64,000 nucleotides of DNA, from NCBI GenBank assembly GCA_009392915.1, contig CP045477.1:64001-128000 (forward strand), written 5' to 3'. A program made the position numbers and the translations under genes. The stretch's first letter is position 1. The number at the start of each line of letters is the position of its first letter. Below the pieces are notes generated by a model, which searched no databases, had not been told where the DNA came from, and worked only from the letters and a program-made list of their open reading frames with translations. Source of the DNA: Candidatus Forterrea multitransposorum CG_2015-17_Forterrea_25_41. GTDB taxonomy: Archaea > Iainarchaeota > Iainarchaeia > Iainarchaeales > CSSED10-239. This document shows, piece by piece, positions 1-64,000 of the stretch.

Positions 1-2
1 CT

Positions 3-158
3 TTAGTCTCTTCCTGAATTTATTAAAAGTATTATTCCTATAATTATTAAAATTAGTCCTAAATATATATTTAATCTTGATAATACACCTGGAAGATCTG
101 GAATATACATTCCAATACCAATTCCCATTATAATTCCACTAGCAAGAGATTTACCCAT
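3..158 (-). CDS. small hydrophobic protein (51 aa), absent from ORF track
   Basis: Hand translation of the reverse strand gives MGKSLASGIIMGIGIGMYIPDLPGVLSRLNIYLGLILIIIGIILLINSGRD*. ATG at 158-156, TAA at 5-3. Two hydrophobic segments. No family recognised. Confidence 0.3.
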   Translation of the reverse strand: MGKSLASGIIMGIGIGMYIPDLPGVLSRLNIYLGLILIIIGIILLINSGRD

Positions 159-296
159 ATTTCATGTCTCCTATTTTAATTGTTAGTTTATAATTTCATA
201 TATTGATGATAAGGTTTTTAAATTAATTTAGTTTGATAAATTAAATAAATACATTCTTTTTAATATTTATCTAATCTATTATTATATTGAGAAAAT

Positions 297-926
297 ATGA
301 ATTTTGAAAATGTAATCTTTGGAAATATTAATGATTTTGATAAAAGTCTTTTAAAAGAAATTATTGATTATCTTAATGAAAAAGAAATAAACTATTTTTA
401 TTTAAGTGGACTTAATGAAGATTTTGGAAAAGAATATATTAAAAATAATAATTTTGATTATTTTTTTAATTTTAATAAAATCTATCATGTAGACAAATCT
501 TATTTAGATACTCTTTCTGAAATTGATTTAGAAATTAGAAATAACAATTATAAAAAATCAAACGATTATATTGATCAATATTATAAAATTTATTTTTTAA
601 CAAAATTAAAACCAAATCTTAATAATGAAAAAACTTTATTTATTGGAAATGATATTTGGACTGATGCTTATTATATATCTGAATATACTCTTGCAAATGT
701 AATTTTATTTAAATCAAAAATTACATTTAATAAAGAAGAATTTAATAAAGATTTAAAAACAATTAATTGTTTTGAAAATATATCTGATTTTAAAAAAATA
801 ATTGAAGAAGAAACTGAATTTAATTATTCTAAATTAAAGTCTTTTGCAAAAAGTTATTTAATTTCAAAGACTGTTGGAAAACTAGATTTAGATTTAAGTA
901 AAATATATAAAAAGAGTGATAAGTAA
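297..926 (+). CDS. hypothetical protein, weak HAD-hydrolase-like motifs
   Basis: 209-aa ORF. NDFDKSL near the N-terminus and LFIGNDIWTD near aa 115 loosely resemble HAD motifs I and IV. Its stop overlaps the enolase start (TAATG). Confidence 0.4.
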   Translation: MNFENVIFGNINDFDKSLLKEIIDYLNEKEINYFYLSGLNEDFGKEYIKNNNFDYFFNFNKIYHVDKSYLDTLSEIDLEIRNNNYKKSNDYIDQYYKIYFLTKLKPNLNNEKTLFIGNDIWTDAYYISEYTLANVILFKSKITFNKEEFNKDLKTINCFENISDFKKIIEEETEFNYSKLKSFAKSYLISKTVGKLDLDLSKIYKKSDK

Positions 927-2173
927 TGGAAATAAAAGAAATAAAAGCAATTAGAGTTCTTGATTCAAGAGGAGTACCAACAATTAAAACGTTTGTAAAA
1001 ACAGAAAATGAAACAGGATCAGCATCAATTCCTTCTGGAACTTCTGCAGGTTTGTTTGAAGCTTATGAACTTAGAGATACAAAATCTAAAGATTATTTTA
1101 ATTTAGATGTTTCTAAAGCTATAAAGAATGTTAATACTGTAATTAATAAAAAATTAAAAGGTAAATTTGTACTTGACCAAGAAGATATTGACAATACATT
1201 ATTAGAGCTTGATGGTACTGATAATAAATCTAGACTTGGAGCAAATGCAATTCTTTCTGTAAGTCTTGCAGTTTCAAGAGCAGCTGCAAATGAATTATCT
1301 ATGCCTTTATATCAGTATATTTCAAGATTAAATAATAATAATAATTTTAAAGACCCAACTCCTCTTTCAAACATTATTAATGGTGGACTTCATTCAGGAT
1401 CAAATATTGCTTTTCAAGAATATTTAATAATTCCAAAATTTAAAGAAATTGAAGATTCTGTAAAATCAATGAGTGAAATTTATCATTCTTTAAAAAATAT
1501 AATTTCAAAAGAATATGGTCCTTCTTCTACAAATGTTGGTTTTGAAGGAGGTTTTGTACCTAACTTTAAAGATGTTAATGAAGAAAATCCTTTAATATTA
1601 ATTGAAAAAGCAATTAAAGATGCAGGATATACAAGAAAAGAAATTGGTTTAGGACTTGATTGTGCTGCAAATTCTTTTTATAATGAAAAAGAAAAAAAAT
1701 ATTTTTTAAATAATAAAAATTATTCTTCATCAGAATTACTAGATTATTATTTAGATCTTATTAAAAAATTTAAAATAAAATCAATAGAAGATCCTTTCTT
1801 TGAAAAAGATAAAAAAGCATGGCAAGAGTTTAGTAAAAAAGTAAGTTCTTCAATTAATGTTGTTGGAGATGATCTTTTAGTTACAAATCCAGCTTTAATA
1901 AAAGATGCAATTTCTAAAAAATACTGTAATTCTCTACTTTTAAAAGTTAACCAGATTGGAACATTAACTGAAAGTTTAAATGCATTTAATATTTCAAAAA
2001 AAGCAAATTGGAAAGTTATAGTCTCTCACAGATCAGGAGAAACTGAAGATAATTATATTTCTGATCTTGCTTATGGAATTAATGCTGATTATGTTAAATT
2101 TGGAGCTCCTTCAAGAGGAGAGAGAACTTCTAAATATAATAGACTTCTTGAGATTAAAGAAATAAAAAGTTAA
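926..2173 (+). CDS. eno: enolase (phosphopyruvate hydratase)
   Basis: N-terminus IKAIRVLDSRGVPTI..IPSGTSAG, SHRSGETED motif, 415 aa. GTGAT SD-like motif 7 nt upstream of the ATG. Confidence 0.95.
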   Translation: MEIKEIKAIRVLDSRGVPTIKTFVKTENETGSASIPSGTSAGLFEAYELRDTKSKDYFNLDVSKAIKNVNTVINKKLKGKFVLDQEDIDNTLLELDGTDNKSRLGANAILSVSLAVSRAAANELSMPLYQYISRLNNNNNFKDPTPLSNIINGGLHSGSNIAFQEYLIIPKFKEIEDSVKSMSEIYHSLKNIISKEYGPSSTNVGFEGGFVPNFKDVNEENPLILIEKAIKDAGYTRKEIGLGLDCAANSFYNEKEKKYFLNNKNYSSSELLDYYLDLIKKFKIKSIEDPFFEKDKKAWQEFSKKVSSSINVVGDDLLVTNPALIKDAISKKYCNSLLLKVNQIGTLTESLNAFNISKKANWKVIVSHRSGETEDNYISDLAYGINADYVKFGAPSRGERTSKYNRLLEIKEIKS

Positions 2174-2200
2174 AAAGAAAGAAAATTATTCTTTCTTTTT
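2172..2200. terminator. AT-rich hairpin between convergent genes
   Basis: AAAAAGAAAGAA (2172-2183) is the reverse complement of TTCTTTCTTTTT (2189-2200). It lies between the enolase stop and the stop of the minus-strand small ORF. Confidence 0.3.
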
Positions 2201-2356
2201 AAGCATAGGAAGTCCAGTTCTTTTGTTTTCTATGACTTTATAACCATCTGGAAGATCTATTGAATCAGTAGAGTCTCCAGAAAAAAAGAAAAGATGACCT
2301 TTTTTATGAAGATAATATGTTTTACCATTTTTTTTATTTTCTTGTGAATAACCCAT
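2186..2356 (-). CDS. small conserved-looking protein (56 aa), absent from ORF track
   Basis: Hand translation gives MGYSQENKKNGKTYYLHKKGHLFFFSGDSTDSIDLPDGYKVIENKRTGLPMLKKKE*. A G-rich SD (AAGGGGG) lies upstream on the minus strand. Confidence 0.45.
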   Translation of the reverse strand: MGYSQENKKNGKTYYLHKKGHLFFFSGDSTDSIDLPDGYKVIENKRTGLPMLKKKE

Positions 2357-2611
2357 ATATTAACAACCCCCTTAAAATTGTTTTTTTATAATAACTATTT
2401 TTATTTCTAAATTTAATACTCTTAAAAACTAAATATTTTTTTATCTAGAAACTAAACTATTCAATATATAGAAACAATTCTTTTATAATAGTGTAGGTTT
2501 TTTTAATTAATTTATTCACTGAGATAAATAACGATACCTTTAAAAAACATTTATAAACATATTTATTTATAAGTTTAATATACTTTATAATATTTAAAAG
2601 GTGAAATGAAA

Positions 2612-3460
2612 ATGGCAGATGAATTTGATTTAAATGAAGACATGGGCTCTACTTCTAAAAGATCTGGAACTTCAAAACTTAGACTTGAAGGAATAATTCC
2701 AATTGTAATAATAATTATTGTTGTTTTATTAATTGCTTTTAAAACAAACATATTTTCAGGATCTTCAGATATATTTAGTGGAAAGGGATCAGCAGTTTTA
2801 ATTATTGGTTCTCCAAGCCCTAATTTACAATTAGTTTTAAACAATGCAGAAAATAAAGATTTAATTAAAGAAAAAAGACAAATAACGATGGATGCTCTTT
2901 TATATAATCCTACTGAAAGGATAAAAGGGTATGATATTATAATATTAGATCAAAGTTTATCTGCTGATAAATCAATTACAAGAACAGCAGGAGAGGCAAT
3001 AGCTTCTTTTGTAAAATCAGGTGGAAGTTTAATGGTTGTTTTAAACTCTGGAATTGAAAGACCAGGAGATCCTTCAGTTATTGGTTGGAAACCAACTTTT
3101 GGAGATATAGTTCCTGTTTCTTGTGATCCTACACTTTACAGTATTCCAAGTTGTAAACAACAATTAAGAGTAAATGGTATTTTATATGCTAATAGATACA
3201 ATAGTAAACAAGGTGCATATAAGATAATGTATGGTATTGAAAAAGTGCCTGCACTTGAATCTGCTGGACTTATTTCAACAGAGACATATCCTGTAACTGT
3301 TAATGGTAATGAAATTGCATATTTAGTTGATTCTAGAACAGGTACATACTATCCTGCAATTGTTGAAAAACCATTACTTTTAGGAAAAGTCATTTACTTT
3401 AATTATGATCCTGGACTTTCAGAAACAATTTTTGTAAATACTTTAAAATATTTAGGTTAG
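2612..3460 (+). CDS. membrane-anchored hypothetical protein (single N-terminal TM)
   Basis: Track ORF is 2606..3460. GGTGA abuts the first ATG, so the second ATG (2612) is favoured. TM segment GIIPIVIIIIVVLLIAF followed by a soluble alpha/beta-looking domain. Confidence 0.6.
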   Translation: MADEFDLNEDMGSTSKRSGTSKLRLEGIIPIVIIIIVVLLIAFKTNIFSGSSDIFSGKGSAVLIIGSPSPNLQLVLNNAENKDLIKEKRQITMDALLYNPTERIKGYDIIILDQSLSADKSITRTAGEAIASFVKSGGSLMVVLNSGIERPGDPSVIGWKPTFGDIVPVSCDPTLYSIPSCKQQLRVNGILYANRYNSKQGAYKIMYGIEKVPALESAGLISTETYPVTVNGNEIAYLVDSRTGTYYPAIVEKPLLLGKVIYFNYDPGLSETIFVNTLKYLG

Positions 3461-3508
3461 ATTTTTTTTAAAAAGAAAAAATCTTTTTCTTTTTTCTTCT
3501 TTTTTTTT
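3459..3508 (+). terminator. hairpin plus T-rich tract
   Basis: AGATTTTTT (3459-3467) pairs with AAAAAATCT (3476-3484), followed by TTTTCTTTTTTCTTCTTTTTTTTT. Confidence 0.35.
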
Positions 3509-3633
3509 AAAAATATACATTTAAAAACACTTCTCTGCTATAATTATATTACTTTTAAAGCTATTTATAGTTTTAATATTATTAAAAAAACCGATATAAC
3601 TGCTTAAAATAAAGCAGGAGGTGCAAAGTAGAT

Positions 3634-4290
3634 ATGGATAAAAAGACATTAGAGTCTACCATTAAAGATTTATTTTCAAATCTTAAGAAAAGAAATTTTG
3701 ATGAATCAGTAGACTTAATTGTAACATTCAAAAATATGAATATTAAAAATAAAGATCATAGATTTGAATACTTTGTAAGTATACCTCATCCATTTGTAAC
3801 TAAAATAAAGACACTTGCATTTGTTAAAAATAAACAATTTATAGAGTCTTTAAAAGGTATAGTGGATAAAGTAATTCCTGATGAAGAAATATCAAAGATT
3901 ACTAAAAAAGAAGGTAAAAAACTTGCAAATGAGTTTGATTTAATTTTAGCAGAAGGTCCTGCTATGCTAACTGTGGGAAAATTCTTAGGACAAGTTTTAA
4001 GTCCAAGAGGAAAAATGCCTACAATTATGCCACCATCAGAACCAGCTGTAAAAAGTTTGATTGAATCTCAACTTTCAAAAGTAAAAGTAACTAATAAAAA
4101 AAGTAAATCTTCTGTTTCTTTAATGCTTAGAATTGGAAAGAAAAGTCAAGATACAGCTTTTATTGCAGAAAATACTTTAGCTGTTTTAAGTTCTATTGCA
4201 GATAAACTTCCAAATGGAAAACAGAATATTAAAGATGTTATTTTTAAAACAACAATGAGTGCACCTGTTAAGGTAGGAGGTGCTTTATAG
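3634..4290 (+). CDS. rpl1: 50S ribosomal protein L1 (uL1)
   Basis: 218 aa. uL1-like sequence (ESVDLIV.F...; GKFLGQVLSPRGKMP). GGAGGTG SD. Followed by P0 and P1. Confidence 0.93.
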   Translation: MDKKTLESTIKDLFSNLKKRNFDESVDLIVTFKNMNIKNKDHRFEYFVSIPHPFVTKIKTLAFVKNKQFIESLKGIVDKVIPDEEISKITKKEGKKLANEFDLILAEGPAMLTVGKFLGQVLSPRGKMPTIMPPSEPAVKSLIESQLSKVKVTNKKSKSSVSLMLRIGKKSQDTAFIAENTLAVLSSIADKLPNGKQNIKDVIFKTTMSAPVKVGGAL

Positions 4291-5055
4291 ATGGCAAAAC
4301 ATCTTAAAGAATGGAGACATAAAGAATTAGGTATTATTTCTGATCTTATATCTCAATATAAAACAATTGGTATTGGTGATTTGTATAATTTTCCATCAGC
4401 TTTACTTCATAAGCTAAGAAAAAATACTCCTAAAATACATTTCAAAGTAACTAACAGAAATATTTTAAAAATGGCTCTTGAAAAAATAGGTCAAAAAGAT
4501 TTAATTGAAAAGTTACCTGATCAACCAATATTGATTTTATCAAATGATAATGCTTTTGAAATATATTCTTCAATTAAGAAAAATAAATCAAAATCAAAAG
4601 CAAAAGTTGGTATGTTATCTCCAATTGATATTGTTGTTCCTGAAGGAGACACTGGTCTTGCACCTGGTCCTGCACTTTCAGATCTTAAAAAAGTTGGTAT
4701 TAAAGCTCAAGTTAAAGGAGCTACAATCCATGTTACAAAAGATACTGTTATTGCAAAAGAAGGAGACGTTATCAATGAAGATATTGTAAGTACTTTATCA
4801 AAGCTTGACATTAAACCTGTTGAATTAATTTTAGAAGTTGTCTTTATTAAAGAAGATGGCATAATTTATTCAAAAGATGTTTTAGATGTTGATGCTGAAA
4901 CAATATATAACAATTTCATAACTGCTGTAAGACAATCAATTAATTTAGGTGTTGAAATATCTTACGCAACAGAACTTACAATTGAGCCTATGATAATGAT
5001 GGCTGAATTGAAAGCAAAAGCCTTAGAAAAAGAGGTTGAAGAAAAAAGTAATTAA
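4291..5055 (+). CDS. rplP0: 50S ribosomal protein P0 / L10 (uL10)
   Basis: The N-terminus (LKEWRHKELGIISDLISQYKTIGIGDL) matches the archaeal P0 pattern. Synteny L1-P0-P1. Confidence 0.9.
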   Translation: MAKHLKEWRHKELGIISDLISQYKTIGIGDLYNFPSALLHKLRKNTPKIHFKVTNRNILKMALEKIGQKDLIEKLPDQPILILSNDNAFEIYSSIKKNKSKSKAKVGMLSPIDIVVPEGDTGLAPGPALSDLKKVGIKAQVKGATIHVTKDTVIAKEGDVINEDIVSTLSKLDIKPVELILEVVFIKEDGIIYSKDVLDVDAETIYNNFITAVRQSINLGVEISYATELTIEPMIMMAELKAKALEKEVEEKSN

Positions 5056-5110
5056 TTTTACTTTTTTTCTTTTAAATAAAAAAAAATTAAAAATAAGAGG
5101 GTGAATTAGT

Positions 5111-5401
5111 ATGGATTATATCTATGCAGTTTTATTATTACATAACGCAAAAAAAGAAATTACAGATGCAAATGTTAAAGCAGTATTAGCTGCTGCTGGT
5201 GTTTCTGTTGATGACGGAAAATTAAAAGGTCTTTTAGCTTCATTAAAAGAAGTAAATATCGCTGAAGCTATTGAAAAAGCATCAATGCCAGTTGCTGCTG
5301 CTGCAGGTCCTGTTGCAGAAGTTAAAGAAGAGAAAAAAGAAGAAGAAGTTGAAGTTTCAGAAGAATCAGCTGCTGAAGGTTTAGGTTCTCTTTTCGGTTA
5401 G
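5111..5401 (+). CDS. rpl12: 50S ribosomal stalk protein P1 (L12e)
   Basis: [13 protein letters not shown]... N-terminus, Ala/Glu-rich hinge and a C-terminal GLGSLFG tail. Confidence 0.92.
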
Positions 5402-5430
5402 AGGTTTTTTTTTAAAACCTTTCTTTTTTC
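5402..5430 (+). terminator. hairpin plus T tract after the stalk operon
   Basis: AGGTTTT (5402-5408) pairs with AAAACCT (5414-5420), followed by TTCTTTTTTCTTTTT. Confidence 0.35.
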
Positions 5431-5553
5431 TTTTTAATTTAAGAAAAGATTTTTTTTAAGAATAATAAAAAGATTTTTTCTTTTTTTTATTTTATTTTCT
5501 CGGCCTTGTTCTTTCAATAAATATATAAACTATTTATTCTATTATTATATATC

Positions 5554-7140
5554 ATGTTAGAAGACAAGTATATTACTTTTCCATATATTAAGAAAAATAC
5601 TGTGGAAAAAAGAGTTTATCAAGAACTATTGACTGCAAAAGCTATTGAAACATCTACATTAGTTGTAGCTCCAACTGGTCTTGGAAAAACCATTGTTGCG
5701 GTTTTACTTATAGGGTTTATATACAATCCAAAAAAATCAATTTTATTTTTAGCACCAACAAAACCTCTTGTCTCACAACATAAAAAATCTTTAGAAAAAG
5801 TTTTAGAAGTTGATCCTGATAAAATAATTTTTTTAACAGGACAAAATCCTCCTGAAAAGAGAAAAGAAATTTATTCTCAAAAAGGGTTAGTTATTTGTGC
5901 TACTCCTCAGACAATAGATAATGATATTAAAAATAATCTTTTAAAAGAAGATAATTTTAATTTAATAATCTTTGATGAAGCTCATAGAGCTGTTGGAGAG
6001 TATGCTTATGTTTCTATTTCTTCTTTTTTTAAAGAAGAAATAAAAAGACTTGCATTAACAGCATCTCCTGGTTATAATAAACAGAAAATTAAAGAAATTG
6101 CTGATAATTTAAAAATAAAACATATAGAAATAAAAACTGAATCTGACTTAGATGTTATTGATTATGTTAAAGATATAGAGATTGAAACTGTTTTTGTTGA
6201 ACTTGATGACGTTTCAAAAAAAATATCTAAAATTTTAGATTCTTTTATTTTAAAAAAAATAGAACTTTTAAGAAAACTTAATTTATCAGTTTCTTCAAAC
6301 TTTACTAAAAAACAAATATTAATGGTTCAACAACAATTGTTTAAAAGACTTGAATCTTCTAAAAATTCATTAAATTTTGTAGCACTTATAAATGTGTCTT
6401 TAGCTTTAAAAGCACTTTATGCAAAAGAATTAATTGAGACTCAAGGTTTTTTACCTCTTAAACATTATCTTGAAAAAGCATTTATTGATTCTAAATCTTC
6501 AAAAACTACTAAAACTTTAAATCAATTTGTAAATTCTAAAGAAATTTTAGAAACTTATTCTTTAATAATTAATTTAGATTATTCAAAACCAATTTATTCT
6601 AAGGAAAAAGAAATTGTAGAATTGGTTAAAAACTTTATTTTAAATAATCCTTCTTCAAAAATATTAATTTTTAATAATTTTAGAGATTCTGCTCAAAATA
6701 TTTCAAATTACTTAAATAAATATGATAATTTAAATAGTGTGAGATTTGTTGGACAATCTTCTAAAGAAAAAGATAAAGGATTATCTCAAAAAGAACAAGC
6801 TCAAATAATTTCTGACTTTAGAGATGGTTTAAACAATGTTTTAGTGTGTACTTCTGTTGGTGAAGAAGGACTTGATATTCCTTCAGTTGATTTAGTTTTT
6901 TTTTATGATGCAGTTCCTTCAGAAATTAGGTCTATACAGAGAAGAGGAAGAACAGGTAGATTTAATGCTGGTAAAGTTATTATTCTTTTAAATAAAGATA
7001 CAATTGATGAACATTATTATTATGTTTCTTTAAAGAAAGAAAAAACTATGAAAAAAAATTTAATTTCCATGTCAAGAGATGGAGATTTGAAAATTGTGAA
7101 AAGAAAGAAAAAAGTTCAAAAAAATTTAGGTGACTTTTAA
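5554..7140 (+). CDS. Hef/FANCM-type SF2 helicase (helicase part only)
   Basis: Motif I APTGLGKT, motif II FDEAHRA, motif VI QRRGRTGR. 528 aa. No nuclease domain in this ORF. Confidence 0.8.
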   Translation: MLEDKYITFPYIKKNTVEKRVYQELLTAKAIETSTLVVAPTGLGKTIVAVLLIGFIYNPKKSILFLAPTKPLVSQHKKSLEKVLEVDPDKIIFLTGQNPPEKRKEIYSQKGLVICATPQTIDNDIKNNLLKEDNFNLIIFDEAHRAVGEYAYVSISSFFKEEIKRLALTASPGYNKQKIKEIADNLKIKHIEIKTESDLDVIDYVKDIEIETVFVELDDVSKKISKILDSFILKKIELLRKLNLSVSSNFTKKQILMVQQQLFKRLESSKNSLNFVALINVSLALKALYAKELIETQGFLPLKHYLEKAFIDSKSSKTTKTLNQFVNSKEILETYSLIINLDYSKPIYSKEKEIVELVKNFILNNPSSKILIFNNFRDSAQNISNYLNKYDNLNSVRFVGQSSKEKDKGLSQKEQAQIISDFRDGLNNVLVCTSVGEEGLDIPSVDLVFFYDAVPSEIRSIQRRGRTGRFNAGKVIILLNKDTIDEHYYYVSLKKEKTMKKNLISMSRDGDLKIVKRKKKVQKNLGDF

Positions 7141-7159
7141 GAAAAAATGTGATATAAAT

Positions 7160-7618
7160 ATGGATTTATTAGAATTTATAATTGAAGCAAAAAAAAATAC
7201 TTATGCATCTTCAAAAATAACTGATAAATTAAATAAAGATGGTTCTAAAGAACTTATATTTGAAAAAGATTCTTTAAAATATATTGATAAATATTATGGT
7301 TTTAATCCTTTTTCTGGTCAAGAAATTATTTTTAAAGATTATAAGGGTATTTGGTCTATGAATTATTATGGTTTTATAAAAGATCATTTAGTTTCTGAAA
7401 AAGAAGTTTATTCTTTTTTAAAAAAAGCTTTACTTAATGTTGAAAAAAGATTTCCTTTAAGAGGTCCAAATATTTATAGAGAAGGAGATTTTGAATATTT
7501 TTCAGATACTTCTGGATTTATTGAAGAATTTAATGGAAAGGAAAGAATTGATTATAATGGTAAAACTGTATATCATGGTTTTTATCATGGTGGTCTTTTA
7601 AGAGATAAATTAATTTAA
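7160..7618 (+). CDS. DUF5680-like hypothetical protein
   Basis: Track ORF starts at 7130, but ATGTGAT sits 7 nt before the ATG at 7160. EFIIEAKKNTYAS...YYGF...WSMNYYG...FPLRGP...YHGFYHGGL resembles DUF5680 as I recall it. Confidence 0.45.
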   Translation: MDLLEFIIEAKKNTYASSKITDKLNKDGSKELIFEKDSLKYIDKYYGFNPFSGQEIIFKDYKGIWSMNYYGFIKDHLVSEKEVYSFLKKALLNVEKRFPLRGPNIYREGDFEYFSDTSGFIEEFNGKERIDYNGKTVYHGFYHGGLLRDKLI

Positions 7619-7637
7619 TTTTAAAAAGTGATTTTAA

Positions 7638-8306
7638 ATGCCTTTAAAAGAAATAAATATTATTTGCGATACTAGAGAAAAAGCTTCTTCAGTTTTATCA
7701 GAAATTTCACTTCTTTCAGATAATGATATAAAAGTTAATGTTATTTTAGAACAATTATCTGTTGGAGATTATCAAATTTCAGACGATATTGTAATTGAAA
7801 GAAAAACTTTATCTGATCTTGAAACTTCAATTATTGATGGTAGAATATTTTCTCAATTGCAAGATCTTTCTTTTGTTAAAAGATCTGCTTTAATTATTGA
7901 AGGTGATCCTTTTTTATTGTATAATAGTAAAAGAATAAATGGTAAAGCACTAATTGGTTTAATTACTTCTGTTGGACTTAATTATAGAATTCCTTTATTT
8001 TTTACAAAAAATCAAAAACAAACTGCTTTATTTTTGTGTACCATGGCAAAAAAAGAACAACTTAAAAATGGAACTTCTGAATCTAAACTAAGGTATCAAA
8101 AAAATAAAATGTCAGGTACTCAATTCCAATTATTTATAATGCAGTCTTTTCCAGATGTAGGACCTACTCTTGCAAAATCTATTTTAAAAGAATTTAAATC
8201 TATTAAAAATATTTCAAATGCAAGTATTGAAGATTTATTAAAAGTTCCAAAACTTGGTCCAAAAAAAGCTCAAAAAATAAAATATCTTTTTGAAAGAGAA
8301 TATTAG
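7638..8306 (+). CDS. ERCC4 (XPF/Hef/Mus81-type) nuclease with C-terminal (HhH)2
   Basis: DTRE...VGDYQISDDIVIERKTLSDL signature (GDYxnERKxxxD) and two helix-hairpin-helix motifs (DVGPTLAKSIL, VPKLGPKKAQKI). Confidence 0.85.
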   Translation: MPLKEINIICDTREKASSVLSEISLLSDNDIKVNVILEQLSVGDYQISDDIVIERKTLSDLETSIIDGRIFSQLQDLSFVKRSALIIEGDPFLLYNSKRINGKALIGLITSVGLNYRIPLFFTKNQKQTALFLCTMAKKEQLKNGTSESKLRYQKNKMSGTQFQLFIMQSFPDVGPTLAKSILKEFKSIKNISNASIEDLLKVPKLGPKKAQKIKYLFEREY

Positions 8307-8315
8307 TTATATTTT

Positions 8316-8831
8316 TTAAAATAAAGAAAGTGCCATCTTTTCAATTATTTCTTCTTCAATATTTTTTTTATTTTTAATATTATAATAGTTTATTATTTCT
8401 TTTATTTTAGGAGTGTGTTTTTTAGTAATTTTTTTAACATCTAATTTTTTTAAAACATCTTTATTTATTTTTTTCTCTTGACTTAAGATATTTAAAAAAT
8501 AATTGTTTTTTCCTTTTTTAATATACCAATCTTTAGAAATTCCTTTAATTTGATTTGTATTTGAAAGAATCATTAAAGTTTCTGTAAAAATATTCTTTGA
8601 AATATTAATTTTTTCCAGAAATCTTAATTTTCCATTAAAAATAGCCCAATTAATGTGGTTTTCATTGTAAACTAGGGGTTCTGGAACCAAAATAACAGAT
8701 ATTTTCCCTTTTTGCTCTTTTTCTATGTTTTCAATTCTTTTTAAATATTTTTCTATATTATTAATATCTATAGAGCAATATATATTTTCTATATAATAGC
8801 TTTTTTTAAAAATACTAAATGAGTTTTTCAT
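8316..8831 (-). CDS. hypothetical protein, possibly KEOPS subunit Cgi121
   Basis: 171 aa. The central ...NIFTETLMILSNTNQIKGISK... and C-terminal ...EEEIIEKMALSLF resemble the archaeal Cgi121 layout (recalled, weak). Confidence 0.35.
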   Translation of the reverse strand: MKNSFSIFKKSYYIENIYCSIDINNIEKYLKRIENIEKEQKGKISVILVPEPLVYNENHINWAIFNGKLRFLEKINISKNIFTETLMILSNTNQIKGISKDWYIKKGKNNYFLNILSQEKKINKDVLKKLDVKKITKKHTPKIKEIINYYNIKNKKNIEEEIIEKMALSLF

Positions 8832-8897
8832 ATTAATATATTGAATAATTTAGTTTAAAAACATAATTATATTTTAAATCAAGGAGTTGAATACAAA

Positions 8898-9293
8898 ATG
8901 GTTGAATGGATTAAAAAATCAAAAAGAAAAAAAACAGGTGGAATAGATAACTCTGTTAATTTTAAAACAAAAGCATTATCTGATAGAGGTGGATCTTTTG
9001 TTAAAACTGTTGTTGATGATTCTGAAAAGAAATTTAAAGAAAGAACAAGAGGCGGAAATGAAAAATTAAAAATTTCAAAAGCATCTACTGTTTTAGTTTC
9101 AGACAATGGTAAATCTTTTAAAGCAAAAGTTTTAAATGTTGTAGAAAATCATGCAAATAAACAATTTGTAAGACAAAAAGTAATTACAAAAGGTTCAATT
9201 GTTGTAATTGAAAAAGATGGTAAAGAACATAAAGCAAAAGTTACTTCAAGACCAGGACAAACAGGTCAAGTTACTGCTGTTTTAGTAAAATAG
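8898..9293 (+). CDS. rps8e: 30S ribosomal protein S8e (eS8)
   Basis: RKKTGG..., TRGGNEKLK, VLNVVENHANKQFVRQKVITKG, TSRPGQTGQVTAVLV. Confidence 0.92.
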   Translation: MVEWIKKSKRKKTGGIDNSVNFKTKALSDRGGSFVKTVVDDSEKKFKERTRGGNEKLKISKASTVLVSDNGKSFKAKVLNVVENHANKQFVRQKVITKGSIVVIEKDGKEHKAKVTSRPGQTGQVTAVLVK

Positions 9294-9303
9294 ATTTTAA
9301 GAT

Positions 9304-9846
9304 ATGTTAACTTTTTTTAAAAAAATTAAAAGAGATTTGAAAACTAAAAAAAAAATAAAAGAATCTCTTTATTTTTTATTATTTTTTATAATTTCTTTTT
9401 CTCTTATTTATTTATTATTATCAAAAACCTTAATCTATAATTTTATAAACTATTTTTATGGTTCTCTTTCAAGTATTATTCTTAATATTTTTTATGGAAT
9501 TAATACTTCTTTTTATTATGATTTTATAGAACAAGTAACTTTTCTAATAATTCCAAGTATAGATTATCCTGTTGCAATTGTTTTCTTATGTACTGGTATT
9601 TTAGAATTTTCTTTAATTGTAAGTGCTATTGTTTCAACTATTGGTTTTTCTTTAAGAAAGAAAATAAAATGGGTATTAATTTCTTCTTTCCTTGTAATTA
9701 TTTTTAATCTTTTAAGAATAACTTTTACAATATTTATAATAGATTATTTTAATTTAGAAATAGCAGATTTTTTCCATGGTTTTTTATTTAGATTATTTTT
9801 AGTAATTATTGTTATTGGTACTTATTATTTTTTCTTAAAATCTTAA
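9304..9846 (+). CDS. exosortase/archaeosortase family protein (small form)
   Basis: 180-aa polytopic membrane protein with the family Cys/Arg/His pattern: VFLCTGILE (Cys), IFNLLRITF (NxxR), FFHGFLF (His). Confidence 0.65.
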   Translation: MLTFFKKIKRDLKTKKKIKESLYFLLFFIISFSLIYLLLSKTLIYNFINYFYGSLSSIILNIFYGINTSFYYDFIEQVTFLIIPSIDYPVAIVFLCTGILEFSLIVSAIVSTIGFSLRKKIKWVLISSFLVIIFNLLRITFTIFIIDYFNLEIADFFHGFLFRLFLVIIVIGTYYFFLKS

Positions 9847-9850
9847 ATTA

Positions 9851-10162
9851 TTATTTTTTAGGACCTTTCTTAATTTTTGGTTTTCTTTTTTTACAAGCTT
9901 CATTTTGAATAACAATTTCTTTTGTTAATTTATCATTCTTTCTTTGAAGACTTGCAATCTCACATAAAATAATTTCAGCAAATTCTTTATTTCCTTTATT
10001 TGATCTAATCATGTCTTTACAGTATTCTATGTTAATGTTATTAAGTTCAATTTTTTCAGAATTAGAAATTGTACCTACTCTATTTTTTTCTTGCAATTGA
10101 TTTTTTCTTTTTGCAATTGGTGATGATGAATGATTCCATTTTTGATTTAATTCAGTAGTCAT
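9851..10162 (-). CDS. hypothetical basic protein
   Basis: 103-aa ORF whose start overlaps the upstream gene's stop by 4 nt (ATGA), so the two are likely translationally coupled. Lys-rich C-terminus. Confidence 0.5.
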   Translation of the reverse strand: MTTELNQKWNHSSSPIAKRKNQLQEKNRVGTISNSEKIELNNINIEYCKDMIRSNKGNKEFAEIILCEIASLQRKNDKLTKEIVIQNEACKKRKPKIKKGPKK

Positions 10163-10551
10163 TTTTGCATCTCTTCTTTAATGATTTTTTTCACTTGTTC
10201 AATAGTTGTATACTCTAAAGGATTAATATTATCAATTACATATTTCATTTCTTTTAAATCTTCAGCTCTTGCATATCTTTTTGAAAACATCTCAAGATTT
10301 GATTCAATCCCTTTCATTCTGTTTTCAATATCTTTCATTTTTTTAAAAATTTCTTCAATTTTTTCATTAGATGCAAAAGAGCCTTGTGAATCTGAAGTAT
10401 TGGCTGAAGCAATCTTTTTATTTAAAACAAGGATGTTTCTTCCAAGTATCTTTTCATTATGCACAAGATATTTTATCTTTTGTCTTAAAACAAGAAGACT
10501 TGATTGTAAAGCTTTAATATCTTGATACACATTCTGTGATTGATCAACCAT
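10159..10551 (-). CDS. hypothetical coiled-coil protein
   Basis: 130-aa ORF with heptad-like charged/hydrophobic periodicity. First gene of a two-gene minus-strand unit. Confidence 0.5.
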   Translation of the reverse strand: MVDQSQNVYQDIKALQSSLLVLRQKIKYLVHNEKILGRNILVLNKKIASANTSDSQGSFASNEKIEEIFKKMKDIENRMKGIESNLEMFSKRYARAEDLKEMKYVIDNINPLEYTTIEQVKKIIKEEMQK

Positions 10552-10745
10552 AGTTAGTTCTTCTCTTTTGTAAATATTTTATATATTTATATAGTAATAG
10601 ATAATATTTAAAGATGTTTGTTTTATTTTTAAAGATTTCTTTTTTTAAATTAACTTATAATAATTTAGTTCAGTTATTAAATTAAATACCTTTATAAACT
10701 ATTTGTCTCATAAATATATAAAAATAAATGAGGTGTTAAAAGGAT

Positions 10746-11102
10746 ATGAATAAAAAAATATTAAATATTTTTGGAGTACTTTCTGTTTTAGTTTTTTTAA
10801 TGTTTATTTCATTAAACTTAAGTGCAGAGAGATTTGATGTTACTGATATTTCTTACTCTTATGTAAGTTATAATTATCCATATTACCCAAATGGTCAATA
10901 TTATAATAGTTACTATAATTATTATGATTATTATATTCCAACAGGTTATGTAAATTCATATACAGGCTATATTAATTATCCTGCTTACTCAAATTATGTT
11001 CCAACTTACTATAACACTTCATATGTAACTTATCCTTCATACTATAACAACTCAATCAGTTATGGAAGTCCAGAGGCATATGTTTCTTTTAGTTGGCAAT
11101 AA
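10746..11102 (+). CDS. secreted tyrosine/asparagine-rich low-complexity protein
   Basis: Sec-type signal peptide (MNKKILNIFGVLSVLVFLMFISLNLSA). The mature region has about 28 Tyr in about 90 residues by hand count. GAGGTG SD. Confidence 0.7.
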   Translation: MNKKILNIFGVLSVLVFLMFISLNLSAERFDVTDISYSYVSYNYPYYPNGQYYNSYYNYYDYYIPTGYVNSYTGYINYPAYSNYVPTYYNTSYVTYPSYYNNSISYGSPEAYVSFSWQ

Positions 11103-11129
11103 ATAAAAAAGAGGATTTAAAGATTTATT

Positions 11130-14100
11130 ATGAACTATAAATATTTTTTTGTATTTTTATTAGTAGTTTTATTTTCATCAATGGTATTTTCATACACAAT
11201 TGGTTTTGATTATGCTGAAGTTAGAACTACAAGTTATCCTAACTATCTTAATTATCAATATGCTCATTACTATGATAATATTGATCTAAGATATGGTGTT
11301 TATGGAAGTGGAATTTCTTCTCCAGTAACAATAATTGTTTCTCCAAAAGTTTATGGAATAACAACTACTGGTCAAAGAGTCTTTGTTCATAATATACAAA
11401 CTCATTCTTTTTCAATGAATCCTTCTTCTTTTTATACTTATAGTTATAATCCAATGTTTTCTTTTGATCCTGCATATCAAAGTTATGAAGTTGTTTTAGA
11501 TCTTCAAAGTTCAGATGGATCTTTTAATAATTCTGTAAGTAGATATGTTTATTCTCAAGGAACAAATCCAAACCCTGGAGGAGATGATCCTACAGGTGAT
11601 GATCCTAATGTAGTTAGTTGTGATGATTTTTATGTTTCAGGAATGGAAGATATTTATTTAGATGAAGATTCAAGAGAATATTATAATCTTTATTTAGTAA
11701 ATTCTGTTGACTTGCCACTTACAATAACTTCAGTTACAGTTTCTCCAAATAATCCTACTAACTTAGAAATTGAAGATATTACTTATCCTTTTACAGTTTC
11801 TGCTCTTCAAACAAGAAGTGCACAAATTGAACTTTTTACAGATACAGTTTCTTCTGATTATTCAAATAGTTTTCAAATAGAAGTTAAAGGTAAATATGAT
11901 AATTCTTTAACTTGTGAAAAAACATATAATGTTAATTATAGAATACTAGATGCTGAACTTGAAAATAATGGTTCTTGTAGTGATATAAGAATTTTAGATG
12001 ATTATTTTACAATGAGTGATAATTCTTCTAAAACTTTTGAAATTGAAGTTTCAAATGCTTCTCAAGATTATTATTTTGAAGTTGATGATATTGATTTAGA
12101 TACTACAAATGATTCAATAATTGAAGCTAGTGTTAGAAACACAATTGATAAAATATATACAGATTCTTCTAAAATTTTAAAAATAAATGTTTCTTCAGAT
12201 GACACTTCTTTTTATAGAACTGAAAAAATTGATTTAGAACTAACAGGTTATTTAAAAAGAGAAAACAGAGAAGATAAAAAATGTAGAATAAGAGAAGATG
12301 TTTCAATAAGAGTTTCTCCAGATTCTTCAACTGGAAATACTTCAAATGAATGTGATGATATAAAAATATATACAAGAGATGTTTTCCAAGATTCTCAAAT
12401 AACAGAAAACTACTCTCTTCAAGAGGGTTTTTATATTTATAATGGAACTAATAAAAAATTTACTGTATCAGGTATTAACTATAAAGACAATACTATGTAT
12501 GCAGATATCTTTTCAAAATCTTTTGATTATACTCTTTATCCTAGATCCTCTAATGCTTTAAATTTTGATATAAGAACAAGTGAAGTTTCAGAAAATAAAC
12601 TTTCAAATGCAGAAATTTCTATTCAAGGATATTTTGAAGGTGGACTTTCTTGTAGTTATTCAGATATAACTTCAAACTTTAATTTAACTATAAGAGAAGA
12701 AAATGATTTTTGTTCAAATGTAGGTATTTATGATGACAGTTTTGTTGAAGGTGAAAATTATTTTACAGTTTATAATAACACTAATAAAGACTTTACTGTA
12801 AATGATATTATTTCTCAAAATTCAGTTAACTCAAATGTAGGTGTGATTGATTCTTCTTTTAAAGTTTTAAAAGATTCACAAAAAACTTTTAGAGTTGGTT
12901 CTTCAGGAAATGGTAGTTTTGAGCTTTTAGCTAAAGGTGTTTTTTCAGATGGCACTTCTTGTGACTATACTCAAACAAGCAGTGGTTATTTCAATAGTGA
13001 TTCTGGTTATGATTTTTCAGATACTTCTTGTGAATTTGAATTTAATTATCCAAATGTAAAATATATCTCTTTAAACGGAGACTCTCTAAATTTTGATTTT
13101 AGAAACTTAACTGGAAAATCTGGTGAGATTAGACTTTCTGCAGTTGGTGCTGTAATTGAAGATCCAATTATTAAGTTTTCTTCATATTCATCTTTTAATA
13201 AAGAAATAGATCTTTTAAATATTAAAAATCCAAAAATGGTTCTTTATACAATTGAAATTTACGGTTGTTCTAAAAAATCATATTTTACAAATCTTTATCC
13301 TTTAGGAAATTCTATTCAAGGAGATGTTTCATTTTTAACATATCCTAGTAATTTAATTTCAACTAAAGATAAATTTATAAGTTCTTTTTCACTTAAAAAC
13401 TCAAGTAGTTTTTCAGAAGATGTTGAAATTAAATTTTCAGGTTTTACAAGTGCATTTAATTTTGTATCTTCTCCTTATCCATTAAACCCAAATACTTTCT
13501 CATCTTCAGATAATGTTTCAACAGTTACAATAAATCCAAACTCTACAAAAAATATTTATTTTGGAGTTGATGTTTTAGAAAATGCAGAATATAAAAAATA
13601 TAATGGATATATTGAAGTTTATAGTAATAATAAATTATTATTTAAAGAGCCTTTATCAATAGATAGATCAATTACTACTAATAATTTATTAGTAAATACT
13701 ATGGTTGAAAAGACATCTGTTAAAAATACTGTTCTTTTAACATTTACTTTTGAAAACAAATTACCTGACCTTACAAGAGAACTTTATTTATCTTTTGAAG
13801 ACGAGAATAGTTTTGAAGTAGATGGTAATAGAAATATATCTGTTGCACCATTAAGTGTACTTGAAAGAAGCTTTACTGTTAAATATAATGAAGGTTCTTT
13901 ATTTAAGTATAATTTAATAGATACAGATAATTCTTCTCTTGCATATTCTGGAGAAGTAGATTTAAAAGAAATTGATAATTCTTCAAATCTTTTATCTGGA
14001 TTTTTTACTCTTTCAGATACAAAAGGATTTATATTTGCAATTGTTCTTATATTACTTATAGCTTTAATTATTTTCTTAATAGTTTATGGAGATAAATCTA

Positions 14101-14273
14101 GAGCTAAAAGAAAACAAGAAACTAAATCAGTTTTAGAAACACAAGAAAAAATAAAAGAAGAAATTAGAAAAGATAATTTTTCTAATATTACTAAGTCTGA
14201 GATTATAATAGGAAATAAGCCTATTATAAAGCCTGCAGAACCAAGACAGATTACTTTAGGTGAGCTTGATTAA
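11130..14273 (+). CDS. large surface protein (1047 aa): signal peptide, five Cys-bracketed modules, TM anchor, charged tail
   Basis: N-terminal signal peptide. Repeat modules of about 110-125 aa each begin and end with a Cys (aa ~164-713). TM segment GFIFAIVLILLIALIIFLIV followed by an ~80-aa K/E-rich tail. Confidence 0.8.
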   Translation: MNYKYFFVFLLVVLFSSMVFSYTIGFDYAEVRTTSYPNYLNYQYAHYYDNIDLRYGVYGSGISSPVTIIVSPKVYGITTTGQRVFVHNIQTHSFSMNPSSFYTYSYNPMFSFDPAYQSYEVVLDLQSSDGSFNNSVSRYVYSQGTNPNPGGDDPTGDDPNVVSCDDFYVSGMEDIYLDEDSREYYNLYLVNSVDLPLTITSVTVSPNNPTNLEIEDITYPFTVSALQTRSAQIELFTDTVSSDYSNSFQIEVKGKYDNSLTCEKTYNVNYRILDAELENNGSCSDIRILDDYFTMSDNSSKTFEIEVSNASQDYYFEVDDIDLDTTNDSIIEASVRNTIDKIYTDSSKILKINVSSDDTSFYRTEKIDLELTGYLKRENREDKKCRIREDVSIRVSPDSSTGNTSNECDDIKIYTRDVFQDSQITENYSLQEGFYIYNGTNKKFTVSGINYKDNTMYADIFSKSFDYTLYPRSSNALNFDIRTSEVSENKLSNAEISIQGYFEGGLSCSYSDITSNFNLTIREENDFCSNVGIYDDSFVEGENYFTVYNNTNKDFTVNDIISQNSVNSNVGVIDSSFKVLKDSQKTFRVGSSGNGSFELLAKGVFSDGTSCDYTQTSSGYFNSDSGYDFSDTSCEFEFNYPNVKYISLNGDSLNFDFRNLTGKSGEIRLSAVGAVIEDPIIKFSSYSSFNKEIDLLNIKNPKMVLYTIEIYGCSKKSYFTNLYPLGNSIQGDVSFLTYPSNLISTKDKFISSFSLKNSSSFSEDVEIKFSGFTSAFNFVSSPYPLNPNTFSSSDNVSTVTINPNSTKNIYFGVDVLENAEYKKYNGYIEVYSNNKLLFKEPLSIDRSITTNNLLVNTMVEKTSVKNTVLLTFTFENKLPDLTRELYLSFEDENSFEVDGNRNISVAPLSVLERSFTVKYNEGSLFKYNLIDTDNSSLAYSGEVDLKEIDNSSNLLSGFFTLSDTKGFIFAIVLILLIALIIFLIVYGDKSRAKRKQETKSVLETQEKIKEEIRKDNFSNITKSEIIIGNKPIIKPAEPRQITLGELD

Positions 14274-14349
14274 GTTTTTCTTAGAGGGAAATAACAAACC
14301 ATTTATAAAGTTTTCTGTTCAAAGATTATTATATAATGAAGAATTAATG

Positions 14350-14436
14350 AAGCTTTGTAGACTGTGTGTTAACATAGACAGTTATTAACCATTTTTTTCA
14401 AAAATTTGGTTAACATATAAATGCAAAGCTTTTTTT
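14350..14436 (+). other. structured intergenic element (10-bp closing stem, two internal hairpins, T7 tract)
   Basis: AAGCTTTGTA (14350-14359) pairs with TGCAAAGCTT (14422-14431). Inner hairpins are ACTGT/ACAGT (14361-14382) and TTAACCA/TGGTTAA (14385-14413). A T-run at 14430-14436 follows. Confidence 0.3.
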
Positions 14437-14551
14437 AAAATAATGATTGTTTTTTAATTTTTTTTAAAAAACATTTGTAAAGTTTAAAAATTGTTTTATA
14501 TAAAAAAAAGTGTAATTTATTTTGTGTAAAAAATATTAATGTGTAACATAT

Positions 14552-15535
14552 ATGCCAAAAAAATATAAACCTAGAGCTGGATCTATGGCTTTTTACCCAA
14601 GAGTAAGAGCAAGATCTATAATCCCTAAATTTAATTCTTATAATGGACTTGAAAAAGATGAGTCTGTGTGTAAACCAATTGCTTATTATGGTCTTAAGGT
14701 TGGAATGATGCAAGCAACTGCAAAGAATGCTCATAAAAACACTTCCTCTTATGGTCATGAAGTTGTTTTGCCAGTTACAGTAATTGAGACTCCTGATTTA
14801 AAAGTTTCAGGTGCAAGGCTTTATAAAAATAAAAAACCTATAACTGGAAAAGAAGCTGTTTCTGAATTTTTAAAATTTGATAATCTTCTTTTAAAAAAAA
14901 TTAAAGGAAAGAAATCAAATGATAAAAAAGAATTAGATGTTTTCTTAAAACAAACTGAGAAAGCAGATGATCTTGTTCTTTTATGTTATATTGATACTAA
15001 ACAAACAACAATTGGTCAAAAAAAACCAGTTCTTGTTGAAATTCCTTTGTCTGGAAAGTTTGAAGACAAAATATCTTATTTTAAAGAAAAATTTACTAAA
15101 ACATTACCTATTTCTGAAGTTTTTGATGTTGATACTGATTTAGATGTTAAATCAATATCTAAAGGTCACGGATTTACTGGTCCTGTAAAAAGATTTGGTA
15201 TTAAAATACAAAGACCTAAAGCACAACAAATCCAAAGACACGTTGGTTCTATTGGTCCATGGCATCCTGCTACAATTATGCACACAGTTCCAAGAGCTGG
15301 TCAACATGGTTTCCATAACAGAGTTGCTTATATGAAAAAACTTTTAATGATTGGTAGTGATTTAGAAAAAGTAAATCCTAAGGCTGGATTTAAAAAATAT
15401 GGTGTTGTTAAAAACAACTATATTTTAGTTTCAGGAAACGTTCCTGGTGTTACAAAAAGAGTTGTAGCTCTTAGAAAATCTACAAGAAAACCAAGATCTA
15501 AATTGACTGTCACAGATGTGAATATAATTAATTAA
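14552..15535 (+). CDS. rpl3: 50S ribosomal protein L3 (uL3)
   Basis: PRAGSMAFYPRVRA..., GHGFTGPVKRFG, archaeal uL3 length. First gene of the large r-protein cluster. Confidence 0.95.
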   Translation: MPKKYKPRAGSMAFYPRVRARSIIPKFNSYNGLEKDESVCKPIAYYGLKVGMMQATAKNAHKNTSSYGHEVVLPVTVIETPDLKVSGARLYKNKKPITGKEAVSEFLKFDNLLLKKIKGKKSNDKKELDVFLKQTEKADDLVLLCYIDTKQTTIGQKKPVLVEIPLSGKFEDKISYFKEKFTKTLPISEVFDVDTDLDVKSISKGHGFTGPVKRFGIKIQRPKAQQIQRHVGSIGPWHPATIMHTVPRAGQHGFHNRVAYMKKLLMIGSDLEKVNPKAGFKKYGVVKNNYILVSGNVPGVTKRVVALRKSTRKPRSKLTVTDVNIIN

Positions 15536-15549
15536 TAATTTTGATTGTT

Positions 15550-16365
15550 ATGAAAACAAACGTTTATAATCTTTTAGGAAAATCTATTAAGGAAATTGAA
15601 GTTCCAGAATACTTTAGACAAAACTACAGACCAGATCTTATTAAAAGAGCTGTTGTAGCTTCTCAAAGTAATTCTTATCAACCAAAGGCACCTTCTCCAT
15701 ATTCAAATAGATTAAATACTGCTGAATATAGAGGTGCAAGAAAGAAAAACACCATGGATAATTCTATTAATACTGGTAAAGCAAGGCTTCCAAGAACAAA
15801 AAATAGAAGAATTTTAATGGCTGGGAGAGTAGCTGGTGTTTCTCATGCTGTTGGTGGACCAAAAGCACATCCTCCAAAAGTTACAAAGATTTTAATTAAA
15901 AAAATTAATACTAAAGAAAGAACAAAAGCTATTTTAAGTGCAATTTCTGCAACTGCAAATTTAGGACTTGTTTCTACAAGAGGACATGTAATTCCTCAAG
16001 AAATTTCTCTTCCTATAGTTTTTGAAAATACTCTTGAAAATTTAACTAAAACAAAAGAAGTTTATGATATTTTAGAATCCTTAGGTCTTTCTGATAATGT
16101 TGAAAAAGCAAAAGATAATAAGTCTTATAGAGCTGGAAAAGGAAAGATGAGAGGAAGAAGATATAAGAGAAGAAAAAGTGTTTTATTTGTTTTAGGTGAC
16201 TCTAAGAATTATAAAGTTTTCCAAAACTTAGAAGGTGTTGATGTAATTGATGCATCTAAACTTTCAATAAAAGAACTTGCTCCAGGAACACATGCTGGTA
16301 GACTTACTATCTTTTCTGAAAGCGCTGTTGAAAAATTACAGGAGAGATTTTCAAAGGTGATGTGA
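15550..16365 (+). CDS. rpl4: 50S ribosomal protein L4 (uL4)
   Basis: Track ORF starts at a TTG (15541). The ATG at 15550 follows TGAT. Sequence includes GRVAGVSHAVGGPKAHPPK and YRAGKGKMRGRRY. Confidence 0.93.
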   Translation: MKTNVYNLLGKSIKEIEVPEYFRQNYRPDLIKRAVVASQSNSYQPKAPSPYSNRLNTAEYRGARKKNTMDNSINTGKARLPRTKNRRILMAGRVAGVSHAVGGPKAHPPKVTKILIKKINTKERTKAILSAISATANLGLVSTRGHVIPQEISLPIVFENTLENLTKTKEVYDILESLGLSDNVEKAKDNKSYRAGKGKMRGRRYKRRKSVLFVLGDSKNYKVFQNLEGVDVIDASKLSIKELAPGTHAGRLTIFSESAVEKLQERFSKVM

Positions 16366-16366
16366 T

Positions 16367-16639
16367 ATGGCTAAAACTTTAGAATACTATGATATTGTAG
16401 AATATCCTGTAATTACAGAAAAAGCTGTTGATTTAATCTCAACACAAAATAAATTAACATTTATTGTAAATAAAAAATCAAATAAAGCAGAAATTAAAGC
16501 TGCTGTTGAAAAATTATATAAAGTTAAAGTAAAAACTATAAATACTTTAGTTGATAGAAAAAGTAGAAAAAAAGCATTTGTAACACTTTCAAAAGAGTTT
16601 AATGCTCAAGATGTTGCAAATAAATTAGGAATATTATAA
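16367..16639 (+). CDS. rpl23: 50S ribosomal protein L23 (uL23)
   Basis: VEYPVITEKAVDLI...NKLTFIV pattern. Position between L4 and L2. Confidence 0.92.
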   Translation: MAKTLEYYDIVEYPVITEKAVDLISTQNKLTFIVNKKSNKAEIKAAVEKLYKVKVKTINTLVDRKSRKKAFVTLSKEFNAQDVANKLGIL

Positions 16640-16651
16640 GGGTTGTAAATT

Positions 16652-17365
16652 ATGGGAAAAAGACTTAGACTTCAAAGAAGAGGAAAAGGAACTCCAAAAT
16701 ATGCTGCAACTAATCATGCAAAAGTTGAAATAAGATATAATTATTTTAATGATACTCAATGTTTGAAAGGACAAGTTGTAAAATTATACTCAGATCCTAT
16801 AAGAACAGCTCCTGTTGCACAGATTTTATTTGAAAATGGTTCTATTGACAATGTTGTTGCTTGTGAAGGTTTAAAAACAGGTGATAGAGTTGTTTTTGGA
16901 AAAGATGCTGAAGTAAAATCAGGAAATGTTTTATTTTTAAATGATATTGAGCCAGGAAAAACTATCTTTAATATTGAAAAAAATTTTGGAGATGGTGGTA
17001 AATTTGTAAGAGCAACTGGACAATCAGCAACTTTAATGAGTAAAAAAGAAGATGTTGCGATTGTTAAGATGCCTTCAGGAAAAATAGTTAATTTCCCATT
17101 AAATGTTAGAGCAACAGTTGGTATTGTTGCAGGTTCTGGTAGACCAAATAAACCTTATGTTAAGGCTGGAAATAAATTCCATGCGATGAAAGCAAAAAGC
17201 AAACCTTATCCAAGATTAAGAGGAGTTGCAATGAATGCTGTTGATCACCCTTTCGGTGGACTTCAACACCACGTAGGACACTCAAAATCTACATCAAGAC
17301 ATGCTCCTTCTGGAAGAAAAGTTGGTGCTATTGGATCTAAGAGAACAGGAAGAAAGAAAAAGTAA
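16652..17365 (+). CDS. rpl2: 50S ribosomal protein L2 (uL2)
   Basis: RGVAMNAVDHPFGG...GRKVG signature, 237 aa. Confidence 0.96.
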   Translation: MGKRLRLQRRGKGTPKYAATNHAKVEIRYNYFNDTQCLKGQVVKLYSDPIRTAPVAQILFENGSIDNVVACEGLKTGDRVVFGKDAEVKSGNVLFLNDIEPGKTIFNIEKNFGDGGKFVRATGQSATLMSKKEDVAIVKMPSGKIVNFPLNVRATVGIVAGSGRPNKPYVKAGNKFHAMKAKSKPYPRLRGVAMNAVDHPFGGLQHHVGHSKSTSRHAPSGRKVGAIGSKRTGRKKK

Positions 17366-17378
17366 AGGTTGATTTTAA

Positions 17379-17768
17379 ATGGATGAATATTACGGTTTTA
17401 GATATAAAGGGAAGACTTTAGAAGATCTTCAAAAAATGTCTTTAAGAGAGTTTTCAAAAATAATCTCTTCAAGATCAAGAAGAAATCTTTTAAGAAATGA
17501 ATCTGATCCTTTCTATCAAAAGTTTGAAAAAAACATTGATGTAGATGGAACAATAAGAACTCATAGAAGAGATATTATTGTGATTCCTAAAATGGTTGAA
17601 AAAACAATTAATGTTTATAACGGAAAAGAATTTGTTCCTGTTGTAATTACTGAAGAAATGCTTGGACATTATTTAGGTGAATTTGCACTTACAAGAAAAA
17701 GGTTAAGACACGGAAAAGCAGGAATTGGTGCTACAAAATCAAGTACTGCAATTAGCGAAAGAAAGTAA
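17379..17768 (+). CDS. rps19: 30S ribosomal protein S19 (uS19)
   Basis: TH.RDIIV.P.MV...[22 protein letters not shown]. Confidence 0.94.
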
Positions 17769-17783
17769 ATTGGTTGAATATTT

Positions 17784-18254
17784 ATGTCAGATAAAAAATA
17801 TAATTTTCAAAAAAAAGTTAATGAGAAAAAGGTTGCAAAAGCATGTAAACAAAATGCTCCAATCTCAACAAAATATTCTGTTGAATTTTCAAATTACTTT
17901 AAAAATAAGCCTTTAGATAAAGCTATAAAAATCTGTGACGATATTATAAATATGGAAGATCACCTTCCTTTAAAAAAATATAATAAAAAAGTTGCTCATA
18001 GAAAAGGAGATTCAAAAAGAGGTGTTGCTTCAGGAAGATGGCCTATTAAAGCTGCAACAACAGTTAAAGCTCTTTTAGAAGATGTAAAGGCTAATGCTGA
18101 AAATTTAAATTTAGATACTGAAAAATTAAAAATAATACACATGTTTGCTGTTAAAGGAGTTACTAGAAGAAAAACTCAACCTCTTGGTAGAACTGGCGGT
18201 AAACAAAGAGAATCAAAATCTACTAATATTGAAGTAATTGTTCTAGAGGAATAA
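17784..18254 (+). CDS. rpl22: 50S ribosomal protein L22 (uL22)
   Basis: Archaeal uL22 pattern (ISTKYSVEF...PLKKYNKKVAHRKG...GRWPIKAA). Synteny. Confidence 0.92.
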   Translation: MSDKKYNFQKKVNEKKVAKACKQNAPISTKYSVEFSNYFKNKPLDKAIKICDDIINMEDHLPLKKYNKKVAHRKGDSKRGVASGRWPIKAATTVKALLEDVKANAENLNLDTEKLKIIHMFAVKGVTRRKTQPLGRTGGKQRESKSTNIEVIVLEE

Positions 18255-18257
18255 TGT

Positions 18258-19148
18258 ATGAAAGAAAATTATTTTGTTAAAGATAAATTAAAAAAAATTG
18301 CAATTGCAAATTATTTAAAGAAAAAATTAGCTTCTGCAGGTTTTATAGATGTTGAAGTTTTAAAATCTGTGTTTAACACAAGAATTGTTATTTATTCTTT
18401 AAAACCAGGATTTATAATTGGAAAAAAAGGTTCAAATATTAGAGCTTTAACTGAAGATCTTGAAAAAAGATTTGAACTTTCAAAAGTACATATTGAAATT
18501 GGAGAAATTCCAAATAAAGATTTAGATCCAAAAGTTGTAATTGAAAATATTTTTTCAAATATTTCAAGAGGAGTTACTTGGAAAAGTGTTGTTTATAATG
18601 CTTTAAGACAAATTAAAGAAGCAGGTGCTATTGGTGCTGAAATTATTGCAAAAGGTAATACTTCTGGAAAAGGTCAAAGAAAAAGAAAATCTAGATTCTT
18701 CTTTGGTTATATGAAAAAAGCAGGAGATCAAAAAAGTCTTGTTGCAATGGAAAAAAGAACTACATTTCCTGGTCTTGGAACTATTGGAATTACATTAAGA
18801 ATTGTAAGACCTGATATTGTATTCTCAGATAAAATTGATGTTTTAGAGTTTTCAAAGAAATATAAAATGGAAATTCAAGAAGAAGAACTTTTAGAAAGAC
18901 AATCAGAAGTTTCAAAAGATGCTGAAGAAAAAGTTGAAAAGAAAAATGCTGATAAAAAGGTTGTAAAAGAAGATGATAAAACTGAGAAACCTAAAGTAAA
19001 AACTCCAGCAAAGAAAAAAGTTTCAACTAAAAAGAAAGATGATACAAAAGATGAAACAAAATCTGTAAAAGAAGAAAAACCTGTTGATTCTAAAAAAGAA
19101 GAAAAATCTTCAGATAAAGAAGAAACTAAAAAAGAAGAAATAAAATAA
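18258..19148 (+). CDS. rps3: 30S ribosomal protein S3 (uS3) with long K/E-rich C-terminal extension
   Basis: KH-domain region (GFIIGKKGSNIRALTEDLEK) and a uS3 C-domain, then ~90 aa of Lys/Glu/Asp low complexity. Confidence 0.93.
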   Translation: MKENYFVKDKLKKIAIANYLKKKLASAGFIDVEVLKSVFNTRIVIYSLKPGFIIGKKGSNIRALTEDLEKRFELSKVHIEIGEIPNKDLDPKVVIENIFSNISRGVTWKSVVYNALRQIKEAGAIGAEIIAKGNTSGKGQRKRKSRFFFGYMKKAGDQKSLVAMEKRTTFPGLGTIGITLRIVRPDIVFSDKIDVLEFSKKYKMEIQEEELLERQSEVSKDAEEKVEKKNADKKVVKEDDKTEKPKVKTPAKKKVSTKKKDDTKDETKSVKEEKPVDSKKEEKSSDKEETKKEEIK

Positions 19149-19169
19149 ATTTAAAAATGTGATTTTTGT

Positions 19170-19397
19170 ATGGTTAAAAAGAAACAAGTTACTTTAAGTA
19201 ATATTTCAGAAATTGAGGAAAAGATAAGTAGCTTAAAGCTTGAATTATCTAACTTTAAAGGAATATTAGCTTCAAAAACAAAATCTAATAATACTTCAAA
19301 GAAAAAAGAATTAAAAAAAGAAATTGCAAGATACTTAACCTTAAAAAATCAATTAATAAAAAATGATTTGAAAAAAAAAGTGGAGAGTAAAGTTTAA
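19170..19397 (+). CDS. rpl29: 50S ribosomal protein L29 (uL29)
   Basis: 75-aa helical protein at the canonical S3-L29 position. ATGTGAT SD 6 nt upstream. Confidence 0.88.
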   Translation: MVKKKQVTLSNISEIEEKISSLKLELSNFKGILASKTKSNNTSKKKELKKEIARYLTLKNQLIKNDLKKKVESKV

Positions 19398-19399
19398 TT

Positions 19400-19702
19400 A
19401 TGAAAGATATTAGTTCTGTAAGTCATCTTTCAAAAGACATTTTTGATTTAAATGAGATTTCAAAAGAATCTCAACAAATAAAAATATTTATTGAAAGAAA
19501 AAAATTCAAAAAATTTGCAACAAAAGTTTCAGGTTTTGAAACTGCTGCAGAAGCAAAAGAAGTTGAAAAATATCTTAAAAGAAAACTTGCTTGTGGTGGA
19601 ACTGTTAAAGATAAAGTCGTAGAAATTCAAGGTAATCAAAAAGATAAAGTAAAACAATTATTGATTGAGAAAGGTTACCAAGGAGAATTAATTGATGGTT
19701 AA
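19400..19702 (+). CDS. translation initiation factor SUI1 (aSUI1/eIF1)
   Basis: IKIFIERKKFKKFATKVSGF...LKRKLACGGTVKD..VEIQGNQ. Confidence 0.92.
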   Translation: MKDISSVSHLSKDIFDLNEISKESQQIKIFIERKKFKKFATKVSGFETAAEAKEVEKYLKRKLACGGTVKDKVVEIQGNQKDKVKQLLIEKGYQGELIDG

Positions 19703-19886
19703 TTTAAAAAATATTGATATGATTGGAAAAAAGATTTTTCTTGAAAATTCTTCAGATAAATCTAAAAAAAATCTTTCTGGTCTTATAATTTTTGAAACAA
19801 AAAACACTGTTGTTTTAAAAACAAATGAAAAAAAAATAATTAAAATTAAAAAAAATGAAATCTTAAAAATTAAAGAAGTTTTGTGA
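19695..19886 (+). CDS. rnp1: RNase P protein component 1 (Rpp29/Pop4-like), unusually short
   Basis: Canonical position between SUI1 and S17. GKKIFLENSSDKS..LSGLIIFETKNTVVLKT fits the Sm-like Rpp29 core. Only ~63 aa. The start (ATG 19695 or TTG 19692) is uncertain. Confidence 0.65.
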   Translation: MVNLKNIDMIGKKIFLENSSDKSKKNLSGLIIFETKNTVVLKTNEKKIIKIKKNEILKIKEVL

Positions 19887-19892
19887 TTTGAT

Positions 19893-20174
19893 ATGGTTGA
19901 AAAAAAATTAAGTGTTAGAGGAAAATTACTTGAAGGTAAAGTTTTAAAGATGAAAGCTAAAAAAACAGCTCAAATCGAAATTAAAACTACTAAGTATATT
20001 CCAAAATATGAAAGATATTTAGTAACTAGAAATAGATATTCAGTACATGTTCCTGAAGATATAACAATCTCTGTTGGAGATAATGTTTTATGCGGTGAAA
20101 CAAGAAAAATAAGTAAAACTAAATCTTTTGTTGTTATTAAAAAAATAGATTCCGTTCAAGGTGATCTTAAATGA
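19893..20174 (+). CDS. rps17: 30S ribosomal protein S17 (uS17)
   Basis: GKVLKMKAKKTAQIEI...YIPKYERY....YSVHVPEDI.VGD.V pattern. Synteny. Confidence 0.92.
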   Translation: MVEKKLSVRGKLLEGKVLKMKAKKTAQIEIKTTKYIPKYERYLVTRNRYSVHVPEDITISVGDNVLCGETRKISKTKSFVVIKKIDSVQGDLK

Positions 20175-20569
20175 AACAAGTTAGTGCACACCCAGTAAGA
20201 AGTTTAATAGTTGGTTCAAGATGTAATTGTACAGATAATAGTGGTGCAAAAATAGTTGAAATAATTTCTGTATATAAATTTAAATCTAGAAGAAGACAAT
20301 TTCCTTCTGCAGGAATAGCTTCTTTAGTTAATGTTGTTGTTAAAAAAGGAACTCCAAACACTAAAAAAAAGCTTGAAAAAGCAGTTATTGTAAGAGTTAA
20401 AAAAGAATATAGAAGACATAATGGTTTAAGAATTAGTTTTGAAGATAATGCGGTTGTTTTAACAGATGCAAAAGGATTTCCTAAATCTTCAGAAGTTAAA
20501 GGTTGTGTTGCAAAAGAAGTTGGTGAAAGATTCCCTAAAATTGCAGGTCTTGCATCAAGTGTTATTTAA
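20171..20569 (+). CDS. rpl14: 50S ribosomal protein L14 (uL14)
   Basis: CTDNSGAK....ISV...., AVIVR.KKEYRR.NG..I.FEDNAVVL. Its start overlaps the S17 stop (ATGA). Confidence 0.95.
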   Translation: MKQVSAHPVRSLIVGSRCNCTDNSGAKIVEIISVYKFKSRRRQFPSAGIASLVNVVVKKGTPNTKKKLEKAVIVRVKKEYRRHNGLRISFEDNAVVLTDAKGFPKSSEVKGCVAKEVGERFPKIAGLASSVI

Positions 20570-20600
20570 TTATATTAAAAATTAAAAAGAATGATTGTTA

Positions 20601-20987
20601 ATGAATAAAAAAATTACAAAAAATCCTGGAAAACAAAGATTAAAAATCTATAAAGGTCCACTTCATACTAAAAGAAAATTATTAGCATGTCCTTTAGATA
20701 AACCTTTACAAAAGAAATATGATCTTAAAAGCATCCTTATAAGAAAAGGAGATACTGTTAAGGTTATGGTTGGAGATGAAAAAGGAAAATCTGGGAAAGT
20801 TGAAATTGTTGATCATGCAAAAGCGAAAGTTTTTGTAAAAGATATTAAATATAAAAACTCAAGAGGTCAAGAAAAAATGTATCCTCTTGTAGCTTCAAAT
20901 CTTTTAATCACTGACTTAGTTGTTGATGATTTAAAAAGATTTAAAAAGAAAAAAACACCAGAGAAAAAAGGTGGAATAAATGACTAG
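20601..20987 (+). CDS. rpl24: 50S ribosomal protein L24 (uL24)
   Basis: Track ORF starts at a TTG (20595). The ATG at 20601 follows TGAT. KOW region IRKGDTVKVMVGDEKGKSGKV. Confidence 0.92.
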   Translation: MNKKITKNPGKQRLKIYKGPLHTKRKLLACPLDKPLQKKYDLKSILIRKGDTVKVMVGDEKGKSGKVEIVDHAKAKVFVKDIKYKNSRGQEKMYPLVASNLLITDLVVDDLKRFKKKKTPEKKGGIND

Positions 20988-21669
20988 TAAAGGCGAAACT
21001 AAATGTTTAAAAATAAATAACGCAACTTCTATAAGTAGCGTTTCAAAAACAAAAAGATTTGTATATAATCCAAAACCTGGAAAACATACAAAAACAACAT
21101 CTATATCAATAGGTTTTGTTTTAAAACATTTACTTAATATTTGTGATAACACAAAAGAAGTAAAATATATCATTAACAATAGAGATGTAATAGTTGATAA
21201 AAAACTTGTTAAAAATTACAATCTTCCTGTAGGATTATATGATATTGTAGAAATTCCAAAACTTGAAAAATATTATGTTGTTGTGTATGCATCTAATAAA
21301 TCTTATGTTTTAAATGAAATTTCAAAAGATGAATCAAATTATAAAATTTGTAAAATAACTTCTAAAAAATTAATTAAAAAAGGAGAAGTTCAATTATCAA
21401 CAAATGATGGTAGAGTTTTATTAACTCAAAACCAAGCATATAAAGTTGGAGCTTCTATAAAACTTGATCTTTTAGAAAATACTATAAAAGAATATTTCCC
21501 TTTAGAGAAAGGAAGAGAAGTATTTGTATTTGCAGGAAAACACACTGGACAAAAAGGTACTGTTGAAGATATTAAAGAAAGTACTATGAAAAGACCTGCA
21601 TTAATAAAATTAAAATCAAACGGTATTGATTTTGAAACTGTTGAAAAAAATATAATAGTTATTAATTGA
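20980..21669 (+). CDS. rps4e: 30S ribosomal protein S4e (eS4)
   Basis: PKPGKHTK..SI..GFVLKHLL, VIVDKKLVKNYNLPVGLYDIVEI. Canonical L24-S4e-L5 order. Confidence 0.93.
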   Translation: MTSKGETKCLKINNATSISSVSKTKRFVYNPKPGKHTKTTSISIGFVLKHLLNICDNTKEVKYIINNRDVIVDKKLVKNYNLPVGLYDIVEIPKLEKYYVVVYASNKSYVLNEISKDESNYKICKITSKKLIKKGEVQLSTNDGRVLLTQNQAYKVGASIKLDLLENTIKEYFPLEKGREVFVFAGKHTGQKGTVEDIKESTMKRPALIKLKSNGIDFETVEKNIIVIN

Positions 21670-21681
21670 ATGTGATATTTT

Positions 21682-22206
21682 ATGTCAAATGAAACAAAAA
21701 CAAATCCAATGAAAGAAATCTTTGTTGAAAAAGTTGTTGTAAATATAGGTGTTGGTGAAGGTGGTCCTGAACTTGAAAAAGCAATTAAAATAATTAAGCT
21801 TTTAACAAACAAGCCTGCTGTAAAAACCATGTGTAAAGTAAAACTTCCAACATGGGGTATAAGACCAGGAATTCCTATTGGTTGTAAAACAACTTTAAGA
21901 GGACAAGACGCTCTTGATTTTATTGAATTAACTTTAAAAGCTAAAAGAAATATTATTAAGAAAAAATCTTTTTCAAAAGATGGTAATTTTTCATATGGTA
22001 TACATGAATACTTAGACGTTCCAGGTATCAAATACGATCCTGATCTTGGAATTAAGGGGTTTGATGTTTGTGTTTCTTTAAAAAGAAAAGGTTTTAGAGT
22101 AAAACAAAGAAAAAATGATGTATCTAAACTTGGAAAGACACACAAAATATCAAAAGAAGACGCAATCAAATTTGCTGAAGAAAAGTTAAAGGTAGTGATT
22201 GAATGA
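21682..22206 (+). CDS. rpl5: 50S ribosomal protein L5 (uL5)
   Basis: NPMKEIFVEKVVVNIGVGE, FSYGIHEYLDVPGIKYDPDLGI.GFDV. Confidence 0.95.
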   Translation: MSNETKTNPMKEIFVEKVVVNIGVGEGGPELEKAIKIIKLLTNKPAVKTMCKVKLPTWGIRPGIPIGCKTTLRGQDALDFIELTLKAKRNIIKKKSFSKDGNFSYGIHEYLDVPGIKYDPDLGIKGFDVCVSLKRKGFRVKQRKNDVSKLGKTHKISKEDAIKFAEEKLKVVIE

Positions 22207-22394
22207 CTACAAATGATAAAAAAGAAAAAAAAGTTTTACCAACAATTAGTAAAACAAGTAAAGAGTATCAAAGATCAAAAGCTTGTAGATTTTGTGGTAC
22301 TCACAGAGGAGTTATTAGTAAATATAACTTAAAAATTTGTAGAAGATGTTTTAATGATCATGCTTTAGAGCTTGGCTTTAAAAAATATGATTAA
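22203..22394 (+). CDS. rps14: 30S ribosomal protein S14 (uS14, zinc type)
   Basis: CRFCGTHRGVISKYNLKICRRCF. 63 aa. Confidence 0.93.
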   Translation: MTTNDKKEKKVLPTISKTSKEYQRSKACRFCGTHRGVISKYNLKICRRCFNDHALELGFKKYD

Positions 22395-22420
22395 AATTTT
22401 AGTGCATTTAGGTGAAATAA

Positions 22421-22810
22421 ATGAGTTTGAACGATCCAATTTCAAATGCTTTGAATAATATAAACAACGCAGAAAATGTGGCAAAGAAGATATGTACACT
22501 TAACCATTCTAAGTTAGTGGAAAATATTTTGACTGTGCTTAAAAATGAAAATTACATTGGTAACTATAAAGTAATTGATAAGGCACCACATAAGAAGGTT
22601 GTTGTATATTTAGACGGTAGAATAAATAAGTGTAAGGCTATTAAACCAAGGTTTGCTGTAAAACACGATGAGTATGAAAAGTTTGAAAAATCTTTTTTAA
22701 TCTCAAGAGATGTAGGTATTTTTATTGTAAGTACCACTAGCGGACTTATGACCCACAAAAACGCAAAACAAAAGGGTCTTGGTGGAAGATTAATTGCATA
22801 TGTTTATTAA
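22421..22810 (+). CDS. rps8: 30S ribosomal protein S8 (uS8)
   Basis: MSLNDPISNALNNINNAE..., TTSGLMTHKNAKQKGLGGRLIAYVY. Confidence 0.95.
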   Translation: MSLNDPISNALNNINNAENVAKKICTLNHSKLVENILTVLKNENYIGNYKVIDKAPHKKVVVYLDGRINKCKAIKPRFAVKHDEYEKFEKSFLISRDVGIFIVSTTSGLMTHKNAKQKGLGGRLIAYVY

Positions 22811-22832
22811 ATTTTAAAAAAAAGTGATTTTT

Positions 22833-23384
22833 GTGACTGAAAAAAAAGGTAAAAAAGAAATTAAAGAAAATATTATAGAGATTCCTAATGGAATTAATGT
22901 AACAATTGATGATTCTAAAATAATTTTAGAAAAAGCATCAGTTGTTCAAGAAGTTCCATATAATCATGTATATATTTCTGTAGAAAAATTAGATAATAGT
23001 GTAAAAGTAATTCCTAACAATAAAAAAACTAAATATACTTCAGTATCAAACACTATTAAAAAATTAATATTAAATGCAATTCAAGGTTTTGATAAAGATT
23101 TTGTTTGTAAATTACAAGTTGTTTATTCTCACTTTCCAATGACTGCAAAAGTTGAAAATAATAAATTTATTATTTCAAATTTCTATGGAGAGAAAAAACA
23201 AAGAGTTGTAAATTTAGTTTCTGGTGTTAAGGTTGAAATTTCCGGAAAAGAAATTACACTTTCAGGTAAAGATAAACAAAAAGTAGGACAACTTGCAGGA
23301 AACATAGAATCTATTGCAAGAATGAAAAACAAAGACTACAGAGTTTTTGATGATGGTATTTATATTGTTGAAAAAGTTAAATAA
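22833..23384 (+). CDS. rpl6: 50S ribosomal protein L6 (uL6)
   Basis: The track start GTG at 22824 is itself the GTGAT SD motif, so the GTG at 22833 (VTEKKGKK...) is the likely start. uL6-like two-domain sequence; canonical position. Confidence 0.9.
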   Translation: MTEKKGKKEIKENIIEIPNGINVTIDDSKIILEKASVVQEVPYNHVYISVEKLDNSVKVIPNNKKTKYTSVSNTIKKLILNAIQGFDKDFVCKLQVVYSHFPMTAKVENNKFIISNFYGEKKQRVVNLVSGVKVEISGKEITLSGKDKQKVGQLAGNIESIARMKNKDYRVFDDGIYIVEKVK

Positions 23385-23400
23385 TTAGAGAATGATTATT

Positions 23401-23739
23401 ATGAGTAACGATACACCAAAATTTAGAGCCCATTACGGCTTAACAACAAGAAGAAAAAAGAAAAGAAGAGATGTACAAGCTTGGAGATTTCCAAGAGGTA
23501 TTGATAGATCTTTATCTGAAAAAAGAGGTCCTATGCCAAAAATTGGTTATGGTCATAAGAAAGAAGAAAAAGGAATGCATCCTACAAAACTGATAGAAGT
23601 TTTAGTTTCTTCAAAAACAGATCTTGAAAACATCTTAACTGAAAATGTTGCAATAAGATTTAGTAAAAGACTTGGTGAAAAGAAAAAATTAGAACTTACA
23701 AATCTTGCAAAAGAAAGAAATTTCAAGGTTTTAAATTAA
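23401..23739 (+). CDS. rpl32e: 50S ribosomal protein L32e (eL32)
   Basis: WRFPRGIDRS...PKIGYGHKKEEKGMHP..., KKLELTNLAKERNFKVLN. The ATG at 23401 is preferred over 23392, which overlaps TGAT. Confidence 0.92.
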   Translation: MSNDTPKFRAHYGLTTRRKKKRRDVQAWRFPRGIDRSLSEKRGPMPKIGYGHKKEEKGMHPTKLIEVLVSSKTDLENILTENVAIRFSKRLGEKKKLELTNLAKERNFKVLN

Positions 23740-23751
23740 ATGTGAATCTTT

Positions 23752-24201
23752 ATGAAATTAAATAAATTAAAAGAAAAAGTTGGTCAAATACTTAAAAAAA
23801 GTAAGCATAAACTTAAGATTGCTCCAGAAAAATTAGAAGCTAATAAAAAGTCAGTTTCTGATGCAATTACAAAAGATGATGTTAGAAAATTAATTGTTGA
23901 TGGAATTGTTACAAAAAAGCCAAATACTGGTCAATCAAGAGGACGAGCAAGAGTTTTACTTGAAAAAAAGAAATTAAAAAGAAAAAGAGGTCCTGGAAAA
24001 AGAAAAGGAACTCAAAAAGCAAGACAAAAAGTTGACGAATATAACGTAAAGGTAAGAGCTTTAAGAAAAAGATTAAGAGAACTTAAGGCTGAAGATAAAT
24101 TAAATGGTAAAAATTATAATAGATTATACCTTAGAGTTAAAGGAAATTACTTCAGAGGAAAAAAACATCTTGAAGAATTTATTAATGGTGAAAATAAATG
24201 A
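23752..24201 (+). CDS. rpl19e: 50S ribosomal protein L19e (eL19)
   Basis: Highly basic 149 aa (GQSRGRARVLLEKKKLKRKRGPGKRKGT). Canonical position. Confidence 0.93.
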   Translation: MKLNKLKEKVGQILKKSKHKLKIAPEKLEANKKSVSDAITKDDVRKLIVDGIVTKKPNTGQSRGRARVLLEKKKLKRKRGPGKRKGTQKARQKVDEYNVKVRALRKRLRELKAEDKLNGKNYNRLYLRVKGNYFRGKKHLEEFINGENK

Positions 24202-24713
24202 AAATAGGTCCTACATATAACGTTCCTTTTAGAAGAAAAAGAGAGCAAAAAACAGATTATAATAAAAGACTTAAATTTTTAAAATCTGGTGAAAAAAGAT
24301 TTATTACAAGATTATCAAATTCAATTGTAAGAGCACAAATTGTAGATTATAAAATTGATGGAGATCAATCATTAGTTTTCATAACTTCTAAAAAATTAAA
24401 AGATTTTGGTTGGAAACACTCTCTTAAAAATACTTCTGCAATTTATTTAACTGGTTTACTTGCAGGTGTTCTTGCTAAAGAAAAAGGTATTAAAAAAGTA
24501 ATTTTTGATACAGGTGTTAGAAACTATAAAGCACATTCCAGAATTTATGCATCTTTAAAAGGTATTGTTGATGCTGGAATAGAAGCTCCACACGATCCAA
24601 AAGCATTTCCTTCAGATGATAGAATACAAGGAAAGCATGTTGAAGAAAACTTAAAGAATGATATTAGTAAAGACTTTTTAGAGGTTAAAGAAAAAATTCT
24701 TTCTAAAAAATAA
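24198..24713 (+). CDS. rpl18: 50S ribosomal protein L18 (uL18)
   Basis: GPTYNVPFRRKREQKTDY.KRLK.L, IVRAQIV, YASLKG.VDAG. Confidence 0.94.
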   Translation: MKIGPTYNVPFRRKREQKTDYNKRLKFLKSGEKRFITRLSNSIVRAQIVDYKIDGDQSLVFITSKKLKDFGWKHSLKNTSAIYLTGLLAGVLAKEKGIKKVIFDTGVRNYKAHSRIYASLKGIVDAGIEAPHDPKAFPSDDRIQGKHVEENLKNDISKDFLEVKEKILSKK

Positions 24714-24735
24714 TTTTTAATTAATGTGATATTTT

Positions 24736-25434
24736 ATGCCAAGAGAAAAAACTAACGGTCAAAATAAAAAAGGTCCAAGAAGAAGATCTGATAAATCTTA
24801 TAAAGATAAAGTTTTTAACAAAGATTTATGGAATCCTAAAACAAAATTAGGACAAAAAGTTAAAAGCGGAGAAATTTCTTCTTTAAAAGATGCTTTAAGA
24901 TATGGGAAAATAATGGAATCTGAAATTGTAGATTGTATTTTACCAGAAATTAAACACAAAATTGTTGATATTAAGAAAACAACAAGAGTTACAAGAGCTG
25001 GAAGACATTTCTCTTTTAGAGTAACTGCAATTGTTGGAGATAGTAATGGTCATATTGGTATTGGCTCTGCAAAAGATATCGAAAGATTTAATGCTCAAGA
25101 AAAAGCAATACAAAAAGCAAAATTAAATATGGTAGTTGTTAAAAGAGGTTCTGGTAGTTGGGAAAGTAACACTTATGACGATAACTCTGTACCTTACAGG
25201 ATTGTTGGAAAATGTGCTTCATTAAGAGTTGAACTTTTACCTGCTCCTAAAGGTGTTGGTCTTGCTGTAAGTGATTCTATTAAACCAGTTTTAGAACTTG
25301 CTGGAATTACAAATGTATGGTCTAAAACAAGAGGCGCAACTGACACTAAATTAAACTTTGTTAAAGCAACAATTGATGCTTTACATAACTTAAGTAAACT
25401 TAAAACTTTACCTGAAAAGAAAGAAGAAGAATAA
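24736..25434 (+). CDS. rps5: 30S ribosomal protein S5 (uS5)
   Basis: TTRVTRAGRHFSFRVTAIVGDSNGHIGIG.AK, LLPAPKGVGL. Confidence 0.95.
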   Translation: MPREKTNGQNKKGPRRRSDKSYKDKVFNKDLWNPKTKLGQKVKSGEISSLKDALRYGKIMESEIVDCILPEIKHKIVDIKKTTRVTRAGRHFSFRVTAIVGDSNGHIGIGSAKDIERFNAQEKAIQKAKLNMVVVKRGSGSWESNTYDDNSVPYRIVGKCASLRVELLPAPKGVGLAVSDSIKPVLELAGITNVWSKTRGATDTKLNFVKATIDALHNLSKLKTLPEKKEEE

Positions 25435-25463
25435 AGATTATAAATTAAAAATGTGAAATAAAT

Positions 25464-25925
25464 ATGTTAATGGCAATAATTAGAGTAAGAGGTCCTGTAA
25501 AAATTAAAAAGGACATAGAAAAATCAATGACTTTATTAAATCTTACAAGAGCAAATCATTGTGTTCTTTATAATGATTCAGCTTATCTTAAAGGTAGTTT
25601 AAAGAAAGCAAAAGACTATATCACTTGGGGAGAAGTTTCAAAAGATGTTTTAAAGAAACTTTTAGTTAAGAGAGGATATGTTTATACTGCTGAAAATAAA
25701 TTAATTTCTTTTAATGATGCATTTTCAAAAGATCTTGATAAAATTATTGAAGAAATTTTTTCAGGTAAAAAAACTATTAAAGAATTAAATATTAAACCTG
25801 TATTTAGACTTAAACCTCCTTCAAAAGGTTATGATAGAAAAGGTATTAAAAAAACTTTTGTTGAAGGCGGAGCTTTAGGATACAGAAAAGAAGAAATTAA
25901 TAAATTATTAAAAAAAATGTTATAA
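25464..25925 (+). CDS. rpl30: 50S ribosomal protein L30 (uL30)
   Basis: AIIRVRGPVKIKKDIEKSMTLLNLTRANHCVL. Archaeal long form. Confidence 0.93.
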   Translation: MLMAIIRVRGPVKIKKDIEKSMTLLNLTRANHCVLYNDSAYLKGSLKKAKDYITWGEVSKDVLKKLLVKRGYVYTAENKLISFNDAFSKDLDKIIEEIFSGKKTIKELNIKPVFRLKPPSKGYDRKGIKKTFVEGGALGYRKEEINKLLKKML

Positions 25926-25950
25926 ATATTTTTAAAGAATGTGATTATTT

Positions 25951-26331
25951 ATGCCAAAATCAAAAGTTGATAGATTAAGAGGGAAAAGAACCCACGGAAA
26001 AGGAAATACAAAGAACAAAAGAGGTGCTGGTTGTAAAGGCGGTGCTGGAAGAGCAGGTTCTTTTAAACACAAGTTTACTAAATATTTCCCACTTTTAGGA
26101 AAGAGAAAATTAGTTTCTCCAAGACTTTCTGCAAAGGTAAGAGTAAAGACAATTACTTTACATGATTTAAACAAATATATAACAGACAAAGATTATATTG
26201 ATTTAAAAGAAATTGGTTTTGGAAAAATACTTGGAACTGGTAATTTATCAAAAGCTATTAAAATTAAAAACGCACAAGTTACAAAAATTGCAAAAGAAAA
26301 GATTGAAAAGGTTGGTGGAGTGATCGAATGA
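25951..26331 (+). CDS. rpl15: 50S ribosomal protein L15 (uL15)
   Basis: LRGKRTHGKGNTKNKRGAGCKGGAGRAGSFKH. Confidence 0.93.
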   Translation: MPKSKVDRLRGKRTHGKGNTKNKRGAGCKGGAGRAGSFKHKFTKYFPLLGKRKLVSPRLSAKVRVKTITLHDLNKYITDKDYIDLKEIGFGKILGTGNLSKAIKIKNAQVTKIAKEKIEKVGGVIE

Positions 26332-27659
26332 GTTTTTATGCTGTAGCACAAAAATTACTTCCATCAGTTAAAGATCCAACAAAATCTTTAACCATTAAAG
26401 ATAAATTAATTTGGACAGCAATTGTTTTAGTTGTCTTTTTTATTTTAGGTACTGTAATGCTTATTGGTATAAACCAAGCTCAGTTACCTCAACTTGAATA
26501 TTTACAAATGATCTTAGCAAGTCAAATAGGATCTTTAATAACATTGGGAATTGGTCCAATTGTTCTTGCATCTATTATTTTGCAATTACTTGCAGGAGTA
26601 AAAATAATTAATTTAGATTTTTCAAATCCTCAAGATAGAGCAAAATTTAGTATTTTACAAAAAATATCTTCAGTTGCTCTTGCAATTGTTGAATCAATCG
26701 TTGCTGTTAAGATTGGTTTTTTAGTTCCAATGCCAGGAATGGGCTTTATTGTGGCTCTTCAGGTTGTAATTGGTTCAATAATTATTTTATATTTAGATGA
26801 AGTGGTATCAAAGTATGGAATTGGTTCTGGAATAGGACTTTTCATTGCTGCTGGAGTTTCACAAACAATTATTTGGAGAATTTTTTCACCTCCTTTAGCA
26901 GGTTCCACTGGTGGCCTTATTTTTATGGCTATTGATTATATTTCTACAGGATCAATGCTTCAGTTATTGACTTCTGTTTTAATTCCATTATTAATGACTA
27001 TTATAGTATTTTTACTAGTAGTTTATGTGGAGGGTATGCATGTAAACATTCCATTAACTGTTGGAAGAAGTGGGATGGGTGCTAAGTATCCTGTGAAACT
27101 ATTGTATGTTTCTGTAATGCCAGTAATTTTTGCATCAACGTTATTTGCAAATTTTAATCTTTTAGTAAATGTTGCAAAAAATACTTCTCTTGAAAACATA
27201 ATGTTTAAGATTGGAGCTGTATTAACTCCTCAATATCAATTGCTTGAAAACGCTATATTAGGTGGTGCAACTGCTACTATGTGGCTAAATGCTTTAATAT
27301 ACATGGTGTTATTTGTATTAACTTGTGTCATCTTTGGTAAATTCTGGGTAATGGTTGGAGGACAAGATGCAAATTCAGTTGCAAGACAACTTCAAAATTC
27401 TGGAATGTCAATTCCTGGTTTTAGAAGAGATGAAAGAGTTTTAGCAACTGTATTAAATAGATATATACCAACAATTACAATTCTTGGTTCTATATTTGTT
27501 GGACTCTTAGCATTTGTTTCTGATCTTACAGGTGCCATTGGTTCTGGAACAGGAATATTATTAACCGTTGGAGTAATTTACAAGATCTATGAAGTTCTTG
27601 CAAAAGATCAAGTATTCCAAAATAGTGCGCTTTTAAAACAAGTAGCAGGTAGGAAATAA
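26328..27659 (+). CDS. secY: preprotein translocase subunit SecY
   Basis: 443-aa polytopic membrane protein directly after L15. GIGPIVLASIILQLLAG and GIGSGIGLFIAAGV motifs. Confidence 0.95.
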   Translation: MSFYAVAQKLLPSVKDPTKSLTIKDKLIWTAIVLVVFFILGTVMLIGINQAQLPQLEYLQMILASQIGSLITLGIGPIVLASIILQLLAGVKIINLDFSNPQDRAKFSILQKISSVALAIVESIVAVKIGFLVPMPGMGFIVALQVVIGSIIILYLDEVVSKYGIGSGIGLFIAAGVSQTIIWRIFSPPLAGSTGGLIFMAIDYISTGSMLQLLTSVLIPLLMTIIVFLLVVYVEGMHVNIPLTVGRSGMGAKYPVKLLYVSVMPVIFASTLFANFNLLVNVAKNTSLENIMFKIGAVLTPQYQLLENAILGGATATMWLNALIYMVLFVLTCVIFGKFWVMVGGQDANSVARQLQNSGMSIPGFRRDERVLATVLNRYIPTITILGSIFVGLLAFVSDLTGAIGSGTGILLTVGVIYKIYEVLAKDQVFQNSALLKQVAGRK

Positions 27660-27681
27660 ATTTTAAAGAGGTTTTTAATAA

Positions 27682-28137
27682 ATGTTTGAAGCACCATTAA
27701 TAAGTTATTGGGTTGATATTATAATAATATCATTAGTTTTTGCTTTATCAAGTAAATTAATTCAACATTTTACAATAAACCCAAAAGATTATTTTTATAT
27801 TAAATTAAAAAGTAAACAAATAAACAAAGAAATGAAAGAACTTTCAAAAGTTCAAGATATGCAAGGTGTTAAAAATAAACAAAAAGAAGCTTTTTCAATG
27901 GTTGGAAAACAATTTAAGCTTCAACAAAAATCAATGATTGTAATGCTTTTAATTGCATTCCCTTTATTATGGGTTGTAAATAAATTTTATGCAGTTCCTT
28001 ATGATTTTATTTTATTTTCAGTAAAAACAGGGTTCTGGGCTTATGTTATTATTGGTATTGTTTTATCATTTATAATAAGTAATATTTATGATAAACAAAT
28101 GGTTAAAAGATATTACCCAAGTGGTAAATTAGATTAA
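27682..28137 (+). CDS. DUF106 / EMC3-TMCO1-like membrane protein (archaeal Oxa1/YidC-like)
   Basis: 151 aa. TM, charged coiled-coil region (KSKQINKEMKELSKVQ...), then two TMs. Conserved position downstream of secY in archaea. Confidence 0.55.
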   Translation: MFEAPLISYWVDIIIISLVFALSSKLIQHFTINPKDYFYIKLKSKQINKEMKELSKVQDMQGVKNKQKEAFSMVGKQFKLQQKSMIVMLLIAFPLLWVVNKFYAVPYDFILFSVKTGFWAYVIIGIVLSFIISNIYDKQMVKRYYPSGKLD

Positions 28138-28164
28138 TATTTTAAAAAAAAAGGTGAATTAATT

Positions 28165-28506
28165 ATGCCAAACTTTAATGAAAAATTTAAAAAACATAAA
28201 ACAATAAAAACTCCAAGTGGTAAAAAAACAAGACATATTTTAAAAAAGAAGCCAGGTAAACATATTTGTGCAATTTCACAAAAACCTCTTCAAGGTATGC
28301 CACACGGAAAAAGAGCTTTTGAAGTTGCAAGACTTACAAAGACACAAAGAAGACCAGAAAATTTACTTGCATCTATGATTTCTCCAGATGTAAGAAAAGA
28401 CATCTATCTTCAAGCTGTTATGCTTAAATATAATGTAATAACAATGGATGATGTTGATTTAAGATATTTAAAATATATCGAAATGATTAAAAACAAAATT
28501 GAATAG
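28165..28506 (+). CDS. rpl34e: 50S ribosomal protein L34e (eL34)
   Basis: KTPSGKKTRHILKKKPGKHICAISQKPLQG. Confidence 0.88.
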   Translation: MPNFNEKFKKHKTIKTPSGKKTRHILKKKPGKHICAISQKPLQGMPHGKRAFEVARLTKTQRRPENLLASMISPDVRKDIYLQAVMLKYNVITMDDVDLRYLKYIEMIKNKIE

Positions 28507-28533
28507 TAATATATATATAATGAGTGATTTTTT

Positions 28534-28689
28534 ATGGGTGTTTTGAAAGTAGGAACTGAATGTATAATAATTCAGGGAAGAGATTTTGGTAAAAAAATTA
28601 AAATTGAAAAAGTTGTAAAGAATGATGTTTTTTACAAAAATAAAGACAAAGAGGTAAAACTGAGTATATTTCACGTTTTTCCAATATAA
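28534..28689 (+). CDS. rpl14e: 50S ribosomal protein L14e (eL14), short form, absent from ORF track
   Basis: Hand translation gives MGVLKVGTECIIIQGRDFGKKIKIEKVVKNDVFYKNKDKEVKLSIFHVFPI*. KOW-like N-terminus, canonical position after L34e, and GTGAT SD 5 nt upstream. Confidence 0.6.
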   Translation: MGVLKVGTECIIIQGRDFGKKIKIEKVVKNDVFYKNKDKEVKLSIFHVFPI

Positions 28690-28710
28690 ATTTATAAATG
28701 AGTGTTAAAT

Positions 28711-29343
28711 ATGGCTAAAGCAAAGAAAAAAGATAGTGGAAATTCTAAAGGTGGAAAAGGAAATTCCAAAAATAAAAAACCACAGAAACAACAAAAAGGG
28801 AAAGAAAATTTTGGTGTTAAAGTTGCAACAAGAACTGAAAGAGTTGCAAATCAACCAACAAGAAAAGCTCCTTCACACTTTGATGCTTCTAAAGAAACTA
28901 AAGACTTTAGACATGTTGTAAGAATAAGTGGAAGAGATGTTCCTGGTTTTATGTCTTTAAAAGACGGACTTGTTTTTGTATATGGTATTGGAAAAAGAGT
29001 TTCTGGTGCTATTGAAAGTGTTTTCTTTAATAAAACTGATAGATATATTAAAAAAGTTGGATATTTAAATGAAAAAGATATTGAAATGATTGAAAACATT
29101 ATTTCAAATTTAGATAAAGAAATTCCTACATGGCTTTTAAATAGATCAAGAACAATGGATGGTCAAACAAAACATTTAATTATGGCTGACTTAAGACTTG
29201 AAAATAGAAAAGATTTCCAAAGACTTGGAAAAATTAAAAGTTATAGAGGACTAAGACTTCAATGGGGACTTACTGTTAGAGGACAAAAAACAAAATCTTC
29301 TTTTAGAAAAAGTGGTGCTGTTGGTGTTACTAAAAAGAAATAG
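28711..29343 (+). CDS. rps13: 30S ribosomal protein S13 (uS13) with Lys/Gly-rich N-terminal extension
   Basis: FRHVVRISGRDVPG..., core ending RGLRLQWGLTVRGQKTKS. Track ORF starts at GTG 28702; the ATG at 28711 is preferred. Confidence 0.92.
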   Translation: MAKAKKKDSGNSKGGKGNSKNKKPQKQQKGKENFGVKVATRTERVANQPTRKAPSHFDASKETKDFRHVVRISGRDVPGFMSLKDGLVFVYGIGKRVSGAIESVFFNKTDRYIKKVGYLNEKDIEMIENIISNLDKEIPTWLLNRSRTMDGQTKHLIMADLRLENRKDFQRLGKIKSYRGLRLQWGLTVRGQKTKSSFRKSGAVGVTKKK

Positions 29344-29365
29344 TATTATTAAGATGTGATTAATT

Positions 29366-29938
29366 ATGGGTGACCCAAAAAGATTAAATAGAAAATATGA
29401 TGTTCCAAAAATGAAATGGAATAAATTAAAAATCAGAACAGATAAACAAATTACAGAAGAGTATGGTCTTAGACGTAAAAAAGAAATCTGGAAAGCTGAA
29501 ACTGAAGTTAGAAACTTTAGAAAGAGAGCAAGACTTTTACTTGCTGGAAGAGTTGATGACTACAGTACAAGAAAAGATGAACTTTTAAATAAACTTGTAA
29601 AAATGGGTATTTTTACAAAAGAACATAAAGTTGAAGATGTTTTAAAACTTAATTTAACAGATTATTTGGACAGAAGACTTCAAACTTTAGTCTTTAAAAA
29701 AGGCCTTGCATTAAGCCCAAATCAAGCAAGACAATTAATTACTCACGGTCATATTGCAATAAATGGAAAGGTTAGAAAAATTCCTGGATCAATTATTTAT
29801 GCAGATGAATCTGTATCATACAGTAATTCTCAAATCAAAGATATGATTGAAAAAATGCTTGAGAAAAAAGGAAAACCTGCAACTTCAACTAAAGAAGAAA
29901 AGAAAGAAGAAGTAGCAGTTGAAGAGAATAAGGAGTGA
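29366..29938 (+). CDS. rps4: 30S ribosomal protein S4 (uS4)
   Basis: MGDPKRLNRKYDVPK..., S4 domain LDRRLQTLVFKKGLALSPNQARQLITHGHI. Confidence 0.94.
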   Translation: MGDPKRLNRKYDVPKMKWNKLKIRTDKQITEEYGLRRKKEIWKAETEVRNFRKRARLLLAGRVDDYSTRKDELLNKLVKMGIFTKEHKVEDVLKLNLTDYLDRRLQTLVFKKGLALSPNQARQLITHGHIAINGKVRKIPGSIIYADESVSYSNSQIKDMIEKMLEKKGKPATSTKEEKKEEVAVEENKE

Positions 29939-29944
29939 AGATAA

Positions 29945-30331
29945 ATGGTATCAACTGAAAAGATCGGGATTGTAAATATTTTTGCATCTAGAAATAATAC
30001 TATTATGGTATTAACAGATGAAACTGGAGCAGAAATTATTGCAAAAACATCAGGTGGACAATTAACAAAGTCTCAACATAAAGAAGGCTCTCCTTATATC
30101 GCTATGAAAATGTCTCAAATTATTGCTGAAAAAGCAAAAGAAAGAGGAATTAAAGAAGTTCATGTTAAGATAAGAGCTCCAGGTGGAAATCTTTATTATA
30201 ATCCTGGACAAGGTGCTGAACCTTCTATTAAATCATTAACAAGACATGGTTTGAGAATATTAAGTATTTTAAACACTACACCTGTCCCTCATGATGGATG
30301 TAGAAAGAAAAAATCTCATAGAAGAGATTAG
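29945..30331 (+). CDS. rps11: 30S ribosomal protein S11 (uS11)
   Basis: GIVNIFASRNNTIMVLTDETG, HVKIRAPGG....PGQGAEPSIKSLTR.GLRI..I.NTTPVPHDGCR. Confidence 0.95.
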   Translation: MVSTEKIGIVNIFASRNNTIMVLTDETGAEIIAKTSGGQLTKSQHKEGSPYIAMKMSQIIAEKAKERGIKEVHVKIRAPGGNLYYNPGQGAEPSIKSLTRHGLRILSILNTTPVPHDGCRKKKSHRRD

Positions 30332-30371
30332 ATTTTTCTTAAATTTATAAAAAAGAAGAAGTGATAAAGTT

Positions 30372-31109
30372 ATGGTGAAGGTAAAATTTTTAGAAAAAGA
30401 ACATAATGTATCTAAGTATTTAATTGAGAATACAGATCATATTACATTAAATACTATTAGAAGAACAATTAGTTATTATCTTCCAACCTATGCTATAGAT
30501 GAAATTGATTTTTATGAAAATAATTCTGTAATGATTGATGAAATGCTTGCAAATAGAATAGGACTTTCACCTGTAAAAACACCAGTTGTAACTACTGGAA
30601 AAAAGGTCACTTTTAATTTAGAAGTTGAAGGACCAAAAACAGTATATACAAGTGAATTAGTTTCAAATGATTCTGAAATTAAAATGGTGTATGATACAAT
30701 TGCACTTACAAAACTTAACGAACATGAAACAATTAAGCTTACAGCTTATGCAACACTTGGTCAAGGAAAAGATCATGTTAAGTATATGCCAGCAATTGTT
30801 TCTTATGCACAATTATATGATCTTGAAATTTCAAGAGGTTGTGAAGAGTGTAAAGCAGTTTTTGAAAAAGCTTCTAAAAATGCTATAAAATCTGAATCTT
30901 CAAAAAATATTATAATTAATCCTGAAGATTATGATTATTGTGTTGGTCAAGCTGAAGCTTGTGAAAAAAAGTGTTTAAAAATTAATCCTATCAATAGTTA
31001 TATATTATCTGTTGAAACAATTGGTCAAATGACTGCGAAAGAAGTTTTTATTTTAACTGAGAGATATTTAAAAGAATATGTTTCAATCTTAAAAAAGAAA
31101 CTTAAATAA
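30372..31109 (+). CDS. rpoD: DNA-directed RNA polymerase subunit D (Rpo3)
   Basis: Canonical S11-RpoD position. NTIRRTI...P, DEMLANRIGLSP. Cys cluster CEEC...C......C...C. Confidence 0.9.
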   Translation: MVKVKFLEKEHNVSKYLIENTDHITLNTIRRTISYYLPTYAIDEIDFYENNSVMIDEMLANRIGLSPVKTPVVTTGKKVTFNLEVEGPKTVYTSELVSNDSEIKMVYDTIALTKLNEHETIKLTAYATLGQGKDHVKYMPAIVSYAQLYDLEISRGCEECKAVFEKASKNAIKSESSKNIIINPEDYDYCVGQAEACEKKCLKINPINSYILSVETIGQMTAKEVFILTERYLKEYVSILKKKLK

Positions 31110-31128
31110 AAAAAGTTGTTAAAAAAAA

Positions 31129-31210
31129 GCAGGGGTTCCCGAGTGGTCAAAGGGGCAGGACTTAAGATCCTGTGCTTAGTGCTTCGCAGGTTCGAATCCT
31201 GTCCCCTGCA
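31129..31210 (+). tRNA. tRNA-Leu (anticodon UAA)
   Basis: Hand-folded cloverleaf: acceptor GCAGGGG/CCCCTGC, anticodon stem CAGGA/TCCTG with loop CTTAAGA, long variable arm, T-arm GCAGG-TTCGAAT-CCTGT. No encoded CCA. Confidence 0.9.
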
Positions 31211-31252
31211 TTTAATATTTATATAAAAAAAAAGAAATAAAGGTGTCACATT

Positions 31253-31615
31253 ATGGCAGTTAAAAAAGATTTAATGAATTTAGAAAAAAAACAAACTTTA
31301 GACAATCTATACAGTGTTTACAAATCAAGTAAGAAAGAGATTTATAAAAAAGTAGCTTCAATGCTAGAATCTTCAAGAAGAAATATGATTTCTGTAAATT
31401 TATCAAAACTTGAAAAATTAAATAATGTTATAGAAGGTTCAATTGTAATTGTTCCTGGAAAAATTTTAGGTGTTGGAAACTTAGAAAAAAAAATAACAGT
31501 TTATGCATATAGCTTTTCAAAAAGTGCAAAAGAAAAATTAGCTAAAAATGCAAAAACTTTTGATGATTTTACAAAAGATAAAATTGATTTTAAAAAATGT
31601 GTTATAATTAAATAA
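31253..31615 (+). CDS. rpl18e: 50S ribosomal protein L18e (eL18)
   Basis: ISVNLSKLEKL...GSIVIVPGKILGVGNLEKKITVYAYSFSKSAKEKL. Confidence 0.9.
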   Translation: MAVKKDLMNLEKKQTLDNLYSVYKSSKKEIYKKVASMLESSRRNMISVNLSKLEKLNNVIEGSIVIVPGKILGVGNLEKKITVYAYSFSKSAKEKLAKNAKTFDDFTKDKIDFKKCVIIK

Positions 31616-31644
31616 TTTTTTTTAAATATTTGTGGTGAATGAAA

Positions 31645-32061
31645 ATGATTGTAATAAATGGTGAAAATAAAGTTTTTGGAAGACTTTCAAGTGAAATTGC
31701 TGAAAAACTTTTAAAATACAATGAAAAAGTTGTAGTTGTTAATGCAAGAAAAGTAATAATTAGTGGAAACTATGAAAGTATCTTTGAAAGATTTTTTGAA
31801 AGAACAGAAAGGGGAGGAAAAGGTAATCCTAGAAACAACCCTAAATACCCTAGATATCCTGATAGATTAATTAAAAGAGGAGTTAGAGGTATGCTTCCAA
31901 GAAATCCTAGAGGAGCACTTGTTTTAAAAAATTTAATTGTACATATTGATGTTCCAGAAAATTTTAATAAAGAAATTCCTGCTTCTGTTAAATTAAAAAA
32001 TATGAAATATTTAACTTTAGAAGAAATTTCAAAAAGATTAGGTGCAAAATATTCAAATTAA
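31645..32061 (+). CDS. rpl13: 50S ribosomal protein L13 (uL13)
   Basis: GGTGA abuts the first ATG (31639), so the second ATG (31645) is favoured. VINGENKVFGRLSSEIAEKLL, GMLPRNPRG. Confidence 0.93.
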   Translation: MIVINGENKVFGRLSSEIAEKLLKYNEKVVVVNARKVIISGNYESIFERFFERTERGGKGNPRNNPKYPRYPDRLIKRGVRGMLPRNPRGALVLKNLIVHIDVPENFNKEIPASVKLKNMKYLTLEEISKRLGAKYSN

Positions 32062-32078
32062 GAGTAATGTGATAGATT

Positions 32079-32486
32079 ATGGTAAAAAATTATATGGTTA
32101 AAGCAACTAGAAAAAATGCAGTTGCAAGAGCTTCAATTAAACCTGGGAAAGGAGAAATAAGAGTTAATAAAATGTCTCTTGATGCTATTTATCCTACAGG
32201 TTATAAAAAAGCAATTGTTTTAGAACCTACAAAAATTGCTTCTGAAGAATTTTCTAAATTTAATTATAATGTTAATGTTATTGGTGGAGGATCTTCTTCA
32301 CAAGTCCAAGCAGTTAGAAGTTGTATTGCTAAGGGAATTGTACTTGCTAATGGTAATAAAAAAGCATTAAAAGATAAATTCTTAGAATATGATAGACATC
32401 TTTTAATTGATGATGCTAGAAATAAAGAACCAAAGAAAGAACTTGGTGTTGGTGCTAGAAAGAAGAAACAAAAATCTAAGAGGTGA
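32079..32486 (+). CDS. rps9: 30S ribosomal protein S9 (uS9)
   Basis: ATRKNAVARASIKPGKGEIRVN, GGGSSSQVQAVRSCIAKG, C-terminal KKKQKSKR. Confidence 0.94.
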   Translation: MVKNYMVKATRKNAVARASIKPGKGEIRVNKMSLDAIYPTGYKKAIVLEPTKIASEEFSKFNYNVNVIGGGSSSQVQAVRSCIAKGIVLANGNKKALKDKFLEYDRHLLIDDARNKEPKKELGVGARKKKQKSKR

Positions 32487-32493
32487 ATAATTA

Positions 32494-32688
32494 ATGATTA
32501 TTCCAGTTCGTTGTTTTTCTTGTGGGCAAGTAGTTGCTCACAACTATGAAGAATTTTTAAAAGAAATTAAAGATAAAAAATTAAAACCTACAGATGTTTT
32601 AGATAACTTAGGTGTAAAAAAATATTGTTGTAGAAGAATGTATATTTCAAATGTTGAAGTAATTGATGAAATTATGAAATATAATTAA
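32494..32688 (+). CDS. rpoN: DNA-directed RNA polymerase subunit N (Rpo10)
   Basis: MIIPVRCFSCGQVV......YCCRRM. 64 aa. Confidence 0.95.
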   Translation: MIIPVRCFSCGQVVAHNYEEFLKEIKDKKLKPTDVLDNLGVKKYCCRRMYISNVEVIDEIMKYN

Positions 32689-32714
32689 ATATTGAAAAAA
32701 AAGTGTGAAAAAAA

Positions 32715-33452
32715 ATGAATAAAAGTACAGAAAATAAAGCTATTGAAAATAATCCTTCTGAGAAAAGAACTCCAAATAATAGATTTCAAAAAACATTAGT
32801 AAATATTGATCTTTATTTAAAAAATGGTATCCATATTGGAACTAAATATAAAAATGGAGCTATGAGAAGATTTATCTTTAAATCAAGAAGTGATAAATTA
32901 AATGTAATGGATGTTCAGATAATTGATCAAAGAATAAAAACTTCAATTGAATTTTTATCAAAATTTAATCCTGAAGATGTTGTTTTTGTTTCAAGAAAAA
33001 AATATGCTTTATTTGGTTTAACTTTACTTGAAAAAACTTTTGGTTATAAAATAAAGGTTGGAAGATTTATTCCTGGTACTTTTACAAATCCAGATTCAGA
33101 ACACTTTATGGAACCAAAACTTGTTTTTGTAGTTGATCCTAATATAGATAGACAAGCTATTTTAGAAGCAACTAAAATTAGAGTACCTATAGTTGCTCTT
33201 GCAACAACTTCTAGTAATGTGAGAAATATTGATCTTTTAGTTCCTTTTAACAATAAAGGACGTAAATCTATTGCTCTTTATTTTTGGCTTTTAAACAGAG
33301 AGCTTCAATTAAAGAATGGTTTTATCAAGTCTGAAAAAGAATATAATTACAAAGTAGATGATTTTGTAATAACTAATGATGATAAAAAAGATGATGAAAC
33401 TAGAGATAGAAAACCAAGACCTAGATTTGTTAAGAAACCTTTTAGAAAATAA
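32715..33452 (+). CDS. rps2: 30S ribosomal protein S2 (uS2) with terminal extensions
   Basis: YLKNGIHIGTKYKN, VVDPNIDRQAILEATKIRVPIVAL. Charged N- and C-terminal tails. Confidence 0.93.
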   Translation: MNKSTENKAIENNPSEKRTPNNRFQKTLVNIDLYLKNGIHIGTKYKNGAMRRFIFKSRSDKLNVMDVQIIDQRIKTSIEFLSKFNPEDVVFVSRKKYALFGLTLLEKTFGYKIKVGRFIPGTFTNPDSEHFMEPKLVFVVDPNIDRQAILEATKIRVPIVALATTSSNVRNIDLLVPFNNKGRKSIALYFWLLNRELQLKNGFIKSEKEYNYKVDDFVITNDDKKDDETRDRKPRPRFVKKPFRK

Positions 33453-33579
33453 AAGGTTTTTAAATTTTTAAATAAGCTTTTAAATGTTACTATACATCTT
33501 ATATATAGTAATTAATTAATCTAAAAAGGTTAATATTGTTAACAATTATAAAAAAACGTAAAAAAGAGTGTGAAAAATC

Positions 33580-34305
33580 ATGAAAGATAATTATTTAGTT
33601 TCACTTTTAAAAGAACTTAATTTAACTGAATATGAAGCAAAAGCTCTTGTTACGTTATTTAAATTTTCAGAATCTGATGCTCCAACTATTAGTAGAAATT
33701 CTGAAATTCCAAAAACTAGAATTTATGATGTTTTAGATAGACTTAAAGATAAAGGTTTTGTTTTAGAAGTTTATAAAAGTCCTAAAACCTATAAAATAGT
33801 TAATCCTGAAGAAATTTTTAAAGGACTTTTAGATTTAAAACAAAATGAACTTTTAAATCTTTCAAAAAAAGTAGATGATGTTATTTTAAACTCAACATGG
33901 TCTTCTTATGCAAATAGTAATCCTGAAAAAGTATTACAAGTAAACAATATTAAAGATTATAATAAATTTTTATCACAAGAATTTGAAACTGCAGAAAAAG
34001 AAATACATGGTTTTACAAATCTTGATGAAAGAATTGATTCTTTAAAATCTGTTTTTACAAATAAAAATTTATCAATTAATATTTTAACAAATCCAGTTAC
34101 AAAAATACATGAAATTCCAAAACATGTAACTATTCAAGAAACTAACCATTCAATGGATGCTTTTGTTTTAGATAAAAAGAAAGTTATTATGGCTTTAAAT
34201 GATTTATCTTCTCCTAAAAAAGCATATAATTTAACTGTTCTTGAAAATAATCCTACCCTTGCAAATGCACTCTTATCTCATTTTAAGGATTACTGGAAAA
34301 AATAG
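33580..34305 (+). CDS. TrmB family transcriptional regulator
   Basis: The N-terminal wHTH LNLTEYEAKALVTLFKFSESDAPTISRNSEIPKTRIYDVLDRLKDKGFV is typical of TrmB. 241 aa. Confidence 0.85.
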   Translation: MKDNYLVSLLKELNLTEYEAKALVTLFKFSESDAPTISRNSEIPKTRIYDVLDRLKDKGFVLEVYKSPKTYKIVNPEEIFKGLLDLKQNELLNLSKKVDDVILNSTWSSYANSNPEKVLQVNNIKDYNKFLSQEFETAEKEIHGFTNLDERIDSLKSVFTNKNLSINILTNPVTKIHEIPKHVTIQETNHSMDAFVLDKKKVIMALNDLSSPKKAYNLTVLENNPTLANALLSHFKDYWKK

Positions 34306-34396
34306 TTTTTTTTAATATATTGAATACTTTTTTAAAGTTAACTATCTTTATAAATATATATAAGGGTATATTAACTTTTAAGAGGTAATAAATTAT

Positions 34397-36484
34397 ATGC
34401 AGTTAAAGAAACTAACTTTAGTTTTATTATTTTTATTTATTTTTTCCATACCAGTTTTTTCTTCTTCTATAACTCTTTATGTTTCCTCTCCTTTTTCCTC
34501 TTCATCTTCAAATTTTAGTATTTCTCCTTCACTTTCTTTTGACAAGTTATCTTTAGTTTCAGAAGATAATTTATCTTTATTAAGAGAGCAAAATATTATT
34601 GTTAAAGAAGAAATTATTAAAGAAAAAGAATCTTCTTTAGAAGATAATTCTCTGTTAGAAGAAATAAATTCTCCAAATCATATTTATGAAACTTATTTTC
34701 AAGATTCTGTAATGATTGGAGATGTTTATTTTCCAGAAGGTATAATTGATTCTTCTCAAGTAAGAGAAAGAAGAAATATTAACTCTCAGTCTACAGTTGA
34801 TAATATTTGGGGTACCACTCCATTAACTGGAGAATATCATATTCCTGTTTTTTTAGTTGATTTTTCAGATGTTCCACATACTCTTTCTAAAGAAGTTTTT
34901 GAAGAACAATTTAATTCTCCTCTTTACTTGGACGGTAATGGTACAAGTGTAAGTCAGTATTACAAGAAACAATCCTATGGTGAACTTGATATTACTTTTG
35001 ATGTTTATGATTGGAGAGAAATGCCTGAAACTTATGAATATTATAGTACAAGATTAGGTGTTTTTGGAGCTCAAACAATAGATCTTTTTGGAACTGGTCC
35101 AAATGCAATTGATTTAACTCAATATGATTCTGATAATGATGGTAGGATAGATGGTTTTGTAATTGTTCACGCTGGTTTTTCTTTACAGAACGCTGGTACT
35201 GGTCATATTAAGACATCTACTTTATTAATGTATTCTGATGAAATTTTAACCATTCAAGGTTTGCATTATGGTAATATAGCTGTTACTTCTGAGAGATATC
35301 CTAGTTGTTCTTCTGGTTTTAATGAAAATTTAATTCCATATCCAGATGATTGTAGAATTGGTGTTTTAGATCAAACACATGAGTTTGGTCATATTTTAGG
35401 TCTTCCAGACTTTTATGGTATTGATCCAAATACTGGTGGTCAATCTCCTGGTCTTCAAAACCTAACTATGATGATGATGTATGATGACATTCCTCAAAAA
35501 CCAATTAATTTAGATGCTTGGGCAAGATATTTTTTAGGTTGGATACAACCAACTGTAATTGAAGAGGGCATGGAAGGTGTTTATCCAGTTTATTCAATTG
35601 ACACCAATCCAGATGGTGCTTTTATTTTACAAGATCTAACTGAGATGGATGAACGTGAATTTTTTATAATTGAAAATAGATTTATGCAAAACTCCCCTTA
35701 TAATCAAGATACTTTTCTTTTAAACACTTCTCAACTAAATTGGGATTATTTAAATGGTCATTTTGGTGGAATTGCAGTTTATCATGTTGATGAGCAATAC
35801 ATTGAAGATAATTATCCAACTAACAGTATCATGTGGGATCCTGATGGAGATTTTTATGATGATACTATAGGGCATCCTGGAATCGTTTTTGAAGAAAATA
35901 TAAAATTTTCAGAAAATAATTGGGATTATTCATTAGGAGATTTATATTCTAGTGAACGTAATGCTGGTTTTGGAGATAATACTTTTGGTAATTTTGATAG
36001 ATACCAAAGATTTTATCCAGAATATAATATGTTATGGGATTATCACAATAAAGCCTATAATGGTAATTTAACTGGTGTTACTGTTGGCACTTTAAGTGGT
36101 AGTGGATCTATAGTTTATGCTTATCTTCAAAGTTATCAAGAAACTTTTAATGCTTTAATCTCTTCTCCAAAAAATAACAGATGGTATAAGTATACTAATA
36201 ATTTAAATTTCATTTCAAGTTATTATAATAATTTAGGAGATGTAAGTTGTGTTTGGGAAGATTCCAGTAATAATATTCTATCTCAAGATTGTGAATTTTC
36301 TGCAACTCCAGAAGATTTAGGTTTACCAATCAGTGAATGTTCTGAGAAAATCACTCTAACTTTAGAAATAACAGATCAAGAAACTGGTGATACAATTATT
36401 GATACTGTTGATATAAAGATTTATGAAACCATAAGAGATATTTGTGAGACTGCTCATAACAACACCCAAGCAGCCACAAAATAA
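34397..36484 (+). CDS. secreted M6-family (immune inhibitor A-like) zinc metalloprotease
   Basis: Sec signal peptide. HIPVFLVDFSD...SVSQYYKKQSYGELDITFDVYDW and HEFGHILGLPDFY (HExxH) fit the M6 domain. Confidence 0.8.
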   Translation: MQLKKLTLVLLFLFIFSIPVFSSSITLYVSSPFSSSSSNFSISPSLSFDKLSLVSEDNLSLLREQNIIVKEEIIKEKESSLEDNSLLEEINSPNHIYETYFQDSVMIGDVYFPEGIIDSSQVRERRNINSQSTVDNIWGTTPLTGEYHIPVFLVDFSDVPHTLSKEVFEEQFNSPLYLDGNGTSVSQYYKKQSYGELDITFDVYDWREMPETYEYYSTRLGVFGAQTIDLFGTGPNAIDLTQYDSDNDGRIDGFVIVHAGFSLQNAGTGHIKTSTLLMYSDEILTIQGLHYGNIAVTSERYPSCSSGFNENLIPYPDDCRIGVLDQTHEFGHILGLPDFYGIDPNTGGQSPGLQNLTMMMMYDDIPQKPINLDAWARYFLGWIQPTVIEEGMEGVYPVYSIDTNPDGAFILQDLTEMDEREFFIIENRFMQNSPYNQDTFLLNTSQLNWDYLNGHFGGIAVYHVDEQYIEDNYPTNSIMWDPDGDFYDDTIGHPGIVFEENIKFSENNWDYSLGDLYSSERNAGFGDNTFGNFDRYQRFYPEYNMLWDYHNKAYNGNLTGVTVGTLSGSGSIVYAYLQSYQETFNALISSPKNNRWYKYTNNLNFISSYYNNLGDVSCVWEDSSNNILSQDCEFSATPEDLGLPISECSEKITLTLEITDQETGDTIIDTVDIKIYETIRDICETAHNNTQAATK

Positions 36485-36570
36485 AAAAATAAGTAAACCA
36501 TTTATATACTTTATGTTATATAATTTATAATATAATTATTTAAAATAAAAAATAAATTAAGGTGAATATT

Positions 36571-39531
36571 TTGATAAAAATAAAAAAAGGACAAATTTCT
36601 TTAGAAGCAATTATTATAATTGGTGTTATTGTTTTAGCAAGTATTATATTTGCGACATTCTATATTTCTAATGTTAATAAAAAAATAGATACTGCAAGTA
36701 ATCTAGATCCTAATTTTTCTGGAATGATTGGATCTGATGAAATGGGGTCAACTGATCCTATAACTATTGGTGAAGAACCAGGTCCAGGCCCAGGTCCAGG
36801 AGGAAGTACTTGTGGTGATAATATTATTGAAGGTACAGAAGATTGTGATGGTACTAATTTAGGTGGTGCTACATGTGAGTCTGAAGGTCAAGGTACAGGA
36901 GATTTATCTTGTAATTCAAATTGTACTTTTGATTATTCTGGTTGTTCTAGTCCAACAGCAAGTTATACAATAACTTCAAGTCATGGATCAAATGGAACTA
37001 TTTTTCCTTTAGGAGCTGTAACAGTTTTAGAAGGGGCAAGTAAAAAATTTAATTTGTATCCAAATGCAGGTTATGATGTAGATACTGTTTCAATTGATGG
37101 TGCAGAAGTTTCTCTTAGTGAAAGAAGAAGTTATACTTTTAATAATGTTACTTCCGGTCATACTATTCATGTAACTTTTAAACCTTATGCTTCAAATGAA
37201 CATATTATTTTTGCAAGTAGTGGTTCTCATGGAACCATAGATCCTGCAAGAAATAATACAGTTATAGAAGGAGATGATATTACTTTTACATTTAATCCAG
37301 ATACAGGATATCGTGTAGGTAATGTCTATATTGATGATACTACTGTTGGTTCAGAACAAATAGAGATTATTAATGATTTTTCTTCAAAAGATTCTGAAAA
37401 TAATAATTTATATTTTTCAGAAGAAGATGTTTTATATTTTGCATCTGATACAGGGACAGGTACTTCTTCAAATTTAGTTTATACTTTTGAAGATGTAGAT
37501 GATAGTCATACTATTCATGTAACTTTTATATCAAACACAACTCCTACATATACTTTAGAATATATTGCTGGAGCAAATGGTAGTATTTCTGGTCCAAATC
37601 CTCAAACTGTAAGTCAAGGAGAAGATGGTACAGAAGTATGTGCTGTTGCAGATGAAGGTTATGAATTTTTTAAATGGGATGATGATTATTATTCTGAATG
37701 TAGAACTGAAACAAATGTAACAAGTAATCAAACATATACTGTTATCTTTAATGAAAATGCAGGTCAAACAATGGCTATGAATTTAGAAGGTGTTGAATCA
37801 ACTCCAATAAATCAAAACTTTGATGTTGTTGTTAATACTTCTGAAACTCCAGGAACTGTAAGTTATGGTTTAGTTGCAGGATTATTAATTTATAATGATG
37901 TTGCAGGAGATTATTTGCCAACAAACAATTGTTCTTATAACGGAACTTTTGCTTCAAATCATACACTTGAAACAAATCAATCTCCAGGTATTGAAAATTA
38001 TACTTTTACATGTAATACTTCTGGAAACTATAAATTTACATTTACAGCAACAGATACAACTAACTCAACAAATGATGTTTCAAGAGATAAATTAATTACT
38101 GTTGTAAATAACCAAACAGCAGCACCAACATTTTCAATTGATGGAGGTACTTATTTTAATGATCAAACATTAACTTTAAGTTCAACAACTCCTAGTGCAA
38201 CTATAAAATACACAACTAATGGTACTATCCCAACTTGTACTACAGGAACAACTTATTCTCCTGCAAGTCCAATTCAAATTAATCAAATTTTAACAGTAAA
38301 AGCAATTGCTTGTAAATCTGGATATATTGATAGTCAAGTTGTTACAGAAATTTATAATTTAAAAGTTGGATATCCAGAACCAAGTGTTAATCCTGGTGTA
38401 TATTCTCAAGCACAGACAATTACTCTTTCAACAGAAACAATTGGTGCAACTTTGTATTATTCAACAGATGGTTCTGATGCTTTTGATGGAAGTGTTTACG
38501 TTCCAGGAGAAGAAATTATAATTTCAAAACCATATACTGAATTAAGAGTGGCAGGAGAAAAATCAAATTATAATGATAGTTCAGAATTTGATGAATATTA
38601 TTATATAAATGGTTATGAATCTCCAACTCCAAGTATGGTTTTTACAAATTATTATGGAGATGCATATAATCTTGTAGGTGCTGCAAATTTAACTCACTCA
38701 GATGTTTTCTTTGAAGATGAAGAAAATAATTTAGTAAGATTTGTTAATCCTAAATTAAATGGAGATTATTTTAACGGAAGTAATGCTTCAGGAGCTACAT
38801 TAATAGATTGTGAGGCATTTTGTTCTGAAAAGTATCTTGGAGGAACTTGTGATTCTTTTGATAAAACTAATTATTCTGGAAATGCAAATAATTTGATATA
38901 TTATAGAAATATGATTCCTGGTTCTGGTGGTGCAAATGATGTTTTCCCTTACACAATTGGGGGTGAGTTATCTAATTCTCCTCAATGGGCTTATGCTTCT
39001 GGAGCTATTGGTGGACCAGATAGAGTAGGATACTTCACTTGTGATTTTTCACACACCTCCAGTCCAGAAGATGCAGACTTTGGATTTATTGATTTATATA
39101 CTGAAGATTTATTATTAAATTATGGTGATCCATTTGATGGTACAGAATTCTATTATGATTCTTCAAGAGTAACTTTTGATAATGTTACAAAGTCTGGTTC
39201 AGAATATACTTATTCAGGTTTAAATGTTGTAGGTAATTTTGACACACCAGGCGCAACTGCTCCAACAGGAACAGTTTATATACTTTCAGATGATTTTTCA
39301 CAAGCTTGTGATGCTGTATGTGATGCTTTATATCAAGAAAGTTCTTGTGAAAATTATGATACAACAGATGTATATACTGCTAAAGGAGTTTCATATAATT
39401 ATTATCCTCCTGAATATGCAACAATATTTAATCCTAATTTAAGTACAGGTTATTATTGGACATCTGGAAGTCAACTTTTCTATGATGTTTGGTCAGAAGC
39501 TGTTCTTTCAGAAGTTACTTGTTCAAAGTAA
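36571..39531 (+). CDS. very large type IV pilin-like (class III signal peptide) adhesin-type protein
   Basis: The track start GTG at 36562 lies inside the AGGTGA SD, so the TTG at 36571 is the likely start. N-terminus IKIKKG/QISLEAIIIIGVIVLASIIF (KG|QxSxE plus hydrophobic helix). Then a GPGPGPGG linker, a CGDNxxExxEDCDG Cys-rich repeat, three beta-repeat modules (two ending HTIHVTF), and two chitobiase-C-like modules (APTFSIDGGTY..., EPSVNPGVY...). Confidence 0.75.
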   Translation: MIKIKKGQISLEAIIIIGVIVLASIIFATFYISNVNKKIDTASNLDPNFSGMIGSDEMGSTDPITIGEEPGPGPGPGGSTCGDNIIEGTEDCDGTNLGGATCESEGQGTGDLSCNSNCTFDYSGCSSPTASYTITSSHGSNGTIFPLGAVTVLEGASKKFNLYPNAGYDVDTVSIDGAEVSLSERRSYTFNNVTSGHTIHVTFKPYASNEHIIFASSGSHGTIDPARNNTVIEGDDITFTFNPDTGYRVGNVYIDDTTVGSEQIEIINDFSSKDSENNNLYFSEEDVLYFASDTGTGTSSNLVYTFEDVDDSHTIHVTFISNTTPTYTLEYIAGANGSISGPNPQTVSQGEDGTEVCAVADEGYEFFKWDDDYYSECRTETNVTSNQTYTVIFNENAGQTMAMNLEGVESTPINQNFDVVVNTSETPGTVSYGLVAGLLIYNDVAGDYLPTNNCSYNGTFASNHTLETNQSPGIENYTFTCNTSGNYKFTFTATDTTNSTNDVSRDKLITVVNNQTAAPTFSIDGGTYFNDQTLTLSSTTPSATIKYTTNGTIPTCTTGTTYSPASPIQINQILTVKAIACKSGYIDSQVVTEIYNLKVGYPEPSVNPGVYSQAQTITLSTETIGATLYYSTDGSDAFDGSVYVPGEEIIISKPYTELRVAGEKSNYNDSSEFDEYYYINGYESPTPSMVFTNYYGDAYNLVGAANLTHSDVFFEDEENNLVRFVNPKLNGDYFNGSNASGATLIDCEAFCSEKYLGGTCDSFDKTNYSGNANNLIYYRNMIPGSGGANDVFPYTIGGELSNSPQWAYASGAIGGPDRVGYFTCDFSHTSSPEDADFGFIDLYTEDLLLNYGDPFDGTEFYYDSSRVTFDNVTKSGSEYTYSGLNVVGNFDTPGATAPTGTVYILSDDFSQACDAVCDALYQESSCENYDTTDVYTAKGVSYNYYPPEYATIFNPNLSTGYYWTSGSQLFYDVWSEAVLSEVTCSK

Positions 39532-39552
39532 TTTTAAAACAATTACTTTTAA

Positions 39553-39589
39553 AAAAGCTTAATTTCTTTTAAGCTTTTCTTTTTTTTTT
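39553..39589 (+). terminator. 10-bp hairpin plus long T tract
   Basis: AAAAGCTTAA (39553-39562) pairs with TTAAGCTTTT (39569-39578), followed by CTTTTTTTTTT. Confidence 0.5.
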
Positions 39590-39715
39590 CTTTTTATATA
39601 GCTTTTTTTAAATAATTATATTTAAAAACATTCCTCCATATATAATATTTATATATATAGTTCTTTTTTTTAAAAAAACTAAAAAACCAATGACACTATA
39701 AGGAGGTTGTTTGTC

Positions 39716-40255
39716 ATGTCTGAATTTATAAAATTCTCTGTACCTGAAGATTTAAGAGTTTTACAAGATGAAACTATTAAAAAATTATCAAAATCAGGTA
39801 AAATAAAAATAGGTATAAACGAAGTTACAAAAACAATTGAAAGAGGAAATGCAAAATTTGTTATTATTGCTGAAGATGTATCTCCTGCTGAAATTGTAAT
39901 GCATATACCAATAATCTCAAAAGAGAAAAAAATCCCTTTTTCTTATGCAAAAACTAAAGAAGATTTAGGTAAAATGGTTGGTATCTCTGCAAAAGCAAGT
40001 TGTGTTGCTATAACAGATGCTGGTTCAATGCAAAAAGAATTAACAACATTAATTGATAAGATTGAAGAAGTTTCTGGTGGTAAAAAAGCAGCTGTAAAAA
40101 CAGAAGATGTTAAAAAAGAAAAACCTTCTCCTAAAAAAGAAGAAGTAAAAAAAGAAGCTCCTTCTCCTAAAAAAGAAGAAGAAGTAAAAAAAGAAACACC
40201 TAAAGAAGAAAAACCAGAAAATAAAGAAGAAGTTAAAAAAGAAAACAAAGAATGA
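39716..40255 (+). CDS. rpl7ae: 50S ribosomal protein L7Ae (eL8) with repetitive K/E/P-rich C-terminal tail
   Basis: GINEVTKTIERGNAKFVIIAEDVSP.EIV.HIP......IPF. AGGAGG SD with the ATG at 39716 (track TTG at 39707). The tail carries PSPKKEE(E)VKKE repeats. Confidence 0.92.
   Translation: MSEFIKFSVPEDLRVLQDETIKKLSKSGKIKIGINEVTKTIERGNAKFVIIAEDVSPAEIVMHIPIISKEKKIPFSYAKTKEDLGKMVGISAKASCVAITDAGSMQKELTTLIDKIEEVSGGKKAAVKTEDVKKEKPSPKKEEVKKEAPSPKKEEEVKKETPKEEKPENKEEVKKENKE
40124..40198 (+). repeat. in-frame tandem repeat (36/39 nt) inside the L7Ae tail
   Basis: CCTTCTCCTAAAAAAGAAGAAGTAAAAAAAGAAG occurs at 40124 and again at 40160 with one extra GAA codon. Confidence 0.7.
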
Positions 40256-40267
40256 GGTGAATAATTT

Positions 40268-40480
40268 ATGGCTGATGAAGGAATACCTGCAGAAGTAGTA
40301 GAAGTTGTAGGTAGAACTGGTTCTCGTGGAGAAGCTACCCAAGTTCTTTGTAGAGTTATTGATGGTTATGAGAAAGGTAGAATTAAAAAAAGAAATGTCA
40401 AAGGTAATGTTAAGAAAGGAGACATTCTATTATTAATGAATCCAGAAACAGAAGCAAAGGACATTAAGGCACGTAGGTGA
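40268..40480 (+). CDS. rps28e: 30S ribosomal protein S28e (eS28)
   Basis: PAEVVEVVGRTGSRGEATQVLCRV...GR...RNVKG.V..GDIL.L.E.E.EA. Confidence 0.95.
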   Translation: MADEGIPAEVVEVVGRTGSRGEATQVLCRVIDGYEKGRIKKRNVKGNVKKGDILLLMNPETEAKDIKARR

Positions 40481-40486
40481 TTTTTA

Positions 40487-40681
40487 ATGCAATGTACATT
40501 TTGCGGAAAAGAAGTTCCAAAAGGGACTGGTGTTTTATATGCAAAGAAAGATGGAACTACTTTTATATTTTGTTCAAGCAAATGTAAAATTAATGTTCTT
40601 GAAAAAAAATTCAAAGCACATAAAACCAAATGGACAAATAAATATCATGTAGAAAAAGAAAGACATTTAAAGAAAAAATAA
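40487..40681 (+). CDS. rpl24e: 50S ribosomal protein L24e (eL24)
   Basis: CTFCGKEVPKGTGVLYAKKDGTTFIFCSSKC. L7Ae-S28e-L24e synteny. Confidence 0.95.
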   Translation: MQCTFCGKEVPKGTGVLYAKKDGTTFIFCSSKCKINVLEKKFKAHKTKWTNKYHVEKERHLKKK

Positions 40682-40781
40682 TTTTTTTTTCTTTTTCTTT
40701 TTTCTTCAAATATTTCTAAATATAAATATTTTTTTTAATATAAATTAAATATTTAAAATAAAAATAAATAAAAGGTGGTTT

Positions 40782-42524
40782 TTGTTGTTTAGACAACCAA
40801 TAATTACAATAATGGGACACATTGATTCTGGAAAAACAACTTTTCTAGATAAGATCAAGGGTACCGGTATTGCAAAACTAGAAGCTGGTAAAATAACACA
40901 GCATATTGGTGCAACAGAGATATCTTTAGATGTTATTTTAAAAATTTGTTCTCATCTTTTAGAAAAATATAAATTTGAAGTAACTATTCCAGGTTTATTA
41001 TTTATTGATACTCCAGGACATAATGCTTTTGATAATTTAAGAGAGAGAGGTGGATCTTTAGCAGATTTAGTTGTTTTAGTTGTTGATATTAATAAAGGTC
41101 TTCAAGCACAAGATATTGAAACTTTAGAAATATTAAAAATGTATAAAGTTCCATTTATTATTGCTGCAAATAAAATAGATTTAGTTTCAGGATATTTTCA
41201 AGAAGGAAAAGATATCTCTCAAGCTTTAGAAAAACAATCAAAATCAACTGAAGATAAAATAGATGAATTAATCTACAAAATTGTTGGACAGCTTTATGAC
41301 AAAGGTTTTCAAGCTGAAAGGTTTGATAGAATCTCTGACTTTAAAAAACAAATTGCAATTATTCCAACCTCTTGTGAAAAAGAATATGGTTTAACAGAAG
41401 CAATTTTATTTTTATCAGTTCTTTCTCAAAAGTTTTTAGGTCCAAGAATAACACTTGATTCTTCTCAAAAACCACAAGCAACAATCTTAGAGGTTGGAGA
41501 AATAACTGGTATTGGAAAAACAGTTGATGCAATTGTTTATCAAGGAGTTTTAAAAGTAAAAGATAAAGTTTCTTTTCTTTCAAGAGAAGGAGTTATTGAA
41601 ACAAAAATAAAATCTCTTCTTAAATTAAATGTAATGAGTGCAATTAATAAAAAAAGAGATTATAAAAACGTAGATTTTGTATCAGCTGCAAGTGGAGTTA
41701 AAATAGTTGGTCCTGATCTTGATAAATGTATTCCAGGAAGTATTATTGTTTCTTCTGAAGATTTAGATGCTGTTGAAAGATTAAAAGAAAAAACATTAAA
41801 TAGTTTTGTATCATCAGATATTGATGGTGCTTTTCTAAAAACAGATACTTTAGGATCTTTAGAAGCATTAATTAAACTTCTTACAAAAAATAAAATTCCA
41901 ATTGCAAAAGCAGATATTGGTCCTATTACACAAAAAGATATTTTAGAGATAAAAGTTTTAAATCAAAGAGATAAGAAAAAAGGAGTTTTGTTTTTATTTA
42001 ATGCAAATATTTCAAAAGATTTTTTAGAAGATTTAAATAAAGAAAAAATTCCAGTTTTTAAAAATAATATAATCTATAAACTTATAGAAGAACATGCCGA
42101 TTGGCTTTTAAAAGAAAACAAAATTGAAAAAGATAGTTTACTTAAGGAAATTATTTTTCCTTGTGAAATTAAAGTTTTAAAAAACCATATATTCAGAACT
42201 AGTAAACCTGCAATTGTTGGAGTTAAAGTTGTTGCAGGAAAATTAACTCCTGGTTCAAGAGTATTATTAAATGATAAAGAAATTGGAGTTGTTGAAGGAA
42301 TTCAAGCTGAAGGAAAATCTTTAGATATTTTAGAAAGAGGTTCTGAAGCTGCAATTTCAATTAAACATGCAGTATATTTAAAAGATTTTAAAGAGGAAGA
42401 TGTTTTTTCAGTATATGTTCCTGATTCCTCTATTAAAAAACTTGAACAAATGATAGATGATCTTACAAATGAAGAACAAGAAATGTTATATAAAATTAAA
42501 TCAAAAAGAATTAATGTAAATTAA
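40782..42524 (+). CDS. infB: translation initiation factor aIF5B (IF-2)
   Basis: RQPIITIMGHIDSGKTTFLDKI, DTPGH, AANKID. 580 aa. TTG start after a GGTGG SD. Confidence 0.92.
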   Translation: MLFRQPIITIMGHIDSGKTTFLDKIKGTGIAKLEAGKITQHIGATEISLDVILKICSHLLEKYKFEVTIPGLLFIDTPGHNAFDNLRERGGSLADLVVLVVDINKGLQAQDIETLEILKMYKVPFIIAANKIDLVSGYFQEGKDISQALEKQSKSTEDKIDELIYKIVGQLYDKGFQAERFDRISDFKKQIAIIPTSCEKEYGLTEAILFLSVLSQKFLGPRITLDSSQKPQATILEVGEITGIGKTVDAIVYQGVLKVKDKVSFLSREGVIETKIKSLLKLNVMSAINKKRDYKNVDFVSAASGVKIVGPDLDKCIPGSIIVSSEDLDAVERLKEKTLNSFVSSDIDGAFLKTDTLGSLEALIKLLTKNKIPIAKADIGPITQKDILEIKVLNQRDKKKGVLFLFNANISKDFLEDLNKEKIPVFKNNIIYKLIEEHADWLLKENKIEKDSLLKEIIFPCEIKVLKNHIFRTSKPAIVGVKVVAGKLTPGSRVLLNDKEIGVVEGIQAEGKSLDILERGSEAAISIKHAVYLKDFKEEDVFSVYVPDSSIKKLEQMIDDLTNEEQEMLYKIKSKRINVN

Positions 42525-42546
42525 AATAAACTGAGGTGTTTTGAAA

Positions 42547-42930
42547 ATGAAATTAAATATTGCAGACCCAAAAAAAGCAAAAACATATTCCATAGAAGCA
42601 GATGAAAAAAATAGTCTTTACTTTGTTGGAAAAAAATTAAAAGATGAAGTTGATTTATCTTTCATTGCAGCAGGACTTAAAGGAGTAATTACTGGTGGTT
42701 CTGATAAAGATGGTTTTCCAATGCACGGAGCACTCGATTCAGAAAATAGAAAAAAATTATTATTATCTGGTGGAGTTGGATTTAAACCTACAAGAAAAGG
42801 TGAAAGAAGAAGAAAAAGAGTTGCTGGAAGAATAATTACAACACACATTCAACAAATAAATATTAAAGTAACTGCAGGAGATTCAGCAGTTTTAGAAGAA
42901 AAACATACAAAAAAAGATGAAAAAAAATAA
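42547..42930 (+). CDS. rps6e: 30S ribosomal protein S6e (eS6)
   Basis: MKLNIADP... (eS6-type N-terminus), GGSDKDGFPM. The ATG at 42547 is preferred over the track TTG at 42541. Confidence 0.92.
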   Translation: MKLNIADPKKAKTYSIEADEKNSLYFVGKKLKDEVDLSFIAAGLKGVITGGSDKDGFPMHGALDSENRKKLLLSGGVGFKPTRKGERRRKRVAGRIITTHIQQINIKVTAGDSAVLEEKHTKKDEKK

Positions 42931-42957
42931 AAGGATAAAATAAGTAGGTATTAATAT

Positions 42958-44163
42958 ATGAATAATGAAATTCAAGCAGAACTAAATATAGGGATTGTAG
43001 GACACGTTGATCACGGAAAAACAACATTAACTTCAAAGCTAACCGGTAAATGGACAGATAGACATTCTGAAGAAATAAAACAAGGAATTTCTATTAAATT
43101 AGGTTATGCAGACGCAGAGTTCTATATTGATCCATCAGTTTCTGGAATTTCAAGCTATACCTCTCAAAAAACACATCCTTTGACAGGAAATAAAACAGAG
43201 TTGGTTAGAAAAGTGTCATTTGTTGATGCTCCTGGCCACGAAACCTTAATGGCAGTTATGCTCTCTGGAGCTGCATTATTAAATGGTGCAATTTTAGTTG
43301 TTGCTGCAAATGAAGAATGTCCTCAACCAAGAACTATTGAACATCTTTTAGCACTTAAGATGCATGGTATTAAAAATTTAGTTGTTGCTCAAAATAAAAT
43401 AGATTTAGTTTCAAAAGAAGAAGCTCTTTTAAATTATAAAAAACTAAGAGAGTTTTTAGATTCTGAAGGTTATAAGGATTCTCCAATTATTCCAACTTCT
43501 GCTCATTTTGATACAAATATCGATGCTTTAATTTATGCAATTGTAAACACTATTGAAAAACCTTCAATTGAAAAATTATCCTCTAAACCTTTAAAGATGC
43601 AGATTGTAAGATCTTTTGATATTAATAAACCTTCAACAAAATTAAAAGAACTTAAAGGTGGAGTTTTAGGTGGAGCTATTTTAGAAGGTAAAATCTCAGT
43701 TAATGAAAAATGTTTTATTTATCCTGGTTTTGAAAATGGTCCAATTGAGTTTAAAGTTAAATCTTTAAATTCTGAAAAGATTTCTCTTAAAGAAGCACAT
43801 TTAGGTGGACTTATAGCAATTGGAACTGATTTAGATCCTTTCTTTTGTTTTTCAGATAAAATGGTTGGTCAGATTGTTTGTGAAGAAAAATCAAAACCTA
43901 CTCTTTCAAATATTATTAAGATTGATTATAATAAAATAGAAAGATTAATTGAGCCAAATCAATCAGAATTTAAGATTGGAGAAAGAGTTGTTTTAGTTAT
44001 AGGATCTTCTGCTCAAGTAGGAGTTATTAAAAAAATAAATAAAAATAATGAATTTGAAATAATGCTTGCAAGAAATGCAGCTTTTTATCCAAAAAATAAA
44101 GTTGCAGTAAGCAGAAATGTTAATAGTAGATGGAGACTTGCAGGATATGGGGAGATTAAATAA
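42958..44163 (+). CDS. translation initiation factor aIF2 gamma subunit
   Basis: NIGIVGHVDHGKTTLT, DAPGHE, QNKIDL. 401 aa. Confidence 0.94.
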   Translation: MNNEIQAELNIGIVGHVDHGKTTLTSKLTGKWTDRHSEEIKQGISIKLGYADAEFYIDPSVSGISSYTSQKTHPLTGNKTELVRKVSFVDAPGHETLMAVMLSGAALLNGAILVVAANEECPQPRTIEHLLALKMHGIKNLVVAQNKIDLVSKEEALLNYKKLREFLDSEGYKDSPIIPTSAHFDTNIDALIYAIVNTIEKPSIEKLSSKPLKMQIVRSFDINKPSTKLKELKGGVLGGAILEGKISVNEKCFIYPGFENGPIEFKVKSLNSEKISLKEAHLGGLIAIGTDLDPFFCFSDKMVGQIVCEEKSKPTLSNIIKIDYNKIERLIEPNQSEFKIGERVVLVIGSSAQVGVIKKINKNNEFEIMLARNAAFYPKNKVAVSRNVNSRWRLAGYGEIK

Positions 44164-44554
44164 TGTTTTGATTGATACTAATGTATTAATCTATATGTAT
44201 GAAAACAAAAAAGATATCTTTGATTATGTTACAGTTTTAATCCCTGATCCTAAGTTTTTTATTTTAGATAAAGTTTTTGATGAACTTTCAAAAGTTTATA
44301 AAGCTAAACCAAATAAATTTTTAGGTATTAAAAGATATTTAGAAAAATTAAAAGAAATAAATAAGTTTGAAATTATTGAAGTTGGAGAAGATGTTTTAAG
44401 TCTTAGTGTTAAATTTACAAAAATAGATAACTTATTAATATATTACAGTAATAAATATTTAGTATATACAAATGATAAAATATTAAAAGATAAAATTAAA
44501 AAAAAAGGAAATAGAGTTTTAACTTTAAAAAATAATGGTGTTTTATTAATTTAA
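44147..44554 (+). CDS. PIN-domain protein
   Basis: LIDTNVLIYMYE... N-terminus and a conserved archaeal position between aIF2-gamma and Rpo7. The start is uncertain (ATG 44147, track ATG 44117, or TTG 44168). Confidence 0.6.
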   Translation: MGRLNNVLIDTNVLIYMYENKKDIFDYVTVLIPDPKFFILDKVFDELSKVYKAKPNKFLGIKRYLEKLKEINKFEIIEVGEDVLSLSVKFTKIDNLLIYYSNKYLVYTNDKILKDKIKKKGNRVLTLKNNGVLLI

Positions 44555-44583
44555 AAAAAAATATAAAAAGAGGAAGATTTTAT

Positions 44584-45213
44584 ATGGGTTATAAAAAATT
44601 TGATGTAGAAGGAATCGTTTCAGTATCTCCTTTAAATTTATCTGGAGAATTAAAAGATATTTTAAAAGAACAATTATCAATTAACTATGATGGTGTTATT
44701 GATAAAGACATAGGTCTTATAATTGCAATAACAGATGTTTTAGATCATAGTGAAGGAGAAATTATTCCTGGAGATTCAGATGTTTTCTTTAAAGTTAAAT
44801 TTAGAGTAATAAGTTTTCTTCCTAAATTACATGAAGTTATTAGAGGTAGAGTTACACAAGCAACTGATTTTGGTGCTTTCATAAATATTGGCCCTTTTGA
44901 AGGTTTATGTCACGTATCTCAAGTAATGCCAGATTTTAATTCTTATAACCCTGAACTTCCTGGTTTCTTTGCAAAAGAAAGTAAAAAAACATTAGTGGTT
45001 GAAGATAAAGTTTTAACTAGAATTTCAAACATTAGTTTTAAGAAAACAATTGCTGAAACAAAAATTGGTCTTACAATGAGACAAACAGGTCTTGGTAAAG
45101 AAGAATGGATTGCAATTGATGCAAAGGCTGAGAAGAAAACTACTAAAAAAACATCTAAAAAAGATGATACTAAAGAAAAAAAGACCACAACTAAAAAAGG
45201 TGGTAAAAAATGA
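44584..45213 (+). CDS. rpoE: DNA-directed RNA polymerase subunit E' (Rpo7) with K/T-rich tail
   Basis: N-terminal Rpo7 fold sequence plus an S1 domain (GRVTQATDFGAFINIGPFEGLCHVSQV). Tail KKTTKKTSKKDDTKEKKTTTKKGGKK. Confidence 0.9.
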   Translation: MGYKKFDVEGIVSVSPLNLSGELKDILKEQLSINYDGVIDKDIGLIIAITDVLDHSEGEIIPGDSDVFFKVKFRVISFLPKLHEVIRGRVTQATDFGAFINIGPFEGLCHVSQVMPDFNSYNPELPGFFAKESKKTLVVEDKVLTRISNISFKKTIAETKIGLTMRQTGLGKEEWIAIDAKAEKKTTKKTSKKDDTKEKKTTTKKGGKK

Positions 45214-45434
45214 ATAAAAAAGCATGTAGAAAGTGTAGAAAAATTATAGAAGAAGTTGAAGTTAATGAAAAAGGAAAAGAAGAATCTGTAAAGGTTTGTC
45301 CTGTATGTGAAAGTACAAATTTCACAACTTTTTGGAAAGGTTCTGCACTTGTTGTAAATCCTGAAAAATCAGAAATTGGTAAGGCAATGGATGTAACAGT
45401 TCCTGGAAAATATGCCTTAAGATTAAGTAGGTGA
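45210..45434 (+). CDS. spt4: transcription elongation factor Spt4 (RpoE'')
   Basis: CRKCRK...CPVCEST.FTTFWKGSALVVNPEKSEIGK. ATGA overlap with Rpo7. Confidence 0.9.
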   Translation: MNKKACRKCRKIIEEVEVNEKGKEESVKVCPVCESTNFTTFWKGSALVVNPEKSEIGKAMDVTVPGKYALRLSR

Positions 45435-45437
45435 TTT

Positions 45438-45462
45438 ATAAGTATTATTATACTTATTTTTT
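45438..45462 (+). terminator. hairpin plus T tract after spt4
   Basis: ATAAGTA (45438-45444) pairs with TACTTAT (45451-45457), followed by TTTTT. Confidence 0.35.
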
Positions 45463-45570
45463 AAGAATGGATTTTACGAAAGTAAAGTCTTAAATTTTTC
45501 TTGAAAATTAGTTTTTTTAAGGAAAATAAAAATCTCTCTCAAAGATTTTAGAAATATAAGGTGAAAATTA

Positions 45571-45981
45571 ATGGAAATAGAATTTGAAAAATCAAGAAAT
45601 GAACTTTTAAATAGAACAAATGTTTTTGTAAAAATAAGAAGTGTTAAAACACCAAGTAAAAAAGAACTTCAAACAAAAGTTGCTTCTGTTCTTGCGTGTG
45701 ATCAAGCATTAGTTGTTGTTGATAAAATTTCTCAAGAATTTGGATCTAAAATTTCAAATGCATATGTTAAGGTTTATGATTCTTTAGAAGTTTTAAAAAA
45801 AATAGAACTTGAACATAATATTAGAGATCTTTTAAAAGAAGAAAAAGAAAAAGAAGATGCTCTTAAGGCTGAAAGAAAAGCAAAAAAAGAAGCTGCAAAA
45901 AAACCAGCTGAACCTGAAAAAGAAGAAGCTGAAAAAGAAGAAGCTGAAGAAAAGTCTCAGGAAGAAGTTAAAGAAGAGTAG
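45571..45981 (+). CDS. rps24e: 30S ribosomal protein S24e (eS24) with K/E/A-rich tail
   Basis: NELLNRTNVFVKI....TPSKKELQTKVASVL......VVVDKI.QEFG. The tail contains a duplicated GAAAAAGAAGAAGCT unit. Confidence 0.9.
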   Translation: MEIEFEKSRNELLNRTNVFVKIRSVKTPSKKELQTKVASVLACDQALVVVDKISQEFGSKISNAYVKVYDSLEVLKKIELEHNIRDLLKEEKEKEDALKAERKAKKEAAKKPAEPEKEEAEKEEAEEKSQEEVKEE

Positions 45982-46033
45982 TTTTTAAACAAAAACTAAT
46001 TTTTAAAAAATTGGAAAATTAAGGTGAAAAATT

Positions 46034-46261
46034 ATGGCTAAAAAGAAAGGAGCTAATTCAGTTAAGAAAGGTAAGAAAGCTCATAAGAAAACTGTAAGAG
46101 TTAAAGTGAATAAATTTTATGAAGTTTCTGGCGCAAGTGTTACAAGAAAAGGAAAAGATTGTCCTAAATGTGGTACTGGTGTAAAGATGGGTTCTCACAA
46201 AACAAAAGATGGTCAAGTAAGATATGCTTGCGGTAAATGTGGGACAACAGTTTGGGAATAG
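46034..46261 (+). CDS. rps27ae: 30S ribosomal protein S27ae (eS31)
   Basis: Basic N-terminus and a zinc ribbon CPKCG...CGKCG. Follows S24e. Confidence 0.9.
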   Translation: MAKKKGANSVKKGKKAHKKTVRVKVNKFYEVSGASVTRKGKDCPKCGTGVKMGSHKTKDGQVRYACGKCGTTVWE

Positions 46262-46375
46262 TTTTATTTTAAATAAATGTGATTTAATATTTTCTATATA
46301 TTAGATCTCTTTTTATTTTTATTTCCTATTTATTTTTTATTTTTTGAAAATAGAAAAATTAAATTTAAAGAGATT

Positions 46376-46816
46376 TTGTCTAATTTTGGTGTTAAAAAAA
46401 TCTCTTTTAAATATTTTATAAAACATACTTTTATTGTTTTTTTTATTTTGTTATTTATAAGTATGTTTATTAATCTAGTATTTATTTTATTTGGTTTTAC
46501 AGATTTAGGTCTTGTTACTGAAAAAATAAAAACTCTTTCTCCATTTTTTATAGTTTATTTATTAGTTATTAGAGTTTTTTTAGAAGAATGGTTTTTTAGA
46601 GGTTTTTTAGTTTATAAAACAGGTATTTTATTTTCTGCATTTCTATTTGCTGCAGGACATTATGGGTATGGGTCTATTGTTGAAGTAGTGGGTGCTTTTA
46701 TATTAGGTTTAGTTTTAGCTTTCTATTATAAAAAAATAAATAATATTTATCCTCTTTATGCTGCGCATTTTCTATATAACTTAATGGTTATTTTAGTTAC
46801 TTTTTTTACAATTTAA
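46376..46816 (+). CDS. CPBP family intramembrane glutamic endopeptidase (CAAX protease-like)
   Basis: EEWFFRGF (EExxxR), FAAGHYGYG and AAHFLYN (HxxxN) motifs within TM helices. The TTG start is uncertain. Confidence 0.75.
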   Translation: MSNFGVKKISFKYFIKHTFIVFFILLFISMFINLVFILFGFTDLGLVTEKIKTLSPFFIVYLLVIRVFLEEWFFRGFLVYKTGILFSAFLFAAGHYGYGSIVEVVGAFILGLVLAFYYKKINNIYPLYAAHFLYNLMVILVTFFTI

Positions 46817-46992
46817 TTTTAATTAACAATAGTTAATTAATTATATTTTTTAAAAATTAATTTAAAGAAAAGAATAGTGGTATAGTTTAATTTATTAATG
46901 TGTAATATTTTGTATATCTATTTTAGTATTATATATATATAGTTTATGTTCTATTCTTATATTGGATTGAAAAAGCTATTCTTTATAGAGAT

Positions 46993-47109
46993 GATAGAAG
47001 AGCTTTTGTGAGTATTATGAGTATGACAATACAACACAAATCCGATAGTTAGGAGGAGCTAAACTCAACGTGTTTAAACGGAAAAAAAATTAAGGTGTGC
47101 TCCCCTATC
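46993..47109 (+). ncRNA. candidate structured small RNA (unclassified)
   Basis: Locally GC-enriched ~117-nt patch in a 445-bp intergenic gap. GATAGAAGAGC (46993-47003) pairs at 9 of 11 positions with GCTCCCCTATC (47099-47109). Inner TGAGT/ACTCA helix. No ORF. The minus-strand reading carries a U8 run. Confidence 0.2.
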
Positions 47110-47204
47110 TTTAACATTTACTATTTTTATTATTTTCTAATATTATTTTTTCAAATTCTATTTTTTTAAGTAAATCGTAATTTATAAATAATTTTTTAAT
47201 AAGT

Positions 47205-47231
47205 AACCTAAGTAACAATGTTACATAGGTT
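47205..47231. promoter_or_regulatory. 27-bp near-perfect palindrome, candidate PadR operator
   Basis: AACCTAAGTAACA-A-TGTTACATAGGTT (one mismatch per 13-nt arm). Located between the TATA-like AATTTATAAATA (47179-47190) and the padR ATG at 47262. Confidence 0.45.
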
Positions 47232-47261
47232 TATATTCTTTTTGTTATATGTATTCTTATA

Positions 47262-47624
47262 ATGGTTACAATAAAAAATATGGCTGATAATCCTGAAAAG
47301 ATATGGTTGCAATTTCTTATATTGAGATTGATTTATGAAAATCCAACTTATGGTTATAAGTTAATTAAAGATATTAATAAAATAAGTAATGGAAAATATA
47401 TTGTTAAATCAGGTACTATGTATACTACACTTAGACGAATGGAAAAAAATAAATTACTAAATTCTATTTGGGAAAAAAATGAGTCTGGTCCTAGTAGTAG
47501 AATTTATAATCTAACTATAAAAGGTAAAATGAAACTTAAAAATTTACTTAAAATGGTTGTTGAAAGAAAAAAAATAATAGATCAGTTAATTAAATTTTAT
47601 GAAAAAGAATTTAAAGAACAATAA
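47262..47624 (+). CDS. PadR family transcriptional regulator
   Basis: LILRLIYENPTYGYKLIKDI.......VKSGTMYTTLRRMEKNKLL....E......RIYNLT.KG. Confidence 0.88.
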   Translation: MVTIKNMADNPEKIWLQFLILRLIYENPTYGYKLIKDINKISNGKYIVKSGTMYTTLRRMEKNKLLNSIWEKNESGPSSRIYNLTIKGKMKLKNLLKMVVERKKIIDQLIKFYEKEFKEQ

Positions 47625-47648
47625 ATATAATGTAAATTAAGATTATTT

Positions 47649-47873
47649 ATGAAAATAAAATTACATCAAATATTACTTTGGATTACAATAATTTCTTTAA
47701 TAGTTTTAGTTATATCTACTGTGCCTTTATTAGTTAGTTATTTAAAAAATCTAGATGTTAAATTTCCAATGTTTGTAACTATTCATGTTTGGTCTGGTAT
47801 TATACTATTAGTGGTTGTATTATTAAGAGTTTTTATTAATCGTAAAAAATTAAAGATAATGCTTACTAATTAG
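47649..47873 (+). CDS. small two-TM membrane protein
   Basis: 74 aa with two hydrophobic helices (the second contains HVWSG). Sits between padR and the COG1361-like gene. Confidence 0.55.
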   Translation: MKIKLHQILLWITIISLIVLVISTVPLLVSYLKNLDVKFPMFVTIHVWSGIILLVVVLLRVFINRKKLKIMLTN

Positions 47874-47897
47874 TTATTTTAAAAATTAAGGAGTTAA

Positions 47898-49103
47898 TTG
47901 ATTAATATGTTTTCAAAAAAAATTATTTTAGTATCTGTTTTATTTTTACTTACATCTTTATTTTCGGGGTTGATTTTCTCTGAAAGATATATAGATAGTT
48001 CTTATGTTCAAGTTATTGCTCAAGAAGTAAGTCCTGAACCAGTAGAGCCTGGTCAAGATTTTTTACTAAAAGTTAGAGTTCATAATTTTGGAACAGTGGA
48101 TGCTAAAAATGTAAAAATTAATCTTGATTTAAATTATCCTTTTTATTTAAAAAATACAAGTGAGTCTTATATTGACTTTAATTCGATTTGTTCTAATTGT
48201 TCTGCAGAAAATACATATTATTTTACAGTTTCAAGTTCTGCAGTTTCAGGGATATATCCAATACATTTTAATATATCTGAAATAAATAATGAAACTGTTT
48301 CTTTTAAACCTCAAATAATAGATATTTCCATATTAGGTAAACCTGATTTAGTTTTAGAAACCATAAAAGTAGATCAAAATATTTCTGCCGGAGATATATT
48401 TAATATTAAATTTTTATTAAGGAATATAGGTACTGGGAATTCTAGAAATATAAAAATAATTCCTAATTCTGATGATTTTATGCTTATTGGGACAAATACT
48501 AAATGGTTTGAAGAATTAGGTCCCAATAAAGAAATTATTTTTGATTTAAATTTTATTTCAAACAAAGATTTAATTTCAAATAGTTATATTTTTCCTATAG
48601 ATCTTGAATTTTTAGGAGAAAAACAAAATTTTTATACCTCTTCATATAATATTGGAATTAATCTTTTAGGAAAAGCAGATTTATCTTTACAAAATTTAAA
48701 AATTACTCCTTTAAACCCTTCTTTAAAAGATTTAATTAATTTTGAAGGAATTATTGAAAATATAGGAAATGGAAAAGCAAATAATGTTTCTTTAGAATTA
48801 TTTGTTTCAAATGATGAGAATTATAAATATTATATTGGTCAATTAAATAAAGATGATGATGCTCCTTTTTATTTTAATGAAATTAAATTTAATTCTGTTG
48901 GAAATAATAAAGTAAATTTGATTGTAAATTATGATGATGATTACGGTAATTATAAAATAGAAATTCCTTTAAATCAAAATATAAATAAATCTAATAATTT
49001 ATCTTTATTTTTTATAGTTTTATTTTTATTTTTGGTTTTATTTTTTAGTTTGTATTTATTAAAAAATAATAAACACAATAAAAATAAAAAAATAAAGAAT
49101 TGA
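47898..49103 (+). CDS. secreted COG1361/CARDB-like repeat protein with C-terminal TM and basic tail
   Basis: Signal peptide, then repeated EPVEPGQDF.L.V.V.N.G...AKNV.I.L-type beta-sandwich modules. C-terminus LSLFFIVLFLFLVLFFSLYLLKNNKHNKNKKIKN. Start is TTG 47898 or ATG 47907. Confidence 0.7.
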   Translation: MINMFSKKIILVSVLFLLTSLFSGLIFSERYIDSSYVQVIAQEVSPEPVEPGQDFLLKVRVHNFGTVDAKNVKINLDLNYPFYLKNTSESYIDFNSICSNCSAENTYYFTVSSSAVSGIYPIHFNISEINNETVSFKPQIIDISILGKPDLVLETIKVDQNISAGDIFNIKFLLRNIGTGNSRNIKIIPNSDDFMLIGTNTKWFEELGPNKEIIFDLNFISNKDLISNSYIFPIDLEFLGEKQNFYTSSYNIGINLLGKADLSLQNLKITPLNPSLKDLINFEGIIENIGNGKANNVSLELFVSNDENYKYYIGQLNKDDDAPFYFNEIKFNSVGNNKVNLIVNYDDDYGNYKIEIPLNQNINKSNNLSLFFIVLFLFLVLFFSLYLLKNNKHNKNKKIKN

Positions 49104-49114
49104 TTTAGATTTAT

Positions 49115-50314
49115 ATGAATAAAAAAGATATTAAGCTAATGTTTTTTTTAGCTTATAAAAATATAATTAAAAGTAAATCTACTTTTATTGTAATTGTAGC
49201 TGTAATGGCTATGAGTTTTTTGTCAATAACTTTTTTTTCTGCAATTATTGATGGGTTAAGTTATGAATTTGAAGAGTCGATGATTGATGGTCAAACAGGG
49301 CATTTAATGATCGAACCATCTAATGAAGAAAGTTTTATATTTAATTCTGATAGATTAGAAAAAAATATTTCTAAAATTCCAGGAGTAATTGGTGTTTCTT
49401 CAAGATTAGAATCAAATATTTTAATTACTTATAAAAATGAAGAGCTAGGGGCACCTGTTTTCTTTATTGATCCTATTGATGAACAAAAAGTATCTAATTT
49501 TCATGAAAGTTTAATAGAAGGTAGTTTTCTTTCATATAAAGATACATCTGAAATTATTATTGGTTCTGATTTACTAGAACAGTATGCGCCTATAGATGAT
49601 ACTAAGAAAAGGTTTAATCTTAGAATAGGGGATAATATTATTTTAACTTTTAATAATGGTTATAAAAAAGAATATAAAATCAAAGGTATTTTTAAAACAG
49701 GTTCTAAGTTTAATGATGATAAAATTTTAATTAATAAAGAAGAATATTTTTCAATATTTAATAAAGAAGATATTTCTCATAAAATACTTGTTAAACTTCC
49801 TTCAAGAGGTCTTGAAAAAGAATATATTCAAAAGATAGAAGCTTTAGGAATAATTGAACAGATTAACCCTTGGGAAACTAAGATTGGTATGATTAAACAA
49901 TTTGTAGGAAGTCTTCAAATTACAAATCAGATAACTGGTTTTATAGGTTTATTAACTGCATTTGCAACAATTTACATAATTATTTTTATAAATGTAACTA
50001 ATAAAAGAAAGCAGATAGGTATATTAAAAGCTATAGGTATAAAAAAAAAAATTATTCTTGGATCATATATTATTCAATCTTTTATTTATGGTTTTGTAGG
50101 TGTTATTTTTGGAAATATTATTATGCAAATTTTGTTGGCTTTACTTGCAAGTTATCCATTATCTATGCCTATTGGGGATGTAGTTCCATTACTAACAATA
50201 GGTAAATTATTAACTACCTCTTTTATTTTAATTTTAGCCTCTATTGTTGCAGGTTTTTTCCCTTCTAGAAAAGCTTCTAATGATAATATCTTAGATGCTA
50301 TATTTGGAGGATAG
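49115..50314 (+). CDS. ABC transporter permease, FtsX/MacB-like
   Basis: 399 aa. N-terminal TM, large extracytoplasmic domain, then three C-terminal TMs with KRKQIGILKAIG (FtsX family hallmark). Confidence 0.85.
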   Translation: MNKKDIKLMFFLAYKNIIKSKSTFIVIVAVMAMSFLSITFFSAIIDGLSYEFEESMIDGQTGHLMIEPSNEESFIFNSDRLEKNISKIPGVIGVSSRLESNILITYKNEELGAPVFFIDPIDEQKVSNFHESLIEGSFLSYKDTSEIIIGSDLLEQYAPIDDTKKRFNLRIGDNIILTFNNGYKKEYKIKGIFKTGSKFNDDKILINKEEYFSIFNKEDISHKILVKLPSRGLEKEYIQKIEALGIIEQINPWETKIGMIKQFVGSLQITNQITGFIGLLTAFATIYIIIFINVTNKRKQIGILKAIGIKKKIILGSYIIQSFIYGFVGVIFGNIIMQILLALLASYPLSMPIGDVVPLLTIGKLLTTSFILILASIVAGFFPSRKASNDNILDAIFGG

Positions 50315-50317
50315 ATT

Positions 50318-51007
50318 ATGATTAAAAATATTATTGAAGTAAATAAACTTGAAAGAATATATTCTAATGGAATTGTTAAAACTTATGCCTTAAAAGACGT
50401 TTCTTTAAGTATAAAACCTGGTGAATTTGTTGCAATTATGGGGCCTAGTGGTTCTGGAAAAAGCACTTTACTTCATCAGTTAGGACTGTTAGATACTCCA
50501 ACTAATGGAAGTATTATTATTGATAATGAAGATGTATCGAAATTAACTGATAAACAAAAAACTACCTTTAGATTAGAAAAATTAGGTTATGTTTTTCAGT
50601 CATATAATTTATTACCAGAACTTAATGTTATTGAAAATGTTTTTTTAACCTCTATGGCTAAAGGTTTAGATCCTAAAGAATATAATTTGAGAGCAAAAGA
50701 TATTCTTGAAAAAGTAGGTTTAAAAGATAGATTGTATTATTATCCTTCTGAACTTTCTGGAGGTCAACAACAAAGAGTTTCTATTGCAAGAGCATTAGTT
50801 AATAAACCTAAAATTTTATTTGCAGATGAACCAACTGCAAATCTTGATTCTGATTCTTCTCAAGATATAATTGATTTATTTAAAAAATTAAATAAAGAAA
50901 TTAATCAAACTATTGTTATGGTAACACATGAATTAGAAGAAGGTAAAAAAGCAGATAGGATAATTTGGATTAAAGATGGTATTCTAGATAAGTCTGTAAA
51001 AGTTTAA
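50318..51007 (+). CDS. ABC transporter ATP-binding protein (MacB/LolD-like)
   Basis: Walker A GPSGSGKST, signature LSGGQQQR, Walker B ILFADEPT. Confidence 0.93.
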   Translation: MIKNIIEVNKLERIYSNGIVKTYALKDVSLSIKPGEFVAIMGPSGSGKSTLLHQLGLLDTPTNGSIIIDNEDVSKLTDKQKTTFRLEKLGYVFQSYNLLPELNVIENVFLTSMAKGLDPKEYNLRAKDILEKVGLKDRLYYYPSELSGGQQQRVSIARALVNKPKILFADEPTANLDSDSSQDIIDLFKKLNKEINQTIVMVTHELEEGKKADRIIWIKDGILDKSVKV

Positions 51008-51108
51008 CTATTTATAAATAAAATATTTAATATTTTTATTATAACTATATTTTAAATAAAATTTAGATCTATAGATATTTTTATATATTTTATTAATATA
51101 GTTTATTT

Positions 51109-51618
51109 ATGAAGTCAAGATATATTTTATTAGTTTTAATATTGTTAATTATAATTATAGGTTTTATTATATTTTATAATAAATCAAATTCTAATTATTT
51201 TTTAAAAAATAATATTTTGGATAATAATTTATCTGTAGAAGAAATAAATGCTTTAAACGCAACTTTAAATGATGAATATAAAGCAGAAGCTATCTATCAA
51301 AAAGTTATTAATAAATTTGGAAATGTTCCACCTTTTGTAAATATTATGTCTGCTGAACAAAAACATAGTTCTTCTTTAATTATGTTATATAATAAATATA
51401 ATTTAACTATTCCAGAAAATGATTGGTATAATGAAGTTCCAGAATATGAAAGTGTTCAAGAAGCTTGTAAAGCAGGAGTTAATGCTGAAATTGAGAATGC
51501 TGCTTTATATGATGAAATGATGAAAAATATAACTCATGAAGATATAATTCAAGTTTTTAATTCCTTAAAAAATGCTTCTTTAGAAAAACATCTTCCTGCT
51601 TTTGAAAGATGTTCTTAA
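51109..51618 (+). CDS. DUF2202-like ferritin-like domain protein (membrane-anchored/secreted)
   Basis: N-terminal TM. LNDEYKAEAIYQKVINKFGNV.PF.NI..AEQKH...L..L..KY pattern. Confidence 0.6.
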   Translation: MKSRYILLVLILLIIIIGFIIFYNKSNSNYFLKNNILDNNLSVEEINALNATLNDEYKAEAIYQKVINKFGNVPPFVNIMSAEQKHSSSLIMLYNKYNLTIPENDWYNEVPEYESVQEACKAGVNAEIENAALYDEMMKNITHEDIIQVFNSLKNASLEKHLPAFERCS

Positions 51619-51756
51619 TTAGTTGTATTAAATTTCATTTTTCTTTGAGGTTCAATTTCCGCCAGAAGCTTTGCTTTTTAATTTATGTTATTTTAATTTA
51701 TTTTTTATTACTTTTAGAAATAAATCTATTTAAATAGTTTATTTTTATATATATGT

Positions 51757-51772
51757 ATTATTCGCGAATAAT
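51757..51772. promoter_or_regulatory. perfect 16-bp palindrome upstream of the RNA ligase gene
   Basis: ATTATTCGCGAATAAT, just downstream of a TATA-like TTTTTATATATAT and 28 nt upstream of the GTG start at 51800. Confidence 0.4.
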
Positions 51773-51799
51773 GTTGGACAAAAATTTTGAGGTGGTTGT

Positions 51800-52474
51800 G
51801 TGTTTGATATCGCAGATTTTCCAAAATTAGAATCTCCCTTTATAAGAAAAACTATTAATGAAAAATATATAGTAACTTTTGAGATTAATCCTAAATATAA
51901 ATGGATTTTTAATAGAAACATTGTTTTAGCTTCAGAAAAGATAGATGGAACTAATGTTTCAATAATTATAAATAAAGGAAAAATAATTGATATATACAAT
52001 AGAAAAAATAAAATTGAAATATTAGCAAATAAAAAATATTTTAGATTTATAGATGGTATCAACTATGCCTTATATAAAGAATTATTTAGAACAAATAAAT
52101 CTATGCAAATATTTGGAGAATTAATTGGGCCAACAGTTAATGGAAATCCCTATAATGAAGTAAGAAACATATGGGTGCCTTTTTCTTACTTAAAAGAAAA
52201 ATGTGAATTTAAATTTTGGAATAAATTTTTAGAAGAAGAAATTGACGGTAAAGATTTAAGCGAAAAAGAAATATTTGAAAAAACATCAAATATTTTTAAA
52301 AATCTTTGGAGTCTTTATTATAGAAGAAAAACAGGCGAAAAGATATTTGCTGAAGGAATTGTATTTTATAATAAAGAAACTGGAGAGATGTGTAAACTAA
52401 GAAGAGATATGTTTGATTGGTATGAAGGAATTAGTCATGATTTTTTTAAAGCTAAAGCAAAAAAAGATCTATAA
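51800..52474 (+). CDS. Rnl2-family ATP-dependent RNA ligase, nucleotidyltransferase domain only
   Basis: Motif I SEKIDGTNVSIII (KxDGxN; compare T4 Rnl2 EKIHGTNFSLII), motif III FGELIGP, motif IV AEGIVF, motif V CKLRR. 224 aa. GTG start after a GAGGTGG SD. Confidence 0.7.
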   Translation: MFDIADFPKLESPFIRKTINEKYIVTFEINPKYKWIFNRNIVLASEKIDGTNVSIIINKGKIIDIYNRKNKIEILANKKYFRFIDGINYALYKELFRTNKSMQIFGELIGPTVNGNPYNEVRNIWVPFSYLKEKCEFKFWNKFLEEEIDGKDLSEKEIFEKTSNIFKNLWSLYYRRKTGEKIFAEGIVFYNKETGEMCKLRRDMFDWYEGISHDFFKAKAKKDL

Positions 52475-52500
52475 AATGTAATTTTTATAAACATATTTTA

Positions 52501-52555
52501 TATTACTCACATCTGTGTATTACTCACAATCTTTTTAAATGTTTTGAGTAATACA
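52501..52555. promoter_or_regulatory. three copies of a TATTACTCA(CA) motif (two direct, one inverted) upstream of fic
   Basis: TATTACTCACA at 52501-52511 and 52518-52528. TGAGTAATACA (the reverse complement of TGTATTACTCA) at 52545-52555. Located between the TATA-like TTTTTATAAA (52482-52491) and the ATG at 52561. Confidence 0.45.
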
Positions 52556-52560
52556 TATTT

Positions 52561-53496
52561 ATGAGTTATTTATCTAAACTTAAAAGAAATAATAAAACAT
52601 ATTATTATCTTGTAGAAAATATTCCTATATCTAAAGGTAGGCGAAAACAAATTAGAAAATATATAGGGACAATTAAACCTACAGATCAAAAATTATCTTT
52701 AGAACTATTAAAGTTTGAAAAAGAAATTACTTCTAAAAAAAAACAAATGCAAGGATTTACCTATTTAACTAAAGAAGAAATAAAAGAAGTAGATGAAATT
52801 AATTCAAATTTTTGGAAAAAATATAATAAATTATCAAAAACTGAGAGAGAAGAATTTTGGAATAATTTTATTGGAATTTTTGTTTTTAACACAAACTCAA
52901 TAGAAGGTTCAACTTTAACATTAAAGGAAGTTGAACTACTATTATCTGAAAATATATCTCCAAATAGACCTTTAGAAGATGTTTTAGAAGCAAAATCTGC
53001 AAAAAAAGCAATTAATTTTATTTTAAATTATAAATCTGATTTGTCAATAGATTTAATTACTAAAATTCATAAAATATATTTTAAAGAAAGCTTTCCAGAT
53101 ATAGCTGGTAAATTTAAAAGATTAAATAATAGAATAAAAGGATCAAAATTTGATACTACTCCAAAAGAACTAGTTTTAACTGATTTAAAAATACTTATAG
53201 ATAATTATAAAAAATTTAAAAAAGAATTACATCCAATAGAATTATCTGCTTGGTTGCATTGGTCTTTTGTAAAAATTCATCCTTTTCAAGATGGAAATGG
53301 AAGAATTTCAAGATTACTTATGAATTTTATACTTTTTAAAAATAAATATGCTTTAATAGATATTAAAACAAAAGAAAAACAAACATATTTTAATTCTCTT
53401 GAAAAATGTAATTATTTGAATAATGGAAAACCATTAGCTCAAAGATTAGTTAGAAGATTTAAAAAACAGTATAAAAATATATTTTCAAATTTATAG
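52561..53496 (+). CDS. Fic/Fido-domain protein (class II, internal inhibitory motif)
   Basis: Active-site loop HPFQDGNGRISR (HxFx[DE]GNGRxxR). Upstream TNSIEG matches the [ST]xxxE[GN] inhibitory helix motif. Confidence 0.88.
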   Translation: MSYLSKLKRNNKTYYYLVENIPISKGRRKQIRKYIGTIKPTDQKLSLELLKFEKEITSKKKQMQGFTYLTKEEIKEVDEINSNFWKKYNKLSKTEREEFWNNFIGIFVFNTNSIEGSTLTLKEVELLLSENISPNRPLEDVLEAKSAKKAINFILNYKSDLSIDLITKIHKIYFKESFPDIAGKFKRLNNRIKGSKFDTTPKELVLTDLKILIDNYKKFKKELHPIELSAWLHWSFVKIHPFQDGNGRISRLLMNFILFKNKYALIDIKTKEKQTYFNSLEKCNYLNNGKPLAQRLVRRFKKQYKNIFSNL

Positions 53497-53525
53497 TTTT
53501 ATTAATTTTTTTTTAAAAGAAAAAA

Positions 53526-54272
53526 CTATTTATAACTTAAAAGCTTTTTAACATTTATATTCTCATTAAAAATCTCTTTTGACATTCCTTCAACATGTCC
53601 AGCACCAACAACAACCACAATGCTGTTAACATCTTCTTGTTGTAAGATCTGTCTAATACCATAAGCCATAAACTGATCTCTCTCATCAATCATTATTCTC
53701 TTTAAGGTCTTATGTCTTTTCATGAAAATTTCAAGAAGTTTATTTAGTTTGTCACCACTCTCTTCATCATCAACGCTTTTTAAAAGAACATTTACATCAA
53801 AGTCTTTACCAAGTTCTTTTCTTGTGTTAAATCCTCCAAAGAAAAGTCTAAATTTATCTCTAAAGGTTAAATTTTTTAAAAGTTTACTTAAAGTAAACTC
53901 TGCATCTCTATCCAGAAGTAAAAGCTTTGATTTATTCTCTTGAGCAGAAATAACTCCTTGCATCATTTCTTCTCCAGGAGTTGTATCAAATTTACTTGCA
54001 ATTTTTTTTTGAAATTTTTGTAAAACATAATATACTAAAAAAAGTCCAGGTTTTTTAGCTCTAAAAATATCTTTTAATCTAATCTCTCTTTTATTTTCTT
54101 TTGTCATCATGCTTTGAAATCTTTTTCTATCAAGCTCAATTCCAACAACATCAGGTTTTTCTAAATCAATAGTTTCTTTTACTTTTTCCTTGCTTTTTTT
54201 AGAAATATGTGCTGTTCCAACAATAATTATTTTTTTATTATTATAAAAAATAGTTTTAATCATAATTTTCAC
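53526..54272 (-). CDS. TraB/GumN family protein
   Basis: IIIVGTAHISKKS...V...I....PD.V.IELD..R and a C-terminal VVVVGAGHVEG. Confidence 0.8.
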   Translation of the reverse strand: MKIMIKTIFYNNKKIIIVGTAHISKKSKEKVKETIDLEKPDVVGIELDRKRFQSMMTKENKREIRLKDIFRAKKPGLFLVYYVLQKFQKKIASKFDTTPGEEMMQGVISAQENKSKLLLLDRDAEFTLSKLLKNLTFRDKFRLFFGGFNTRKELGKDFDVNVLLKSVDDEESGDKLNKLLEIFMKRHKTLKRIMIDERDQFMAYGIRQILQQEDVNSIVVVVGAGHVEGMSKEIFNENINVKKLLSYK

Positions 54273-54380
54273 TTAAAATAAACATTTAAATAGGTTTTTA
54301 ATATATTATATATTATAAATAATAGGAAACATTTTTAATATGTTTTTAAAATATTTAAATTAAGGAAAATCAAGATATAT

Positions 54381-57300
54381 ATGAAAAATAAGATACTAAT
54401 AATTTTTTTATTTACAATTTTACTTTCAACTTTTATTTTTTCAGATCCTGTTGTAAAGATAAATGATAATTTAACAACATATACAAACAGTGATTCTGAA
54501 AACTTCTATGTTGAAGTAAGTAATACTGGAGATAATTGTGAAGTTGAATCTGATTTTATAAGTATTAATTTAAGTTCAGATGCAGCAAGTTCTTTTCCAT
54601 ATTTAATATACTGTAATCTTGAAAGAAATTATAGTGGTTATTTTTCAGTAGATTTTTCAACAAACACACCAACACCTCCAATACCAAATGTTTTAGTTAA
54701 TAATGAAGATACTGTTATTGCAGACTATAATGGGTTTACTGCTAATTTAGTAGTTGACACAATAAATACTATAACAGGAACTTTTGATTTAAATTCTGTT
54801 GATTCAGTTGTAAATAATTACTATAAAGGAGATGTTGAAGTTACTTCTTTAAGTTCTTTTTCAGATGCACATTCTGGTTTAAAAGAATATTACATTTATA
54901 TTGTTGAAGTTGATTCAGTAAATGACTATAGAGATGATTATTATAAGAGATTAATTGTAGATGTTAATGAAACTTCTATTGATTTAGGTACATCTACAAC
55001 TGTTTCTGATGGAAATTATTTTGTTTTAGTTGAAGCTTTAGATTATGCTGAAAATCTTGCAATACCTTCTCAAGTAATTTTAAATAAAAAAAATATGTAT
55101 GTTGATAATACAGCACCTCAAGTAACTTCTTTTAGTTTAGGAAGTTTTTCAGAAGGTACAACTTATTATGTTCCTTCAACAACTACTACTTTGACTTTAT
55201 TAATTGAAGATGATGGTGTAGGGGTAAGGAATGAACCTCTATATACACAAATAGATAGAGATAGTGTAAAGTTAGCAGATTATAATTCTATATTAGGCGG
55301 TTTCTTTTTTGATTTTACAACAGTTGATTATGATATTGATGGTTCATATGAGCTTGCAGCAACAGATCTTTTAGGTAATTTAAATGAAAAAACATTTTCA
55401 ATAATGATAGATGAAACTTCTCCAACAACTCCAACAATTTCAACAGTTACAAGAGCTGTAGATAATAATGTTACAATTTCAAATTGGGGTACTTCAACTG
55501 ATTCTGGAAGTGGTTTAAAAGAATACAAAGTCTATAGGTCAACTTCTTCTTTTACAGAAGTTTCAAATCAAGATTTAATTTGTACAGTTTCTGCAGCTGC
55601 TTCAAAAACTTGTCTTGATTCAACTTCAAAATCAGATGATACAAGATATTATTATGGTGTTACTGCAGTTGATAATGCAGGAAATAATAGTCCAGTTGTA
55701 ACTGCAAGCATAAAAACAGGTCCTGAACTTGATATTTATATTGATTTAGAAGATTCTGATTTTGTAAATACTGTTACTCCAGAGATAACTTTAGAGTATG
55801 GTTCTGATGTTAATGCTGTTAGATTTAGTTGTAATGCTTCAACTTTTACATCATGGGTTGAAGTTTCGGGAACTTCTGAGGTTTATGAAAGTTTTAATGT
55901 AACTTCTGGAAATGGATGTAATACAGATCAAGGAGATAAAATAATTTATGTTGAAGCAAGAAGTGAAGACGATCCTTATCTTATTACTAGAGAATCTTTT
56001 GAGTTTGAACTTGATTCAAAAGCACCAACAATACCTAGTAACATAGAAGTTTTAGAACAAGCAAATGGTTCTTTAAATATTTCTTGGACAAGCTCAACAG
56101 ATGTAAATGGTAGTGGTCTTGAAGAATACAGGATTTATTATTCAGAATCTGAGTCAGTTTCTAAATCCTCACAATATATGACTTCTTCAGATGAAGAGTA
56201 TATTTTTAATCCTAATGAAGATAAAACATTTTATTTTAAAATATCTGCAATTGATGAAGCATTAAATGAATCTGATCTTTCATCTATTGCTTCTGGAACT
56301 GCAAAAAGATTTGGACCTTCTTTTACTTTTAATGCAAGCCCAAAAAATTTAATTGATGATGTTTATTATTTAAAAAAAGGAAATGTTTTATTTACTATTA
56401 CAAGTAGTGAAGAATTAAAACAAACACCTATTATTAGACTTAAAATTGGTAATTCACCTTATAAATCAATTTCTGCAATTTATAGTAATTTAATTACAAC
56501 TTTTAATTATTCTTTAGAAGAAAGTGGAGATTCAATTTTAGAAATTACAGGTACAAATAATAATAATGAAACAACAACTGATACTTTTAATTTTATAGTA
56601 GATGCAGAAGTTCCAACTTTTACTGCTGACTATAATTTCTTTGAAGATACTAAATTATATGAATTTAAAATAAGTGATTTTTCAGATGATGTTTTCAGAG
56701 TTCAATATTTATTTAATAATGTTGAAGAAGTTTGTTTTATTGAAGATTCAAATAACAATTATCTTTGTTCACTTGATTCTACTCTTTATAAAGATGGTAA
56801 TCATAAAATGTATGTTTTAGTTTATGATAGAGCATTAAATTATGAAACTGAAATTATTTCTTTTGAAATAGATAATGTTGATGAAGCTTTAATTTTAAAA
56901 GAAAATTTAGTTGCTGAAATTAATACAAATATTTTTACAATTGAAGATAGAATTTCTTTCCTTCAAGCAATCTCTTTAGAAGTTTCTCAAGATGTTTTAG
57001 ATAAATTTTCTGAAGCTAAAGAAAAAGTTGTTCTTGCAAAATCTCTAGAAGATTCAAATAATTTTTCAGAAGCTGTAAATACTTATACTTCTGTAAATAA
57101 TTCTTTACTTGAGATATTAGAAGTTTTACCTACAGAAAATGTTTTAAAAACAAAAACTATTGAAATTGATCTTTTAGATAATTCTTTTGATCTTAATACA
57201 GTTATTTTGGATCAAAATATATTAACTGATAATTTGTCTTTTTATGATGTTAATAATCAAGACCTAAATTTTATATCAGTTTCAAGAGAATTTAGTGTTT

Positions 57301-57959
57301 TTGAAGTATCTGGTCAAAACTTTTATTCTAGTAATTTAATTTTTGTAAATGACTCTAATGTAGATAAAGTAATTTCTTTTATTGAAGTAATACCTAAAGA
57401 ATTTGAAAAATCTTCAGATAATATTTATTTTGATAGAAATATTGTTGTAATTGATAAAGATCCAATAATTCTTTATAATTTAGTAATTCCTAAAAATTCT
57501 TCTCTTACAACAAAATATATTAGTCAAACAGCAATTACAAGTTTTGATATTTTAACTAAATTTGATGCAATTGTTTACAAGTCTCCTCTTCTTTTAACTG
57601 GATCTGTAAATTTAGAAGATTTAAATTTTGAAAAACCTTTAATTGATAGTAAATCTTTATTTATGATAGCAGTTGTTCTTTTAATAATAATTATCTTACT
57701 TTTAGTAATCTGGATGGTGGCTTCTGGTCGTAAGAAAAAAGAAGATGTCTTTAAAGAAATGGAACCTAAGGATGCTATGAATAAATATCTTGGAAATAAA
57801 CTAAATAGTAATTCTCAAGAAAAATCTTCAACTGATTCTTCTTCATCTAAAACTTTAGAAGAAAAAGAAGAAGAGCATAAAAGTGATCTTGAAAAGAAAA
57901 AGAAGTATGATAGTAATTATGAGTTTATTTTAGATGCTGTTAAAAGAAGTAATAAATAA
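54381..57959 (+). CDS. large surface protein (1192 aa) with FN3-like modules, C-proximal TM and long charged tail
   Basis: Signal peptide. Recurrent SGL(K/E)EY.(I/V)Y...(Y/F)Y....A.D.A.N modules (three seen). TM LFMIAVVLLIIIILLLVIWMV followed by an ~100-aa K/E/S-rich tail. Confidence 0.8.
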   Translation: MKNKILIIFLFTILLSTFIFSDPVVKINDNLTTYTNSDSENFYVEVSNTGDNCEVESDFISINLSSDAASSFPYLIYCNLERNYSGYFSVDFSTNTPTPPIPNVLVNNEDTVIADYNGFTANLVVDTINTITGTFDLNSVDSVVNNYYKGDVEVTSLSSFSDAHSGLKEYYIYIVEVDSVNDYRDDYYKRLIVDVNETSIDLGTSTTVSDGNYFVLVEALDYAENLAIPSQVILNKKNMYVDNTAPQVTSFSLGSFSEGTTYYVPSTTTTLTLLIEDDGVGVRNEPLYTQIDRDSVKLADYNSILGGFFFDFTTVDYDIDGSYELAATDLLGNLNEKTFSIMIDETSPTTPTISTVTRAVDNNVTISNWGTSTDSGSGLKEYKVYRSTSSFTEVSNQDLICTVSAAASKTCLDSTSKSDDTRYYYGVTAVDNAGNNSPVVTASIKTGPELDIYIDLEDSDFVNTVTPEITLEYGSDVNAVRFSCNASTFTSWVEVSGTSEVYESFNVTSGNGCNTDQGDKIIYVEARSEDDPYLITRESFEFELDSKAPTIPSNIEVLEQANGSLNISWTSSTDVNGSGLEEYRIYYSESESVSKSSQYMTSSDEEYIFNPNEDKTFYFKISAIDEALNESDLSSIASGTAKRFGPSFTFNASPKNLIDDVYYLKKGNVLFTITSSEELKQTPIIRLKIGNSPYKSISAIYSNLITTFNYSLEESGDSILEITGTNNNNETTTDTFNFIVDAEVPTFTADYNFFEDTKLYEFKISDFSDDVFRVQYLFNNVEEVCFIEDSNNNYLCSLDSTLYKDGNHKMYVLVYDRALNYETEIISFEIDNVDEALILKENLVAEINTNIFTIEDRISFLQAISLEVSQDVLDKFSEAKEKVVLAKSLEDSNNFSEAVNTYTSVNNSLLEILEVLPTENVLKTKTIEIDLLDNSFDLNTVILDQNILTDNLSFYDVNNQDLNFISVSREFSVFEVSGQNFYSSNLIFVNDSNVDKVISFIEVIPKEFEKSSDNIYFDRNIVVIDKDPIILYNLVIPKNSSLTTKYISQTAITSFDILTKFDAIVYKSPLLLTGSVNLEDLNFEKPLIDSKSLFMIAVVLLIIIILLLVIWMVASGRKKKEDVFKEMEPKDAMNKYLGNKLNSNSQEKSSTDSSSSKTLEEKEEEHKSDLEKKKKYDSNYEFILDAVKRSNK

Positions 57960-57971
57960 TTTTGAAAAAAT

Positions 57972-59156
57972 ATGATTGAAGGTATAGATAAAAGAATAAT
58001 TATTGTTGGTGGTGGACCAACAGGACTTTATTGTGCTTATCTTTTAAAAAAATTAAATCCAAATATAATTATTACAGTCATAGAAGAACATAAAACTTGT
58101 GGTTCTCCAATGTGTTGTAGTGGTTTAATTGATGTTTCTGGTTATAATAGATTAAAGCTTAAAAATTTTTTAGTTTTAAAAGACTTTTTAATAAATAAAA
58201 TATATGGATCTCACATCTATGGTCCTTTAGAAGCAAAAATAGATGTTCTTTCAAAAGATGTTAAAGCATATGTTATTGATAGAGAAAAATTTGATAATAG
58301 TATAAAAGAATTAGCCTTAAGTTTTGATGTTGAACTTTTATCTGGAAAAAGAGTTGTTTCTATTGAAAATAATTTTGTAACTTTTAAAGATTTAGAAACT
58401 GATTCTGAAGAACAATTAAGATACGATTATTTAGTTGGAGCAGATGGTCCTAATTCTTTGGTGAGAAAAACTTTTTTCCCTGAAATTAAAAACTCAGAGT
58501 TTGTGCATACTTATCAAGTAACAGTTGAAGGAAATTTTGATAATAGAAATGTTTCTGTTTATTTAGGTGATTTTGCAAAAGGTTTATTTGCATGGATTGT
58601 TCCTGAATCATCAAGTGTTGCAAAAATTGGTTTAGGTGTTTCTTTAGGTAAAAATCCTAAAGATGCTTTTTTAAAATTTAAAGAAAAATATAAATTGACT
58701 TATCAAAGAGAGATTTATGAATGTTCAGGTATATTGCCTATCTCTAAACCATTAAAAAATTTAGTGCATGACAATGTTTTACTTGTTGGAGATGCTGCTT
58801 GTTTTGTAAAGTCTACAACTGGAGGAGGAGTGAATTTTGGACTTCTTTCTTCTGAAATGGCATCAAAAGCAATTAATGAAAGAATTAAAGAGTATAAGTC
58901 TCTTAAAAACTATAATACTTTATTAAAAAAATACCGTAAAGAATTAAATACTCATTATAAGATTAGGAATTATTTATTGTCTAAAAATTTTGTAGAACAA
59001 GATAAATTGCTTTTAAAGATTAAAGATTCAAATATTCATAAAATTTTAGAAGAATATGGCAACATGGATTATCCTAGTGAATTTTTATCAAAGATTTTTA
59101 CAAATAAAAATAGTTTTTTATTAATTCCTGAATTTTTTAAATTTATTATTAAATAG
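57972..59156 (+). CDS. geranylgeranyl reductase family FAD-dependent oxidoreductase
   Basis: IIIVGGGPTGLYCAYLL (dinucleotide fold), CCSGLI, LVGADGPNSLVRK, VGDAACFVK.TTGGG. Confidence 0.85.
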   Translation: MIEGIDKRIIIVGGGPTGLYCAYLLKKLNPNIIITVIEEHKTCGSPMCCSGLIDVSGYNRLKLKNFLVLKDFLINKIYGSHIYGPLEAKIDVLSKDVKAYVIDREKFDNSIKELALSFDVELLSGKRVVSIENNFVTFKDLETDSEEQLRYDYLVGADGPNSLVRKTFFPEIKNSEFVHTYQVTVEGNFDNRNVSVYLGDFAKGLFAWIVPESSSVAKIGLGVSLGKNPKDAFLKFKEKYKLTYQREIYECSGILPISKPLKNLVHDNVLLVGDAACFVKSTTGGGVNFGLLSSEMASKAINERIKEYKSLKNYNTLLKKYRKELNTHYKIRNYLLSKNFVEQDKLLLKIKDSNIHKILEEYGNMDYPSEFLSKIFTNKNSFLLIPEFFKFIIK

Positions 59157-59769
59157 ATTTATTTTCTAATTTTTCAATTTCTCTTTCAAAATCTTTCCAA
59201 CTTTCAATTTTTTTAGTATTTTTAGGAAGTGGTCTTTTTTTATTCCATTTATATTGATTATTTTTATCAAATAAAAAAAGTTTTGTTTTTGAATTTTTTG
59301 AAGCTATGTCTTTTATTTCATCTAAATTATCTTCAATTACAACATCTATTTTAAATTTATTTACTAAATCTCCTTTAGTAAATATAGGTTCATTTTTATC
59401 TGTATTTTTATAATCAATAAATAATATTTCTTCAAATTTATTTTTATAATGTTTATCAATCCAAAGAATTGTTTGAAATTTAACTTTACTATTTCTTGCT
59501 GTAATTATATATATTTGATGTTTTAAACTTAATTTCTTAATAACTCTTGTAGAGCCTTTAATAGGTTTCATTGATAAATGTTTTTCTGTATTAAGAAATT
59601 CTTCCCAGTCATTATAAAAACTATTAAAATCAGAATGGAATAAATCATAGCCTGATGGTTTTTTTGAATGCACTTCTTTTTTTTTAAGAGAATATTTTTT
59701 ATTTAAATAGTTAATAATTGTTTTGAAAGTAGGTGCAATGGTATTATCAATATCTATTCCAATTTTCAT
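59149..59769 (-). CDS. HAD-superfamily 5'(3')-deoxyribonucleotidase-like hydrolase
   Basis: MKIGIDIDNTIA (DxDxT). 206 aa. C-terminal-region acidic motif VVIEDNLDE. Confidence 0.6.
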   Translation of the reverse strand: MKIGIDIDNTIAPTFKTIINYLNKKYSLKKKEVHSKKPSGYDLFHSDFNSFYNDWEEFLNTEKHLSMKPIKGSTRVIKKLSLKHQIYIITARNSKVKFQTILWIDKHYKNKFEEILFIDYKNTDKNEPIFTKGDLVNKFKIDVVIEDNLDEIKDIASKNSKTKLFLFDKNNQYKWNKKRPLPKNTKKIESWKDFEREIEKLENKSI

Positions 59770-59801
59770 AATTAATCATATTTTATTATATATATTAAAT
59801 A

Positions 59802-59874
59802 TAGCTCGGAGGAGATTCGAACTCCTGTCGTAAGATCCAGGGTCTTACATGCTTGGCCTCTACACTACCGAGCT
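59802..59874 (-). tRNA. tRNA-Gln (anticodon CUG)
   Basis: Reverse-strand cloverleaf: acceptor AGCTCGG/CCGAGCT (A1:U72), D-arm GTGT-AGAGGCCAA-GCAT, anticodon stem TAAGA/TCTTA with loop CCCTGGA, T-arm AGGAG-TTCGAAT-CTCCT. 73 nt, no CCA. Confidence 0.85.
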
Positions 59875-59957
59875 TTTTTTGTTTTTAAATCTTTCTTTAT
59901 ATATAATATATTTATCATATAAAAATCTATTTAAAACAATTGTATTAATATATAATT

Positions 59958-61172
59958 ATGGATATTTTAAAAATTAGAGAAGATTTTAAAGTTTTAAAAG
60001 AAAATAAAATAATATATTTTGATAATGCAGCATCTTCTTTAAAACCAAAACAAGTTTTAGAAGGAATTAGTGAGTATTATTTAGACTTTCCTGTAAACAT
60101 TCATAGAGGTATACACAAATTATCAATGAGAGCATCTATAATCTATCAAGAAACAAGAGAAAAGCTTGCAAAGTTTATAGGATCTAAAGAAAATGAAGTT
60201 GTTTTTACAAACAATAGTACAGATGCAATCAATTTAGTGATGTATTCTCTTTATAATTCTGAATATTTAAAAAAAGATGATGAAATAATTCTTTCAATTC
60301 TAGAACATCATGCAAATTTAGTTCCTTGGCTTTTTTTATCTAAAAAAATAGGTGTTAAACTTAAGTTTGTTGAAATAAAAGATGATTTTACACTTGATAT
60401 GGAAGATTTTAAAAATAAACTTTCTTCTAAAACAAAGTTAGTTGCAATTACACATATTTCAAATACTACAGGAACTATTGTTCCAATTAAAGAAATTATT
60501 TCTTTATCTAAGAAATATGATTGTTTAACATTAATTGATGCTTCTCAATCAGCACCACATTTTAAAATAAACTTTAAAGAACTTGATTGTGATTTTCTTG
60601 TATTTACAGCTCATAAAATGTTAGGTCCTACAGGTTTAGGATTTTTAATTTCAAAAGAAAATAATTTAGAAAAGTTTATGCCATTTAAGTTTGGTGGGGA
60701 CATGATTAAAAATGTTTCAACAACTGATTTTAGTACTAATAGTGTTCCTTTTAAATTTGAAGCAGGAACTCCAAATATATCAGCAGTTTTTGGTTTTTCA
60801 AAAGCTATTGATTATTTATCTGATATTGGACTTGAAAATATTGAAAAACAAGATAAACTTTTATTAGAGTATGGTATTGAAAAATTAAAAGCTATTAAAA
60901 ATTTAGAATTTTTTAATCCTTTAGATAAAAATTTACAAAGTCCTATCTTTTTATTTAGACTTAAAGGTATTGATTGTAATGATCTTTCTGCAATTTTAGA
61001 TGATATGTCAAATATTGCAACTAGAGCGGGAGTTCATTGTGCAGAACCAATTGTTACAAGATTTGATAAAAATGGACTTTCAAGAGCTTCTCTTTATTTT
61101 TATAATACTTTTGAAGAAATTGATAAGTTTGTAGAGTCAATAAAGACAGTTGATGGTAAAATAAATGGATAG
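59958..61172 (+). CDS. sufS: cysteine desulfurase (SufS/class V aminotransferase)
   Basis: FDNAASS.KP, HHANLVPW, FTAHKMLGPTG (PLP Lys), ATRAGVHCAEP (catalytic Cys). Confidence 0.9.
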   Translation: MDILKIREDFKVLKENKIIYFDNAASSLKPKQVLEGISEYYLDFPVNIHRGIHKLSMRASIIYQETREKLAKFIGSKENEVVFTNNSTDAINLVMYSLYNSEYLKKDDEIILSILEHHANLVPWLFLSKKIGVKLKFVEIKDDFTLDMEDFKNKLSSKTKLVAITHISNTTGTIVPIKEIISLSKKYDCLTLIDASQSAPHFKINFKELDCDFLVFTAHKMLGPTGLGFLISKENNLEKFMPFKFGGDMIKNVSTTDFSTNSVPFKFEAGTPNISAVFGFSKAIDYLSDIGLENIEKQDKLLLEYGIEKLKAIKNLEFFNPLDKNLQSPIFLFRLKGIDCNDLSAILDDMSNIATRAGVHCAEPIVTRFDKNGLSRASLYFYNTFEEIDKFVESIKTVDGKING

Positions 61173-61271
61173 TTTTGTTTTTTGTATAATAATTAATATT
61201 TTAAATACTTTCTATTCATAATATTAATATAAAATGTACATATACAATTCCGATATAAAAGGGGGAAAAAT

Positions 61272-61562
61272 ATGACTAGCGAAAATGGATCTGTTGAAAC
61301 AAATATAATATATATTGGTAAAAAAGTAACAATGTCTTATGTTTTAGCAGTAATAACTCAATTTAACCAAGGTGCAGAAAGTGTTGTTATTAAAGCAAGA
61401 GGTAAAACAATATCAAAAGCAGTTGATGTTTCTGAGATTGTGAAAAATAAATTTGTAAATACTTTAAGAGTTGAAAAAATAAATATTTCTACAGAAGAGA
61501 TAACAACTGAAAACAATACCCCTATGAAAGTTTCTGCAATTGAAATTATACTTGCAAAGTAA
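61272..61562 (+). CDS. albA: DNA/RNA-binding protein Alba
   Basis: NIIYIGKK..MSYVLAVITQFNQGAESVVIKARGK.ISKAVDV.EIV.N.F. Confidence 0.9.
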   Translation: MTSENGSVETNIIYIGKKVTMSYVLAVITQFNQGAESVVIKARGKTISKAVDVSEIVKNKFVNTLRVEKINISTEEITTENNTPMKVSAIEIILAK

Positions 61563-61566
61563 ATTT

Positions 61567-63015
61567 CTAATTAACTATTAGTTTTGGTATTGGTAAGTTT
61601 AATTGAGGAAAATAATTATTTATTTTCTCAATAATTTTTTTTTCTTTTACAATTACTTTTTCTTTGTCTATTAAATATTTATTTTCATTTACATCTATTT
61701 TCTTAATGGTTTCAAGCTTCAAATATTTTATTGATTGAGCAAGTAAAGAATCATAAAACTTAGTATTTTTATGTTCTATAAACTTAGGTATCTCTTCAAT
61801 AAGGTCATTTATAAGTTTGTATTCTGTTAGATATTGTATAAACATAGGATTTTGTTCTAAATTGTTCTTGAAAGAATAATTATAGTTAAAAGAATTACTT
61901 AAATTTATAGAAGTTTCTAAATATTTTAATCTCTTTAAATATTCTTTTATTTTAATAGATAAGAAAGATTCTTTCTTTAAACAATACCATTTGATTTCAT
62001 CTAAGTTATCAATTATTTCAATTTCTTCTTCTGAAACTAAATTTACTGCATCTATTAAAGGAATACTTGCAAAATCTCCTTTGTAAAAAGGTCCTGTTGG
62101 CATTTCTTTTAAACCATTATTTTTTTTGAAATTAATTCTATTTTCTTTATTTATATTCTCTTGATGGAATTGTTCATATGCCCATTTTTGATCTTTTGAA
62201 ATAAAATAGAATCCTTGTTTTTTAAATCTTACTTTAACAATTGAATTTGATAAAACATTTATATCTAAATAGTTTTTTGGTTTACAACAATCACAATTTA
62301 AAGTATCATGCCCTATATTGTAAAAATCTTTTGTTAAAAGATATGGCCAGATATTTGAAAAATCCATTTTAATTCCTTGTCTTATGTTTTTTTCTTTTTC
62401 TAAGTATTCTATACTAATTTTATTGTTTAGCATCATTTTATTTTCAAAATATAAGTTTTCAAAGAAATTATTTAAAATTTCTTGATTATTAATATTTTTA
62501 ATTTTTATTTTTAATATGTTACTTAAAAGTAGTTTTTTAGTTAAGTTTTCAATTAACTTTAATTGCTCTTCTTTTAAGAAAGGATTTATATATTTTTTAA
62601 CAATTGAACTTATATTGTTATTTTCTATTTTTTTAATTCTTGTTTTTGAAACAATTATAAATAAATCATAATAACTCCATTCTTTCTCAATTAAATACTC
62701 TCTTTCAATATCTAAGATTAATATGTTTTTAGAAGTAGATATAGATAATATTTTATAAATCTTATTTAATGTTTCTTTATTTTTTGCAATTACTTTAATT
62801 TTATTTTTTTCAATTTTTTCTATATTTACTTCTCTTTTAAAATCAGATAATAGCTTTTGTACTACTTCTTTTGGAAGGTCAATATAAAAATAAGGGTTAA
62901 ATTTTTCCTTATAAACAAAATCATACTTATTGCTATAAGGATCTTTTGAAAAATAGCTTATAATTCTTTGTTTTTCTTCTTCATACACGCATTCTGTTAA
63001 ATATAGTTGTTCCAT
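61567..63015 (-). CDS. hypothetical protein with degenerate family-B DNA polymerase-like motifs
   Basis: 482 aa. FNPYFYI (aa 39-45), DFSNIWPYLL...GHDTLN (aa 218-240, motif A-like), NLSNSFNYNY (aa 371-380, motif B-like), KIDVNE (aa 439-444, at the motif C position). No exonuclease motifs recognised. Confidence 0.4.
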   Translation of the reverse strand: MEQLYLTECVYEEEKQRIISYFSKDPYSNKYDFVYKEKFNPYFYIDLPKEVVQKLLSDFKREVNIEKIEKNKIKVIAKNKETLNKIYKILSISTSKNILILDIEREYLIEKEWSYYDLFIIVSKTRIKKIENNNISSIVKKYINPFLKEEQLKLIENLTKKLLLSNILKIKIKNINNQEILNNFFENLYFENKMMLNNKISIEYLEKEKNIRQGIKMDFSNIWPYLLTKDFYNIGHDTLNCDCCKPKNYLDINVLSNSIVKVRFKKQGFYFISKDQKWAYEQFHQENINKENRINFKKNNGLKEMPTGPFYKGDFASIPLIDAVNLVSEEEIEIIDNLDEIKWYCLKKESFLSIKIKEYLKRLKYLETSINLSNSFNYNYSFKNNLEQNPMFIQYLTEYKLINDLIEEIPKFIEHKNTKFYDSLLAQSIKYLKLETIKKIDVNENKYLIDKEKVIVKEKKIIEKINNYFPQLNLPIPKLIVN

Positions 63016-63195
63016 AATCTATTCACTTAATTTTCACAAATATTATAAATAATCTAAAAAGTTGGCAGTTCTTTTTAGGTTATCTTTAAAGGCAATATAT
63101 AATTAGATTGTATAAAATATATCTCTTTTCAAGGGGGGTACTTGGCCGAGAAAGATAATCTTTTAGTTTAAAAATAGTTCTCTCCATTATTTCTA

Positions 63196-64000
63196 TATGG
63201 CAATTAAAAAAAATATTTTAACTTTAGAGCTCAAATTATTAATATTTTCTCTAATTTCTTTATTTGTCCTTAAAATATTTTATATTAAACAATTAGATAT
63301 AATCTTAATTACAACTTTTTTTGATATTTTAATTTTTACATTTATTTTTTCAATTTTTATTTTATTTAAAAATATTTTTTCAAAAGTTTTATTTCATATT
63401 ATTTATGTTTTAAATTTTATTCTTTTTTCTTTTTTCTACATTTTCTATTATGATGTATCTCAAAGAGGGCTTTTCATTTCTAAAATAAAATTAGATGCAA
63501 TTACTTTTGTTTTAAAAAATATTATTTCTTTTAAATTAATATTAATTGTATTTCTTGCTTTATTTTTTATCTATTTTTTATCTTTTTTTATTTTAAAATA
63601 TAAAAAGTTTTTATTAAATTCATTTACTTTAAAATTAGTTTCTGTGATTTCTCTTTTAATATTTTTATTTCTAGTATTATTATTTAATCTAAATTATAAT
63701 CCTTATGCTGATGTTGTTTTAAATTTTAAAAATAGTTTTAGTTATATTCCTTTAGAAGATAATTCTAAAGATTTATCTATTTTTCCAGTAAACAATACAT
63801 TATATCCTGAAAATGAATTAGATATTAAATATAAAAAAATAATTCTGCTTATTGGTGAAGAATGGATGTTTTCTAGCTTTTTGAAAGATAGTAATTCTTT
63901 AGATAATAGTTTTTTTAAAAAAACTGAAAATAATACTCATTTTTATTCAAATTATTACACCACAAATCAAGATAGTAGAACTGCTATTTACACTTTACTT
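63196..64000 (+). CDS. membrane protein, likely sulfatase / LtaS-type phosphoglycerol transferase family (3'-truncated by window edge)
   Basis: Hand translation is open from the ATG at 63196 to the window end. Several N-terminal TM helices are followed by KIILLIGEEWMFSSF....FYSNYYTTNQDSRTAIYTLL, resembling the start of an alkaline-phosphatase-superfamily domain. Confidence 0.45.

What the first reader, a model, noticed from the sequence alone, without database searches (positions are those of the whole stretch)
52501..52555. Triple 11-nt repeat (two direct, one inverted) occupying the fic promoter-to-start interval
TATTACTCACA occurs at 52501 and 52518. Its inverted partner TGAGTAATACA is at 52545, ending 5 nt before the ATG. 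The second direct copy and the inverted copy form an 11-bp inverted repeat with an 18-nt spacer. That could be a dimeric repressor site on DNA or a start-codon-proximal hairpin in the mRNA. The motif contains C and G positions, so chance is less likely in this AT-rich background.
Basis: seen in the sequence. Interest (0 to 1): 0.35.

Follow-up and report, generated by a model that had tools for sequence, protein, structure and literature searches.

The report
Self-operator bracketing an archaeal fic promoter
Three copies of a 10-11 bp box bracket the TATA box of a Fic (AMP-transferase) gene in a tiny archaeon, and comparison with about 50 related loci indicates a conserved DNA operator, most likely read by an uncharacterised, transposase-related N-terminal domain of the Fic protein itself.

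Summary
TGTATTACTCA-type boxes lie at 52499-52509 (+), 52516-52526 (+) and 52545-52555 (inverted), five nt before the ATG of a 311-aa class II Fic gene. The organism is an AT-rich DPANN-type archaeon, so the conserved TTTTTAAA (52532-52539), exactly midway between boxes 2 and 3, is read as the TATA box of a leaderless gene. About 38 orthologous loci keep the same layout with fixed spacing although their neighbours differ, and the three boxes change together. More distant subfamilies, and non-Fic genes sharing the N-terminal domain, have their own different boxes bracketing their own TATA, sometimes as direct repeats. Hairpin potential is therefore not the conserved property. The Fic N-terminus (residues 1-55) is a confidently modelled beta3-alpha domain with no Pfam or PDB match by sequence, related by profile comparison to the N-terminus of IS1634 transposases. 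A blind prediction held: Asn20-to-Val proteins have TACACA instead of TACTCA boxes. Best explanation: autoregulation, probably repression by occluding TBP/TFB/RNA polymerase, by Fic's own N-domain. Binding, the transcription start and the sign of regulation are inferred, not shown. An mRNA hairpin is unlikely.

The parts
52499..52509 (+). Box 1, TATATTACTCA (one mismatch to TGTATTACTCA); positions -62 to -52 from the ATG; 17 bp start-to-start upstream of box 2
   Evidence: conserved at 16-18 bp (mostly 17) from box 2 in 31 aligned promoters; co-varies with box 3
52516..52526 (+). Box 2, TGTATTACTCA; -45 to -35; ends 5 nt upstream of the TATA box, so it abuts or overlaps the BRE position
   Evidence: no indel between box 2 and box 3 in any of 31 promoters; 95.9% complementary to box 3 with 25 double-change cells, 0/500 shuffles
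52532..52539 (+). TTTTTAAA, inferred archaeal TATA box; -29 to -22 from the ATG; centre of symmetry of the element
   Evidence: Conserved as TTTTTAAA/TTTATAA in all related promoters at the same distance from the ATG; other genes in the window without a Shine-Dalgarno sequence have the same motif at about -30 to -23; the transcription start is not mapped
52545..52555 (-). Box 3, TGAGTAATACA on the + strand (TGTATTACTCA on the - strand); -16 to -6; lies between the TATA box and the inferred transcription start
52561..53496 (+). fic gene, 311 aa, class II Fic (Fic motif HPFQDGNGRISR at residues 240-251; inhibitory-helix motif TNSIEG at residues 111-116)
   Evidence: start codon confirmed by invariant M1, Y3, L4 in 32 homologues
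52561..52725 (+). Coding region for the N-terminal beta3-alpha domain (residues 1-55), the candidate box-binding module
   Evidence: AF2 pLDDT 90-96, strands 3-9, 12-24, 27-36 and helix 42-55; no Pfam, NCBIfam or PDB sequence match; hhalign 93.5% to the IS1634 transposase N-terminus; Asn20Val tracks the box change

Best explanation
The three boxes are a DNA operator built around the TATA box of a leaderless archaeal fic gene. The most likely binder is the Fic protein itself, through its N-terminal beta3-alpha domain (residues 1-55). Each box would bind one N-domain, with the Fic cores holding protomers together. Occupying box 2 (abutting BRE/TATA) and box 3 (between TATA and the start site) would exclude TBP/TFB or RNA polymerase, giving negative autoregulation. 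Box 1 would add cooperative binding. SHOWN: the repeats; their deep conservation with fixed spacing; co-variation of all three boxes; a conserved TATA-like element midway between boxes 2 and 3; subfamily-specific boxes that travel with the N-domain, including on non-Fic proteins; and the N-domain's relationship to a transposase N-terminus. INFERRED: the transcription start, that the N-domain binds DNA, that Fic (not another factor) binds these boxes, and that the effect is repression.
For: (1) Archaeon: S4e, eIF2-gamma and aIF5B homologues, GC about 25%. (2) About 38 orthologous fic loci (protein N-terminus 45-100% identical) share box-N6/7-box-N4/5-TTTTTAAA-N3/5-inverted box-N6/8-ATG, although the upstream neighbours differ (RNA ligase, tRNAs, others). 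There is no indel between boxes 2 and 3 in 31 aligned promoters. (3) Boxes 2/3 and 1/3 both co-vary (25 and 15 double-change cells, 0/500 shuffles each; slid controls collapse). (4) In L122 a tRNA gene ends at the base before box 1, so there is no room for an upstream promoter. The window has a class of genes with TATA at about -30 to -23 and no SD, and fic fits it. (5) No neighbouring gene is conserved across the loci, and no other ORF in the window has the N-domain. (6) Distant Fic subfamilies (28-37% identity) and an adjacent paralogue in L003 keep the N-domain and have different boxes bracketing their own TATA: AGGTGACCACA, TGTGACTACA, GTAACCCTACA, GTTATAACTACA. (7) Two of three non-Fic genes carrying the N-domain (a NuoE-like fusion, L125/L126; a 61-aa standalone protein, L128) have exact 12-14-nt repeats bracketing a TATA-like element just before their ATG. 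(8) Blind test: three unseen Asn20Val proteins (L122-L124), plus L102, L111 and L112, all have TACACA boxes; no Asn20 locus has TACACA as its box consensus. (9) The N-domain is confidently modelled as beta3-alpha and is related to the N-terminal region of IS1634-family transposases (hhalign 93.5%, P 2.4e-7; tblastn hits at transposase residues 1-35). In DDE transposases that region generally recognises the terminal repeats (general knowledge). (10) The box core occurs at 20 per kb in fic promoters against 0.08 per kb elsewhere in 147 kb.
Confidence: 0.6

Rival explanations
1. The boxes are an operator, but for a separate trans-acting regulator encoded elsewhere (for example a small standalone N-domain protein or an unrelated transcription factor), not for Fic itself.
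For: Standalone N-domain proteins of 57-61 aa exist in metagenomes. Only 64 kb of a genome of roughly 0.66-0.69 Mb could be searched. DNA binding by Fic is not demonstrated.
Against: No other ORF with the N-domain in the window and no conserved neighbour in any locus. Box sequence changes with the Fic subfamily, and within one genome between two adjacent paralogues. Non-Fic genes carrying the N-domain have their own boxes. Residue 20 of Fic tracks a box change.
Confidence: 0.17
2. Same binder (the Fic N-domain), but the effect is activation or a switch rather than simple repression. For example, boxes 1 and 2 recruit TFB/TBP, or DNA occupancy mainly controls the oligomeric and catalytic state of Fic.
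For: Boxes 1 and 2 lie upstream of the TATA, where archaeal activators usually bind (general knowledge). The BRE position is weak and variable, which might call for an activator. CbFic2 and FICD switch between AMPylation and deAMPylation with dimerisation, and CbFic2 does so on binding DNA (PMC10628234; PMC6826200 abstract).
Against: Box 3 sits at -16 to -6, between the TATA and the inferred start, and box 2 ends 5 nt from the TATA. Sites in those positions typically block pre-initiation complex assembly (general knowledge).
Confidence: 0.12
3. Boxes 2 and 3 form a start-codon-proximal hairpin in the fic mRNA, with box 1 as an alternative pairing partner, controlling translation or stability.
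For: Predicted hairpin of -19.5 kcal/mol, z = -4.8. Compensatory changes occur between boxes 2 and 3. Mismatches are biased to G·U-type, 22 against 3. In the AT-rich window a second TATA-like TTTTTATAAA lies at 52482-52491 and could start a transcript just before box 2.
Against: The only conserved promoter element lies in the would-be loop at a fixed 22-29 nt from the ATG. GC-richer relatives have no upstream TATA, and in L122 a tRNA abuts box 1. Box 1 co-varies as well. The distant subfamily keeps an A·G mismatch in mid-stem in L005, L007 and L008. In L011, L012, L014, L125 and L128 the TATA-flanking boxes are direct repeats, which cannot pair. No Rfam family matches in the window.
Confidence: 0.06
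4. Chance repeat in AT-rich DNA, or a decayed transposon or MITE end with no function.
For: AT-rich genome. The N-domain is related to a transposase N-terminus, so the inverted repeats might descend from terminal repeats.
Against: A 4% chance of any such cluster in simulated windows. Conservation in the orthologous position across about 38 loci with fixed spacing and co-variation. No other copies in the window. No full module in viral contigs.
Confidence: 0.02

Closest known systems
Archaeal repressors whose operators overlap TATA/BRE or the start site (e.g. MDR1, LrpA, Phr, Lrs14-type autoregulators; recalled from general knowledge, not tested here)
   Same: Short repeated sites placed on and around the TATA box of the regulated, often own, gene. 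The expected mechanism is exclusion of TBP/TFB or RNA polymerase.
   Different: Those regulators use HTH, wHTH or RHH domains and are dedicated transcription factors. Here the candidate binder is an enzyme with a beta3-alpha N-domain, and the site is a three-box array (two direct, one inverted) with the TATA exactly central.
DNA-binding class II Fic proteins SoFic (3eqx, deposited as 'Fic domain containing transcriptional regulator') and CbFic2 (8cil; PMC10628234)
   Same: Class II Fic core with an N-terminal inhibitory helix, fused to a DNA-binding module. DNA binding is linked to dimerisation and the AMPylation/deAMPylation balance in CbFic2.
   Different: Their DNA-binding module is a C-terminal DeoR-type wHTH, and CbFic2 was studied with random DNA, with no specific site identified. 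This family has no C-terminal domain (the protein ends about 60 residues after the Fic motif), carries an unrelated N-terminal domain, and comes with a defined candidate operator.
Type II toxin-antitoxin autoregulation (Phd/Doc, VbhA/VbhT-type Fic modules)
   Same: A Fic/Doc-fold enzyme held in check by an inhibitory helix, with the inhibitory partner's DNA-binding N-terminus repressing the module's own promoter. Here DNA-binding domain, inhibitory helix and Fic core are in that same order.
   Different: A single polypeptide with no separate antitoxin gene and no conserved neighbour. Toxicity is unknown. The gene looks like a conserved core gene of the lineage rather than a mobile addiction module.
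IS1634-family transposase N-terminal region, and transposase autoregulation through terminal repeats that overlap the transposase promoter (the latter recalled from general knowledge of IS elements)
   Same: Profile-level similarity of the N-domain (hhalign 93.5%). A protein whose N-terminus would recognise short repeats placed at its own promoter.
   Different: No DDE catalytic domain, no element ends, single copy, and a syntenic chromosomal gene. The function of the IS1634 N-terminus has not, to my knowledge, been tested experimentally.
AP2/ERF and integrase arm-type (Tn916/lambda/HPI Int N-terminal) beta3-alpha DNA-binding domains
   Same: Same topology: a three-stranded antiparallel sheet followed by a helix. 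Arm-type domains also read arrays of short direct and inverted repeats.

Membership tests
Fic/Fido superfamily, class II (FICD/HYPE-like) | Fic motif HxFx(D/E)GNGRxxR | tested here: met
   HPFQDGNGRISR at residues 240-251; H240, P241, F242, Q243, D244, G245, N246, G247, R248 and R251 are invariant in 32 homologues; PF02661 70.6 bits against a cutoff of 24
Fic/Fido superfamily, class II (FICD/HYPE-like) | Inhibitory helix motif (S/T)xxxE(G/N) on the same chain, N-terminal to the Fic core | tested here: met
   TNSIEG at residues 111-116, invariant N112-S-I-E-G-S-T-L; best PDB relatives are class II proteins BT_2513 (3cuc), FICD (4u04) and CdFic (4x2e)
Fic/Fido superfamily, class II (FICD/HYPE-like) | AMPylation or deAMPylation activity | not testable with these tools
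   Needs an enzyme assay
DNA-binding Fic proteins of the SoFic/CbFic2 type | C-terminal winged-helix (DeoR-type HTH) domain | tested here: not met
   No HTH family in Pfam; the model ends with Fic-core helices at residue 304 of 311; the alignment to SoFic covers only the Fic core
Archaeal TATA-overlapping operator (repression by TBP/TFB/RNAP exclusion) | A TATA box about 25 bp upstream of the transcription start, with regulator sites overlapping or flanking it | tested here: inconclusive
   Conserved TTTTTAAA at -29 to -22 from the ATG, flanked 5 nt away on each side by boxes; the leaderless class is present in the window; the start site is not mapped
Archaeal TATA-overlapping operator (repression by TBP/TFB/RNAP exclusion) | Sequence-specific binding of a regulator to the sites, and reduced transcription | not testable with these tools
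   Needs EMSA or footprinting and in vitro transcription
Type II toxin-antitoxin module (Phd/Doc, VbhA/VbhT) | A separate adjacent antitoxin gene co-transcribed with the toxin | tested here: not met
   No conserved neighbouring ORF within 1.5 kb either side across 36 loci; the inhibitory motif is in the same chain
AP2 / integrase arm-type DNA-binding fold | Three-stranded antiparallel beta-sheet packed against a C-terminal helix | tested here: met
   AF2: strands 3-9, 12-24, 27-36 and helix 42-55/63, pLDDT 90-96
AP2 / integrase arm-type DNA-binding fold | Significant structural or sequence similarity to a member | tested here: inconclusive
IS1634-family transposase N-terminal domain | Profile-level sequence similarity to the first ~50 residues of IS1634 transposases | tested here: met
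   hhalign of a 112-sequence N-domain profile against two transposase N-termini: 93.5%, P 2.4e-7, 49 columns. With the narrow 32-sequence profile it was 29.9%. tblastn hits fall at residues 1-35 of annotated IS1634 transposases
cis-regulatory mRNA hairpin | Both arms transcribed on the regulated mRNA | tested here: inconclusive
   No start-site data. The conserved TATA lies between the arms, and a tRNA abuts box 1 in L122, which argues that the arms are not co-transcribed with fic
cis-regulatory mRNA hairpin | Pairing potential conserved across homologues | tested here: not met
   Conserved within the main family, but the TATA-flanking boxes are direct repeats in L011, L012, L014, L125 and L128, and a mid-stem A·G mismatch is conserved in L005, L007 and L008

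The most novel reading that the evidence does not exclude
The beta3-alpha N-domain is an unrecognised, portable archaeal 'self-operator' module, derived from or shared with the end-binding domain of IS1634 transposases, that gives whatever protein it is fused to (Fic, a NuoE-like subunit, small standalone proteins) sequence-specific control of its own TATA box. On Fic it also couples promoter occupancy to the enzyme's oligomeric AMPylase/deAMPylase state. That would make this a single-chain toxin-antitoxin-like feedback circuit conserved across DPANN and other archaea.
Probability: 0.2. Interest if true: 0.75.

Novelty: new variant of a known kind. Interest (0 to 1): 0.55.

Why it matters
DPANN archaea are uncultivated or hard to grow, and I know of almost no cis-regulatory elements defined for them. 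This is a sharply defined candidate operator-regulator pair with built-in predictions: box sequence by subfamily, fixed spacing, and residue 20 against box position. It can be tested with one recombinant protein and a 70-bp duplex. It also assigns a likely function to an unannotated domain found on Fic enzymes, other proteins and IS1634 transposases. Finally, it extends the recently described link between DNA binding and Fic enzyme state to archaea, this time with a specific DNA site.

Tried and rejected
- **Regulon search for TGTATTACTCA** in the window with 0-2 mismatches: only the three promoter copies stand out, and the rest is at or below chance.
- **Rfam on the window:** only two tRNAs.
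- **Pfam, NCBIfam and PDB sequence searches of the N-domain:** nothing.
- **Genome-contig scan with the full-length alignment:** it used generic Fic-motif patterns and mostly returned unrelated Fic proteins, although about 10 distant N-domain-bearing homologues proved useful.
- **A degenerate fourth box over the start codon** (52562-52572, suggested by the 36-nt palindrome): rejected as part of the element. It is explained by the codons M-S-Y-L and disappears in relatives that start ATGGCTTAT.
- **Conserved partner gene near fic:** none.
- **Viral-contig scan for the two-box signature:** over 120 hits, but no complete module and no enrichment of the 8-nt gap.
- **Association of the A/G variation at box position 4 with N-domain residues:** no clean pattern.
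- **Literature searches** for archaeal Fic autoregulation, the IS1634 N-terminal domain, or DPANN Fic: nothing relevant.

Full report
**1. The observation**

- TATTACTCACA lies at 52501-52511 and at 52518-52528. TGAGTAATACA lies at 52545-52555.
- The ATG of a 311-aa ORF (52561-53496, +) follows 5 nt later. The ORF is a Fic protein (PF02661, E 2e-19).
- The 11-bp inverted repeat is TGTATTACTCA (52516-52526) / TGAGTAATACA (52545-52555), with an 18-nt spacer.

The exact 9-mer core TATTACTCA occurs three times in the 64-kb window on both strands, all here. One- and two-mismatch matches elsewhere are at or below the shuffled expectation.

In 200 Markov simulations of the window, a cluster of three non-overlapping copies of any 9-mer with at least two G/C within 60 nt turned up in 4% of runs (mean 0.055). 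The real window has five such clusters. Four are AAG-rich sequences inside listed ORFs, and the fifth is this one.

- The first copy extends to TATATTACTCA from 52499.
- TTTTTAAA (52532-52539) lies exactly central, 5 nt from box 2 and 5 nt from box 3.
- The repeat finder reports a 36-nt, 75% palindrome, 52499-52534 / 52537-52572.

**2. The organism changes the frame of reference**

The window encodes ribosomal protein S4e, eIF2-gamma and aIF5B homologues and has about 25% GC. It is identical over the fic locus to a 0.66-0.69-Mb contig of a metagenome-assembled genome. Relatives of the Fic protein are labelled Diapherotrites/Iainarchaeum and other DPANN archaea.

Promoter logic is therefore TATA/BRE, not sigma-70. 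The window's genes fall into two classes. One has GGTG/GGAGG-type Shine-Dalgarno sequences. The other has no SD and carries TTTTTAAA/TTTATATA about 30-23 nt before the ATG, for example the genes starting at 8831(-), 51109(+) and 59958(+). That second class looks leaderless.

The fic gene has no SD and has TTTTTAAA at -29 to -22, so it fits the second class. This assignment is inferred; no transcription start is mapped.

**3. Comparative evidence in the main family**

The Fic protein belongs to a large family of about 310-aa proteins, with 892 hits at E ≤ 1e-3. The first 45 residues are as conserved as the catalytic core, and M1, Y3 and L4 are invariant, which fixes the start codon.

A metagenome scan with family-specific N-terminal patterns gave 39 loci. 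Further loci came from exact-protein look-ups and a genome scan.

Every locus with enough upstream sequence shows the same layout: box, 6-7 nt, box, 4-5 nt, TTTTTAAA (or TTTATAA), 3-5 nt, inverted box, 6-8 nt, ATG. This holds although the upstream neighbour is an RNA-ligase-like gene in the window, tRNA genes in several loci, and unrelated genes in others.

In an alignment of 31 promoters there is no indel in any sequence between box 2 and box 3. Box 1 to box 2 is 16-18 bp, mostly 17.

The boxes change together.
- Boxes 2 and 3 are complementary in 95.9% of cells, with 25 double-change cells (0 of 500 shuffles reach this; slid controls fall to 25-51% paired).
- Boxes 1 and 3 behave the same way: 90.2% paired, 15 double-change cells.

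A single hairpin does not need box 1, so concerted change of all three copies points to one DNA-binding specificity.

Across 147 kb of held DNA the generic core T[AG]TTAC[TA]C occurs at 20 per kb in fic promoters and 0.08 per kb elsewhere.

**4. Who binds?**

No gene is conserved next to fic. All-against-all comparison of the flanking ORFs finds only fic itself.

AlphaFold2 models the protein confidently (pLDDT 92.6, pTM 0.88). Residues 1-55 form three antiparallel strands (3-9, 12-24, 27-36) and a helix (42-55). A class II Fic core follows, matching FICD, BT_2513 and CdFic. It carries the Fic motif HPFQDGNGRISR and the inhibitory-helix motif TNSIEG. The N-domain modelled alone gives the same fold (pLDDT 90.4).

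The N-domain has no Pfam, NCBIfam or PDB match by sequence. Fold searches are inconclusive.
- Foldseek finds nothing significant.

Four further lines connect this domain to the boxes.

*(a) Distant Fic subfamilies.* Homologues at 28-37% identity, from MAGs labelled Woesearchaeota, Hadarchaeota, Aenigmatarchaeota and Bathyarchaeia, keep the N-domain (M-IEKRK-GK--KYYLVHSYR---VKKIRKYLG). They also have repeats bracketing a TATA about 20 nt before the ATG, but with different sequences:

| Loci | Box sequences |
|---|---|
| L005, L007, L008, L010, L013 | AGGTGACCACA / TGTGGGCACCT |
| L011 | TGTGACTACA |
| L004 | GTAACCCTACA / TGTAGGTATAC |

In L003 two fic paralogues sit side by side, each with its own box type.

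*(b) The domain outside Fic.* An exhaustive profile search with the N-domain found 75 representatives at E ≤ 1e-3. They include small standalone proteins (57-61 aa), a protein with three tandem copies, and fusions to non-Fic regions. One fusion partner is a NuoE-like 2Fe-2S protein.

Two of the three non-Fic genes whose loci I could fetch have exact repeats bracketing a TATA-like element just before their own ATG:
- L125/L126: GTGGTAATTAAACT, twice, around TTTTTATAA.
- L128: ATGTAGTGTCCA, twice, around TAATAATAG.

The third, L127, lies inside an operon with no intergenic space. So the box-TATA-box layout follows the N-domain, not the Fic core.

*(c) A blind prediction.* The two aligned loci with TACACA boxes (L111, L112) have Val instead of Asn at residue 20, which lies in strand 2. 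I predicted that three other Val20 proteins, whose promoters I had not seen, would also have TACACA boxes. All three did (L122-L124), as did L102. No Asn20 locus has TACACA as its consensus; L120 has it in box 2 only. These Val20 proteins are probably one clade, so this may be a single evolutionary event.

*(d) A transposase relative.* A tblastn search of a generic family member against plasmids hit, among annotated features, IS1634-family transposases (plus four "hypothetical protein" rows in Clostridium plasmids). The transposase matches fall at residues 1-35. Each hit is individually weak.

Profile comparison gave 29.9% with the narrow 32-sequence profile. With a 112-sequence profile of diverse N-domains it gave 93.5% (P 2.4e-7, 49 columns). 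No Pfam model covers that part of the transposase.

In DDE transposases the N-terminal region generally recognises the terminal inverted repeats (general knowledge). I know of no experiment on IS1634 itself.

**5. The RNA-hairpin alternative**

In its favour:
- The region folds well (-19.5 kcal/mol, z -4.8).
- Boxes 2 and 3 show compensatory changes.
- Mismatches between them are biased to G·U-type, 22 against 3 A·C-type. Nine of the 22 come from one column, the last base of box 2 next to the BRE position. Boxes 1 and 3 show the opposite bias (4 against 9).
- In this AT-rich window a second TATA-like sequence at 52482-52491 could in principle start a transcript just before box 2.

Against it:
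- The only conserved promoter-like element is in the would-be loop, at a fixed distance from the ATG.
- GC-richer relatives have no upstream TATA. In L122 an intron-containing tRNA ends at the base before box 1, and in L115 a tRNA-Cys does nearly the same.
- Box 1 co-varies too.
- The AGGTGACCACA subfamily keeps an A·G mismatch in mid-stem in L005, L007 and L008.
- In L011, L012, L014, L125 and L128 the boxes flanking the TATA are direct repeats.

What is conserved across the superfamily is bracketing of the TATA, not pairing potential.

**6. Mechanism proposed**

- *Shown:* a three-box array with fixed geometry centred on a conserved TATA-like element, linked across deep divergence to genes that encode the N-domain.
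- *Inferred:* the mRNA is leaderless or nearly so. N-domains bind the boxes, one per box. Box 2 (5 nt from the TATA, over the BRE position) and box 3 (-16 to -6) hinder TFB/TBP binding or polymerase recruitment. Box 1 adds cooperativity.

L120 and L121 carry two complete modules in tandem, six boxes with the same internal spacing, which suggests higher-order assemblies. The fact that the flanking pair can be inverted or direct in different subfamilies suggests flexibly tethered N-domains rather than a rigid symmetric dimer.

Negative autoregulation is the most economical reading. Activation, or a switch that couples DNA occupancy to the enzyme's oligomeric and catalytic state as described for CbFic2 (PMC10628234), cannot be excluded.

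**7. Comparison with what is known**

- It works like the archaeal repressors whose operators overlap TATA/BRE (general knowledge).
- In domain order (DNA-binding module, inhibitory helix, Fic core) it resembles a fused type II toxin-antitoxin module. It is not a member of that class, because there is no separate antitoxin gene.
- It is a class II Fic protein, with all sequence and fold criteria met.
- It is not of the SoFic/CbFic2 architecture, because it has no C-terminal wHTH.
- Membership of the N-domain in the AP2/arm-type fold is not established.
- Profile similarity to the IS1634 transposase N-terminus is established.
- Four literature searches found no description of this family, domain or operator. 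The library searched is incomplete.

**8. Verdict**

The element is best described as a conserved self-operator bracketing the TATA box of an archaeal fic gene, probably read by the Fic protein's own, previously unannotated, transposase-related N-terminal domain.

| Claim | Confidence |
|---|---|
| It is a functional DNA operator | about 0.85 |
| Fic itself is the binder | about 0.65 |
| The effect is repression, given the above | about 0.75 |

It is a new variant of a known kind of system and of moderate interest. The main value is a sharply testable regulator-operator pair in DPANN archaea, and a probable function for an unannotated domain.

Noticed in passing
L089:2617-2675: A second, partly degenerate three-box module (TGTATTACTCA-N6-TGTATTGTGCT-TTTTTAATA-TGAGTAATACA) lies about 580 nt downstream of fic, after a HicB/HicA-like pair, and is not followed by fic. 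About 80 nt downstream is an ORF whose product starts like pyruvate kinase (MKRTKIICTIGPAS, my recollection of that signature) and is interrupted by a stop. It could be an orphan operator remnant or a second target.
   Followed up: partly
L120:1383-1500 and L121:1382-1500: Two complete three-box modules in tandem (six boxes) upstream of fic, with the same internal spacing. In L121 the upstream module has no clear TATA between its boxes.
   Followed up: partly
L003:1250-2298 (also L109): A divergent fic paralogue sits immediately upstream of the orthologous fic gene. It has its own N-domain (MAGLIKRTVKGKEYYYLEK...) and its own different inverted repeat (GTTATAACTACA / TGTAGGTATAAC) across TTTATAAT.
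   Followed up: partly
L125:450-620 (and L126): The N-domain is fused to a NuoE-like 2Fe-2S thioredoxin-like subunit inside an [FeFe]-hydrogenase / NuoF-like operon. Three copies of GTGGTAATTAAAC lie upstream, two of them bracketing TTTTTATAA. This suggests the domain can put a metabolic operon under self-control.
   Followed up: partly
L122:225-338; L115:1367-1438; L088:1281-1403: In several relatives fic sits directly downstream of a tRNA gene, some with introns that ARAGORN misses but Rfam finds. In L122 the tRNA ends at the base before box 1. Many other loci share a ...CTGGGAGGCGGGA element abutting box 1 that looks like a tRNA 3' half but was not called.
   Followed up: partly
L105:1400-1500: A variant promoter: only one upstream box plus the inverted box around TTTTTAAA, placed about 35 nt further from the ATG, with a GAGGT Shine-Dalgarno sequence before the start. 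This is a leadered version of the same gene.
   Followed up: no
window 52562-52572: TGAGTTATTTA, overlapping codons 1-4 (M-S-Y-L), resembles a fourth inverted box 17 nt after box 3 and completes a 36-nt imperfect palindrome. It is not conserved in relatives that start ATGGCTTAT, so it is probably a by-product of the coding sequence.
   Followed up: yes
window 52482-52491: A second TATA-like sequence, TTTTTATAAA, lies about 25 nt upstream of box 2, just after the stop codon of the upstream RNA-ligase-like gene. It is not conserved in GC-richer relatives, but it could give a longer transcript in this genome.
   Followed up: partly
window 19068-19125, 40134-40178, 45887-45946: The only other triple 9-mer clusters in the window are AAG/GAA-rich sequences that fall inside listed ORFs.
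   Followed up: no
L131:1474-2004 (Clostridium botulinum plasmid pCDC3875): A bacterial plasmid 'hypothetical protein' has an N-terminus (MFLKKRLINNTFYWSLVESYREEGKVKQKIIKNLG) that matches the N-domain profile (hhalign 86.8%). The domain therefore also occurs outside archaea and outside transposases.
   Followed up: no

What the first reader, a model, noticed from the sequence alone, without database searches (positions are those of the whole stretch)
61567..63015. 482-aa protein with recognisable but degenerate family-B DNA polymerase motifs, lacking exonuclease and thumb regions
I compared the protein with Thermococcales PolB motifs from memory.
- aa 39-45 FNPYFYI resembles the N-terminal-domain F(R)PY(I/F)Y strand.
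- aa 218-240 DFSNIWPYLLTKDFYNIGHDTLN parallels motif A and its flank (DFxSLYPSII..HN.SPDTLN).
- aa 371-380 NLSNSFNYNY parallels motif B (KxxxNSxYG). The Lys position is Ile and YG becomes NY.
- aa 439-444 KIDVNE sits where YxDTD (motif C) would be.
Only ~100 aa separate the N-terminal region from motif A, where a ~200-aa 3'-5' exonuclease domain would be expected. I saw no DxE / NxxxFD / YxxxD motifs. Only ~40 aa follow the motif C position, so there is no thumb. This looks like a miniaturised, probably inactivated PolB derivative. Inactivated PolB homologues are known in archaea, but this truncated form next to Alba may be a distinct family.
Basis: inference. Interest (0 to 1): 0.62.

Follow-up and report, generated by a model that had tools for sequence, protein, structure and literature searches.

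The report
Miniature inactivated family-B polymerase paralogue
This gene encodes a stripped-down, almost certainly catalytically dead relative of the archaeal replicative DNA polymerase; it is conserved across one phylum of tiny archaea, carries a new cysteine-stapled insertion, and in distant relatives sits beside DNA-break-repair genes.

Summary

The PolB N-terminal domain, palm and fingers are present. The roughly 195-aa exonuclease domain is reduced to a hairpin, and the KxY strand and thumb are absent. Its motif A assignment is right. Its motif B and motif C assignments are misplaced, and neither position is conserved.

Across about 160 sequence clusters, essentially all from Iainarchaeota (DPANN), no polymerase catalytic residue is invariant. 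The invariant residues are C241, C243, C244, C345, R293, G308 and P309. The cysteines bracket an ~84-100-aa insertion at the site of the KOD C428-C442 disulfide hairpin.

In all 11 loci of the divergent subfamily the gene lies downstream of nurA-herA, and in 10 it is followed by convergent rad50. The window's own clade has lost this linkage and keeps only convergent Alba.

Best reading: a non-catalytic, metal-stapled DNA-binding or scaffold pseudo-polymerase, possibly working in end resection and recombinational repair. It is an undescribed variant of a known kind.

The parts
61567..63015 (-). Complete ORF, 482 aa plus stop: PolB-derived pseudo-polymerase
62680..63015 (-). Residues 1-112: PolB N-terminal domain, first part. 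Includes F39-x-P41-Y strand (P41 invariant) and E104-R105-x-x-L108, equivalent to KOD K118-R119-Y-L.
   Evidence: hhalign of residues 1-48 aligns to KOD 1-47 in the expected register, though weakly (E 0.0046). The whole model aligns 346 residues and the 205-482 fragment only 171, so about 175 aligned residues come from the N-terminal half. Weak PHROG hit phrog_403 'DNA polymerase exonuclease subunit' over residues 59-126.
62614..62679 (-). Residues 113-134: beta-hairpin (W113-S-Y-Y-D117-x-F119), all that remains where the ~195-aa 3'-5' exonuclease domain should be
   Evidence: Secondary structure E118-123/E126-131. D117 is kept in 42/52 members, F119 in 50/52, and there is no DxE. Assigning it as an Exo I strand remnant is inference.
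62404..62613 (-). Residues 135-204: helical second part of the N-terminal domain (LSNxL...ExFLENxFF) plus a low-confidence linker (residues 201-210)
   Evidence: hhalign aligns residues 162-191 to KOD 331-365. Helices H135-143, H148-168 and H177-191.
62296..62376 (-). Residues 214-240: motif A strand and helix and its flank (xxDFSNIWPYLL..FYNIGHDTLN). D218 is equivalent to KOD D404.
   Evidence: hhalign. tblastn with KOD picks out this segment in the window and four loci, though not significantly. D218 is D in 41/52 members.
62278..62295 (-). Residues 241-246: C241-x-C243-C244-K-P, three cysteines at the N-terminal base of the insertion. C244 is equivalent to KOD C428.
   Evidence: Invariant in 52 diverse members. 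C243 is Asp in four close paralogous sequences. Mapping.
61990..62277 (-). Residues 247-342: lineage-specific insertion domain in the palm. Contains N253, S258, H284, K290, invariant R293, G308-P309, and D322 (51/52). Has no counterpart in PolB profiles from about residue 259.
61966..61989 (-). Residues 343-350: W343-x-C345-K-K-E-S, the fourth cysteine at the C-terminal base of the insertion. C345 is equivalent to KOD C442.
   Evidence: C345 invariant, W343 in 51/52. Mapping.
61774..61965 (-). Residues 351-414: fingers, two long antiparallel helices. The motif-B-equivalent stretch (~403-414) lacks K/N/Y/G and is poorly conserved.
   Evidence: H351-380 and H390-414. Aligned to KOD 448-498. Column composition.
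61570..61773 (-). Residues 415-482: C-terminal palm. Helix 423-440, motif-C hairpin 447-456 (Y-L-I-D450-K-E452-K-V-I-V), helix 460-471, final strand 478-480. The chain ends before KxY and the thumb.
   Evidence: hhalign maps D450 to KOD D540 and E452 to KOD D542. Neither position is conserved in the family. Secondary structure.
61272..61562 (+). Alba gene, convergent with the ORF, stop codons 4 nt apart. It is syntenic in the window's subfamily only and is not part of the feature's mechanism.
   Evidence: Pfam Alba E 8.6e-20. In 23 of the 26 loci of the >=42% identity subfamily Alba lies within 820 nt downstream of the gene; it is 2.4 kb away in L014, was not found in L010, and L031 has no downstream sequence. 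It is absent from the 9 divergent loci.
63133..63154 (+). Conserved GC-rich element AGGGGGGTAnnTGGCCGAGAAA in the upstream intergenic region, about 118 nt from the start codon. Role unknown: possibly a promoter or regulatory site, or the 5' end of a divergent transcript.
   Evidence: Found with <=3 mismatches in L004-L007, L012 and L028. Recognisable in 9 aligned upstream regions. No Rfam or tRNA hit.

Best explanation
The ORF encodes a pseudo-polymerase: a paralogue of archaeal family-B DNA polymerase, conserved across Iainarchaeota.

Shown:
- It keeps the N-terminal domain, the palm core and the two-helix fingers.
- It has lost the 3'-5' exonuclease domain, the KxY strand and the thumb.
- It has lost family-wide conservation of the catalytic motifs.
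- Selection acts instead on a 3+1 cysteine cluster (C241, C243, C244 and C345). This cluster closes the base of an ~84-100-residue insertion, which sits where Thermococcales PolBs have a short hairpin closed by the C428-C442 disulfide.
- Selection also acts on polar and basic residues inside that insertion (R293, K290, H284, D322, N253).

Inferred:
- The cysteines bind a structural metal (Zn or Fe-S).
- The protein does not synthesise DNA. It uses the remaining template-binding cleft plus the new basic insertion to bind DNA or partner proteins as a non-catalytic subunit.
- The ancestral gene order nurA-herA-X with convergent rad50 suggests the partner machinery is the HerA-NurA/Rad50 end-resection and recombinational-repair or fork-restart system.
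For: Fold:
- The top 50 Foldseek hits listed are all PolBs.

Sequence:
- hhalign against a diverse PolB profile gives Prob 92.9%, E 3.7e-7, with motif A, fingers and the motif C hairpin in PolB order.

Loss of domains:
- The chain is 482 aa against ~775 for KOD.
- Secondary structure and the alignment leave no room for an exonuclease domain or thumb.
- No family member exceeds 546 aa.

Inactivation:
- Motif A Asp is kept in 41 of 52 members. Motif C positions 450 and 452 are variable. There is no motif B.

Selection:
- dN/dS is 0.04-0.08.
- Invariant residues are C241, C243, C244, C345, R293, G308, P309 and P41.

Context:
- 9 of 9 divergent genome loci have herA 87-1299 nt upstream on the same strand and rad50 461-652 nt downstream, convergent. 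nurA is upstream of herA in 7 of them.
- Two further distant metagenomic members also have herA upstream on the same strand: 74 nt away in L035, and 2.3 kb away with four ORFs between in L036. L036 also has a convergent SMC/Rad50-like gene downstream.
- In 10 loci of the window's subfamily herA is still 2.7-5.3 kb away on the same strand.
Against: - The window's own gene, and its nearest relatives L004-L009, have no herA, nurA or rad50 within the available flanks (6-8 kb on each side for L004, L006, L007 and L009). For the window, none is found in the 61 kb on its 3' side.
- The linkage could be inherited synteny within one phylum rather than a functional coupling. In six of the eleven divergent loci unrelated ORFs lie between herA and X.
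- The window protein itself retains D218, D450 and E452 at the three metal-ligand positions, so residual catalysis in this clade is not formally excluded.
- Metal binding, DNA binding and any protein partner are untested.
- I had no atomic coordinates, so Cys-Cys proximity is inferred from the alignment to the KOD disulfide pair, not measured.
Confidence: 0.55

Rival explanations
1. It is a replisome scaffold. The inactive PolB paralogue binds the active replicative polymerase (PolD or PolB) or the CMG helicase and plays a structural role in replication. This is what was proposed for the inactivated archaeal PolB family, and what the inactive C-terminal half of Pol epsilon is known to do.
For: It shares the general logic of conserved inactive PolB paralogues (PMC2527604; PMC7544198). 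It is under strong purifying selection and is conserved phylum-wide in reduced genomes. The window clade shows no repair-gene linkage.
Against: No replication gene (MCM, GINS, PCNA, PolD, PolB) is seen next to it in any of 37 loci. The only recurrent DNA-metabolism neighbours are herA, nurA and rad50.
Confidence: 0.2
2. It is a neo-functionalised enzyme. The conserved insertion (H284, D322, N253, R293, K290, with the Cys-bound metal nearby) forms a new active site, for example a nuclease that substitutes for the Mre11 not seen next to rad50 in these genomes.
For: The most conserved residues are in or around the insertion, not in the polymerase site. In the divergent loci X occupies the position after herA and beside rad50. 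No Mre11-like ORF (GNH[DE]) occurs in any locus, and rad50 follows EF-1beta instead.
Against: There is no similarity of the insertion to any known nuclease or other fold. Mre11 could be encoded elsewhere, and whole genomes could not be searched. The conserved residues could equally be structural or DNA-binding.
Confidence: 0.12
3. It is still an active, minimal DNA polymerase in this clade, because the window protein keeps acidic residues at the motif A and motif C positions (D218, D450, E452).
For: hhalign places D218 at KOD D404, D450 at D540 and E452 at D542. In the close subfamily, position 452 is E or D in 25 of 31 members and D218 is D in 29 of 31.
Against: There are no motif B residues for dNTP binding, no KxY motif and no thumb to hold the primer-template. 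The same positions are freely substituted in the rest of the family while the fold and Cys cluster stay invariant. No PolB of this size is known to be active (my knowledge).
Confidence: 0.08
4. The motif resemblance is chance in an AT-rich, low-complexity protein and there is no PolB homology.
For: Pfam, NCBIfam, PDB-sequence and profile-versus-PDB searches return nothing. A first hhalign against a shallow PolB alignment gave only 55% probability.
Confidence: 0.02

Closest known systems
Canonical archaeal family-B DNA polymerases (PolB1/PolB3; e.g. S. solfataricus Dpo1 1s5j, P. calidifontis 5mdn, Thermococcus KOD)
   Same: Same N-terminal domain, palm topology and two-helix fingers. Motif A and its flank are recognisable at sequence level (DFSxxW..L..NxGxxTxN against DFRSLYPSII..HNVSPDTLN). 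C244 and C345 sit at the positions of the KOD C428-C442 disulfide pair.
   Different: No exonuclease domain, no KxY strand and no thumb. Motifs B and C are absent or unconserved. An ~84-100-aa insertion replaces a 13-residue hairpin. It is about 300 aa shorter. Pfam PolB models do not detect it.
Inactivated archaeal PolB family (PolB2 group; Rogozin et al. 2008, PMC2527604; Makarova et al. 2014)
   Same: A conserved archaeal PolB paralogue with disrupted catalytic motifs, thought to be non-catalytic or structural.
   Different: According to the paper, that family keeps high overall sequence similarity to PolBs and both domain modules (exonuclease and polymerase), and conserves the distal Asp of motif C. 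It has since been argued to be active (PMC7544198). The present family has deleted whole domains, has no conserved motif C Asp, has a Cys4 cluster and insertion, and is restricted to Iainarchaeota.
Pol epsilon catalytic core P-domain with CysX [4Fe-4S] motif (yeast Pol2 C665/C668/C677 + C763; PMC6582351)
   Same: Three cysteines at the N-terminal end and one at the C-terminal end of a ~90-100-aa insertion in the palm, between motif A and the fingers. The first Cys is 23 residues after the motif A Asp here and 25 in Pol2. The Pol2 motif A Asp numbering (D640) is from my memory; the Cys numbering is.
Other exapted inactive PolBs (Pol epsilon C-terminal module; chordopoxvirus F12; polinton/PLV helicase-inactive pDNAP fusions)
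   Same: Precedents for a PolB fold retained without catalysis and reused as a scaffold or binding module (titles and abstracts; PMC7544198).
   Different: Different lineages, different retained domains and different partners. None of those I reviewed is described as linked to herA-nurA-rad50 or as carrying this Cys cluster.

Membership tests
Family-B DNA polymerase (structural superfamily) | N-terminal domain + palm + fingers fold, collinear with solved PolBs | tested here: met
Family-B DNA polymerase (active enzyme) | Motif A DxxSLYPS with invariant catalytic Asp | tested here: inconclusive
   The window protein has D218-F-S-N-I-W-P-Y. Across the family Asp is kept in 41/52, otherwise N, S, E or P.
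Family-B DNA polymerase (active enzyme) | Motif B KxxxNSxYG in the second finger helix | tested here: not met
   The equivalent stretch, ~403-414, is INDLIEEIPKFIE, with no K, N, Y or G and poor conservation.
Family-B DNA polymerase (active enzyme) | Motif C YxDTD with conserved catalytic Asp | tested here: not met
   The hairpin at 447-456 reads YLIDKEKVIV in the window. Positions 450 and 452 are variable in the family, with no residue above 9/52 and 7/52 respectively.
Family-B DNA polymerase (active enzyme) | 3'-5' exonuclease domain with Exo I/II/III motifs | tested here: not met
   Only residues 113-134 lie between the two parts of the N-terminal domain. There is no DxE, NxxxFD or YxxxD. 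No Pfam PF03104 hit.
Family-B DNA polymerase (active enzyme) | KxY motif and thumb domain | tested here: not met
   The chain ends at residue 482, equivalent to about KOD 580. The longest family member is 546 aa.
Inactivated archaeal PolB (PolB2) family of Rogozin et al. 2008 | Full-length PolB architecture, readily detectable PolB sequence similarity, distal motif C Asp conserved | tested here: not met
   No Pfam PolB hit in any of 31 members. Domains are deleted. No conserved motif C Asp. Family description.
Pol epsilon-type P-domain with CysX Fe-S motif | 3+1 cysteines bracketing a palm insertion between motif A and the fingers | tested here: met
   C241, C243 and C244 before and C345 after the insertion are invariant in 52 members. 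Pol2 arrangement from PMC6582351.
Pol epsilon-type P-domain with CysX Fe-S motif | Insertion structurally similar to the Pol epsilon P-domain | tested here: not met
Pol epsilon-type P-domain with CysX Fe-S motif | Binds a [4Fe-4S] cluster | not testable with these tools
   Needs purified protein (UV-vis, EPR or ICP-MS).
Archaeal HerA-NurA / Mre11-Rad50 end-resection gene module | Conserved gene neighbourhood with herA, nurA and rad50 | tested here: inconclusive
   Met in the 11 loci of the divergent subfamily: herA is upstream on the same strand in all 11, and convergent rad50 is downstream in 10. herA is 2.7-5.3 kb away in 10 loci of the window's subfamily. None is present in the window or its closest relatives.
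Archaeal HerA-NurA / Mre11-Rad50 end-resection gene module | Physical or functional interaction with HerA, NurA or Rad50 | not tested

The most novel reading that the evidence does not exclude
The Cys4-stapled pseudo-polymerase is a dedicated, previously unknown subunit of the Iainarchaeota HerA-NurA/Rad50 end-processing machine and takes the place of Mre11. Mre11 is not seen next to rad50 in any locus. The new insertion domain would either bind DNA ends or carry a new metal-dependent active site. If so, a replicative-polymerase fold would have been exapted into double-strand-break repair, and a Pol epsilon-like 3+1 Cys staple would have arisen independently in archaea.
Probability: 0.12. Interest if true: 0.8.

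Novelty: new variant of a known kind. Interest (0 to 1): 0.6.

Why it matters
Inactive copies of replicative polymerases are rare. Where they have been understood, as with the C-terminal half of Pol epsilon, they turned out to be essential architectural parts of DNA machines.

This family is the most reduced PolB derivative I could find evidence for. No curated model detects it, and every source that names it calls it a hypothetical protein. It is nevertheless conserved under strong selection across a whole DPANN phylum with very small genomes.

It shows which parts of the PolB fold can be kept alone: the N-terminal domain, palm and fingers. It identifies the hairpin after motif A as a recurrent insertion and metal-staple site, seen as the KOD disulfide, the Pol epsilon CysX/P-domain, and this family's cluster. 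It also offers a testable link between a polymerase fold and the HerA-NurA-Rad50 repair system.

On the practical side, it provides a seed alignment for a new protein family model.

Tried and rejected
- **Sequence-family searches.** Pfam, NCBIfam, PADLOC, phmmer against PDB and the family profile against PDB gave no usable hit. PHROGs gave one weak hit, phrog_403, E 0.007.
- **First hhalign.** Against a shallow Thermococcales-only PolB alignment it gave 55% probability. It also gave a different register after motif A, with WxC345 aligned to KOD W504-Y-C506 and the fingers placed at 276-299. I rejected this register after adding E. coli Pol II and four viral PolBs. The score then rose to 93% and the order fingers, palm helix, motif C hairpin, helix, strand matched the predicted secondary structure.
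- **afdb50 fold search.** The library was unavailable.
- **Canonical PolB nearby.** tblastn with KOD found no canonical PolB in the window or in 34 related loci fetched to that point (459 kb). It found only the motif A segment of this family.
- **herA, nurA and rad50 in the window.** None was found.
- **Mre11-like ORFs in the loci.** None was found by a motif regex, which is a crude test.
- **Broad alignment A2 for locus retrieval.** It was too divergent for the search for related loci, so I used A1.
- **Upstream GC-rich element as a tRNA half or known RNA.** No ARAGORN or Rfam hit.
- **Literature searches.** Searches for an exonuclease-less or HerA-linked PolB-like protein in DPANN found nothing.
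Full report
**Observation**

The four quoted peptides are at the stated residue numbers. The window is extremely AT-rich (GC 19-30%). Chance ORFs and chance 'motifs' are therefore a real concern, but this is a genuine gene:
- 38 homologues at 42-95% identity have almost identical length.
- An exhaustive HMMER scan of 1.84 billion representatives finds 159 clusters, none longer than 546 aa.
- dN/dS is 0.04 against the 95%-identical orthologue and 0.08 against a 69% orthologue.

Sources that name it call it a hypothetical protein. Record titles place nearly all genomic copies in 'Candidatus Iainarchaeum' or 'ainarchaeum' MAGs, phylum Iainarchaeota, DPANN.

**Is it a PolB derivative?**

Ordinary sequence methods say nothing. 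There is no Pfam, NCBIfam or PADLOC family. There is no PDB hit with the sequence or the family profile, and no PolB Pfam hit in any of 31 members.

Structure is unambiguous:
- An AlphaFold2 model built on the family alignment is confident (pLDDT 85.9, pTM 0.85).
- The top 50 Foldseek hits listed against the PDB are all family-B polymerases, at E of about 3e-7 and probability 1.0.

At profile level, a shallow Thermococcales-only PolB alignment gave 55% probability. After adding E. coli Pol II and four viral PolBs, hhalign gives 92.9% probability, E 3.7e-7, over family residues 162-474 against KOD 331-569.

**Anatomy**

I combined the hhalign register with the predicted secondary structure.
- **Residues 1-112 and 135-204** form the PolB N-terminal domain. 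The FxPY strand aligns to KOD F34-E-P-Y in the right register, though weakly. The LSNxL...ExFLENxFF helices align to KOD 331-365.
- **Residues 113-134** are only a beta-hairpin (W-S-Y-Y-D117-x-F) where KOD has its ~195-residue exonuclease domain. No Exo I-III motif exists.
- **Residues 214-240** are motif A and its flank, with D218 equivalent to KOD D404. This segment is similar enough that tblastn with KOD picks it out, non-significantly, in five different loci.
- **C241-x-C243-C244** come next. They are followed by a stretch (about 259-342 in the alignment) with no PolB counterpart, then W343-x-C345.
- **C244 and C345** fall on KOD C428 and C442. From my knowledge of the KOD structure, those two form a disulfide closing a short hairpin.
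- **Helices 351-380 and 390-414** are the fingers.
- **The remaining palm:** helix 423-440 is the palm helix. The hairpin 447-456 is the motif C hairpin, with D450 equivalent to D540 and E452 to D542. Helix 460-471 and strand 478-480 finish the palm.
- **The chain ends** before the KxY strand, and there is no thumb.

Its 'motif B' (371-380) actually lies in finger helix 1. Its 'motif C' (439-444) is the end of the palm helix, eight residues before the true hairpin.

**What is conserved**

I examined 52 members spanning 18-69% identity to the window protein.
- Invariant residues: P41, C241, C243, C244, R293, G308, P309 and C345.
- Near-invariant residues: D322 (51/52), W343, N233, N253, H284 and K290.
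- The motif A Asp is kept in only 41/52.
- The motif C positions and the motif-B-equivalent stretch show no conservation.

Selection is therefore acting on the fold, on a 3+1 cysteine cluster, and on the insertion that the cluster brackets. It is not acting on the polymerase active site. This is the signature of a pseudo-enzyme with a structural metal.

The window protein itself does keep D218, D450 and E452. I therefore list residual activity as a low-probability rival. The absence of motif B, KxY and a thumb argues strongly against it.

**The insertion and the Pol epsilon parallel**

Pol epsilon has a P-domain inserted in the palm. Its base is stapled by the CysX [4Fe-4S] motif, three cysteines at the N-terminal end and one at the C-terminal end. 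The authors state that this motif is absent from all other known polymerases (PMC6582351; PMC7544198).

**Genomic context**

In the window the gene is monocistronic. It is convergent with Alba, with stop codons 4 nt apart, and Alba is preceded by a cysteine desulfurase gene. This arrangement recurs in most loci of the >=42% identity subfamily: Alba lies within 820 nt downstream in 23 of 26. Convergent genes cannot be co-transcribed, and the arrangement is absent from the rest of the family.

I clustered all ORFs of 35 sequence sets (34 related loci plus the window's 3' end) and annotated the recurrent neighbours.
- In all nine divergent genome loci (19-32% identity) the order is nurA (seen in 7 of the 9), herA, X on one strand. 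herA ends 87-1299 nt upstream of X. A convergent rad50 follows 461-652 nt downstream.
- Two further distant metagenomic members also have herA upstream on the same strand: 74 nt away in L035, and 2.3 kb away with four ORFs between in L036. L036 also has a convergent SMC/Rad50-like gene downstream.
- In ten loci of the window's own subfamily herA (there carrying an intein) is still 2.7-5.3 kb away on the same strand.
- The window and its closest relatives have lost the linkage. No herA, nurA or rad50 is found anywhere in the 64 kb window.
- No Mre11-like ORF lies beside rad50 in any locus (a crude test).

**Mechanism proposed**

- Shown: the PolB fold, the domain losses, the loss of catalytic conservation, the invariant Cys cluster and insertion, purifying selection, and the herA/nurA/rad50 neighbourhood in half the family.
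- Inferred: the cysteines bind a structural metal that staples the insertion. The protein binds DNA or partner proteins through the retained N-terminal-domain/palm/fingers cleft and the basic insertion (R293, K290). It acts as a non-catalytic subunit, most likely with the HerA-NurA/Rad50 end-resection and recombination system.

I put about 0.9 on 'inactive PolB-derived protein with a metal-stapled insertion'. I put about 0.4 on the repair-module association being functional. That gives 0.55 for the combined statement. The rivals are a replisome scaffold (0.2), a new catalytic activity in the insertion, possibly replacing Mre11 (0.12), a still-active minimal polymerase (0.08), and chance resemblance (0.02, refuted).

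**Comparison with what is known**

Inactivated PolB paralogues are known. Examples are the archaeal PolB2 family (PMC2527604), the C-terminal module of Pol epsilon, poxvirus F12, and the polinton/PLV fusions. The published survey of PolB diversity lists no archaeal group lacking the exonuclease and thumb domains. It states that P-domain and CysX are unique to Pol epsilon.

The present family fails the membership tests for active PolB: motifs B and C, the exonuclease domain and the thumb. It also fails those for the PolB2 family: full architecture, detectable sequence similarity and the distal Asp. Five literature searches found no description of it.

I class it as a new variant of a known kind: a new, highly reduced family of PolB-derived pseudo-polymerases.

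**Limits**

- I had no atomic coordinates, so Cys proximity and the shape of the insertion are inferred.
- Whole genomes could not be searched. Co-occurrence with canonical PolB or PolD, and the presence or absence of Mre11, remain open. PolD is reported as widespread in DPANN, including Diapherotrites (PMC6355029).
- The herA linkage may partly reflect inherited synteny within one phylum.

Noticed in passing
window 63133-63154 (+); also L004, L005, L006, L007, L012, L028 about 110-130 nt upstream of the orthologous gene: A GC-rich element AGGGGGGTAnnTGGCCGAGAAA, preceded by a TATAT box, is conserved in the otherwise divergent AT-rich intergenic region upstream of the gene, on the opposite strand. 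It gives no tRNA or Rfam hit. It could be a regulatory site or the 5' end of a small divergent transcript.
   Followed up: partly
window 11130-14273 (+): A 1047-aa ORF has no Pfam and no NCBIfam match, making it a large orphan protein in a reduced genome.
   Followed up: no
L023-L027, L032, L034 (e.g. L026 8025-10064 and 10142-10399, minus strand): In divergent Iainarchaeota loci the rad50 gene has no adjacent mre11. In seven of the nine it directly follows the EF-1beta gene on the same strand (L029 and L033 lack EF-1beta). No Mre11-like ORF was found within 6-8 kb.
   Followed up: partly
L001 12508-15012, L011 10623-13136 and relatives: The herA gene of this subgroup is ~835 aa because it carries an intein with a LAGLIDADG endonuclease (Pfam Intein_splicing, LAGLIDADG_3, DUF87). 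The herA of the divergent loci is ~510-530 aa and has no intein.
   Followed up: no
L012 and L022, ~100-250 nt upstream of the orthologous gene: An extra ~150-nt insert, GC-richer than its surroundings and containing an imperfect hairpin (GATGAT..GGCAG.CCA.ATCATC), is shared by these two loci only. It may be a small mobile element or an RNA.
   Followed up: no
L033 (JAGVNS010000122.1, titled 'Thaumarchaeota archaeon DeMMO3_24'): This is the only locus not labelled as Iainarchaeota or as an unclassified archaeon. It nevertheless has the same nurA-herA-X-rad50 arrangement, so the record title is probably a binning or taxonomy error rather than evidence that the family occurs in Thaumarchaeota.
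   Followed up: no
window 54381-57959 (+) and 36562-39531 (+): These are large secreted or surface-type proteins (1192 aa with a Big_13 Ig-like domain; 989 aa with a class III signal peptide, InlB B-repeat and CHB_HEX_C domains). They are typical of DPANN cell-surface repertoires.
   Followed up: no
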